DNA from: the human T2T-CHM13v2.0 reference genome, Homo sapiens
Length of the DNA stretch: 64,000 nt
Reading direction: 5' to 3' (one strand)
NCBI RefSeq assembly: GCF_009914755.1
Contig: NC_060931.1
Part shown: positions 1 to 64,000 of the stretch, in pieces
How positions within the stretch are numbered: position 1 is the stretch's first letter
Layout: every line of letters begins with the position of its first letter
The notes under the pieces: generated by a model
The model's database searches: none
What the model was told of the DNA's origin: nothing
What the model saw: the letters and a program-made list of their open reading frames with translations, nothing else
Made by a program: the position numbers and the translations under genes

Positions 1-13
1 AACATAACACTCC

Positions 14-141
14 TGCTATGTTGCCCAGACTGGAGTGCGGCGGCTATTCAATTCACTGCAGCCTCTAACTCCTGGGCTGGAGCCATCCTCCCACCTCCTC
101 CCAAGTAGCTGGGACTACAGGCACATGCCACTGCACCCAGT
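14..141 (-). mobile_element. FAM/FRAM-type Alu monomer
   Basis: Short monomer retaining the 7SL-like GGCTATTCA. Confidence 0.65.
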
Positions 142-1023
142 CCCTTGTTATTCTCTTGAGCATCTCAAGATGAGAGTCATTGACTGAGGAATTGCTGGCC
201 AGTACATTGCAGCAGGGAGGGGAGGGACTTCAAATAATGAAACATTTCACAAGATCCTCCAATTTCCACTTGCTAATTTTGATTTTGGGTTTATCTTGCA
301 TTTCTTTTGCTTTTGTGGTTCAAAGCCTCCTCACTCTGGGCCCCAGCATCCACATTCTCTTTTGGGCAGATACTAATCCCTTTATTTATCATAATCTCCC
401 ATATCTGAATGTACTCACCATTTTGTAGTCATCTGAGCTAGTCCAACTTGATACCTGAATTATTTTCTTTGGCTGGAGTACTTCAGAAAGCAGCATGAAG
501 TTTTTGAAGTTTCTTTCTTTTATTGTTTTTCTTTCCAGTATGAGAAAACTCTTCTTCAACAAAGGACTATAATATTTTCTTTTCTGGTCAATATATTCAA
601 CCTCATTTAACACCTTTGCATCCACCTAAGAAAAAGAAAATTTCTAGATTTTCAAAGAATTACACAAATGGTTTCTTAGAATATAAATTCCCTATAAAAC
701 TGTGACATTGCTTTAATTCATGAAAATGTGTAACACGTTTCATGGTATTGATTTCTAAAATGCTTCTGGGCCTTAGAATGGATTTCAAGGTGCTAAAATC
801 AATTATTGATAAGCTGCAAGTTGGTTTTGAAATTTATTGAAAATGTTCTTTTTGCCCCTTGTCTGTTCTCTGCCTGCCTATTCTCTGCTCTGTGTAGCTT
901 CCTTGCTTCAACCCATCAGCCAGCAGTGGCTGAGTGCCCTCTGACCCTGTATTCTAGGTGCCATGGGGAATAGCAGGAAAGGAAAATGTACAATTCTATC
1001 TTCCAGATTAAAATGCAGATGCG

Positions 1024-1325
1024 GGTCAGGCACAGTGGCTATCACACCTGCAATCCCAGCACTTTGGGGGCCAAGGCAGGTGGATCACTTGAGGTCAGGA
1101 GTTCAAGACCAGCCTGGCCAACATGGTGAAACCCCATCTCTACAAAAAAATACAAAAATTAGCCAGACATGGTGGCAAGTGCCTGTAATCCTAGCCATTC
1201 GGGAGGCTGAGGCAGGAGAATCACTTGAACCCAGGAGGGGGAGGTTGCAGTGAGGTGAGATCCTGCCACTGTACTCCAGCCTGGGTGACAGAGTGAGACT
1301 CTGTCTCAAAAAAAAAAAAAAAAAA
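1024..1325 (+). mobile_element. AluS
   Basis: Full dimer, A tail, TSD ATTAAAATGCAGATG. Confidence 0.93.
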
Positions 1326-1414
1326 TTAAAATGCAGATGAGGAGATAAGGCTATCACAAGTGAGAGATTATGAAACAGTATAAGGTGGTATGTACAATGA
1401 TTACCATGATCTAA

Positions 1415-1950
<536 letters not shown>

Positions 1951-2327
1951 CCTACTAGTTTAATTGACTAGATAAACTGAACGATTTGTTTTCTTCATTC
2001 CTCTTTGACCAAGCGTGGGGCTATCCCAGAAAGTAATATGGCATTTTCTCACGGGACTATAATTGGAGTACTTTATTGAGAGAGGATATAACTTCCAAGC
2101 AGTGGCTTGGAACAAGCCACTCTCAGGGACATTCTTCACCCTTCTCCTCCCTTTCCTCTCACTTCAGTCATTGCTGTTACATAAACTCTGTCATCATTCT
2201 TTCCCCTGAAGTTCAAGTTTGCTTATCTGGGCAGTACCTTTTTCCAATGGGCTGGCCTGTAGTGAGCTTTGTCAGACATGCAGGTCTTCATATACTAACC
2301 AAAGGATCCTTCAGTTCTTATGTTACC

Positions 2328-2644
2328 TTTTTTTTTTTTTTTTTTTTTTTTGAGACAGGGTGTTGCTCTGTTGCCCTGGCTGGAGTGCAGTGGTGTGATC
2401 ATGGCTCACTGCAGCCTTGATTTCCTGGGCTCAGGTGATTCTCCCACCTCATTCTCCTGAGTAGCTGGGATTACAGGTGAACACCACCATGCCCAGCTAA
2501 TTTTTTTTTTTCTTTTGGCATTTTTGTATTTTGGGTAGAAATGGGTTTTCACCATGTTTCCCTGTCACTCCAGGACTCAAGTGATCTCTCCACCTCAGCC
2601 TCCCAAAATGCAGGGATTACAGGCATGAGCCACCGTGCCTGGCC
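2328..2644 (-). mobile_element. AluJ
   Basis: Diverged dimer with poly-T. Confidence 0.88.
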
Positions 2645-3324
2645 CTGTTACATTTCTTTTAACATTTTATAATTCTCAAACTTTGAGAAAGCAAAACCAT
2701 AACCTAGCATCCAAAGAAAGGCAATTTGAAAGCTGGCTGATTAGCTTTTTGTTTTAAATAGCTAGCTTGTCTTGCCATTTCAAGGCACTTAGTTTAATTT
2801 TTGGCCCTTTCTTGCTTATAATTTACCAAGTGCACAATATTGTAGGTTAGCAAGATTTGGACTCTTTGCCCTTGGTTCAGGCTCTGATGTTGTGATTCCC
2901 CTAAAGTGCATGTTTGATTTTACACACTCTACACCCTTCTCTTACTCAATCAAGATATGGAAATAAATAAAAATGTCTATTTCATACTTACCATATCTCC
3001 CTTTGGAAGAAAATTGCAAGGTGTAAGAGAATTCCCTAAGAAACGTACCTTAAAAGATAAAACTGGACTCCAGAAAATTTGCCAGACTGGGTTGCCAGAC
3101 TGAACTGTTCAACAGCCTCTCTGTGTGATTCCAAATGCCTTGGCCACCAAACTCCTCTTAGGACCTCCTTTGATTGTAAGTCAAATTTACACGCAACCAG
3201 TATTTCTTTGTCACTGCTTAGCTGCTTTTCTGCTTATTCCATTAAGATGAGCAATGTGACCAGCTATCCTTGGGAAGTGAATGCTTGCTTGGTTTGGTTA
3301 TCTTGCTATCATGACAAAATCTAA

Positions 3325-3782
<458 letters not shown>

Positions 3783-4521
3783 GTCAGGAATTACTCAGGC
3801 GACACTGAAGAGGATGTGTACATGGCTTCTTTCCATGGAAGGAGACAAACCACCTTGTATTATTGAAGAGAAAGACTCTGGTATCCCAGCCTTCTACTCT
3901 TACTATATACACAGTTTCTATTTTGGTCCTTTTTATAGCCTTCTTGTTATAGTTAGTGAGCAACAGTTAAGTCGAAAACCACAGTGAGGCCTTGGTTACA
4001 GCTTACCCTTGTTTTCAATCAACAAAAAATATGACTAATGTCACTGTGGCTCGACTCAACCACATATGTGGATTCAGGAGGCTTTGGACATGTGCTAGAG
4101 GCTGCTGGGGCTGACCAGCTGGAAGGACAGCAGTTAGCTGAACTTAGGCTCCAGGAATAAGATGTTGGTGAAGCCTGGGAAAATGTCTTCCGTGAGCTGG
4201 GGGTGGAAAGTTGTTGTGGAAGTAACCCTGAAGGAAAAAAGAGTTCTCTGGCTGGCTTGGCCCAGAGATACAGGCTGGAAATTAGTAAGAAGAGCAGATT
4301 TTGAGGCCAGCATTTCTCTAGCTAACTTCTAGCCCAGCGCCCCTTTTCCATCCTACTATTTCATACATGACCCCCAAGGGAAGCCATATCAGGTTCCTAG
4401 AGTTGGGAGAAGAGAGACTCAGGGGGAACCTGTACTGAAGTGACTGTGGCAGAGGCAGGGTGAGGCTGAAGAGCACCAGAACATGAGACATTTCCCCGCT
4501 GTCACTTAGTAACAAGGGCCC

Positions 4522-5372
4522 TGTGATGATTAATTTTATCTGTCAACTTGAGGGAGGCTGAGGCACAAGAATTGCTTGAGCCTGGGAGGTGGAAGTTGCA
4601 GTGAGCCAAGATCGTGCCACTGCACTCCAGCCTGGGCAACAAAGTGAGACTCCATCTCAAAAAATAAAATAAAAATACAATACAATACAATAAAATTGGC
4701 CGGGCACAGTGGCTCACACCTGTAATCCCAGTACTTTGGGAGGCCAAGGTGGGGGGATCACTTGAGGTCGGGAGTTCGAGAACAGCCTGGCCAACATGAT
4801 GAAATCCCGTCTCTACTAAAAACACAAAAATTAGCCGGGCATAGCGGCACATGCCTGTAGTCCCAGCTACTCAGGGAGCTGAGGCAGGAGAATCGCTTGA
4901 ACTCAGGAGGCGGGGGTTGCAGTGAGCCGAGATCATGCCACACTGCACTCCAGCCTGGGCGACAGAGTACAACTTTGGCAAAAATAAAATAAAATAAATA
5001 AAATTTTATCTGTCAACTTGGCTGGGCCACAATGCCCAGATACTTGGTCAAACATTATTCTGGCCCCATCCAATTGATTGAAGGCCTGAATAGAACAAAA
5101 GGCTGACACCCACCCACTCCCCAACCCACACCCGAAGAGGGACTTCTGCAGCAGGCTGCCTTTGGACTTTGTCTGCAACATCAGTTCTTCAGGGTTCACT
5201 GGCAGACTGCCTTTGAACTTGAGCTGCAATGCTTTCCTGAGGCTTCCCTGGTAAGATTTCAAACTTGCCAAGCCTTCACAATCACATCAGCCAATTCCTT
5301 AAGACAAATATTTTTATATGTATATACACACACATCCTTTTGGTTCTGTTTCTCTGGGAGCCCTGCTAATAT
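4522..5372 (+). mobile_element. MLT2 (ERVL) LTR interrupted by a truncated Alu (4551-4697) and a full Alu (4698-5000)
   Basis: TGTGATGATTAATTTTAT.TGTCAACTTG start, GGTTCTGTTTCTCTGG end; 19-bp duplication AATTTTATCTGTCAACTTG (4532-4550, 5002-5020) brackets the Alus. Confidence 0.82.
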
Positions 5373-5649
5373 AAGCAGTATTTCTTTCTCCAGGATTAGC
5401 CATTGGAACAGATTGTAAGTGCAGCTCTGACCTCACCAAAAGGAGACAGTAATCCAGGGACAGGAGCTTTCTGGATAGGAGCTGAGGCTTTAGTGCAGTG
5501 ACTTAGTAAAGACAGCCAATTAAAGAGTCCTGTGAGAAACGCTCACAACGCCTTCAACTAGATAAGGGGTACTGGGAACTCCCACTTCTAAGTATGCTCA
5601 TGGCCGGTGTATCTTTGGAGAAATGTGGGTTTGCTGAAATTCCAGAGCA

Positions 5650-6777
<1,128 letters not shown>

Positions 6778-6834
6778 TCCAGAGCAATTCCCTCCTGCCC
6801 TGTCTGAGATTTGATGTAAAAAATGCGTCTTCCA

Positions 6835-7482
<648 letters not shown>

Positions 7483-8244
7483 TTAGTCTCAGGCTGGCTC
7501 TCCAGACCCAGAAGGGGTCATCTCAAATTTCTGCTCTTTGTGGACAGAGCTAATCAAATACTTTTTGGGTAGGGACAGCAGACATTGCCATATTCAGCTT
7601 CTTGAAGCTCCTTCAGACAGTGGAAGCTGGACCTTGAAGCTCCCCTAACAAATAATGTAGCAATTGTTGAGAGTCCTCATGGTCATGGGATAATGCTTGG
7701 CAGTCAACAGGGGCTCACATTCTGAAATAAGTAACGCCAACATGGTCATGCTTACTGAAAACTGTAAACTACTTTGAAGCATACAGAAATGTGTATTCTG
7801 AAATAAGAGACAGGCTGATAAAAGAGGAAAAGAAAAAGGGGTTTGCTTGGTTCTTAAGAGACAGGGATGGGAGTTCCCTGTAAGCAGAGTTGCACAAGAG
7901 ATGGTATGGAGGCAGAAAAGAGGAAGCAGGGAGCAAGGCAAGGCCAAAGTCAACTGAAACAGGAAAACTAGCCAGAAAGCACATTGCTTGCTCTTTGAAG
8001 ACATTTCCTTCAAGTTCTGCCTTGCCCCAAAACCTAACCCAGGCCAGGGTGGTGAGCGCTCTCACCTCTGAGCCTCTGACACATGGACTGCATGTACTGC
8101 TATTGCTCCTTGGCATATGGCCCAATTTTCTGAAATCATAAGCATTTCTGTGCAACCATCCTGTCACTCCAGTTAAATTTCAAGACAGATTTTTTTTTTG
8201 AATAGTATATCCTTAGTGGAAGAAATAGGAACCATTTTATTTTA

Positions 8245-8545
8245 TTCATTTATTTTTTTTGAGACGGAGTCTTGCTCTGTCACCCAGGCTGTAGTGGAAT
8301 GGCGCGATCTTGGCTCACTGTAACTTCTGCCTCCTGGGTTCAAGCCATTCTTCTGCCTCAGCCTCCTGAGTAGCTGGGATTACAGGCGCCCGCTACCACA
8401 CCCAGCTAATTTTTTTTTGTATATTTAGTAGAGACGGGGTTTTGCCATATTGGCCAGTCTAGTCTCGAACTCCTAACTTCAGGTGATCCACCCACCTCAG
8501 CCTACCAAATTGCAGGGATTACAGGCGTCAGCCACCGCGCCCGGC
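8245..8545 (-). mobile_element. AluS
   Basis: Full dimer. Confidence 0.92.
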
Positions 8546-9612
8546 TCCAGACTGGGTTTTTTAGCAAAGAAGGAATTAATACAGGGAAGTTGGTGCTCAT
8601 GAAATAGTTGAAAGTACTGAAGGAATAAGCATGTAGGCTGGGGCCTTCTGGAATGTCTACCTGAATGCCACAGAACTGACCCTCATTTCCCTCCCTCCAG
8701 AAGCTACAACCTCAGCCCAGATTAGCAGGCTGAGGGGTCAGGAGGCTGTCACTGGAGCTGTTGAGCTCATGAACACGCCGAAGTTGCTGCGCTCCAGAAA
8801 TGTGGAAGTTGGAATGAAGAGCCACCACTGCTGCCACCAACATGAAGCTTGACCAAGCAAGCCAAGAAAAGATGGCCAAGAGCCTCTGCCTTCCTTCTGC
8901 CTTCTGCAACGCAATGGTGAGCTGCACATCCACAACTTGAAGGGAGTCTGGGAAATGCAGAGTTAAACTTTCTAGCCTCTCTAAGCTTTCAACTGTTACA
9001 GAAAGGCAACCCAGGAGGAGACTGGAATAAATGCTGAGTGCCAATTTCCAACACAAGTAGTCATTATAATTGGGGTGAGTGTTATCTTGCCCTGGCTCAG
9101 GGGTAATCTTGTGTTGGTTCTGTTCATCCCCACCAAAATCAAGTGCAGGGCTTATTCTCCCTTCCCTAACCATCAGGTCACTAGGGGTCCAGGGCCTCAC
9201 CTTCCTTCTCAAGAGTTAATGAGCATTCCAGGATGTTGTAAGGAAGGACTGTCCATATGGAATAGGGAGGACACAAACCCAACATTTTGCTCTGACTGTT
9301 AGCCAATAAACAATGTCCTGGTTGTTGCTTGCTGTCAGGCATAAGTCCTCACTAGACACCTACCAGAAGGCAACTAACCCAGTGGTCTGGCATAGGCAAA
9401 GGGGCTTACTAAAATGTAGGCTGGCACTCACTTCTAGCCCTCTCCTCCTGTCCCCACCACCTCTCTGTCTTATCACTTCCCTTCTATCTCCCCTCCTCCC
9501 TCAGCCTAGAGAATATTTTTCTAACTTAGGTAAGGAGCTTTGCTGTTATTCCTGATGTTTTCTCCTAAATCTTTTACCAGTTTGTTCTCTCCAGTTCACT
9601 AAGGATCTAGAC

Positions 9613-9797
9613 CAGTGGTTTTCAATCTGCAGCCTACATCTGAGTCACCTGGAGGGCCTGTTAAAACACAGAACGTGGAGCCCAACCCCCAGAGGTGCTG
9701 ATTCAGTAGGTCTGGGGTAGGGCCCAAGAATTTCCCTTTCTAACGAGTATCCAGGTGATGCTGATGTGGTCTGGAGACCATACTTTGAGAACCACCG
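9613..9797. mobile_element. MER5A (hAT MITE)
   Basis: TIRs CAGTGGTTTTCAA ... TTGAGAACCACCG; internal GATTCAGTAGGTCTGGGGT. Confidence 0.88.
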
Positions 9798-10329
9798 GCC
9801 CAGGCTTTTGAAACTGAAAAACTTTGCTTTCTGCTTGTAAGACCCATCTCTTAGATAGGAGCAAAGAATGGTTTGTCTGTTCAAATGGGGAGATGGAATA
9901 GAAGAAAAAAAATCTAGAAGAAAAAAATCAAAATCAATGTTTTAAAAATAGTATTCTAGCATTCAGTAGTAATAATATAACCCCTTTGCTATGCCTTTAA
10001 TATCTGGAAGAGAGAAGCTTGAGTACTTGCAAAATCTTGCCCCTGGATGGTGCAAAATAATGTCTCATTTTCCTCTTGAGTCTTTTGTCTTTGCCAAATC
10101 TATCTTAGAGGACAAAAAGGAGCAAGTCCTTCCTCCCTGCTTTCCTCTGTCTCCTCTTCTCTTTCCTCATGATGCTTCGGTCTCTTCTGTTATCCCTTGG
10201 CTCACCCCTCAGTCTTGATTTTTCTCACTCTGTGTTCCTAGCTGTCAGTCACGTGGACCTAATCCAGTGTTCTCCCAAGTAGAGGGGCTTAAGCTACTAC
10301 TTTCAGGCTGTGCTGAGTGATATACATAC

Positions 10330-10465
10330 AATGCCTCATTGACAATCCTGAAGGATGGTATTTTGCTTCTCATTTCACAGATGAGGAAACAGATGCTCAG
10401 AGAGATCACACTGCTAGGAATTGGTGAATCCAGAATTTGAGTCCAGTTTGTTTAGCTCCCAGTCC
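10330..10465 (-). mobile_element. MIR
   Basis: Core CATTTCACAGATGAGGAAAC.GA.GCTCAGAGAG. Confidence 0.75.
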
Positions 10466-10531
10466 CAGGTCCTTCCCACATGTTCATGATCTTGTGTCCT
10501 TTTGCATCCCCAGCCCACAGGACAAAAACCT

Positions 10532-10874
10532 TGTCATGCTTGGGGTCAGGTTCTGGCCCCAGCTGAGGGCTGAGGGGAGTGGGTGGACACAGGGCAGGGA
10601 GCTGGAAGAACACCTGAGAGACAGCATGTAAGTGAGACATGGCTTTATTCAGCAGCCCCTTTACAGGGTCAGTGTTACATTTATACACTACACAGACAAT
10701 AGTGGCTGAGAGCCAGGTGGTGAGCTTCTCTATGTTATGTCTACATGGCTATGATTGTATAAGACACGAGACTGCACTTGCGCCCCAATACTGCTGAGTC
10801 ATTTAGGCTGTTTACCTTGACCTATGCCTGCTGCTCTATGCCTGCTTGGCTGCAGCACAGCCATGTTCCTTACA
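10532..10874 (-). mobile_element. Solo LTR, LTR18-family (ERVL)
   Basis: Minus strand starts TGTAAGGAACATGGCTGTGCT and ends TGACA; 5-bp TSD AACCT/GACCT; AP-1 TGAGTCA at 10795; TATA and AATAAA on the minus strand. Confidence 0.72.
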
Positions 10875-11007
10875 GACCTTCAGATGGAGATTTGCAATGA
10901 GTGCACTAAAAGAGACTCCATGTCAGATGCCAATCTCTGGGCCAAATCTTTGTGGGATACTTTACTCATAGTAGGAACTGCAGGACCACTACTTCCACTG
11001 GAGCATT

Positions 11008-11011
11008 TGTG

Positions 11012-11043
<32 letters not shown>

Positions 11044-11054
11044 CGTGTGTGTGT
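11008..11054 (+). repeat. Imperfect (TG)n microsatellite
   Basis: Seen directly. Confidence 0.95.
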
Positions 11055-11729
11055 TTTCATGTGTGGGACATTCTTTTTGAAAATGAACATGGTGGGAAAT
11101 TATGGTCTCACCCTCAAAATCCAACCAAATTCTCAGCAAACCCCAGATTGTGTAGGTTGTAGGAAAGAAGCATGTTAGTTTTGGCAGAAATACTCTTAGT
11201 CTGGCAGTAAATTTCTTAAAACATAAAAATGCTTTTTAACATCCTGTTTTTGTCCTCCTTTTGTTGATTTTTGAGCATTTCTTCCCAAGCAAGGAATTAT
11301 GTAGCAAGATTTGAAAATTACCAAACTTTATTTTGTTAGTTTTCTTTGGTTCCTTTTCTATGTTTCTGTATACCTTATCTGCTTTAAACTTTAAACTCAA
11401 GGATTAAAGTGACTCTAAAGCACTTCGGAGTGATCCAGGAACCACATGGGGCTGGATAGCAGTTTCCTAGAGCAAAATGACAAGCCCTGAAAAGCTTACT
11501 GTAGGCCATCGAGTTCATACATGGCCCCCTGTCAGTGGGTAGATAAGCTGTGAACCTAGGAATATGGATGCCTGTGATAACTGGTCCTCACTCTTCTTCC
11601 TAGACAAAGTTTCAGATCTCTGTGTCTTTCTGGGCATCTTCGAAAACTTCCATTCCCCATTTGCCATGTAAGCCAGACTCATGTAGAAGTTAGGATTTGT
11701 AGACCCTGGAGGTAAACAGCTTCCTCCAG

Positions 11730-12619
<890 letters not shown>

Positions 12620-13145
12620 CTATGAACATCTTCCTGGCTTCTAGACTGGTAAATGAACTCAGAAAGTCCTGGTCCTTACCAAAGATGGGTGGTAGTAGCA
12701 ATTCCTCCAACAATTTACCCCTCATCAGCAACATGTGTCATCCTTTTAGTTAGGCCTCCTTTGCTGCTCCATGTCACAGATTAAAACACAGAGGCAAAAG
12801 TCAAAGGTTAAGTAACCTAGCTTGTCTTCAAAAGCCCTGCTGTGAAATGTGGCCTTCCATGGTTCCAGTCTACTCAAGGTGGCTTGGAAGCCATGAAACC
12901 TCAATCTTGGCTCTGCCATTAACTAGCTGTGTGATACAGGACAAGTCACTTCACTTCTCTGAGCTTTAGGTCTCAATAGTAAAATAAAAGGCTTGAGACA
13001 GAACCCTGTGACTTGGGGCTCCCTAGATCTTGGGGAAACCTGTACACATCTCAGCGAGCTGACAGATGTCTGCACTGAGATTAACTTTGATCATTGTCGG
13101 CCATTTCTACTGACAGTGAAGCCAGCTGAAGTAGTAGAAGCATAA

Positions 13146-13477
<332 letters not shown>

Positions 13478-14739
13478 AGAGATGACCAGTTTTCTGATGA
13501 ATGGTGTCCAAAGGCTAGGCCCAGACCCAAGGCCTGTAGGGAGGCAGTATAGCTGAGATCTGCACAGTCCCTTCGACAAACATACCATGTGTGGGATAGA
13601 TGAAGGGGCAAAGGAACCTTGAGAACCCTTGGCCAGTGATTAAGAGTATTTACCTGGCATCAGAAAGATCTAGTCTAGGTTCAACTTAAAGCTGTGCTAT
13701 TTACTCTTTGCGTGACCTTGAGCAAGTCAACCTCTCCCAGCCTCAGTTTCTCCAAGTGTTGTGGTCATAATTAAATGAATTTAAGTACTGATGTACTTAA
13801 GACAGTTCCTGAGACAGACTGAGCTCTTAACTGCCATTAATTACTGCTATCGATGTGAATATTCGAGCAGCACCAGCTGATGGGAAGGAGGAGGATCCAG
13901 GATTGGGTGGGTGGGTGACAGCAAGCAGGGAACTAACCTGGCTGGCTAGACTGGCCTGGGAAAGGTAACCAGGTGGGCTGAGTAGATAAGGCAAGCTGGG
14001 ATCTGGTTCAGTTGATTATCAGTATCTTCAGGGAGCAAAGTAAGCAGCTGGAATGACTGTGAGAGAGTGGGGATAGTAGACCAAAGTCAGGAAGGAGTCA
14101 TGGCTCTTGAGCAATTGACTTAATCCAAGCAGAGCCCCAGCCAGTAGGGACTGAGGAAGGTTGGAGAGGAAAGTATATTGGCAAAGAGGAAGACAGGGTG
14201 ATTGAATCCCAGCTGACAGGCGGAGTCCAGTCCTAATAAGGGAAACTGAGGCACAAGGGCATCCTAATGAACTAGGTCACTGCAAAGTGGACTGTCCAAT
14301 AGAGGAAGGAAGGGGAGAAAAGGCTGTGATGAGGTAAACCTTGAACTCTCAGAGCTCTGTTGTAGCCCAGGAGATAATTACCAGCCTGCTAGGCCTGGCA
14401 GGGTCGGTGGGGCTGAGCCTTCCGAAGTTCTTTCTAGAGCAGTCATGGTCACCAGTGACTCGAGCCAGTTTACTCCCCTCTTGCACCCAGCCACTCAATC
14501 AGAGTGCAAACTGCCCGATGCCAGACCACAGCTCCTAGCAATGTGATAATCTGGTGCCCAGGAATGTGAGAATGGTCAGTGCACAGGAATCTGAGGCAGA
14601 GAGGATATATGGTGACCACTCCTCAACAGTGGCAAGAGCCTGTACTTGGAAGAAAAGGATTTTTCTTATCTTCCTAGGACAAACCTGTACTTTGTTACTA
14701 GAAGAGAGCTCCTGGGTTTGCCCGAGCTGTCTGCTCAGG

Positions 14740-15035
14740 TTTTTTTTCTTTTTGGAAACAGTTTCGTTCTTGTTGCCCAGGCTGGAGTGCAATATGGCAA
14801 GATCTTGGCTCATCACAACCTCCACCTCCTGGGTTCAAGTGATTCTCCTGCCTCAGCCTCCTGAGTAGCTGGGATTACAGGTGCCTGCCACCACGCCCAG
14901 TTAATTTTTTGTATTTTTAGTAGAGATGGGGTTTCACCATGTTGGCCAGGATGGTCTCGATCTCCTGACCTCGTGATCCGCCCCCCTCAGCCTCCCAGAG
15001 TGCTGGGATTACAGGTGTGAGCCACTATGCCTGGC
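14740..15035 (-). mobile_element. AluS
   Basis: TSD TGTCTGCTCAG. Confidence 0.92.
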
Positions 15036-15664
15036 CTTGTCTGCTCAGTTTTATAACGATCGCTGAAGCAAAATGAAATGGAAAGGTTGGAGAGTAAGAG
15101 TAAATAAAATGACTTGGCCTGCACATTTTGTGGAATTTCCCCAAATAGTTTACCAAATATGAAATGCTTCGGGCTCAAATGGGATTTTTTTGTTTGTTTC
15201 TTTCTTTTAATTTAGAAGCAACCCTGAATATTTGACCCCTGGTATAAATTGTGTTACCAGAAGCCTAGAAATTTGTATTTCAAATTTCCTGTCATTTTTT
15301 TTTCTTTTTTTACACATTTGTTTGTAGTCATTCACTACTCATTTAAGGAAAAAAAAAATCACTATCTGGGATGGATAGCAGTTTTTCTAAATTTCATAGT
15401 AATTTTTTTACCTGTTCATAAGATTTTGATTTACTTTAACATCTCTTTGGGGCATAGTTCAAAATATCTACTGCTCCCTTACAAATCACTACATGATTTT
15501 GGCTTCAGCTTTGTTTGAATTTATTGAGCTTTTCTGTTTATGTTGCCTGCAAGCCAACTGTCTACATAAAGCACTCTTCCACTTCAGTTTTGTGCCACAG
15601 GACTTCATCTACCCAAGTCTGAAACAAGTTCCCAGAGGAATTAGCTTTATCTCCTTACTAATAA

Positions 15665-17912
<2,248 letters not shown>

Positions 17913-18825
17913 TAGAGTTTTTTGTTTTTTGTTTTTTAATTGAAGAGTAGATGTAAATTGTTTGCCTAGACTGTTTAAAAACATGTTTAAAATGGTACTT
18001 CCAGACCAATGATGAGAATGTGTCCTGAAACAGGTATTATTACTGATTTAATTCTGTGCTCCTGAAGTTTATTTTAAAAATAGCATATTGTAAAGGAGAT
18101 AATCCTAGATTGTGTGGGTATAGTGTGTGCATTTCTATATGTATATAGCAGTCATAAAGTAATATTCTGGGCACCACAAATCTAAAAAACGTCCAAGTCA
18201 TGGAATCATAGTAGAGATGTCAAAGGGAGGGAAAGGGTGAGAAAAGGGTGAACTGAAAAAACCTGATAGTATTATTTCTTCCTGCTCAGGGTTAATAATA
18301 TAGTAAAAAGAGATTTTTATTACATACAACTAGAAAGGACCAATTAGAGTGTGGAAAGTGTTCCTTTGCATAGTCAAATGATAGGCAGGGGAATATAATT
18401 TCACCAGAAATTACTATAGCGAGTTTCAATAAAGGACTGCAGAACAATAAGGCCTTGTTAATCCCATACTGGTCTGTTCAAATAGTGTGTAATTCAAAGC
18501 AATTGCTGCTCCCTAGGCAGGAATTTACAATTGCTACATGTGAAGGGAGGATAATGTGTCATTCCAAGGGGAAATCAGGTTCTGGAAAGGGCCTCCTGGC
18601 TGCAGAACTGTATGTGTCCCCAAACAGCTCCACAGCAGGCCAAGTTAAACAAAATAAGTAGAGAACCACCCTGTGAAATGAGTCTGCTTCGAATTGATCT
18701 GTATTTGCCTTGCTCTCTCCTGCCTTTTTGGTGGATGACAAAATGTCCCCAAACCAAGGATCAAGAGGGGAAGGCAGAGAAACTCAGACCTGAATAAGCT
18801 ATCACTTAGAAATTGACTGCCTCCA

Positions 18826-19206
<381 letters not shown>

Positions 19207-19615
19207 TCATTCAAGTGAACTGCAGCCTACATGTACGGACTGTATGTATATTTAATTGATAATAGTGATGCATACAGAGCACCATCCCTGGGCATAGAAA
19301 CACTGGACAAGAGTCAAACATGAGTCAACTGTAAGAGGAGGCTTGAATCGTAATACATTTTGAACAATTATGGTCAATAATCCTTCAGAGAACAACCCTT
19401 CAGTTCTACGTTGTCATTTTTGTGGAATTAAATGTGAACAGCTTAAAATTCCATACTGTTTTAAAACTCAGCTTTGAATTCCAATGACTGACTAATCCAT
19501 GCTCCCAGGGACACCAAGCTATGTCAGTCCTCCAACAACATATTGTGAGGCCACGCTGAGCTGCTAATTCCTGTGGACTAGCTAATTAGGTAAAAAATTA
19601 AATTAAAAACGAAAA

Positions 19616-19886
19616 GCCCAGGCATGGTGGCTCATGCCTGTAATCCTAGCAGTTTGGGAGGCTTAGGCAGGAGGATTGCTTGAGCCTAGGAGTTTGAGAC
19701 CAGCCTGAGCAACAAAGTGAGCCCCTGTCTATACAAAAAAATAAAAAATTTAAAAAAAAATTAGCATGGTGGCACACACCTGTGGTCTGAGCTACATGGG
19801 AGGCTGAGGCAGGAGTATTGCCTGAGCCTAGGAATTGAGGCTGCAGTGAGCTGTGTTTGTGCCACTGCACTCCAGCCTGGACAACA
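19616..19886 (+). mobile_element. AluJ with tail replaced by a purine repeat
   Basis: Diverged dimer. Confidence 0.85.
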
Positions 19887-20013
19887 GAGGAGAGGAGAGG
19901 AGGAGAGGGGAGGGGAGGGGAGAGGAGGGGAGAAGAGGGGAGGGGAGGGGAGAGGAGAGGGGAGGGGAGGGGAGGGGAGAAGAGGGGAGGGGAGGGGAGA
20001 GGAGAGGAGAGGG
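19887..20013 (+). repeat. (GGAGA/GGGGA)n pure-purine pentamer tract
   Basis: About 125 nt of only G and A. Confidence 0.95.
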
Positions 20014-20207
20014 AAAACTCTAGAGGTAAAATCATTATGCAGAACCCACTGGTGTGCTATTTTTGACACGAGGACTGCCTATTAGGTGCTCAGGAAATAA
20101 ATAAGAATCTTAGATGAGACATCCCAGCAGATTAGGATCCAAAAGATCTGTCTGGAATTCTGAGATGCCATAACACGTAGTAACATGCACACAGCATTAA
20201 AAGGCTG

Positions 20208-20590
20208 TTGTGGCAGAGGCATTTATTGTATTGCTCACCAAATATCCATAGGCTTCCCCATCTGTCCCAGTCCATCTGTAGTTTGTTCTGTCCAACCACT
20301 GAGACAGAGGTGATATGTGTCCCTTCCAGGCTGAAGTATAGGACACATGTGAATTCTCTATGCATTCTCTCCCTCTACGGCCAAGATGGTGATGGCCCAA
20401 GGCTCCAGTAATATAGCTGCAAGTGCCAGAGCCTCTATCAACCAGGGTGCTTAAGCAGAATTCCCATCTCCACTTCCCATTCCACCACCAACCTGTATGT
20501 GTCATTTAATGAAAACACGAAATAAACTTTTACTGTGTTAAGCCAAGACTCCAGAGCTAATTTGTTACTGCAGCACTGTCTATGCTAGTA
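20208..20590 (+). mobile_element. MLT1 (MaLR) LTR
   Basis: TGTGGCAGA start; AATAAACTTT..TGTGTTAAGCCA...TTTGTTACTGCAGCA end motif. Confidence 0.65.
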
Positions 20591-21482
20591 CAGCTGATTT
20601 TCTAGATCTTTTTGTAAAAAGGGAAACTCCATCTGGAGAAAGGATGATGACCAATCCAAGTCACACAGCCCTTAAATGAGCCACCAGGTTACCTTTGCAT
20701 CACGTGTCCCAAATGTGTTTCCACTCCCTCAGTTGTCGCTGTTCCTTCAGGGAGTGGTGATGTGGGGAAAAGCCCTGGTTGGTTGGGGGTTGGTATCTGA
20801 CAGTCCCTTTCTGATTTCTCTTTATTCACCAACCTCCTCTTGGGATTTCAGGCTTGCTAAACATATGGTACAAATCAGTAAAATTATTCATTGTGGTTTT
20901 CATTTGAGTGAGCCAGTTTCCGCTCCTAAGAAATGTCTTAACAAAACAGGAAGTTTTTCTTGGATCTAGAAATGGAACTTTGCCTTCTGACATTAGCTTT
21001 TACCAACTTCTACAAATCTCTGTTTTCCTACTTCCCTGTCAGAGGGTGGGGCACATAGAAGAGAAAATCTGGATTCATGTAGTAGAGTTAGGGCTGACTG
21101 AGTTGGGGAGTGGGTGGAGTGTAAAATGGCAGCTTGACCAGGCTGGGCCATAGCCACTCATCTGACCACTTTATCTCTCACCTCTTCCCCCACTTTGGCC
21201 TTGGGAAGGAGGCATCAAGGAGAGTGTGAAGGACCAAGGAATGCTAGGGATAGTTGGTGGCCACTTCTCGACAGTAACCCTTTACCTAATGTATCCCAGC
21301 TGATATTTCTCAAAACATGTTGCTATGCCTCACTCATTAGGTTCCACTCCATGGGGACAGGGAGCATGTGTGTCTTGTTCTCAATACCTGACACATAGTG
21401 GGCATTCAAGAGTACTTGAAGGAATACAGGGAGGAATAATTGATTTTCATAACTATCTTAGGGATTAGAAAAATCAAATGTA

Positions 21483-21808
<326 letters not shown>

Positions 21809-21860
21809 CTAATTTCCATTTTACAGATGGAGAAATGGAAACATTAAGGTTTTAAGTTGT

Positions 21861-22435
<575 letters not shown>

Positions 22436-22845
22436 TTAGGTTACTGATTCAGGGTGACACAGGGTCAGTTGGTCAGTGAAGAGGTAGAAGTGAAATCCAA
22501 TTCTCCCAATTTCTATTTTCTTTCAATTGTATGACAGGTTAGGTTTAAAGTCCTCTCCCCACCTGACATACACAATAGTACTGGCCATTTATCATCACGA
22601 TGGTGGTGATTGACATTATATAATGTAAATCGGCACCATGAGATTGTATGTTATATATGTCTACATTTGTTTCAGGAAAGTCTATCAGGAAAGACATCAA
22701 AATCCTACCATTATTATCACTGGGTATAGAGTCTCATGATGTTAATTCTTAAGTTCTTACTGATTTGTATTTTGTTTTCCCCTCAAGAATAAACATGTAC
22801 TACCTGTGCTACCCAAAAAAATAGAGGGTGCAAAACAGCCTCTAG

Positions 22846-24783
<1,938 letters not shown>

Positions 24784-27700
24784 AGCAGCAACTTCTTAAT
24801 AGAAATTTTGAACTTTCTGGATTCTTAGGAACACAAAATATACTTACCTTTTGAGTTGAGGTTGGTCACTGCCAGAGGTTTCAGCCAGTGATTCTGGTCT
24901 GTGACCTTCTTGGGTTATGCTGAGCGTCCTTTATACTATATAGACAGAATGTCACAATTTATACCGGAGTTGGTCTCAAGCCCTCTTAACCCAAGTACTT
25001 AGCAGCTCTCCTCTATTCATGAAAGTTTGCAACCCATCAAGACTACTTAAAGATTAAAATAATACCTGATTGAATCCTGGATTATATTTCAAAGTTTTGT
25101 CTGAGAATTCCCTCACAACTTCTGAGGTCATTCTCTGATACCATGGTCAAGGTACGTGATATTACTTCTTTTTCCCATTTTTCAAATGAAGAATCTGAAA
25201 AATTACACAGCAGCATCAGGATTTTTTTTTTTTTCCTAAACTACTTGATAATGTGAGTCTAAGGATTTAAACGTTCCTGTCTGAAGCCAAAGCCTATTTT
25301 GTTTCCAGGCCTCAGTAAACAGAGTTGGTCCAGAGGCTGGAAAAGTCATTTGACAGCATTCCAGCCCTGTCAGCATCTTCACTGAGTAGCTTTGTTATTT
25401 GCTATAAACAGTTGTAAATTTCCAGAACTGCAGGCACACCCATATTAAAGTGTTCATTACTAAAATGCCTCATAATGCCAAATGCAAATCAACAAGTGAA
25501 TTAAAGTCCCAGTGGAATTCTGTCCCTGGATCCCCTCCACTAGCACAGATAATTGAGAACTGACAAAATTTAACTTTTCTTAAATAATATTTAGTCAGAT
25601 ATCTCAAATCTGACCCCTTCTATCATTTAATGGAACTTCTCAATTGTGGAGGAAGAATGGTTGATGCTATGCTTTAAGCTGCTTTTAAAATGTGAAACCT
25701 ATTTTGTTAACGGAGAAACGACACTTTTTTAAAAATAACAGGACTTCTCTAGGCCCCCAAGTTTTGCTGAAACTCAGGGAACACATATGGACAACTCTCT
25801 AGTTGTTGTTCTTCCTATAAATCCCAGAAACCATAGCTTCTGATTTAATGCCCCACCGGAACTGCAGACCTTAAAAAACAAAAATCCCACTGGGATGAAA
25901 GAGGCTCATTTGTTTTGAAGTTGTGGCCCTTCCACCCCCTGGGTGGCTCCTCCCCCATGTCTGTGTCTGTGGCTTTGATTTATAATCTTCCACCCCCACA
26001 AGCCTTGGCATTTACTGGGATCCTACAAAGAGGTTAAGGTGTAAAGCAGGAAGAAGCTTTTAAGGACAAGAGGGAGTTGGGGGTAGGGGCTGGGGTATGA
26101 AAAGAGAGTTAAGGAGAGGAAAAGCAATTATAAGAGACCACATGCGTAGCATAAATGAATGAGCACACGGGCAGGGAAGGCCCTGGCTGATTGAAGAACT
26201 GCTGAATGTGGTTTTGCCCGCCAAGGCAGTGCCTGTGGTTCTGTGATACAGCTTCCAGTGGGAGAGCTCCTTGCCCAATGCACTGTAATGAGGATAGCCA
26301 GTATGTGAACCCCCCTCCTGCTTTGTCAAGGTTTTTTATATGCTTGCACAGCTAGCTCTGTGTTCCCAGCTGTAAGGCCTGGGATTTGCAGTTTATCCCC
26401 TGGGGGGTAAATAATAGGAGCTGCAATCTTCTGCCAGAAAAGAACTTGCTTCACCAGCTTGGACACTCAGTTGATGATGAACGCAAAAGATTTTCTGGAA
26501 AATAAAATGAGATACCCCATGGGCCAACCTTTGAAAACTGTGAGGTGCCAAGTAAATGTGAGTCATCGCAGTTCTAATAATTATCAGGGCTAGGTAGGTG
26601 GGTTTTCTTGAAAAGGATGAAGCCTCAGAACTTATGGCTTAGTGCCTAAAGGGAGCTTCATGATTTTCCTTGCAGGAATTTCTGGAGACAGACAACTCAA
26701 AATTTTCCCTTTGGAGTTTCTGATGCAGTGTTGAATCCACAGATTCTAGAGGCAGACTTGGGTTGGAAGTCTGGCTCTGCCATTTATCTGTGTGAACTAG
26801 GGCAATTCTCCCCTCTGGAAAATGGGAATACTCTATTACTGGATGTGGTTGTGAAAGAAGTAGTGGATGTAAAATGCTTAGCATAATGTATAAGCATTAA
26901 TAGAGGCACAATGCATGGTTACCTGTATCATGTACCTTTCATGAGAAAATTGGTCTGGTTTAGCACTGAGGCAATGGAAGGGAAGGAGAGACAACACTGT
27001 GACATGTCTAATATAAAGCACACAAGAAAAATAAGCAATGGGGACATTTATTATATACAGGCCCAACCAAAGATTCCAGGGACTCAGGGTGAGAAGCACC
27101 CAATGCTTTCCTCAAGCAACTGGGTTCTTGGAGAGCCCAAGAAGTACTGGTATTAAGTACCAAAGTCTATGTCTGTCAGTGCAGGAAAAGAACTATAGAT
27201 GGTCATGTAGACTATGTGGAGAGAAGGTATCTCTTGGAATGTGTCTGAGGAAGTAAATTTTAGCTGTATAGCCTATGCAATGCTGAAAATGGGTGAGAAT
27301 GGATGACGGCAGGATTCTAGAACCTACTATTGTCGTTGTCAGTAATGAGTCACAAAAGTCACATAGCGAACATATGAAACACACAGTATAATTATGCTGC
27401 TCATTTGCACACGGGTAACACAAATCTTGTCCACAGCCTGTTCCGAAGCTACAATCCAAAAAATGGCATTTGGCTTCTGCCTCAAATAACAGAAAGTTGA
27501 ATCCAAATACAAATTTTTATACTAATTATTATTTTCTGTCATTCTTCATCTTGTTTGCTAACCATTTAGCTTGAATATTAACACAAATATTTGTTGACAG
27601 TGTGCAATTATATGCACTGTGAAGGATGCAAAGGAATTTAACATGTTCCCAGACTTCAGAATTGGCATCAATTGACTCAAAAGGGAACCAAAGATGAGTA

Positions 27701-28104
27701 TCAAACCCAGGCCTTCATTCTTTATTTTTTGGTTCCTCTTTAACATTTTCCACTTTCCTACTAGCAGATTCTGACATCTGAGTCAAGATTACTTGTCTTT
27801 AATCATGTTAGTACTGACTCGATCTATTTATATGTTAGAGTAGCTAGCACTAATCGAGCTTCTACTATGTGCCAGGCATTCATGTCACAAGCATAGACCA
27901 TTCAGTTAGTTCTCAGGACCCTATCTAGTATTTATTATCGTCCTCATTTTACAAATGAGAAAATTGAAGCCTAGAGATTAAAGAACTACTGTGAGGTCAC
28001 AGCCTAATGTCTCATGGCTAGGAAACATGTAGGTGCAAAGAGGGGAGGTGGACTGAGATTTACATTTTTTCTAGCTGTTTGGAGTATTATCAGTTATAAG
28101 ATAA

Positions 28105-28121
28105 TGCACTAGAGGGCGCTA
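28105..28121 (+). promoter_or_regulatory. CTCF core motif
   Basis: TGCACTAGAGGGCGCTA is close to consensus CCACYAGRGGGCGC in an otherwise AT-rich context. Confidence 0.65.
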
Positions 28122-30339
28122 AATACACAAGCTTTAGCTGTTTCCATAATGCAGTTCCCACAGTAGTGAAAGATATATAATTGGTAATGGATGCAAGCCA
28201 AAAAGGCCCTCCCCAAAAAAGATGCAATTTATGATAACTGAGAAGCTGTATTTCTGTCCCCTCAATTAAGAAAAACCCTCATTTTATATTGAGCAATATT
28301 TATATTTTGTCTCTAATTTGATATTGATTGCTATTCAAAGTTCCTTTCAGTTAGAAGTTTAATTTTTCCTTGTTCTGCCTGCTGAATGACAAAGGGAAAG
28401 GGTAGAGTAACCTGGATGAAAATAAATTTTTAAAAATTGCACTGAGATACATTGCATCTTTTAAATTTTATTTAGCAAAGTTAAACATACATATATTTTA
28501 AAAGAGAAAAAGAGGAACTCACCCAACCCTCATATCCAAGAGCTTAAAATCACAGGAACTCAAGACCCATCCTCAACTTCAAATGCCAGTCATTATTTTA
28601 GAGGTAACTCAGATTTCTAAGTAATGCTTCTGTTTCTCGATTTATCAAATAGACATTATGTATTTTGTTTTCCTACATGAGAATTGAGTAGTTAACAGAA
28701 TACCCATCTCTTATCAGTAACAAAGATTTACAAAATAACTTTTGTTTTTCATAATTACAAAAGCAATACATTATTATTGAAGAACATGTTTTAAAAAAAG
28801 ACAAAAAGTAACAAAACTCTCCATTATCCCAACAGGCAGAGGAAGTTATTACCATTTTAATGCATATCCTTAACACATACATGTAAAAGATACATATACA
28901 CATAAAAATATAAATGTTTAACAGAAATTACTTTGTACACAATATTTGATTAAACTATGATCTGTCTTCTTTCATTTTCGTTTTATTGTAGTAAAATTTA
29001 CATAAAATGCATAAATCTTAAATCTATACATTTTTACATTACATAGAAATGTGTAATTATATACTCCATGCTCCCTCCCAATCAGTGCTGCCTCAAAACG
29101 AACTGCTCTTCTAATTTTAGAGCTTAACTCTTCTCGTCTCTATCACCACAGATTAGTTGTATTTTTAAGCTTCATGTAAAATTTTCCATGTCAACTTTGA
29201 AAACATGACAGTTAAAAGTTCTAAGGAATCTCCAGTTCTCCAACTGGTGTGGGAATCAGATAACTTGACTCCAGTGTGAATTGTGGTTACTGATGGTATC
29301 ACTGAGTCTGTTATGGGCCACCCAGTCTTAAGGGCCAAGAATTTATGGCCCTGCAGGGATTGCAGAAAGAAACCAAACCGAAGTTCATAACTCAGCCTAA
29401 AAGGAGAAAGTTCTATTACTCAGTATCTCAAGACTAAGTGGATCATAAATGGTGTCACAAGTTTGCAGTTTTTTTTTCCTGTGGAAGATAATAATCTTTT
29501 GTATGTTTAATTCGTTATCATTGCCTTATAAATTATCACAAGCAGCACAGATAACTACTGGAGTCATCAGTGCAACTTAAAACAACAAAACTAGCATTTC
29601 TCACTTGCTGTTTTTCAGACACCTCCCATCATCTGCACCTGGTCCCCAAACCAGCTGTCCATGAGCAATGACAAAGAACTAAAGCGGGGATGGGGGAGAG
29701 GGGGTGTAGGGCCCAAGAGCTGGGGAGCATTATGGCTTGCTGTCAGCTGGCAGTCTAAGATGTACTTGGGAAGATGTTTCATACCCATTTTCCCTGTGAA
29801 ATTAAAAATGTGATGCTACCAAACCTTTGCTTGTCCACCACCCTTAAAAGAATACTCATTCAGTACAAAGCCCTGCAAAAAGGAGTGAGCCAATTTGAAT
29901 AAAAGCGGAAACTTCGTAGGAATTAGGAGCCTGAAAGGCTGCGTGAGAGATCGCAAACATATTGAGGCGTTCTTGAAACACCTGCTCTCTGATTACAGGT
30001 GGGAAAAGGCCATTCCTATGCCTTCTCCCATGGGCACGGCGAATCAAAGGCACTTTCCATATTTAATACGACTAATACGTCATTGGGCAAAGAGATACTC
30101 AATACATCCCCATAGCTTTTCCTTACTTTTACTTAACCTTTATGTCGGACGCTTTATGCCTAGTACTGTTCTAAGCGCTTTGCATGCATCATCTCATCAA
30201 CCTAATATTTAATAAGAGGCTCGGATAGATTAACTTTTAAAATCTGGATACAGCTGGTTAAGGTGGCAGAAGAGTTGGAATTCAAATAAAAGCCAGTCCT
30301 ATAGCAGGGCCATTATTGCTCCTGCCTCCCCTAGCTTGA

Positions 30340-31230
30340 TCACGAAAAATGAGTAGTTCTTTCCTCTGGGCACACAGGACAATGAACAGGCGGGCTGCTG
30401 CCAGAATTTACCGAAGATGGCCGCTGTGCTGGGCTCGGAGTGAGCTGACGGTGTCTCAGCGAGAAAAGTCGGGAGCGGCAGCAGACTGCTTTTTTGGAGG
30501 GCAAGAGGGGAGAAAAGGGTTCAACGGAAAACGGGGGTAACATAAGAGCCCGAATAAGGGAAAAGGAAACCCCTGACTCCCCTAGCCACAGAAAGCGCTG
30601 GGCGGAAATGAACCGGCCTAGGACGCGCCCTGCGTGGAGGCAGGCCCGCGCGGCGGAAGTGCGTTTCTGGGGCTCCTCCTGAAGAATGCGGAGGAGGAAC
30701 TGAGCTGGCGCGCGGGCCAGCTGTCCTCTCTTCTGATCCCGAAGACAGGATCGGATTATGGGTTGTTACCGGCTTGTGCGGCCCTGGGGGTTGCCGGTTC
30801 CTGGAGACGAGCTGCACCCCTGCAGTTTACTGGGCTCTTCTGTGACCCGCTTTCCGACCCCGCCTGGGGTATTCAGACCGGGGTAGACAAGGCCCTTCTG
30901 CCCCTCCTAGCGGCCGCCTCTCCTAGGCTGGAGGGCGGCGCCCCATATGACACAGAAGGCGGCTAGGGATACGCCCTGTACCATGCCGGCCAGTCTGGAT
31001 TGCCCTAACGCCAGGCCCCGACTCGCTCTGGCCAGCGGGCATGCGGCGAGTTTGCCCCCGCAGCGCAGCCGCCCACAACTCGGTCTTCCAGAGGAGCGAA
31101 CGTTCGGACTGCTTGGTAGTTTACTAGGGCAAAGTACCACCCCACCCCGAGCGAGCAAGCGGACCTCAGGAAAGGGGCTCCTTCTGTGTAAAGTGATCGG
31201 CAGGCCTTGCAGTGGATCTTCGGTGTCCAT
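30340..31230. promoter_or_regulatory. Second CpG island, promoter/enhancer-like
   Basis: CpG-rich non-repeat sequence; YY1-like AAGATGGCCGC 30414-30424; ETS motifs GCGGAAATG 30602 and GCGGAAGTG 30653. Confidence 0.8.
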
Positions 31231-33231
31231 AGTTATATACCAATCACTATTTTGTCTACATCATTTGGACTGTGCAGAATGAGATGCCAATAATATATCA
31301 CATACAGTAAAAGGGCTATTTTCACAAAAGGTCAAAACTGGGATATATAACCTCTTTCTTTTGATTAGTCAGACTGACTTCAAAGGGGGCTTAGGGTTGC
31401 TTATTAAAGAAAAATGCCTCCCCGTGGGTTTTCATTTGAGCCACTTATAAGTGGGCTAGTTTCTCCAACACCAATTGAGCTGGAAACTAGAGTAATTAGA
31501 ACACAACATATTCCCGACCTGAACAGGATACTGAAATAAGTTAAAAGCCTCATTACTTACCAGCCTTCTCTCAGAACCCTAACACCCCTTGCAAGGGATT
31601 TCTAACTAGGAGTCGGTAGATAAAATTTAGAATGTGTGAGCATTATGTAATACACATGTAAAACATTCTGAGATGGGATCCACGGGCTTTTGGGGGCTGT
31701 CAAAAGGCCCACGGCACAAAAATAGTTAATCTGTATACTTGAGGGAAGAGAGAACCATCACTGGAAGTATTAAGCTCTAAGCTCATTCAGGCTTATTTTC
31801 TGGGAACTTGTAACAAAATGAAGTTTATGGTCCTAGCCAGACTACTCCAGATACCATACTGAGACGTTACCCTTTCCTATTTTCCACTCTCTACTGGCGA
31901 TCAGATGGTTGGTTCTTAGTTGTAAATACTTTGGTTTCATAAAACCATCATTAGAAAATGGAGACTTTTCATCAATCACGTCTTAATCTATACTTTGGGG
32001 GTGTTTAAAAGACATATTCCTTATGTACAAATAACCTGGTTTTTCCATTTCTCAAAAGATTCTCCTTTCCAGCTATGACCAGGGTTCACAGGATACTAAT
32101 GTAATTTAATAGCCCATCAACAGTCATTTGAGAGTACCATGTTTGTTTATACTGAACCCACCATGCAGATAATTAACTACTTAGAAATTTTGATGACTGC
32201 TAATCCTTTTCTCATTTTTAACTCATTGGCCAAGTGAATTCTCCCTGGCCCAAATTCTCCAACCTGCAACAATTAAACATCTTCATATATTCATATATAT
32301 ATAGTTACCTTTAATCATGTAATTCAACAGGAATAGAGAGGACGGGGACTATGAAATCTCAGCTGTGATGCAATTATGTCTGCAGCTCAAAATAGATGTT
32401 CTTTTCTCCCTCTCTTTTCCTGCTAGGATTGCACTGTAAATTCATAGCTCTTGAAAAATCATTGCTCAAATATGCCCCCCTCTTTACCACCATTCATGTT
32501 ATCCCCTATAATATCTGCATTCCTAAAAGGCTTGTTAAAATACAAATCTGCTTCATAAAACATTCCATAAATGAACCTAATATTACACCATTTTAAAAAG
32601 GTGGGAACATTGTCTTCACTGCAATTTCAGTATCTCAAAAAAATCTTTTTATTACAGTTACCTTTTCAAAATGTAGCACTGATTTGATGTTGACTTCGTA
32701 CATTTGTCCAGAATCTACAGTAATTCTGATGCAGGTTGACTCAGTGTCCATATTTTAAGAACCACTAGTTTAATGATGATTCCACTGGTTGGAATCATCT
32801 CTTTGGCTGGTCCCAGGATACCCTGAAGGCAGTAGGTTGTGCAGAATCAGATGGAACACACTTATGGAGGCATGAGAGTCACCAAGTGAACCTTTTGTGC
32901 AAAAGTGCAAATTTGATTTGGAATTCTCAAAGTCCTATTTATTACAAAAACAAAGGAACCCAGTCAAATGAAATGTGCTGGATAGAAAATTGTGGTCTTT
33001 CCATAGAAAAACCTGTTTCACCAGTGCTTTGTTATTCGAATATTTAAGGTATTCATATTTCAAGTTTATTAAACCAGTTTAAATGCTCCTCCACCTACTT
33101 ATGATTAAAACTTTCAACTCTTTATTACCTTGGTTAATGTTGACTAAGGACCTCCATGTTGAGGGAAAGTGCTGGGGTTAAGCAAATTGAACCTTTGTAG
33201 GCCCAGACAGGACCTTAATCAAGATATAAGA

Positions 33232-33390
33232 GGCCAGGTGTGGTGGCTCACACCCATAATCCCAGTTTTGGGTGGCCGAGGTGGAAGAATCGCTGCAGCC
33301 CAGGGATGCTGAGGCTGCAATGAGCCTTGATCATGCCACTGCACTCCAGCCTGAGCAACAAAGCCAGACCCTGTCTTAAAAGAAAAAACA
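33232..33390 (+). mobile_element. FRAM-type Alu monomer
   Basis: Monomer with A-rich tail. Confidence 0.78.
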
Positions 33391-34017
33391 AAGACCCTGA
33401 ACTGCAGTCACACTTTCCTAAATACCTAGTAAAATTAGCTGGTTAAATCTAGTAAGACGTTCCCCAAAGATTTACGGCAGATGCTGTTTTATATATATTG
33501 CTGTGTCCCTCTGTGACAGGAAGTTACAGGGTTCTTTTTACCAGTAGTCCTGTACCCGGGGCCTTGCAAATCAGTGTCATATGGTAGAGAACAGAATCTG
33601 ATCACATTTCCTACTTCCTAAGCAAGTACCAGAATATACTTACTAAGCTTGTATACTGCCCTCAACTGCTATATATTTTTTTCTTTTTTTTTTTTTTTTG
33701 GTGATAGTAGGGTCAAATGCTAAATTGTTCTGCATAAGAAATAAGAATTACAAAGACTGGGCAGCTGAGAAGAAACAATACTGCATACTTAAATTGTTAA
33801 GGTAGGTCTTGTGGTTTTTTTTTTTTTTTTTAAATCACACACCCAAAAAGCTTAGGTGATAACTGCAAAGGATTTTTTTTGGGGGGCGGTGGAGGAGAAA
33901 AAAGGGGAGGAGTATTTTTGCAATTTAAACATCCTCTGTAATTTTTCCCGTAAAATCATTCGTAAAATAAACATTACTCATTAGTGCCTTATGAAGTTCT
34001 CCTTTTGGGGAATGTGA

Positions 34018-34333
<316 letters not shown>

Positions 34334-35821
34334 ACGGCCTTTATTTTAAAATTTGGCATAGGAGTCAAAAGCTGCCCAAGGAGGGCAGCTACCTATGGGG
34401 TGTGCATACATTCATGACCAATATTTAAGTCCAATATAGCTTTGATAATTGTTCTATAAAATGTTTACACCTCACTGAAGAATCTGTCGTTTTAAAAGAA
34501 AATCTTTACATTTATTGTATCCAATTAACTTTGTTAGTAATCTGCCAAGTAAAACAAGTATTCATAGTAATTAGTGACTCTATTGCATTAGAACTGTAAC
34601 TTAGTGCCATTTTTGAAGACTGTTTTCCCAACAAGGAGGCATTATCATTTATCCAATTACTTTATTCTCTTTGAATAGCAAGCATGATGTAGGCCTCAGC
34701 TCACAATTTACTTACCTGATTAGCTTCCATTTCTCTTTAAGGATATTGACTATGTGACACTTCTAAGAAGGCTGACTAGTACGTAAGATTATGTAAAAAT
34801 CCTACCAGAGTATGTACTAAAATAAAGTTAACATGTCTATTTTCTAGTTGCTTGTGATTTATCTTAATTTTCTTCCTATGTCACTAAGATATGGGTAAAG
34901 AGCCCTAAACTCCAAACATTTTTACATGTTAATATAAATTTAATGGTGGCATATTATTCCATCTACTGGCTGGGACATGGTATATATAATTATTTGCCTA
35001 TTAATCGGTTCTGAATATTTGTATTCTGACTCTTGGCTAAGCTGGCTTCTGTCTTTTCTAACTACTGACTGAACTGAACCCTTTGATGACCAGCAAGGTC
35101 TCTGACTTCCAAGTGCAATTTGAGCACTATTTATTTTTAGAAGTTTTAAGTCCAAACTATTTCCTTTAATTGCTCTTGTCCAGAATACACAAGCTTTTTC
35201 TATATAGGGCCACATAAGAAATATTTTAGGCTTTGCAAGCCAATCTCCCTCACATATTCCTTTCCTTTCCCCCATTAACAACTCTTTAAAACAAACAAAC
35301 AAACAAACAACAAAACCTGAAACTGGAAGTTTTAAGTTTACTGCCACATGGGTACAATCATATACTTAGGTCGATAACTTTATAGTTTTAAATGTAACAT
35401 CTCACATTTCAAGCATCTCCTAAAACTTGCCATTGTAATTCTAGTTGCTAACATAATGGACATCATTATTTTTATGAAAATATTCCTATAGAATTAAAAA
35501 TAACACTTGAAAAAAATTAAGATTGTTTTTCAAATAGCTTACTTGGTTAAAGTCTACTTATGGAGCAAGCTACAAGTCCATATAATCTTTGCTGTTTGCC
35601 ACCTACCTAACCAATTCCTCATTTTACTCATGTTTTGTTAGACAGAATCAACTTAGGATATTGTCTTCCGTCCTAGGGACCCAGAGGAAAAGAGATGACC
35701 AAAGATGCAATAAACTGCCCCAATATACTGTGTCTATTTAAACAGAAATCAATCAGCTGTTAGGCAAGCCAATGGGTGCATAAGTAGGGAGAGGGGTCAG
35801 CCAACACTGGACACCTTAGAG

Positions 35822-36130
35822 CAGTGGTTCCCAACCTTTTTGGCACCAGGGACCCGTTTTGTGGAGGACAATTTTTCAATGGACAGGGCAAGGGGATGGT
35901 TTTGGCATGAAACTCTTCCACCTCAGATTATCAGGCATTAGTTAGATTCTCATAAGGAGAGCACAACCTAGATCCCTCACACGTGCACTTCACAATTGGG
36001 TTCTCACACCTATGAGAATCTAATGCGGCCACTGATCTGACAGGAGGCTGAGCTCAGCTATGATGTTCACTGGCCCATCACTCACCTCCTGCAGGTGCGG
36101 CCGATCAGGGGCCGGGATTGGGGACCTCTA
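35822..36130. mobile_element. MER1B (hAT-Charlie MITE)
   Basis: CAGTGGTTCCCAACCTTTTTGGCACCAGGGAC...TTGGGGACCTCT; 8-bp TSD (C/T)CTTAGAG. Confidence 0.88.
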
Positions 36131-36800
36131 TCTTAGAGGGTTTTAGGCGAATCCTAAATAGTGTGTCTCCACTAATATTTGTTAAGTTTATGCTTAACAT
36201 AGCAAGACTGATATTTGTGACAGCCCATAGACACATCTGCTCTCTTAAGATGTACAATGTTTCACAGGAATTTTAAGGGGTGTTCTTGTTTATATATTTG
36301 GCAGTTGTGTAAACTTTGGTCCTAGGAATAGAGAGAGATATGAGTCTCCAGGGACAGCAAAAACAATCAAATGGTAAAGAAGAGAGGCCATATTTTCTTT
36401 AACACCCTTAATTCCATCCTTATCTCTGCTCTTGGGTGCTTATACAGCACATTATTTGTAACTGTAGTCACTCTAAATTATCCCTTACTGCCTCTTTGAT
36501 GAGGAAGAATGATTAACACAATGGAATGTTGGAAGGTTTAAAGTCTACACCTCATCTTTCCTGGTATCCTTGAATTTACTAGTCAGGAGGAGTTAAAATA
36601 TAGTCATCTTTAAAAAAATCTCTCCCCTTTTCACTTCACAGTTCTTTATTTTATCCATATACTCTTAAGTGCAACTGCATTTTCTTTTGCCTTAACAGTT
36701 AAAGAATCCCACAGGGAATGATCATAGGCTACTCTGGTTTTCAATTTGGGGAAACCCTATACTTTAACTTGAATAAAATAACAAAGTCCTCCAAACTAAT

Positions 36801-37016
36801 ATGTGATTTCTGCCCAGAGCTCTGAAAGTCAAAGTAAAGAAATTCAATAAAGTGAGGGTAACAGGGAGTAAAGATGACTTTCAAGGTAGCCAAATGCCTC
36901 ACCATCTAAATAATGACGCCCATCAATGAACAAACAAGATTCCCACTGTCCCATCTCCTATCCAGTGAAACACAGCCAACTTGATAATTTGTGCAGGGAA
37001 AGACTCTGTTTAGCTT
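36801..37016 (+). pseudogene. Diverged 28S (LSU) rRNA fragment, helix 68-72 region
   Basis: ATGTGATTTCTGCCCAG.GCTCTGAA.GTCAAAGT.AAGAAATTCAAT...AAGGTAGCCAAATGCCTC...AGATTCCCACTGTCCC...TATCCAGTGAAAC is colinear with the conserved 28S core. Confidence 0.88.
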
Positions 37017-37674
37017 ATACCTTGAACCTAAGGGAAATTAAATTGCACATTTTCTGTTCCTGGCTAATCTTCTGAATAATGTACTGAACACAGTAGGAGT
37101 TAAGAATTAAAAATACCTGTCTGCAGTTTCAGAAACAATCACACACAAAATATTTGTTTATTTCCAGACTGATGAAAGACTGAATTTTTGGTCTCATGTA
37201 TTTACTGTATTGTTTCATATATTTATCTATATGCTTTGGCTGTATTAACTTGTTGAAATAGTTTGTGGTTCTTTATATTTAGCTTTTATAAATAATTGAA
37301 AATCTAATGAATGCTTACTTAATAACCAATCTAAACTGGGGACTTCAAACATAGGGAGTCAAGTAATCTGGTTGTGTAATAAATAAGCAAGTTGTTATCT
37401 TTCAGGCTGAGGGCATATCAACCAAGCTAAAAGACGTGTGTGTATTAAAAAAAAAAAAAAGTCTACCAAACCACCATATGATATCCAAGGTTAACTATAT
37501 AGGAGGTCTAATAACATTCAGAAGGTGCTAGATGAATATACCAAAAACATGCGGAATTAAATGATGAAAATTATTTACTGGCATTAGGACGGAATTTTTA
37601 ATGTCAAATTTTAAAAATGGCCCATTAAAGTCCCAGCTCATGACATCTAAGTATCTGAAGACCCACTACTATTC

Positions 37675-37984
<310 letters not shown>

Positions 37985-38191
37985 TAGTATTAAGTGATGC
38001 TTCTACTCTTGAGTTGCACCTCAGGATCTCAAGTTATTGGTTTGACCTTTAGGGAAAACAGTAACCGTAATAAAAAGATCACAATGTCTAAACATCTTGC
38101 AGTAATTCATTGTAAAAGTAGTAGGGTGAACTCTTACTATGCTTAAAATAACAGTTGATAGCCCCCCTCCACCTTTTTAAAAGATGCTTAT

Positions 38192-38497
<306 letters not shown>

Positions 38498-38512
38498 TTA
38501 TATTAAGTGGGG

Positions 38513-38808
38513 TGGGGGAAGGAGGGATGTATAGAAGTTGGTTAAATGGTACAACAGTAAAGTTAGAAGGAGTAAGTTCTACTATTTTACAGTACAGTAG
38601 GAAAATTATAGTTAATAATTTATATTGTATATTTCAAAATAGCCAGATTTGTAATGTTCCCAACACAAAGATGTTTGAGGTGATAGCTATTCCAACTACC
38701 CTGATTTGATCATTACACATGGTATACAATTATGAAAATATCACATGTGCCCCTAAAACATGCACAAATATTATCTATATCAATAAAAAGAAAGAAGTAA
38801 AGTGTTAC
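38513..38808 (+). mobile_element. L1MA-type 3' end fragment
   Basis: L1M 3'UTR motifs (TTTATATTGTATATTTCAAAATAGC, ACCCTGATTTGATCATTACACAT); 11-bp TSD ATTAAGTGGGG. Confidence 0.8.
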
Positions 38809-38842
38809 ATTAAGTGGGGAGTTTAGAAATAAAGCCTTCTCA

Positions 38843-38964
38843 GGCTGGGCACGGTGGTTCACGCCTGTAATCCCAGCACTTTGGGAGGCCAAGCGGGCAG
38901 ATCACAAGGTCAGGAGATCAAGACCATTCTGGCTAATACGGTGAAACCCCGTCTCTACTAAAAA
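38843..38964 (+). mobile_element. AluY left arm only, with TSD
   Basis: 17-bp TSD AGAAATAAAGCCTTCTC at 38825-38841 and 38965-38981. Confidence 0.9.
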
Positions 38965-39538
38965 AGAAATAAAGCCTTCTCTCTCTCAACAAATCTAAAC
39001 ACTCCTAAGAAGAGATACTTTCTGGGCTAACAAGACTTTACCTGTTTGACAAGAAAAGTTTAGGCCATCAGAATATTCTAATTTTCTTAAAAAGAAAAAT
39101 CCTCTTTCAGCGGTAGGTAGGTAAGATAAACTCCTAGAGTTCTGTAATTTGGTCACTTTTTTTTTTGGTTTAGGATTTAATGTTTGAAAAACACTTCTGC
39201 TAGAGAGGTTCTGCTTTTGACTTCTTAAAAGAACTAAGACCGGCCTTAAAGTTTATGCTGTAAACAGAAAAGCTAAAATGGGTATTAGACAGTATAACTG
39301 AGTTTACTCATAGCTAGGCTTCAAAGTGCCTGATTTCAAGGTGACTTGGAAATTTACTTTGTGTCTGCCCCTCATTTAAAAAATAAAGAAGCCAAGAAGC
39401 TGGTTTATTTCAATCTTTAGGCAACTCCTCTAGGCCAATGATTTTACAATCTAACATTCATTTATTATTCTAAGAATTATGTATATTATTAATAATATAC
39501 ACAAGGGTCAAATTTATTTGAATGTGGAATTTTAAATA

Positions 39539-40357
<819 letters not shown>

Positions 40358-42039
40358 TATATGCTTGGAGTTACCGCAAAAGGAAACTGATCCAGGACAC
40401 TTTATTTTTAAAGCTGAGAATGAATCATGATACCAAAATTAGAGAAGTATTAGTGTTGAAGCTTTAAATAAGTTTTACTAAGAAAAATTAACACATGTTC
40501 CCAGAGCCAATCCTAAATATCACCCAGTAGGAACACTAAAGATTGAGGGTGAGTTCAGTGGAATTTAAATTTTCATAGCAACCTGCAGCAAACATCAACT
40601 TAATTTGTCCTGAAGTCTATGTTAAAATGCATGCCTGCATCCCAGAAATGAGGCCTTCTCGTCCCAGGTAATCAGAGTCACTTCAAAGATAACTTTTGAA
40701 TTACGGAAGAAATGGTTCATGGCAATAGTACCTCCAAACTTCTCAGGTCGGATGTCTAATATTACAGTAACACTCCCCCAAAAAGAAATGAAAATATAAT
40801 GTCTTTGCACTGTTGCTTTCCACAGACATTTTAGAGAAGCAATCCATTCCATATATCAGTGTTATCAATGTAGCATTTGCAAATTAAATACCTGGGAATG
40901 AGGGGTTTGTCAAAAATGCAGATTTTTATTAAATAGTGCAGCATATGGTTCTTCAAAAATTGCTACACTGTAAGAAAATTATGAATGATGACATCTAACA
41001 TCTTGTTTCTGGGACCTGTGGGTAAGAAGCCTAAGAGTATTTTAATAAGTTTCAGAAATGATTATGGTGATCAAACCGGCTTGGGAACTACCAACTTGCA
41101 GCATTTTAATATGTCCATAGCAGGGAAACTTGTACTTTATGTAGTACCTACAACTACCACTTTGGAAATTTGTTGGTATCTATGTAACAGAATAAATCAA
41201 CTTATTTATTTTTGCAAAACTTAGAAGTGACTTTTAACTTGGTGCCAAATCTTTCCAAAGAATACAAACTTGCTTGCGTTGTGGAAGGGATTAATTAGCA
41301 CATTGATGGACTCAACTTTTTAAAAACAGGTATTAACATCATCATCTACTGTTAATTGTAAATCATTCAGAATCTCTGTGCAGACTGACATGTATTTTTA
41401 CCAGTGCCATTTTGGGCTACAAATCTGTTTAGTTCCTATGACTGTTGCTGCATGTTGGTAAGTGTTGATGTCTCTGCATCCATACTTGGAGGACAGTATC
41501 TATTCTTTTGAAATAAGATGCCAGAAAATCTACCTGAACTTTCATCCTGTAAATAAGGCCACTGAACTGTTAAGAAAGTGAACTGTGGGAAAGTTCTCTT
41601 CTTTGAAGTTCCCTTGAAGTTAAAGTACCTTTACAGTTGCAATGGACACATGAGTACCAGGGTATGTGTCATGTGGGATTGCTAGTCTTTCAAGATAATT
41701 GTGCCTGATGAAACCTAAGAGGAATATATGCCCAACTGTTTTCTTGGTATTATTTTTTCTTTACTAAGGATGGCTACGTTCTTGGACATTAATCATCATT
41801 AACTACAGAAATGCATCTCTAACCTTTCTTCTCTTTACAATCTAGGTTTAGGAGATATTTTGCAGATTTATACTTACACCAAAGACAACAGACCCAATTA
41901 ATTCAAAATTTACTTAAGCACTTACTATGTCCTAGGTACAAATGCAGGCACTACCCGTTTAACAATAAACTGAATCCTTTTATCTGAGGGAGACAATGCA
42001 AGTTAGATATTCTGCTCTTCAGGGGCTCATATTCTAGTG

Positions 42040-42610
42040 CTGGGGTCCCCAACACCCTCCCCTACCCCACCACACAACAGGAGGTGAGCTGTGGACAAGC
42101 ATTACCCCCACCCCCAAAGCTCTGTCTCCTGCCAATCAGCTGTGGCATTAGACTCTCATAGGAATGTGAACCTTCACATGTGAGGGATCTATGAATCTAA
42201 CTCCTTATGAATCTAACTCATGCCCGATGACCTGAGATAGGCACTTTGTCTCAAAAATAAAAAATAAAAGATGCTTATATTAAGTGGGGTGGGGGAAGGA
42301 GGGATGTATAGAAGTTGGTTAAGTGGTGCAAAAGTAAAGTTAGAAGGAATAAGTTCTACTATGTTACAGGAGTAGAATAAGGAGCGTGTGCCCCTAAATA
42401 TGCATAAATATTATCTCTATCAATGAAAAGAAAGAAGTAGAGTGTTACATAAAGTGGGGAGTTTAGAATCTCATGAATCTAACTAATGCCCGATGACCTG
42501 AGATGGAACAGTTTTATCCCAAAACCACCACCACCCCCACATCCCATCCATGGGAAAAAACTGTCTTCCACAAAACTGGTCCCTGGTGCCAAAAACGTTG
42601 GGGACTGCTG
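42040..42610. mobile_element. MER1B (opposite orientation to the 35.8-kb copy) carrying an internal templated insertion
   Basis: TIRs CTGGGGTCCCCAAC / GTTGGGGACTGCTG; perfect 8-bp TSD TTCTAGTG (42032-42039, 42611-42618). Confidence 0.9.
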
Positions 42611-42790
42611 TTCTAGTGGGTAAAGAGGCTATAAATAATTGTAATAAACTGCAGTTAAGCGCTATAATAGAGCTGGGGTACATGGAATTATAAAAAATAA
42701 GACTTATTGGAAAAAGATCAGAGAAGGCTACACAGAAAAACACTTGCATTCACAAAATAGACAGGGGTATTCTATGAAGAGATAATAGTA

Positions 42791-43117
42791 CAGGTTGCGT
42801 ATCACTTATCTGAAATGCTTGAGACCAAAAGTGCTCTGGATTTTGGAATATTTGCATATACATGAGATAGATATATTGGGGGTGGGATGCAAGTCTAAAC
42901 ATAAGCTCATTTATGTTTCATAAATGCTTCACCTTATGCACACTGCCTGAAGTAATTTTATACAATATTTTTAATATCTGTGCATGACACTAAGTTTTGA
43001 CTGTGACCTATCACATAAGGTCAAGTGTGGAATTTTCCACCTGTGGCATCATGTTGGTAGTTTCGAATTTTGGAACATTGCAGATTTTGGATTTTCAGAT
43101 TAGGGATGCTCAAACTG
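42791..43117. mobile_element. Tigger4 (Zombi/MER46) MITE
   Basis: TA-CAGGTTGCGTATCACTTATCTGAAATGCTTG ... TTCAGATTAGGGATGCTCAAACTG-TA. Confidence 0.85.
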
Positions 43118-43545
43118 TATTAATATGGCTGGAAGCAAAAGCAGCAGCAACTGGGTACTTCTGATTGGAAAAAAAGGCAAGAGGCAGATCATGGGATCCA
43201 TTAAAAGCTTTCAAGCAATATCAGATACACATTTAAGTAAAATCACTTTGAAGTGTTAACAGATGGATTAGAAAAATTAAAAGCCAGGGTAAGCTAGGAG
43301 GTTACTACACAGTTCTATACACAAACTCATGTATTTAGCAAATATTCAGAGTGAGTGACTGAATACACTTTTCCAGACCTGAATTAAAGTAGTGGCAGTG
43401 GGAGTGAAGACAACGAGGGGAGATAGGCCAAGAACTATAGTTAGAACAGACATTAGGGACATAAGGAACATGGGTATTAAAGAAAGGAAGATGATTCCTA
43501 GGCTTCTGATAATCTGAGACCATACTGTTTTCAGTTTGTATCCCA

Positions 43546-43832
43546 TTTTTTTTTTTTTTTGGACAGAGTATTGCTCTGTTGCCCAGGCTAGAGTGCAGTG
43601 GCATGATCTCAGCTCACTCCACCTCCTGGGTTCGAGCAATCTCCTGCCTCAGCCTCCCGAGTGGCTGGGATTACAGGCGCCCACCACCGCGCTCGGCTAA
43701 TTTCTGTATTTTTAGTAGAGACGGGGTTTCACCATCTTGGCCAGGCTGGTCTCGAACTCCTGACCTCATGATCCACCCACCTCGGCCTCCCAAAGTGCTG
43801 GGATTACAGGCATGAGCCACCAGGCCCGGCCA
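43546..43832 (-). mobile_element. AluS
   Basis: TSD CAGTTTGTATCCCATTTT. Confidence 0.92.
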
Positions 43833-44427
43833 GTTTGTATCCCATTTTTAAGTTAATATCCAAGCATCAGCCCATTCCCATTTTTTTGGTAACATACGCC
43901 TGCTATAGAAAATCCATCTGTAAGCCTATAACCCAAAAAGAAACCATTATTTCCTTTACCTATTTCTATGGAAACATACACAATATACAAAAGTCCTATA
44001 AATTGTGACCTATATTTATATTTTCACCATTTTTTTGTAATATGTGATGCTTTGAAATAACTCTTTGGAAACAATTTTAATTGCTATTTATGGACATATC
44101 CTAATTTAAATTTGTCAGAAATTCACAAGTCTTTTATACATTTTTGTATCCTTCTAAGACTAACTTGTCACAATTTAAAAGAATGCTGATGACTATTATT
44201 ATAAATCTATTTTTTTAACAGCTGAGAAAAGTAGTTTCATTTTAAAAACTGATTAAAGAATTGTCTTTGAGTTATGCTTTCCATGTTGGTAAAATCAGAC
44301 AGCCGAGATACATGAATTATTCCAAAACAATATTCCAAAATGAATGTTGGATAACTTTTCATTATTCTATAGCAAAGTGAGAATAAGAACAATGTAGCCA
44401 GGTTTTAAAAAGACACTTTTTAAATCA

Positions 44428-44766
<339 letters not shown>

Positions 44767-45619
44767 CTATTTTAAAACTCAGTATCTAATTGAATGCTAA
44801 TACTGAGTGAACTTAAAACTGACAACTATACTGGTTTCCATTCAATTCATTCAACAAATCCTAAAGTCTAGGAATTTGACTGGCTCTAAAACCCTTGGCA
44901 ACTCTCTTTAGTTTGCTTCTCATATACACTGGATCTCCATAAAAACTCTACCAAAAATCCCACAAGAGTTTCATAATTATTTTGCTTTGTTGACTCATAT
45001 CTTAGAGCTACATGGACATACATTATTTGGTCTATCCTAAAACTTTGAGAAAGTTATCCTATTTGAATTTCAGGAATACAGAATGTGAGCCTTTCCTTTC
45101 AACCATTTATTCTATATTATAAAGGATTCGGTGAGACACAAGACCTAGATTATGAAGCAAAGGGTTCTTTGATTCAAAAGGAACAAATCCAACCTGCTTG
45201 ATGTGAAGCTATCTAATCACTGGCTGCTATTACATAAGGGAGTTACTTAGGCACCTTGACAAAGATTATTATGATTAATAATTACCCTGTTCTTATAAGA
45301 ACACTTCTCCCAACCAGTTCAAAGCCTTCTGGTATACAATGCCTCCCTCGATACATACTAACAATATGAATGAATCCCTCCACCAAAATTAATTCCGCTA
45401 ATGAAAGAGAGGCTAGGTTGCAAAGGACATGTATAACCAAACTACTTTCAAATTCATACCTTTAAGTCCAAACGACCTGTGATGTCAAAACTCCTACTCC
45501 CTCAATCTAAAGAGGGTCTATTCCCTACATTTACCTTCATCTGAACATTACAGAGCCCCAAGTTTTCAAAAAGTTAGCTGGTCTGGTTGCAATTATTGAG
45601 TTATAAAGTACCAAATTTT

Positions 45620-45865
45620 GGCCAGGTGCGGTGGTTCACGCCTGTAATCCCAGCACTTTGGGAGGCCGAGGTGGGCGGATCACCTGAGGTCAGGAGTTCC
45701 ACACCAGCCTGGCCAACATGGTGAAACCCTGTCTCTACTAAAAATAAAAAATTAGCCAGGTGTGGTTGCAGGCACCTGTAGTTACAGCTACTCAGGAGGC
45801 TGAGGTTACTGTGAGCCGAGATTGCACCACTGTACTCCAGCCTGGGAGACAGAGTGAGATTCCGT
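45620..45865 (+). mobile_element. AluS with internal deletion
   Basis: Right arm shortened at GGAGGCTGAGGTT. Confidence 0.88.
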
Positions 45866-46392
45866 GCCCTCCCCCACAAAATCTTATTCTTTTCACTATG
45901 AATTTTAAGGAAATAAATTAAAACTCCATATATCAATGCTTAATTCTCTTCTTCCCATCCTCATGCCTCACCCCACAACTTGATTTTGAAATCTGGCTCC
46001 TTCATTTTGCTTTGTCAATTCATGTTTTAGAGTATTTTAATCTTCACACAAATTATAGTTATTTCATAAAAAAGGCAAGAAAAAATTTTTACTTTATTTG
46101 CAAATATAAAATGTATTCCACAAACATCTGACTTGTTCCATTGTTTTAGAAACAAATAAGACACAGCCTAAGTGACACTGGTTTTTTTAAATCCACTATG
46201 ATGAAGGCTGTTAGGAGGAAAAAGACTTCTATCTTAATTTTATGCATAGAAAACCAAATAGCCATTTTTTTCCCCACAAATGACCGATTTTACTGAGCAC
46301 ATATACAGGTAACTTAACCATGCATTTAAAGAGATTAATTTAAAAATACATGTTATGTTTTGATCTAGGCCTCTGACTAAACTACTGATTAG

Positions 46393-46734
<342 letters not shown>

Positions 46735-47528
46735 CACCAGTTTCTATTTAACTGGCAAAAAAAAAAAAAATTCAATTTGATTGGTTGTCAAAAAAGACAG
46801 AGATACACAAAAATACCTGTATGTCATCATCATTTTGATGGCATATAACTTCACCCTACAATCTTTTTCAATATGTTTTGTTTTGTTTTTAATTTCAGAG
46901 AAGGCTACTTGGACCTAAAGGAATGAATTAGGAAGCGGTCTACTACCAAAGTACAATGAAGGTCAGTTTTCTTCATACCTTAATATGAAAAACGTTTTAA
47001 AATGTCTCAATTTCCCTATGCTAACCTCTGGTCACAGAGGCTTGAGGGCTTCCTATAGTACCAAAGTATGACTTGCCAGTTAAAAAGAAAACGAATTCTT
47101 GCCCCCAGGGGTAAAGATAACAAATTTAGAACACTATGACATACATCTATTAATATTTGCAGAAGGAGTATATGTTGTTACATTAACATACAGAAATTGC
47201 ATAGTTGATCCAGAGGGAAGTCTGGAGAGTACAGGGATGGAAAAAAGGAGGAGGATGGAAAAGAATGGGAACTAAAACTTAGGTGACTACGTTAAGGATT
47301 ACCCATGAGAGCAAGACACAGGATAAAGTACTGAAAACAAAAAAAAAAACTTAATGTAACCACTTATTTGAATAAATTGATTCATATGAATCCAATTTGA
47401 TAGATAAAAAAAGATCAAATTTGATAATACCCAGGAAAATATAGTACCTATATCTGAGTTATCTCAATTTATCTCAACTACCTCATTGGCAAAAAGATTG
47501 TCTCTCCTATCACTAAAAACTAATTTCT

Positions 47529-48117
47529 TTTTTTTTTTAAAAGGGCTCAAGGGCAGTGACTGCCCCACTCCACCACAGAGTGGGAGAGGGCTGGACCCCA
47601 GTGCCACTTTCGGCCACCCCTGGGCCACACGGCCACCCCTATCCCTGGGACAGGGACTGCAGGGTCACACCCTCAAACAACCACGCCTCAGCCATACTCG
47701 CGCCACACTTTCCAAGCCTGTCCCAGACCAGGGACAAGCCCCTAGTAGGGTTGGGGGAGGAGACTAGAACTAGAGAGGTGGGACACCAAGCATGGGCACC
47801 CCTGCAACCTCGGCCACCCCCAGCATGGCACCATGCCCCTGAGCACCGCCAGCTTGGAAAGGCATCGGATGGAGACGGGCGCTTTTCGACGAGATACCCG
47901 CCACTTGCTCTGGGATCCCGGAGAGGGTGGGCAAGCGTGGACCAGGGAAGGAGGCCCCCAGGGGTGTTGGGAGGGAGTTTGAGAGGGAGGAAGTAAGAGA
48001 GACGGATGGCAACGGAGACGCCAGGCATGCGCGAGGGGGTGGACAAACCCTGTGTCCAGGGCTGACTTTGAATAGATGGCAGGGAGGGAGCTGCTCTGCT
48101 ATGTATGAAACCACGAC
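47529..48117 (-). pseudogene. Retrotransposed pre-rRNA fragment: last ~75 nt of 28S (48043-48117) + ~510 nt 3'ETS-like + A tail (SINE28-like)
   Basis: Minus strand reads GGTCGTGGTTTCATACATAGCAGAGCAGCTCCCTCCCTGCCATCTATTCAAAGTCAGCCCTGGACACAGGGTTTGT = 28S 3' end; perfect 16-bp TSD CTAAAAACTAATTTCT at 47513-47528 and 48118-48133; poly-T at 47529-47538. Confidence 0.92.
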
Positions 48118-48491
48118 CTAAAAACTAATTTCTGTAAGATACACCATAAAGGTAAAAATAATGCAAGTGTTCAGCTGACAGTAAGTATAAATGGTACTCA
48201 TTTTCATTCTTAGCTGGTTCTGACCTTTAGCGATCCATAGAAAGTACATTCATGAAAATAACCAGTTTTAAGCACACAAACAATAAAAGCATATACACTT
48301 GATATAAAATGGCCGTAAGTCAAGTATTTTCAAAATGTTTGATTTCAGAACCTTTGATGGTTCATTAAGATAGCATAAAAACAACCTTCAGAAGAAAGGA
48401 ATAAGCTGATATACCCAGCATCATATCTGATGACACCTTACAACTCAAACAGGGCTTAGACATTTTTATCTTTTTTAAAAATGCACTCTTA

Positions 48492-48780
48492 TAGCCTGGT
48501 GTGGTGGCTTATGCCTGTAATCCCAATACTTTGGGAGGTCAAGGCAGGAAAACTGCTTCAGGCCAGCCTGGGCAACACAGCAAGACCCCACCTCTACAAA
48601 AATTCTTTTAAAAATTAGCCAGGCTTGGTGGCACATGCCTTTCCTAGCTACTGGAGACGATGACGGTGGAGGATGGCTTGAACCCAGGAGCTCTATGTTA
48701 CAATGAGCTATGACTGCCCTGCCACTGAACTCTAGCCTGGGCCACAGAGTGAGATACGGTTTCTAGAACAAACACAAAAA
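48492..48780 (+). mobile_element. AluJ
   Basis: Highly diverged dimer. Confidence 0.85.
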
Positions 48781-49999
48781 AGCACTGTGAAATTTATGAA
48801 AATTTATGTTTTAATTTTGAATGTTGTATTTTAGTGACGGGCTTCTTTCATAAAGTAGAACTACCATGTTAAGTACCAACGAAGCTGATAAAATGATGAG
48901 AGATGTCGATAAATATTTTTTAACTTAAAAGCCACTAAATCAAACGTTTGCTTTTTAAAATTTCAAGGGTGATGGAATTAAAGTGATCAGAATGTATAAT
49001 ATGGACATTTGCCCAGGCAAAAAATGTTATTAAAGCAAAACATGAACCAGCCATACATGGAAAAGAAAGGGCAGAAAAAGACAAGACAGCATACTGTATT
49101 TTTCCTCTTAAAATTCAATGTTACAATTAAATGATTGTTATCTGAGAATAAGTTAGCTTCAGCTTTCTAATCGATGTGTTCCCACATCTACAAATTGATA
49201 TGAAAAATTATTTTGAAATGCACACTGCAAAATGGTGAGAATATGAAAGTTACCTGGGAATTAAATCAGAACTGTCTCCATATGACTATTTCCAAGTCAC
49301 AATCATAACTTTCTTAATAGCAATGGTTATATATGTGGCCAGATAGTATTCAGTTTCACAGTAATGTCTTGGTCACATAAAGATAGCAAAGCATAGACAT
49401 AGTACAACAATTTATTATTTCTGCTGATTGCCAAATGTGCATAAAACTATAAAGATATATTTTCCAGCCCAGGTGACAGAGACCCTGTATCCAAAAAAAA
49501 AAAAAAAAAAAATTTTGCATGAGTATAATGAATTTAAGATGTCCAAACATCAACAAAAATGCTAACCTAAAATTTGAAGCATTTTAATAAAAGTTTTTGG
49601 GGCCTAGAATAAGAAATAACAGAATAATAATATTAAGAATAAGTATCAGTTGTCAAGATGTATTTCCTGATACAACAGCAAAATTTGTGGTAAATTCTGG
49701 CTTTTGCTATAGATACAGGTATAGACATAGATTGCCAGTGTTACATGGATTCTCAGCATAAAACTAAAACTTCAAGAACTCTCTAAGTCCGTGTTTATTA
49801 ATAGCAATGACAACCAATTATCCAATATCTAATGCTGTCAGGTAGCAAGCTACACATTTGTAGATAATCAAACAATTTACAGATAAGGAAACAGTTCAGT
49901 GAAGTAATAAGATCATGCAGCCTGTAGTAGGTGAGTGTACTGGGAAAGGAAGTCTGACACTTAAAACTCATGCTTGCTCCTAATTTCATTTCATTTCTT

Positions 50000-50286
50000 T
50001 TCTTTGGAGACAGGGTCTTGCCCTGTTGCCCAAGCTGGAGTGCAGTGGCGTGATCACAACTCACTACAACCTCTGCCTCCCAGGTTCAAGAGATCCGCTT
50101 GCTTCAGCCTCCCAAAGTGCTGGGATTACAGGAGCATGCCAGCACGCCAAGCTAATTTTTGTATTTTTAGTAGACACGGGGTTTCACGATGTTGCCCAGG
50201 CTGATTCTGAGCTCCTAGACTCAAGGGATCCACCCACCTCTGCCTCCTAAAGTGCTAGGATTAGTCATGAGCCACTGTGCCAGGCC
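50000..50286 (-). mobile_element. AluJ
   Basis: Diverged dimer. Confidence 0.88.
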
Positions 50287-51563
50287 AATCTCTTTTTATG
50301 TACAACAAGGAAGAAAAAAATGTAAGAATCAAGTACTTTTTCTAATCTTGATTCCATCCAAGTTAGATTAGAAATGAGATCTTATAACCCAGTATACAAC
50401 AGACTCTTTACTGACTGTCCTATTTTCAACTTAGAGGTAGAACAGCAATATTTAGGGGTTCAGGCCTGGCTCTGTCCCCCATTACACTGCGACTCAGTCA
50501 GTCATTTCCCTGAGACTGTTTCCTTAAATATAAAAGAAACAAAATAGAGAAAGTAGTGGCCTAAGACTCACAGAAAAAAAGACTCCAAATTAAAAATAAA
50601 ATAAAATTATGTGGTCCAATCCGCCCCCTTTCCAGTCTCATCTCTCAATGTACTAGGTCACACAAGCCCAGTGAAATTGGTTTACTTAAAACATTGTCTC
50701 TGTTACTGTTTTATGCCTTTACACATAAAACCATGCTGACTGCAAATATGTTGTACTCTACTGCCCCACCCTTTCCCTAATGAAACCCAGAACTATCTGC
50801 CTCCTAATCCAAAAATTCTATTTCCTCTGTGAAACACATTACCCCATGAACTGGGATATCTGGCTGAATGCTTACAGTACTTGGTTACTTACTGATGTGG
50901 CTTAATCCCAAACTAGATTATAAATGAATAGAGTAGGGACTAGTCCTTCTAGCTTGCAACAAAATAGATACATGTTTTTGAAAAGTGTGGGAAAACCCTC
51001 TGAAGTCTTACAAGATGATGGTATAGAATCAACCAGACCATTTGCATCAAATTTTATATTCAAGGGACTTTCTATTGTAATAAACACATACTATGGGCAA
51101 CATTTTCAGGCATCTGGCATCAAAGCAGATTATCTATTCATTTGTGCAACAAAACTGCATGCCTATTACATGCCAGGAACTGTGCACTTCAGCCATAAAG
51201 ATGAAAAACATTGTGTCTATCAAGATCTCATATACTAATGGAAAAGAGGAACATGAACATGACAGCATGATAGGAACACATGTTAACAAATAGAAGGGAA
51301 TGTCTTATTTTCTGGACCAAAAAAAATTGGGATTACAAATCAATAATTGCTCCTGAAAGGTTTTATATCTAATTTAATTCTTAACGCCATTATATAGTTA
51401 ATATTTTACCTGCTGTATGGATTATAAAACTGAGTCCCAGAAAGCAAACTACCTAAAAGTCTTCCTTGAAGTGGAAGTGGTATTCAAACTTGGATTATTC
51501 TAGTTCCAAGCAGCGTTCATGATGTTCCTAACACTTTGGGAGGTTAAAGCAGGGGTCAGATGA

Positions 51564-52574
<1,011 letters not shown>

Positions 52575-52651
52575 AAGAGGATGTATTCTTAGGAATCAAA
52601 TGCTATGGGTTATATAAGACCACCTGGAGCTCATAAAAATACAGAACTTTT

Positions 52652-52964
<313 letters not shown>

Positions 52965-53632
52965 TTATAAATGCAAATAACTGCATATGTTTCTTATTCC
53001 TCAGAAAAATAAAACTTACCTACATGGGCAGAGTTTGTGGAGAAAGGGAACTAGTTAACTTTTAGATACTTTCAGATGAACCCTTGACTCGATGTCATTT
53101 GTAAAACCTTTTTCAGTCATTTAACTTCTAAAAGAATGCTTCAATCAAAGCTATCTAATGTGTCCTCTTACCCTTTTGACTTCCATTTGCCCTTTCACTG
53201 GCCATAAAGTAGGAGCATGGAATAGAACAAAGAGAGTCGCTACAGAATGTCTGTTGTATAGATGTGGTCAGATAAGCTGTGCTTGGGACATGGGAGAGAT
53301 GCCTAGACTACCACAATATTGTTATCAAATGAACCAGAGAATAGTGAATATTTTTGTTGCCTTTTCAAGTTTTTCATAGAATGAGGAAAATTAATTGAAC
53401 ATTACTTATTTAAGTAAGTGTTCTTCAGGAATGAAGTATCGCCTTAGCACAGCCTTCCTTCATGAAAAATTTAAATACTAGAGATAAGACTAAACTTGAG
53501 GAACAGGTTCTCTCTTAACCTAACAACATTAAAGCTTGTCAGAAATCCAATAGGGGCCAGGCACTGGGCATAATGTACAGGCAATTATGTGTGATGAAGA
53601 GGTGCACAGGCTTTACAGTACAGTATATTCAC

Positions 53633-54746
<1,114 letters not shown>

Positions 54747-55199
54747 TAATAATCTAACAATAAAAGGTATTGCTTAGGATAGTTATGAATAATTTAAAAA
54801 TTATTATAAAGCTAATCAGACTTAGGTTAAATATGTTATGCACTGGCGTATAATCTATCTTAAAAAACAAATGCAATCAGTTCCTTTTCCTTGGCCTAAA
54901 ATGTAGACCGACCCAAGATCTCAGCTTTCTTGCTAAATTTGTCTCCTATTAAGACTGAATCTACCCTGTTTTGGCTTTTATCTGTGAAGACTATCAAATG
55001 TCAATTATTTTTCTTGAAAGTCAATTCCTTCTTCTTCCTTATACCCACCCAGGCAACAATTACGGATGTTTCTGTAATAACTTAGATTCCTTCTTTATCA
55101 CTCCTGCTCTGATTCAGGCTCTTCTTGCTACATTGAGGGCTCTAAAAGCCAGTCTCTTCTGGGTTGAAGACAGGTATGTTTTAAAGTAAGTCTTTCTCT

Positions 55200-56200
<1,001 letters not shown>

Positions 56201-57239
56201 AAACTGAGCTAAGCTTAAACTGGTAGAATGAAGTCTGGGAGAAAATAAATTAGTAAGTAAACATTTACTTGCTAAACAACTGTAAGGGAAAAACCAGGAT
56301 ATAGTTTTAAATTTGAGACAAATATTAATCGATATACTTTGAGAGGGGCACTTAAGAAATACTCTTTTCAGGATAAGAAATATTAAGGCGATATATTCTC
56401 TAAGAATAAGTTTCTACATAATCTAATCTAGTTTAGGCTTAAGTTGTATGAAGTACCGTTTGTATTAGGTTGATAACCAATTTAGTTTATTAGGAATGGT
56501 ACTATATACAAGATATTTGCTGACTGAAAGCACGTTTGATACCTCAAAAGACAACGCTGACAACGCCGCTTTTGCAGTGTGCTTACAAAGGAACAAAAAA
56601 CAAAACAAACCCCAAAGGCCATTTCTTTTTCAAATAAGAAATACAAATGCAGGATAAACTTCAGTGCTTGCAGCAAAACTAGGCATTAAAGAAAAATGCT
56701 ATAAAATATATTTCCTTAAAAATATCCAGCTCAGTTTTTTTCTTCTTCCCACCTTTTTGGGGCAGAACTATCTCTGGGCCATCAGCAGTCTTCTGCCTTG
56801 CCTGGAGCCTCCCTAACCTTTCATCTCTTATCCAAATTGTTTATCAAAAGAGCTCCTTTAAAAGAGTTTAAAAGCCAGTATTTACAGTTTATAGACTGCA
56901 CAGTTAATCTTATCAATCTCTAAAAAACCATGTATACCTGAATGCCCATCAAGTGTCAAGCACTAGGCTGGGTTATCAACATAAAGAATGACACATTTAC
57001 TTGCGAGTAGGGATTTTGCAGTTTCAAGAGGCAAAGAAAAGGTTCAAATTGTATTATCCAGAAGTGAGAAAGACGCACTCCAGGTAGCAGGACAAAAGCA
57101 CAAAGGTATGAAATGGCATAGCACTTTTGAGATGGTGTGCATTTTAATTTTAACACACCAGAAGATATGCTATGTGAACCTAGTAAGCTTACCGCAACTG
57201 CAATGTTCCAAAGTTAAGAGACAATAATTTCAACAAAAA

Positions 57240-60200
57240 CAAGGAAAAGGAGGTTGGGGTGTAATTTACTCAAATAATCTTTGTGAGGGGATGGGGGAAG
57301 AAAATTCTTAAAAAACAAGTACCAAGCTTAGTATTTTTATTGAGCTCAGAAAGCCTGTGGTCCCCAGTAAACTTTTACATTGCCTACCTGTGGCACTGAA
57401 GCTGGCAGAGCTAAGATGGAGGTGAAAATTGGAGAGGTATTGGAACATAATAGGCCCAAATGAAATTGCCCAGGCAGAATATATGAATGTATGAAGGCAG
57501 TCAAAGAAAAGTAATTCCAAGTATGAACAGTATTTAAAATGCCATAGGAAAGTCAAGAAAAATTGAGAGCTCAAGAAGTTCGTGGATTTGGCAATCAGGA
57601 ACAATGAAGGTACACGCTGATTAAAGGCACAAAACAAGGAAAGGGTGTTTCCATTCGCTTGGAAAATGGCCTTTTTTCCTTATTAAGGCACGGTGAAAGT
57701 AGAAACATTCTGAAAATTACCTTAAAATCTACTGACTTCATATTTAGTTCCCTTTTTAAGCAGGAATAAAAACTGCTATGAAGGAAGGGGAGACATCTTA
57801 CACGTAACAAAGTAACCCTTGAAGACATTCAAGAGTTCTTAATGCTTACTTTCTATTCAGAGTGGACAAATTACATTCTTTGTACTAAATATTTATAGCT
57901 CATCCACATTCAGTTGCTTATAACTGAAAAAAGAAATCCACAAAAACTAGTGAGGATTTAAGGATACACAAATGAATTAAAAACCCAATCTTGTTTTCAA
58001 ACTACCAAGAGCCTACAACTAAGACTTAAGGAAATAGCACAACCTTGACCTCAGGTTCTTTTCAGGTCCAGCAATCATTTTCTCGTAGCACCAAGTATAA
58101 GCGCTCTGCCAAGAAGTAGGCCAGATTTTGGCTGCAAATGTGTTTGTTGAATAACTCCCCACCCTCTACACCACCCAAAAGGAGAAGCCCTTTAAAAATT
58201 ATTTGCTAGTTTTGACTACTTTAACTAGTTTGGCTAAGTGGGAAAAACGAAAAACAAACTTAGTCTACCTTAATGAATATGCCAAAATAGCCCCTAAAAC
58301 TGCTGGATATTTTCTCCTATCGAGATTTCAAAAGCTAAAAGTATAGTTTGTACTACTATAAAAGTGCTTCAAATTTCATGATGATGCAGGAACCTTAAGG
58401 AATAATATTCACCGGAAGTGCTTATAATTGCATCTTTTATTTTTAAAAACTACAAAAGGGCAACAGAAAGAAAGCAGACTTGAAAGTACTGAAAAGTCTT
58501 ACAACTTAATACAGTTTAAAACACGGCTTTTATTCCGTATTACTAATGCCCAGTGCAAAAAAAAAAAAAAAAAAAAAAAGCAGGCCCGGCGCGGTGGCTC
58601 ATGCCTATAATCCCAGCACTTTGGGAAGCTGAGACGGGCGGATCTCGAGAGTTCGAGACCAGCCTGGTCAATGGGGTGAAACCCCGTCTCTACTAAAAAT
58701 AGAAAAAATTAGCAGGGTGTGGTTGTGGGCGCCTGTAATCCCAGCTACCTGGGAGGCTGAGGCAGGAGACTCGCCTGAACCCGGGGAGGCGGAGGTTGCA
58801 GTGGGCCGAGATCTCGCCTCTGCACTCCAGCCTGGGCACAAAAGAGCGAATCCCACCGACAAAACTATATTCTTAAGGGATGTACAGACAGAAAACTGAA
58901 ATAAAGAACAGGAATCACAGGAGGAAGGAAGAGTCTGAAAAGGGCCCTTAAATTCAGATGGCTGCTTATGCCTTTTCAAAGCAATTAAAGTGTTCCTGGG
59001 TGTTATTTACACCTTTAAATTTGTTTCCAAACTTTGGAAATACTTTTCTATTTCAATCTGAGAAACTGTTTCCTCAGAAAGTAATCGATCCTCCTTGACG
59101 TTGTACCCCCAGAAGCTGGTCTACCCCTCGCTAGGCCTCCCAGAGGCCCTCAAGGACTCCTAGTTGATTCCGAGTCCCACGTCAGGGAACTACCACCTTA
59201 CATAAGTATACTTTGCGGGGAGAAAGGCAGATAAGAAAATAGGGCGCCAAACCTTCTCCACCAACAGCCGTCACACCCCACGAGGACTGTCCTGCGGGGG
59301 CTTTCCCCTGGGAGCCGCAGCTGTTCTGCCGTATGGGGGAGGGGAACGCTTTCCAACAGTCATCTCTTCCTCTTCAGGCCGCCAACGCCGACCGCACCAC
59401 AGTCTCCTCCGCCCAAGCCCTGTCCCCTCCCCCGCCCCGGCCTGGGTCGGAGCCAAACCCCACAGGAATGCAGCCCGGTCACATGCGCTGCGGCGGTGGA
59501 CGTGCCTCTCCCCCCGCGCCCCAAAGAGACCCAGCGCCATCTTGCCCTGACGCAGTTACAAAAGTCACGGGAGAAATCCTGTCTCCTCCTCCGCGCCAGC
59601 GCCCCAAAGTTTTGCAGAGGCCGAGCCGGGGCCCTCACCTCGCGCAGGGACAGTAGAAAATGGTCAGGGAAGAGCCTTGCGATTCCCTTCGCCACTGCTT
59701 GGGTTCCATATCGGCCGCGGCAGCAACGATCACCATCGTCACTTCTCCCTCTCTACCTTTGCAACAGCCTCCCCCTACGGCTTTGGCCCCACCCGCTGCT
59801 GCAGGATGAGGTCATCGCCAGCCAACCACGACGCGCCCGACAGGACACATCAGGCGCTGATTGGCTGCCGAGACCGCCTCTGCCTCTCCCCACTCCGCTT
59901 CCCCCAGCGCTCTGGGTCGCTGCGGGGCAAGGGGAAGACGGAAACCATTTCGGGGAAAGACCCCCAAAACAAGAGCCGGAATCGCCGTGTCATTTTAGTG
60001 GGGAAACCCTTCTTTTATTCTTTGGTCTCCCCCTTTTTTCTTCGAGATCACTGTCTGTCCCTCCCTCGTTTAATCACCGCCATATAAAGGAATTCCCACT
60101 CCCCTCCCCGCACATTGTCCCACCGGTGGGGAAATCCTTCCCCGAGGCCAAGAGAAGTATAGGAGGCAGCGACGGCAACTGCACCGACGGCAACGGCAGC

Positions 60201-60840
60201 TTTTTACCCCGAAGCACGGTGGCAGGGAGGCGGCGTTGACGGTGGCTGCATTTTTCCGGCTGCTTCTCCCCCCGACCTCTTCCGTTTCTTGCTCCTCCAT
60301 CGAGACAGCACTAGACTCGCCAGCTCCGCTTTTATCCGGTGCCCGGAGCCTGCGCACTGGAGCCTCCTCAGCCCCTAGTGGGCGTCGAGTGACACCCCAA
60401 CCGGGTTCACCCAGCGCTGGAGGCCAGACTGGGCTGGGGGAGGAGGGGGAGAGGAACGGGGAGACGGGACTGGGGTTGTTTGGGAGGGGGAGAAGGTGTA
60501 TCGCTTTCGGAGGGTGACGGGAGGGAGTTCGTTCCCAAGCCCTGCTGTCCTTGTTCGTGCACCCAATACTGGCATGCCCAAGCTCACCTATATCCAGACT
60601 TGAGGGCCACTGGGGGAAAGGGGGAAAGAACCAGTCCCACCGAATACCGACACTTCCTCAAACCTTCGGTGGATTGTTGAATGCATCTGTTGTCAGAAAG
60701 ACAGAGATTCCGTCCCCCTCACCGCCTCCAGTTTGCTATCTTCGAGCCTCCGCGGAGAGGCAACGGCGGGCGGCAGCCCACAAGCAAAATGGCGCCGGGC
60801 AGCTTCATCCCCTCCCCCTCTGCCCCTGCGGAGCGGGACG
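57240..60840 (-). ncRNA. KMT2E-AS1: KMT2E antisense RNA 1 (divergent lncRNA), limits approximate
   Basis: Inferred from known locus organisation head-to-head with KMT2E; ends cannot be read from sequence alone. Confidence 0.55.
58584..58863 (+). mobile_element. Alu, CpG-rich, tail-less
   Basis: Alu dimer next to the promoter CpG island. Confidence 0.85.
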
Positions 60841-60858
60841 GGCGTACCCCGTGCACTT

Positions 60859-60903
60859 GCCGCCGCCGCCGCCGCCGCCGCGGCCGCCGCCGCCGCCGCC
60901 GCC
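60859..60903 (+). repeat. (GCC)7 GCG (GCC)7 trinucleotide repeat at the KMT2E TSS
   Basis: Counted directly from the sequence. Confidence 0.97.
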
Positions 60904-61242
60904 ATTTTCCCAGAGCGAGAGGCAGTGACACTGAGCGGGCGCAGGGGGCCGAGTCGGAGACCGTGCCGGAGTTCGGGAGCGGCAACAGAGTGGGCATAGA
61001 CACTCCGAGCAGCCTCGCCGTCGTCTCTGCGTTCCTGTTGACTGCCTGGCTGCCCCCTCCCCTACTCCTCGGTTCCTGGTGAAGAGGCTGCGCGCTGCTG
61101 TTTGGGGAGGGGGTGTGTGGAGCCGGGTCCTGTGTCCGCAGTGGCTGCTGTCGGGGGGTCGCCTGTTCGCGGAGGTGCGGAGAGACTCCTTGGGGGTCGA
61201 GCACATAACGGGGTTCGGGTGTCTCGTGTGTGAACATCACAG
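60904..61242 (+). other. KMT2E: KMT2E (MLL5) non-coding exon 1 / 5'UTR; start approximate
   Basis: CAGAGCGAGAGGCAGTGACACTGAGCGGG...GTGTGAACATCACAG matches my recall of the KMT2E mRNA 5' end; ends at donor CAG|GTTAGT (61242/61243); inside a CpG island. Confidence 0.88.
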
Positions 61243-64000
61243 GTTAGTGCCTGTCGTCTCCATGGGAGTTCCTGGGGCTTGCGGGGTTGGGGTACTTGTG
61301 TTTCAAGGGGGAGGGAGGTCTCTCATCTTTATCCTTAAGCTGGGGGAGCCGACGTTGACTCTCAGGTGTCTTTGCCGGCGCAAGACGTTGCTTGCTTAAA
61401 TCGAATTTATTCTTTCTTCTCCCTGACCCTAGAAATGGAGCATTATGGCGGGTTTTAGGGTTGGGAAAGGGGTAACTGGCAGTTAAACCCCCTTGAGAGT
61501 GGGGGAGTTAGGGAGGGGGCGCACTCCTCATTGGCAGCGGGTTAAGGCCGCTTGAGTGAAGACGGAGGCTTGTGACTGTTAGTAGGGTTTGTGTCGAAGT
61601 GGTCCCAGGAGCTGCCAGCGCTCCCTTTTCTCAACCGCGTCTTGTTCAGGTGCTGAAAAGCCATATAGGCCCCATTTTCTTCTTCCATTTCTTGACGGGC
61701 AGTCTCTGGTATAATGTGCACATGAATACGAAGGGGGTAAGAAGAACGCCCTGGGCATCTCTCTTTGTGGGAGAGCGAGACAGCTAGCTCCTCATCCTCT
61801 CCTGGAGAGGGTAAACCCGCCCCTGAAGTGGTCACCCCAGTACCCAGCCTTCTCAGTCTCCTCCCCCACTCCTTTTGCATTACCGCCGTCCTTTACTGTG
61901 CCGGAGCCTTAGGATCTACAATATGGCTCATTTCAGAAAAGCTTATTTTGACCAAGGGATTGGCACAAATTCTATGGCAGCAGACACAGATGAGAAACAA
62001 ACGGTTCACTGTGCTAAACGGGGTGGGGGTGAGAAAAAAACAATCCAGAGTGCTCTCTTCTACTGGCCTTAGTTCCGTATAGATCCGTCCTTGCTGGGCT
62101 CTGTCTTAAGAACGATACAATTTAAAGTCAAAGAGGAATCGCTAGAGTTAGCTCTAGAGTAAACCTCGTTTTGCCTATTTTGTTCCCTTTTTAGAGATGT
62201 GAATAAGGTAAGGTGTTTGGAGTTCTGGAGACCTTGGAGAGAATTAAGTGAGGTGCATTCAACTCGAGGCTGGAGACATGAATACCTATTTGGAAAATAG
62301 TCTGTTTTTTTCCTTCAATTTCTGAGATGGGGAGTAAAAACTGAAATTTCCCTCTTTTGTCCTTTACAGATTCTAAAAATGGCGGCCCCAGGCTGATGTT
62401 GTGGTAATCTAATCAGCTCGGGTCCTCCACACCCCATGCAGTGCGTTTGTCTGCAGCATATTACAGGCTTATTATGTTTACATGAAAAGACTGGGCTGTT
62501 TTTCCTTCCCCGAGCCAGTTACAAAAATGTGTTGATTTTTTACTGCAAATTACAGTGCTGTGTTTTAGCTGATTAATTTGATTCGTTTTTCCTGAAAGGC
62601 AAATAAAATGTCTCCACTTTTGAAAAAAAAAAACAGCCTTGCAAATTTCAGTGGTGATGATGGGTGCGCTTCAACATTAAAAAAAAATTATTTGGGTACC
62701 AATAATAGTTTTTGTTTGGTTTAATCCAACCATCTTTTATTCAATATGCCAAAGTAGATTAAAATGTTTAGTAACTGTATAAGTATCATCTATTTTATAT
62801 GATTAAATGTTTCAATCTAGAGTAAGACATTTCCCAACCACCTCTTGACCCATTTTGTGGATTTTGGTTTTTGTATTGTGTTTTAGCTTAAATTTTAGGG
62901 AGCTGTACAAACAAGCTTAAACCTGTTACTTCATTGGGTGTAGAGATGCCATTATATTTTGCCATCCATTTTTCCCATGTATTTAAGCTTTCCTTAAGAA
63001 TTTTCAAAGTTTATTGTGTATTTGGTAAAGTGAAGCTTCATGCTGCCTTTAACAATCGTCTTACAGCATACTATCATCATTATGTAAGTTAAAAGTAAGG
63101 CTCCGATTCTGGATTTTTTTCCTCTTCAAATATGCCCATTTACCTATTATAGGATTGTGGAATTTAGTCTGTTTTAATAGACCTTAAATAAAAACATTAC
63201 CATAATAGGGTCTTGAATCCATTTTATGCTATTTTCAGAAACTTACAGACTGAGACTGAAAATTAAATGGTGTCAGGTGTCATTTAACTGAATTTTTTAA
63301 AGTGTGAAAGATTAGAATTCACTTTCGTAGTGGGAGTTCTTTTTGGGTTGAACTAAGCAGTGAGATGTGAGTGGGCCATTAATGACATTTAATGACCATT
63401 CTGATTGTGGAGCAACGGAAAGATGAGTGCTTTTCAATCCAGTAGTACTTTAAAAGGTTGAAGAGTATACACTGTTTCATGATTCTTTTATTCCATTGTA
63501 AATATTTTAGAGCAGCATTTACTTCATATGGTGACTGTATCAACTAGGTTGATAAGGTTCTAGCCTACGAAATAATTAGAGAAATAACTGGCTCAAGGAT
63601 TTTCTACATACCAGTGAGCTTCATCATGGAAGACTGAGCACACAACCTTACTTAGAATATTTGAAATATTTTATTATAAAGTGAAATGTTGGTGGGTAGT
63701 GGGCGAAATTTGTGTAGGGTTTTGGGGTCAGTACTCATTTGTATTTTGATCTGAGCAAGTATTTAAGTCCAGATCATTCACTGCTGTGTAAAGATTGTGC
63801 ATTTATTTTAAAGGCTGGGTGATTAAGGTCTGTGGTTCAGAAGCTTGGTACTTTAAACTTACTATTCAATATACAAAATCAGTGTATTCTTAAAAATTTG
63901 ATTTATGTGGCCATAGGAGGGAACACTGCCTGTGCCCGATGGTTTTCTTCATAGAGACCTTGGTCAGGTCTAGACAGACAAAGCAATTGAACTTATTTGG
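61243..64000 (+). other. KMT2E: KMT2E intron 1 (5' part)
   Basis: Follows the exon 1 GT donor; becomes AT-rich; no coding exon seen. Confidence 0.8.

What the first reader, a model, noticed from the sequence alone, without database searches (positions are those of the whole stretch)
47513..48133. Retroposed pre-rRNA 3' end (28S tail + whole 3'ETS): SINE28-like element and fossil of an ancestral rDNA spacer
Seen: a 589-bp GC-rich island in AT-rich DNA with a perfect 16-bp TSD (CTAAAAACTAATTTCT) and an A tail on the minus strand. It begins with the last ~75 nt of 28S rRNA and continues ~510 nt past the mature 28S end. From recall, the distal part (CAGTCCCTGTCCCAGGG...GGCCGTGTGGCCC...GGGGTCCAGCCCTC) resembles the human 3'ETS just upstream of the first Sal-box terminator, with CpG decay; no Sal box is visible. 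Established: L1 machinery retroposes polyadenylated cellular RNAs, and a 28S-3'-derived family (SINE28) has been described in mammals. Inference: the template was an unprocessed, oligoadenylated Pol I transcript running roughly to the termination site. Its ETS looks longer than the modern human one, so it may preserve spacer sequence since erased from rDNA by concerted evolution. It may also belong to a family with a fixed 5' end.
Basis: partly seen in the sequence, partly recalled or inferred. Interest (0 to 1): 0.8.

Follow-up and report, generated by a model that had tools for sequence, protein, structure and literature searches.

The report
Retrocopy of an ancient pre-rRNA tail
A 589-base dead copy of the tail end of an ancient ribosomal RNA precursor was pasted into chromosome 7 by reverse transcription, preserving spacer sequence and the natural transcript end that today's human ribosomal genes have since changed.

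Summary
Window 47529-48117 (minus strand) is a 589-nt GC-rich insert between perfect 16-nt direct repeats. It ends in A10.

It starts with the last 76 nt of 28S rRNA and continues for about 500 nt. That stretch is colinear with the 3' external transcribed spacer (3'ETS) of the genome's own rDNA (0 of 300 shuffles reach the alignment score).

Older DNA-level rDNA relics found here carry the same long spacer: the published sd28alu copies, five relics beside the acrocentric rDNA arrays, and a chr19 group. They run on, 17-20 nt past the point where this insert turns into poly(A), into a decayed Sal-box terminator. So the template RNA ended at the natural 3' end of a Pol I primary transcript.

About 160 nt of the insert have no counterpart in modern human 3'ETS but are present in the relics. 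They are therefore lost ancestral spacer.

It is not a SINE28 in the published sense, because 500 nt of spacer lie between the 28S end and the tail, and it is absent from that paper's table. It does share the recurrent 5' start of five SINE28 copies. Only one other spacer-bearing retrocopy was found, on chr1.

The insertion could not be dated here. It is a neutral fossil and a new variant of the 28S retropseudogene.

The parts
47513..47528 (.). Target-site duplication, copy next to the A tail
   Evidence: Perfect 16-nt direct repeat CTAAAAACTAATTTCT. There are 2 matches in the window, and 0 of 100 shuffles give 2.
47529..47538 (-). Poly(A) tail, A10 on the minus strand
   Evidence: Read directly. 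DNA-level paralogs have pyrimidine-rich spacer here instead of A.
47539..47542 (-). TTTT at the RNA 3' end, part of the T/pyrimidine-rich tract upstream of the terminator
   Evidence: Relics read CTTT or CCTT followed by CC at this point, so only 2-3 of the 4 T are clearly templated.
47539..48041 (-). 3' external transcribed spacer of an ancestral rDNA (about 501-503 nt), CpG-depleted
   Evidence: Colinear with modern human 3'ETS (0 of 300 shuffles reach the score). Aligns over its whole length to the sd28alu and array-side relics at 62-65% identity, E 1e-35 to 7e-56.
47586..47825 (-). Distal ETS block (el 293-532) still alignable to modern human 3'ETS just upstream of Sal box T1
   Evidence: blastn el 293-532 against L002 1690-1931 gives 59% identity, E 1.4e-5. 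See also the alignments.
47933..48003 (-). Ancestral spacer segment absent from modern human rDNA (el 115-185, 71 nt)
   Evidence: It lies opposite a gap in both modern rDNA rows and is present in all 8 sd28alu and array-side relic rows.
47879..47919 (-). Ancestral spacer segment absent from modern human rDNA (el 199-239, 41 nt)
   Evidence: El 131-262 is 90 of 132 identical to the 12q12 relic.
47541..47577 (-). Pre-terminator segment absent from modern human rDNA (el 541-577, 37 nt). It contains the 6-bp palindromic stem GGGCAG/CTGCCC (47551-47565).
   Evidence: Present in the sd28alu/array-side rows and two chr19 rows, and partly in the third chr19 row and the chr1 retrocopy; absent in modern rDNA. 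The fold is no more stable than shuffles.
48042..48117 (-). Last 76 nt of 28S rRNA, the 5' end of the retrocopy
   Evidence: 69 of 76 identical to modern 28S, with 1 deletion; 5 of the 7 substitutions lie at modern CpG sites. rDNA array hits appear.
48118..48133 (.). Target-site duplication, copy next to the 5' end of the retrocopy

Best explanation
This is a 5'-truncated, L1-type (target-primed) retrocopy of the 3' end of an RNA polymerase I primary transcript. It contains the last 76 nt of 28S and the entire unprocessed 3'ETS of an ancestral rDNA.

The RNA ended at the natural Pol I stop, in the pyrimidine/T tract 17-20 nt upstream of the first Sal-box (TTF-I) terminator. It then acquired a short A tail and was reverse-transcribed into a T-rich nick at 7q22.3. 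That produced a 16-bp target-site duplication.

The copy has no function. It has decayed neutrally, losing CpG, while the rDNA arrays went on to lose about 160 nt of this spacer and became much more GC-rich.

Shown here: the anatomy, the colinearity, the position of the RNA end relative to the terminator, and the antiquity of the extra segments.

Inferred: the polymerase, the adenylating enzyme, the L1 machinery and the age.
For: Retroposition hallmarks: a perfect 16-nt TSD (0 of 100 shuffles) and an A10 tail.

Template identity: the 28S tail is contiguous with the spacer. El 1-96 matches 39 rDNA units at 84.5-86%. The rest is colinear with modern 3'ETS up to about 30 nt before the first GGGTCGACC (z 4.6, 0 of 300 shuffles).

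Position of the RNA end: in all 6 DNA-level relic loci examined (four sd28alu copies and one chr19 copy, one array-side relic), homology continues past the insert's poly(A) point. It runs through a CCTCCTC-type pyrimidine tract into GGTCAACCAG (in one, GGTTGATCAAC), 17-20 nt downstream. Modern rDNA has CCTT, then 19 nt, then GGGTCGACCAG at the same place.

Literature on the Pol I stop: Nielsen and Zenkin 2025 (PMC12366685, passages read) state that Pol I stops within a T- or pyrimidine-rich tract 15 bp upstream of the roadblock site. [quoted passage not shown]

A second retrocopy: the chr1 locus (L034) ends 10 nt earlier in the same tract, followed by 20 A's and then an Alu.

Antiquity of the extra segments: el 131-262 is 90 of 132 identical to the 12q12 relic and 77 of 130 to the array-side relic.

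Adenylation of rRNA: polyadenylation of human rRNA is on record (Slomovic 2006, PMC1474067, listing and abstract start only), as is polyadenylation of incomplete Pol I transcripts (Shcherbik 2010, as cited in Longo 2015).
Against: The polymerase is not shown. The RNA ends in TTTT, which is also a Pol III terminator. It is the first run of four T on the sense strand of the insert (my reading).

The relics have only 2-3 T at this point, so one or two of the four T are unexplained.

Identity to modern 3'ETS is low: 180 of 327 aligned columns, or 61% if the 30 CpG-type differences are set aside. The case for homology therefore leans on colinearity, the shuffle test and the bridging relics.

Rfam did not report the 76-nt LSU tail.

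The nick site TTTCT/GTAAG is only a loose match to the L1 endonuclease consensus as I recall it.

No empty orthologous site could be examined.
Confidence: 0.82

Rival explanations
1. The template was a Pol III transcript, as in the SINE28 model of Longo et al. It started inside the 28S tail at about LSU 4958, read through the 3'ETS and ended at the first T4 run. It was then retroposed like a SINE.
For: The 5' end coincides with that of 5 of 27 SINE28 in Longo Table 1, which start at LSU 4958-4963. Those authors report Pol III-dependent SINE28 transcripts. The RNA ends in TTTT, the first T4 on the sense strand.
Against: All 8 relic rows that reach this point, and the modern rDNA, have only 2-3 T there, which makes a poor Pol III terminator. 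The end coincides with the expected Pol I stop upstream of the Sal box. With about 17% T, having no earlier T4 in 500 nt is likely by chance (my estimate). Most SINE28 in the table (21 of 27) end at LSU 5034, the mature 28S end. That points to processed Pol I products rather than a Pol III unit.
Confidence: 0.1
2. The insert is a DNA-level rDNA fragment, like the sd28alu copies and the array-edge relics, moved by recombination or segmental duplication. Its A run and direct repeats would then be fortuitous.
For: Several DNA-level relics with the same long spacer exist in this genome.
Against: The insert stops exactly at the transcript end and replaces the terminator with A10. It has a perfect 16-nt TSD (0 of 100 shuffles). 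Both flanks are single-copy in the genome. It carries none of the Alu or IGS sequence that accompanies the DNA-level copies.
Confidence: 0.03
3. The insert is a template-switch chimera: a 28S tail joined during reverse transcription to an unrelated GC-rich RNA.
For: L1 chimeras with 28S segments are reported (bioRxiv 10.1101/2025.02.02.635956, passages read). Identity to modern ETS is low.
Against: The same 28S-to-spacer junction and the same spacer order are present in the sd28alu and array-side relics, which continue into a Sal box. The shuffle test supports ETS homology.
Confidence: 0.02

Closest known systems
SINE28 (Longo et al. 2015, PMC4994717; sections 5 and 9, Table 1 and passages read)
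   Same: Both derive from the 3' end of 28S and have a TSD and an A tail, with L1-type insertion. The 5' start, at about LSU 4958/4959, is the same as that of the 74-76-bp copies at 1p22.1, 1q23.1, 8q11.21 and 9q33.3.
   Different: In SINE28 the A-rich tail follows the mature 28S end (LSU 5034). Here about 500 nt of unprocessed 3'ETS lie between them. Total length is 589 nt, against 65-437 bp. The locus is not in Table 1 (no chr7 entry). The paper's main text has 0 occurrences of 'ETS'. No source-gene lineage is evident.
sd28alu clusters (Longo et al. 2015) and rDNA relics beside the arrays (compare Robicheau et al. 2017, PMC5381670, passages read)
   Same: They share the same ancestral long 3'ETS, including the segments lost from modern rDNA. 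Identity to the insert is 62-65% over el 1-577.
   Different: These are DNA-level copies. They carry about 535 nt of 28S, continue through the Sal box into spacer and Alu sequence, and have neither an A tail nor a TSD at the transcript end.
Human 28S rRNA retropseudogenes (Wang, Pirtle and Pirtle 1997; seen only as a reference)
   Same: They are L1-type retrocopies of rRNA.
   Different: I could not read that paper. The retrocopies described in what I read derive from mature 28S, not from an unprocessed precursor with its spacer.

Membership tests
L1-mediated processed retrocopy of a cellular RNA | Flanking target-site duplication | tested here: met
   16 of 16 nt identical. The repeat occurs only twice in 64 kb, and 0 of 100 shuffles give two matches.
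L1-mediated processed retrocopy of a cellular RNA | A tail at the 3' end of the copied RNA, not encoded in the source DNA | tested here: met
   A10 at 47529-47538. The source-type DNA (relics and modern rDNA) has a pyrimidine tract and a Sal box there.
L1-mediated processed retrocopy of a cellular RNA | T-rich/purine endonuclease target at the tail-side junction | tested here: inconclusive
   The pre-insertion site reads TTTCT/GTAAG on the plus strand. This is a loose match to the consensus as I recall it.
L1-mediated processed retrocopy of a cellular RNA | Empty site in lineages that diverged before insertion | not testable with these tools
   No primate genomes are available. The flanks are single-copy, so no paralogous empty site exists.
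47S/45S pre-rRNA 3' end (Pol I primary transcript) | 28S 3' end contiguous and colinear with 3'ETS | tested here: met
47S/45S pre-rRNA 3' end (Pol I primary transcript) | 3' end in the T/pyrimidine tract about 15-20 nt upstream of the TTF-I (Sal box) site | tested here: met
   The end lies 17-20 nt upstream of the GGTCAACC core in the relics, and 19 nt upstream of GGGTCGACCAG in modern rDNA at the homologous CCTT. The published figure is 15 bp (PMC12366685).
47S/45S pre-rRNA 3' end (Pol I primary transcript) | Stable RNA hairpin upstream of the pyrimidine tract | tested here: inconclusive
   Hairpins are predicted, including the 6-bp stem GGGCAG/CTGCCC. The fold is not better than shuffles (z 0.33 for the insert, z 0.56 for modern rDNA).
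SINE28 | [quoted passage not shown] | tested here: met
   76 nt, 69 of 76 identical to modern 28S.
SINE28 | A-rich or simple-repeat tail immediately after the LSU end | tested here: not met
   About 500 nt of 3'ETS separate the 28S end from the tail.
SINE28 | SINE-like length (65-437 bp in Table 1) | tested here: not met
   The insert is 589 nt (Table 1).
SINE28 | Pol III-dependent transcription | not testable with these tools
   This needs experiment.
SINE28 | Multiple copies descending from a source element | tested here: not met
   A genome search with the ETS part gave 8 matches in 7 loci. Besides the insert itself, only one is a tailed retrocopy (chr1). Over their shared region the p-distance between the two is 0.32, and the chr1 copy has a different 5' end. 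The search reports lower bounds only.

The most novel reading that the evidence does not exclude
The ETS-bearing fossils in this genome fall into four groups: two retrocopies (chr7 and chr1), the array-side/sd28alu lineage, and the chr19 group. Together they record the ancestral primate Pol I terminator region and an in vivo 3' end of its primary transcript.

They would show that the human lineage deleted about 160 nt of 3'ETS, including the segment directly upstream of terminator T1.

They would also bear on SINE28. The recurrent -77 start of 28S retrocopies appears whether the template ended at the mature 28S end or at the Pol I stop. It would then be a property of the RNA template, such as a reverse-transcriptase block or a cleavage site. 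That would make SINE28 a set of retropseudogenes of Pol I products rather than a Pol III-driven SINE.
Probability: 0.4. Interest if true: 0.6.

Novelty: new variant of a known kind. Interest (0 to 1): 0.45.

Why it matters
rDNA spacers are homogenised by concerted evolution, so their past states are normally erased. A retrocopy is a dated snapshot taken outside the arrays.

This one, read together with the DNA-level relics, gives three things:
- direct sequence evidence of spacer segments the human arrays have lost;
- a natural 3'-end map of an ancestral Pol I transcript, placed 17-20 nt upstream of the TTF-I site;
- a test case for the disputed origin of SINE28-type elements, Pol I product or Pol III SINE.

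For the KMT2E region itself it is a neutral pseudogene with no sign of function.

Tried and rejected
Rfam. The e-value scan of 47000-48700 returned only two weak Alu/SRP-like matches. The 76-nt LSU tail was not reported, so the 28S assignment rests on the genome's own rDNA.

RNA folds. The terminal 101 nt of the insert (z 0.33) and the modern pre-T1 region (z 0.56) fold no better than shuffles. The hairpin idea is therefore compatible but unsupported.

Tree. An ML tree of 13 rows on the shared 3' region, with the near-duplicate rows rDNA_13 and DJ_15 left out, is star-like: 5 of 10 inner branches are open. Modern rDNA sits on a long branch of deviant composition. It gives no order of departure and no date.

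Paralogous empty site. Both flanks are single-copy.

Dating.
- Non-CpG change is low: 2 of the 7 substitutions in the 28S tail lie at non-CpG sites, and 0 of 32 TSD positions differ.
- CpG loss is heavy: 5 of 6 CpG in the 28S tail are gone, and CpG o/e in the spacer is 0.39.
- Divergence from modern ETS is 45%.
- These signals pull in different directions.
- My rough inference of 25-60 million years rests on recalled substitution rates and is not a result.

Longo supplementary Table S1, the list of 109 LSU fragments, is in a PDF that could not be read. The readable supplements have 0 'chr7'. I therefore cannot say whether the 76-nt 28S piece was listed there as an untailed fragment.

Not-in-print claim. 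It rests on these searches:
-;
- Longo et al. (0 occurrences of 'ETS');
- Robicheau et al. (0 'retrotranspos', 0 'chromosome 7');
- Garcia et al. 2024 (passages);
- the L1-chimera preprint (0 'transcribed spacer', 0 'pre-rRNA').
Subscription journals are not covered.

Full report
**What is there**

Window 47513-48133 holds a 589-nt insert (47529-48117). Its GC content is 0.56-0.645, in DNA of about 0.28-0.38 GC. It lies between two perfect copies of CTAAAAACTAATTTCT, at 47513-47528 and 48118-48133. The 16-mer occurs nowhere else in the 64-kb window. None of 100 dinucleotide shuffles gave two matches.

Read on the minus strand, the insert ends in TTTT followed by ten A (47529-47538). Below, 'el' numbers the insert 5' to 3' on the minus strand, so el 1 is window 48117.

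**The template**

A search of the window's own genome with the insert returned the rDNA arrays. Thirty-nine hits on C13 and C15, spaced 42.5 and 47 kb apart, match el 1-96 at 86-87%.

Taking one rDNA unit (L002), the first 76 nt of the insert correspond to the last 77 nt of 28S. There are 7 substitutions and one deletion, and 5 of the 7 substitutions lie at modern CpG sites.

Beyond the mature 28S end, sensitive blastn and a local alignment show colinear matches. El 102-135 aligns to L002 1623-1660. El 293-532 aligns to L002 1690-1931 at 59% identity (E 1.4e-5). That block ends about 30 nt before the first GGGTCGACC, at L002 1961.

Both sequences are GC-rich, so I ran controls:
- The spacer-to-spacer local score is 47.75, against 28.1 +/- 4.3 for 300 dinucleotide shuffles. 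The highest shuffle score is 44.2, so none reaches it.
- The neighbouring terminator region scores 20.0.
- The reversed modern ETS scores 29.5.
- Its reverse complement scores 24.25.

The spacer part has 20 CpG (o/e 0.39) and GC 0.64. The modern spacer has 71 CpG (o/e 1.08) and GC 0.83. Rfam did not report the short LSU tail.

**Independent fossils of the same spacer**

Searching the genome with the spacer part alone found six other loci. These align to el 1-577, or to its 3' half, at 62-65% identity, with E values from 1e-25 to 7e-56. Two further searches, each seeded with one of these loci, enlarged the set. It now has four groups.

(i) The sd28alu segmental duplications of Longo et al. 2015. 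These lie at 12q12, 12p11, 8q11, 21q11 and two sites on Y, plus a copy at C15:14.81 Mb. They carry about 535 nt of 28S followed by the spacer.

(ii) Five near-identical relics on the acrocentric short arms: C13:5765153, C14:2094141, C15:2501046, C21:3102904 and C22:4788400. On C13 and C15 they lie 22.0-22.1 kb below the lowest rDNA hit. They have the same 28S-spacer-terminator layout. In the tree the C15:14.81 Mb copy groups with them (support 100/99).

(iii) Three chr19 p-arm copies.

(iv) A second retrocopy at C1:37.73 Mb (L034).

**Where the RNA ended**

In all 6 DNA-level loci examined (five, one array-side relic), homology runs past the point where the chr7 insert turns into poly(A). After CTTT or CCTT comes a CCTCCTC-type pyrimidine tract. 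Then, 17-20 nt downstream, comes GGTCAACCAG; in the chr19 copy it is GGTTGATCAAC.

That differs from the human Sal box GGGTCGACCAG (PMC11358750, passage read) by one CpG-type change. Modern rDNA reads CCTT, then 19 nt, then GGGTCGACCAG at the homologous place.

The template RNA therefore ended 17-20 nt upstream of terminator T1. [quoted passage not shown] My recollection of the mouse work (termination 11 bp upstream of the Sal box, followed by 10-nt trimming) was not checked here.

The chr1 retrocopy ends 10 nt earlier in the same tract, followed by 20 A's. By my reading it sits inside an Alu, and a second Alu has landed in its tail. That would make it primate-age.

**Lost spacer**

The insert's spacer is about 501-503 nt. 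Modern human rDNA has 383 nt from the 28S end to the Sal box, which is about 364 nt to the equivalent CCTT.

In the 15-row alignment, four stretches of the insert face gaps in modern rDNA:
- el 115-185 (71 nt)
- el 199-239 (41 nt)
- el 272-283 (12 nt)
- el 541-577 (37 nt)

Conversely, modern rDNA has only three small extras, of 10, 9 and 6 nt.

These stretches are not foreign. El 131-262 is 90 of 132 identical to the 12q12 relic and 77 of 130 to the array-side relic, as similar as the rest of the spacer. The last segment is also present in two of the three chr19 copies, and in part in the third chr19 copy and the chr1 retrocopy. It contains a 6-bp palindromic stem, GGGCAG/CTGCCC. However, the terminal 101 nt fold no better than shuffles (z 0.33), and neither does the modern pre-T1 region (z 0.56).

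Over the spacer, the insert and modern rDNA share 180 of 327 aligned columns. Thirty of the 147 differences are of the CpG-decay type.

All fossils are closer to one another (p-distance 0.29-0.44 between groups) than to modern rDNA (0.40-0.50). Modern rDNA sits on a long branch of deviant composition in a star-like tree. The arrays have changed a great deal since these copies left.

**Mechanism**

The TSD, the untemplated A tail at a transcript end, the 5' truncation inside 28S and the single-copy flanks fit target-primed reverse transcription of an A-tailed RNA. The plus-strand target reads TTTCT/GTAAG, a loose fit to the L1 nick site as I recall it.

That the RNA was a Pol I product is inferred from where it ends. 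A-tailing of rRNA and of incomplete Pol I transcripts is on record (Slomovic 2006, listing and abstract start only; Shcherbik 2010, as cited by Longo et al.).

The main rival is a Pol III transcript ending at TTTT. That run is the first T4 on the sense strand. But all 8 relic rows that reach this point, and modern rDNA, have only 2-3 T there, so the source probably lacked a Pol III terminator. One or two of the four T remain unexplained; they could be a source variant, later C-to-T changes, or untemplated U.

**Relation to SINE28**

Longo et al. 2015 list 37 human 3'-LSU fragments (sections 5 and 9, Table 1). None is on chr7. The main text has no occurrence of 'ETS', and the readable supplements have no 'chr7'. 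Supplementary Table S1 is an unreadable PDF.

Their SINE28 are 65-437 bp, and the tail follows the mature 28S end. This insert fails both points. It does share its 5' start with five of the 27 SINE28, which start at LSU 4958-4963. The insert's 76-77 nt of 28S put its start at LSU 4958/4959.

The same start appears whether the template ended at the mature 28S end or at the Pol I stop. That suggests a property of the RNA, such as a reverse-transcriptase block or a cleavage site, rather than a transcription start. This is an inference. It is the basis of the bolder reading that SINE28 are retropseudogenes of Pol I products.

**Age**

Not resolved.
- Non-CpG change is low: only 2 of the 7 substitutions in the 28S tail lie at non-CpG sites, and 0 of 32 TSD positions differ.
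- CpG loss is heavy: 5 of 6 CpG in the 28S tail are gone.
- Divergence from the modern spacer is large.

With recalled substitution rates I would guess 25-60 million years. Only orthologous empty sites and primate rDNA can settle it.

**Verdict**

The element is a neutral pseudogene. As far as the searches listed under Tried and rejected reach, it is an undescribed variant of the 28S retropseudogene. It preserves an ancestral 3'ETS and the natural 3' end of a Pol I primary transcript.

Noticed in passing
L046-L050 (C22:4788400, C21:3102904, C13:5765153, C15:2501046, C14:2094141): All five acrocentric short arms carry a near-identical decayed rDNA relic: about 535 nt of 28S, the long ancestral 3'ETS and GGGTCAACCAG. 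On C13 and C15 it lies 22.0-22.1 kb below the lowest rDNA 28S-end hit. The C15:14.81 Mb copy groups with these relics (support 100/99), which suggests that the pericentromeric copies descend from an array-edge relic.
   Followed up: partly
L034 1338-2340 (C1:37.73 Mb): A second ETS-bearing retrocopy. It corresponds to el 278-589 by blastn (about 262 onward in the alignment) and ends in 20 A's. By my reading it is nested in the middle A-rich linker of an Alu that has its own flanking repeats, and a younger Alu has inserted into its tail.
   Followed up: partly
L036, L053, L054 (C19:23.23 Mb, 23.21 Mb, 21.62 Mb): Three chr19 p-arm copies of the distal 3'ETS. At least one runs on into a decayed Sal box. 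All three begin near el 245-281, close to where the chr1 retrocopy begins.
   Followed up: partly
window 48042-48117 compared with L032 (12q12): The insert and the 12q12 sd28alu copy share two G-to-C changes at former CpG sites in the 28S tail (CTCCCTGCCATC). The five other sd28alu rows lack them. This is an apparent parallel change.
   Followed up: no
window 48494-48539 and 48618-48700: Weak Metazoa_SRP matches (19 and 15 bits, gathering score 70), most likely Alu elements about 360-500 bp from the insert.
   Followed up: no
L002/L020 against all fossils (alignment): The modern human 3'ETS has GC 0.79-0.83 and CpG o/e about 1, while every fossil is at GC 0.60-0.71. In the tree modern rDNA has by far the longest branch (0.69-0.87 changes per column) and a composition unlike the rest. 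Part of that contrast is CpG decay in the fossils; the rest would be GC enrichment of the spacer within the arrays.
   Followed up: partly
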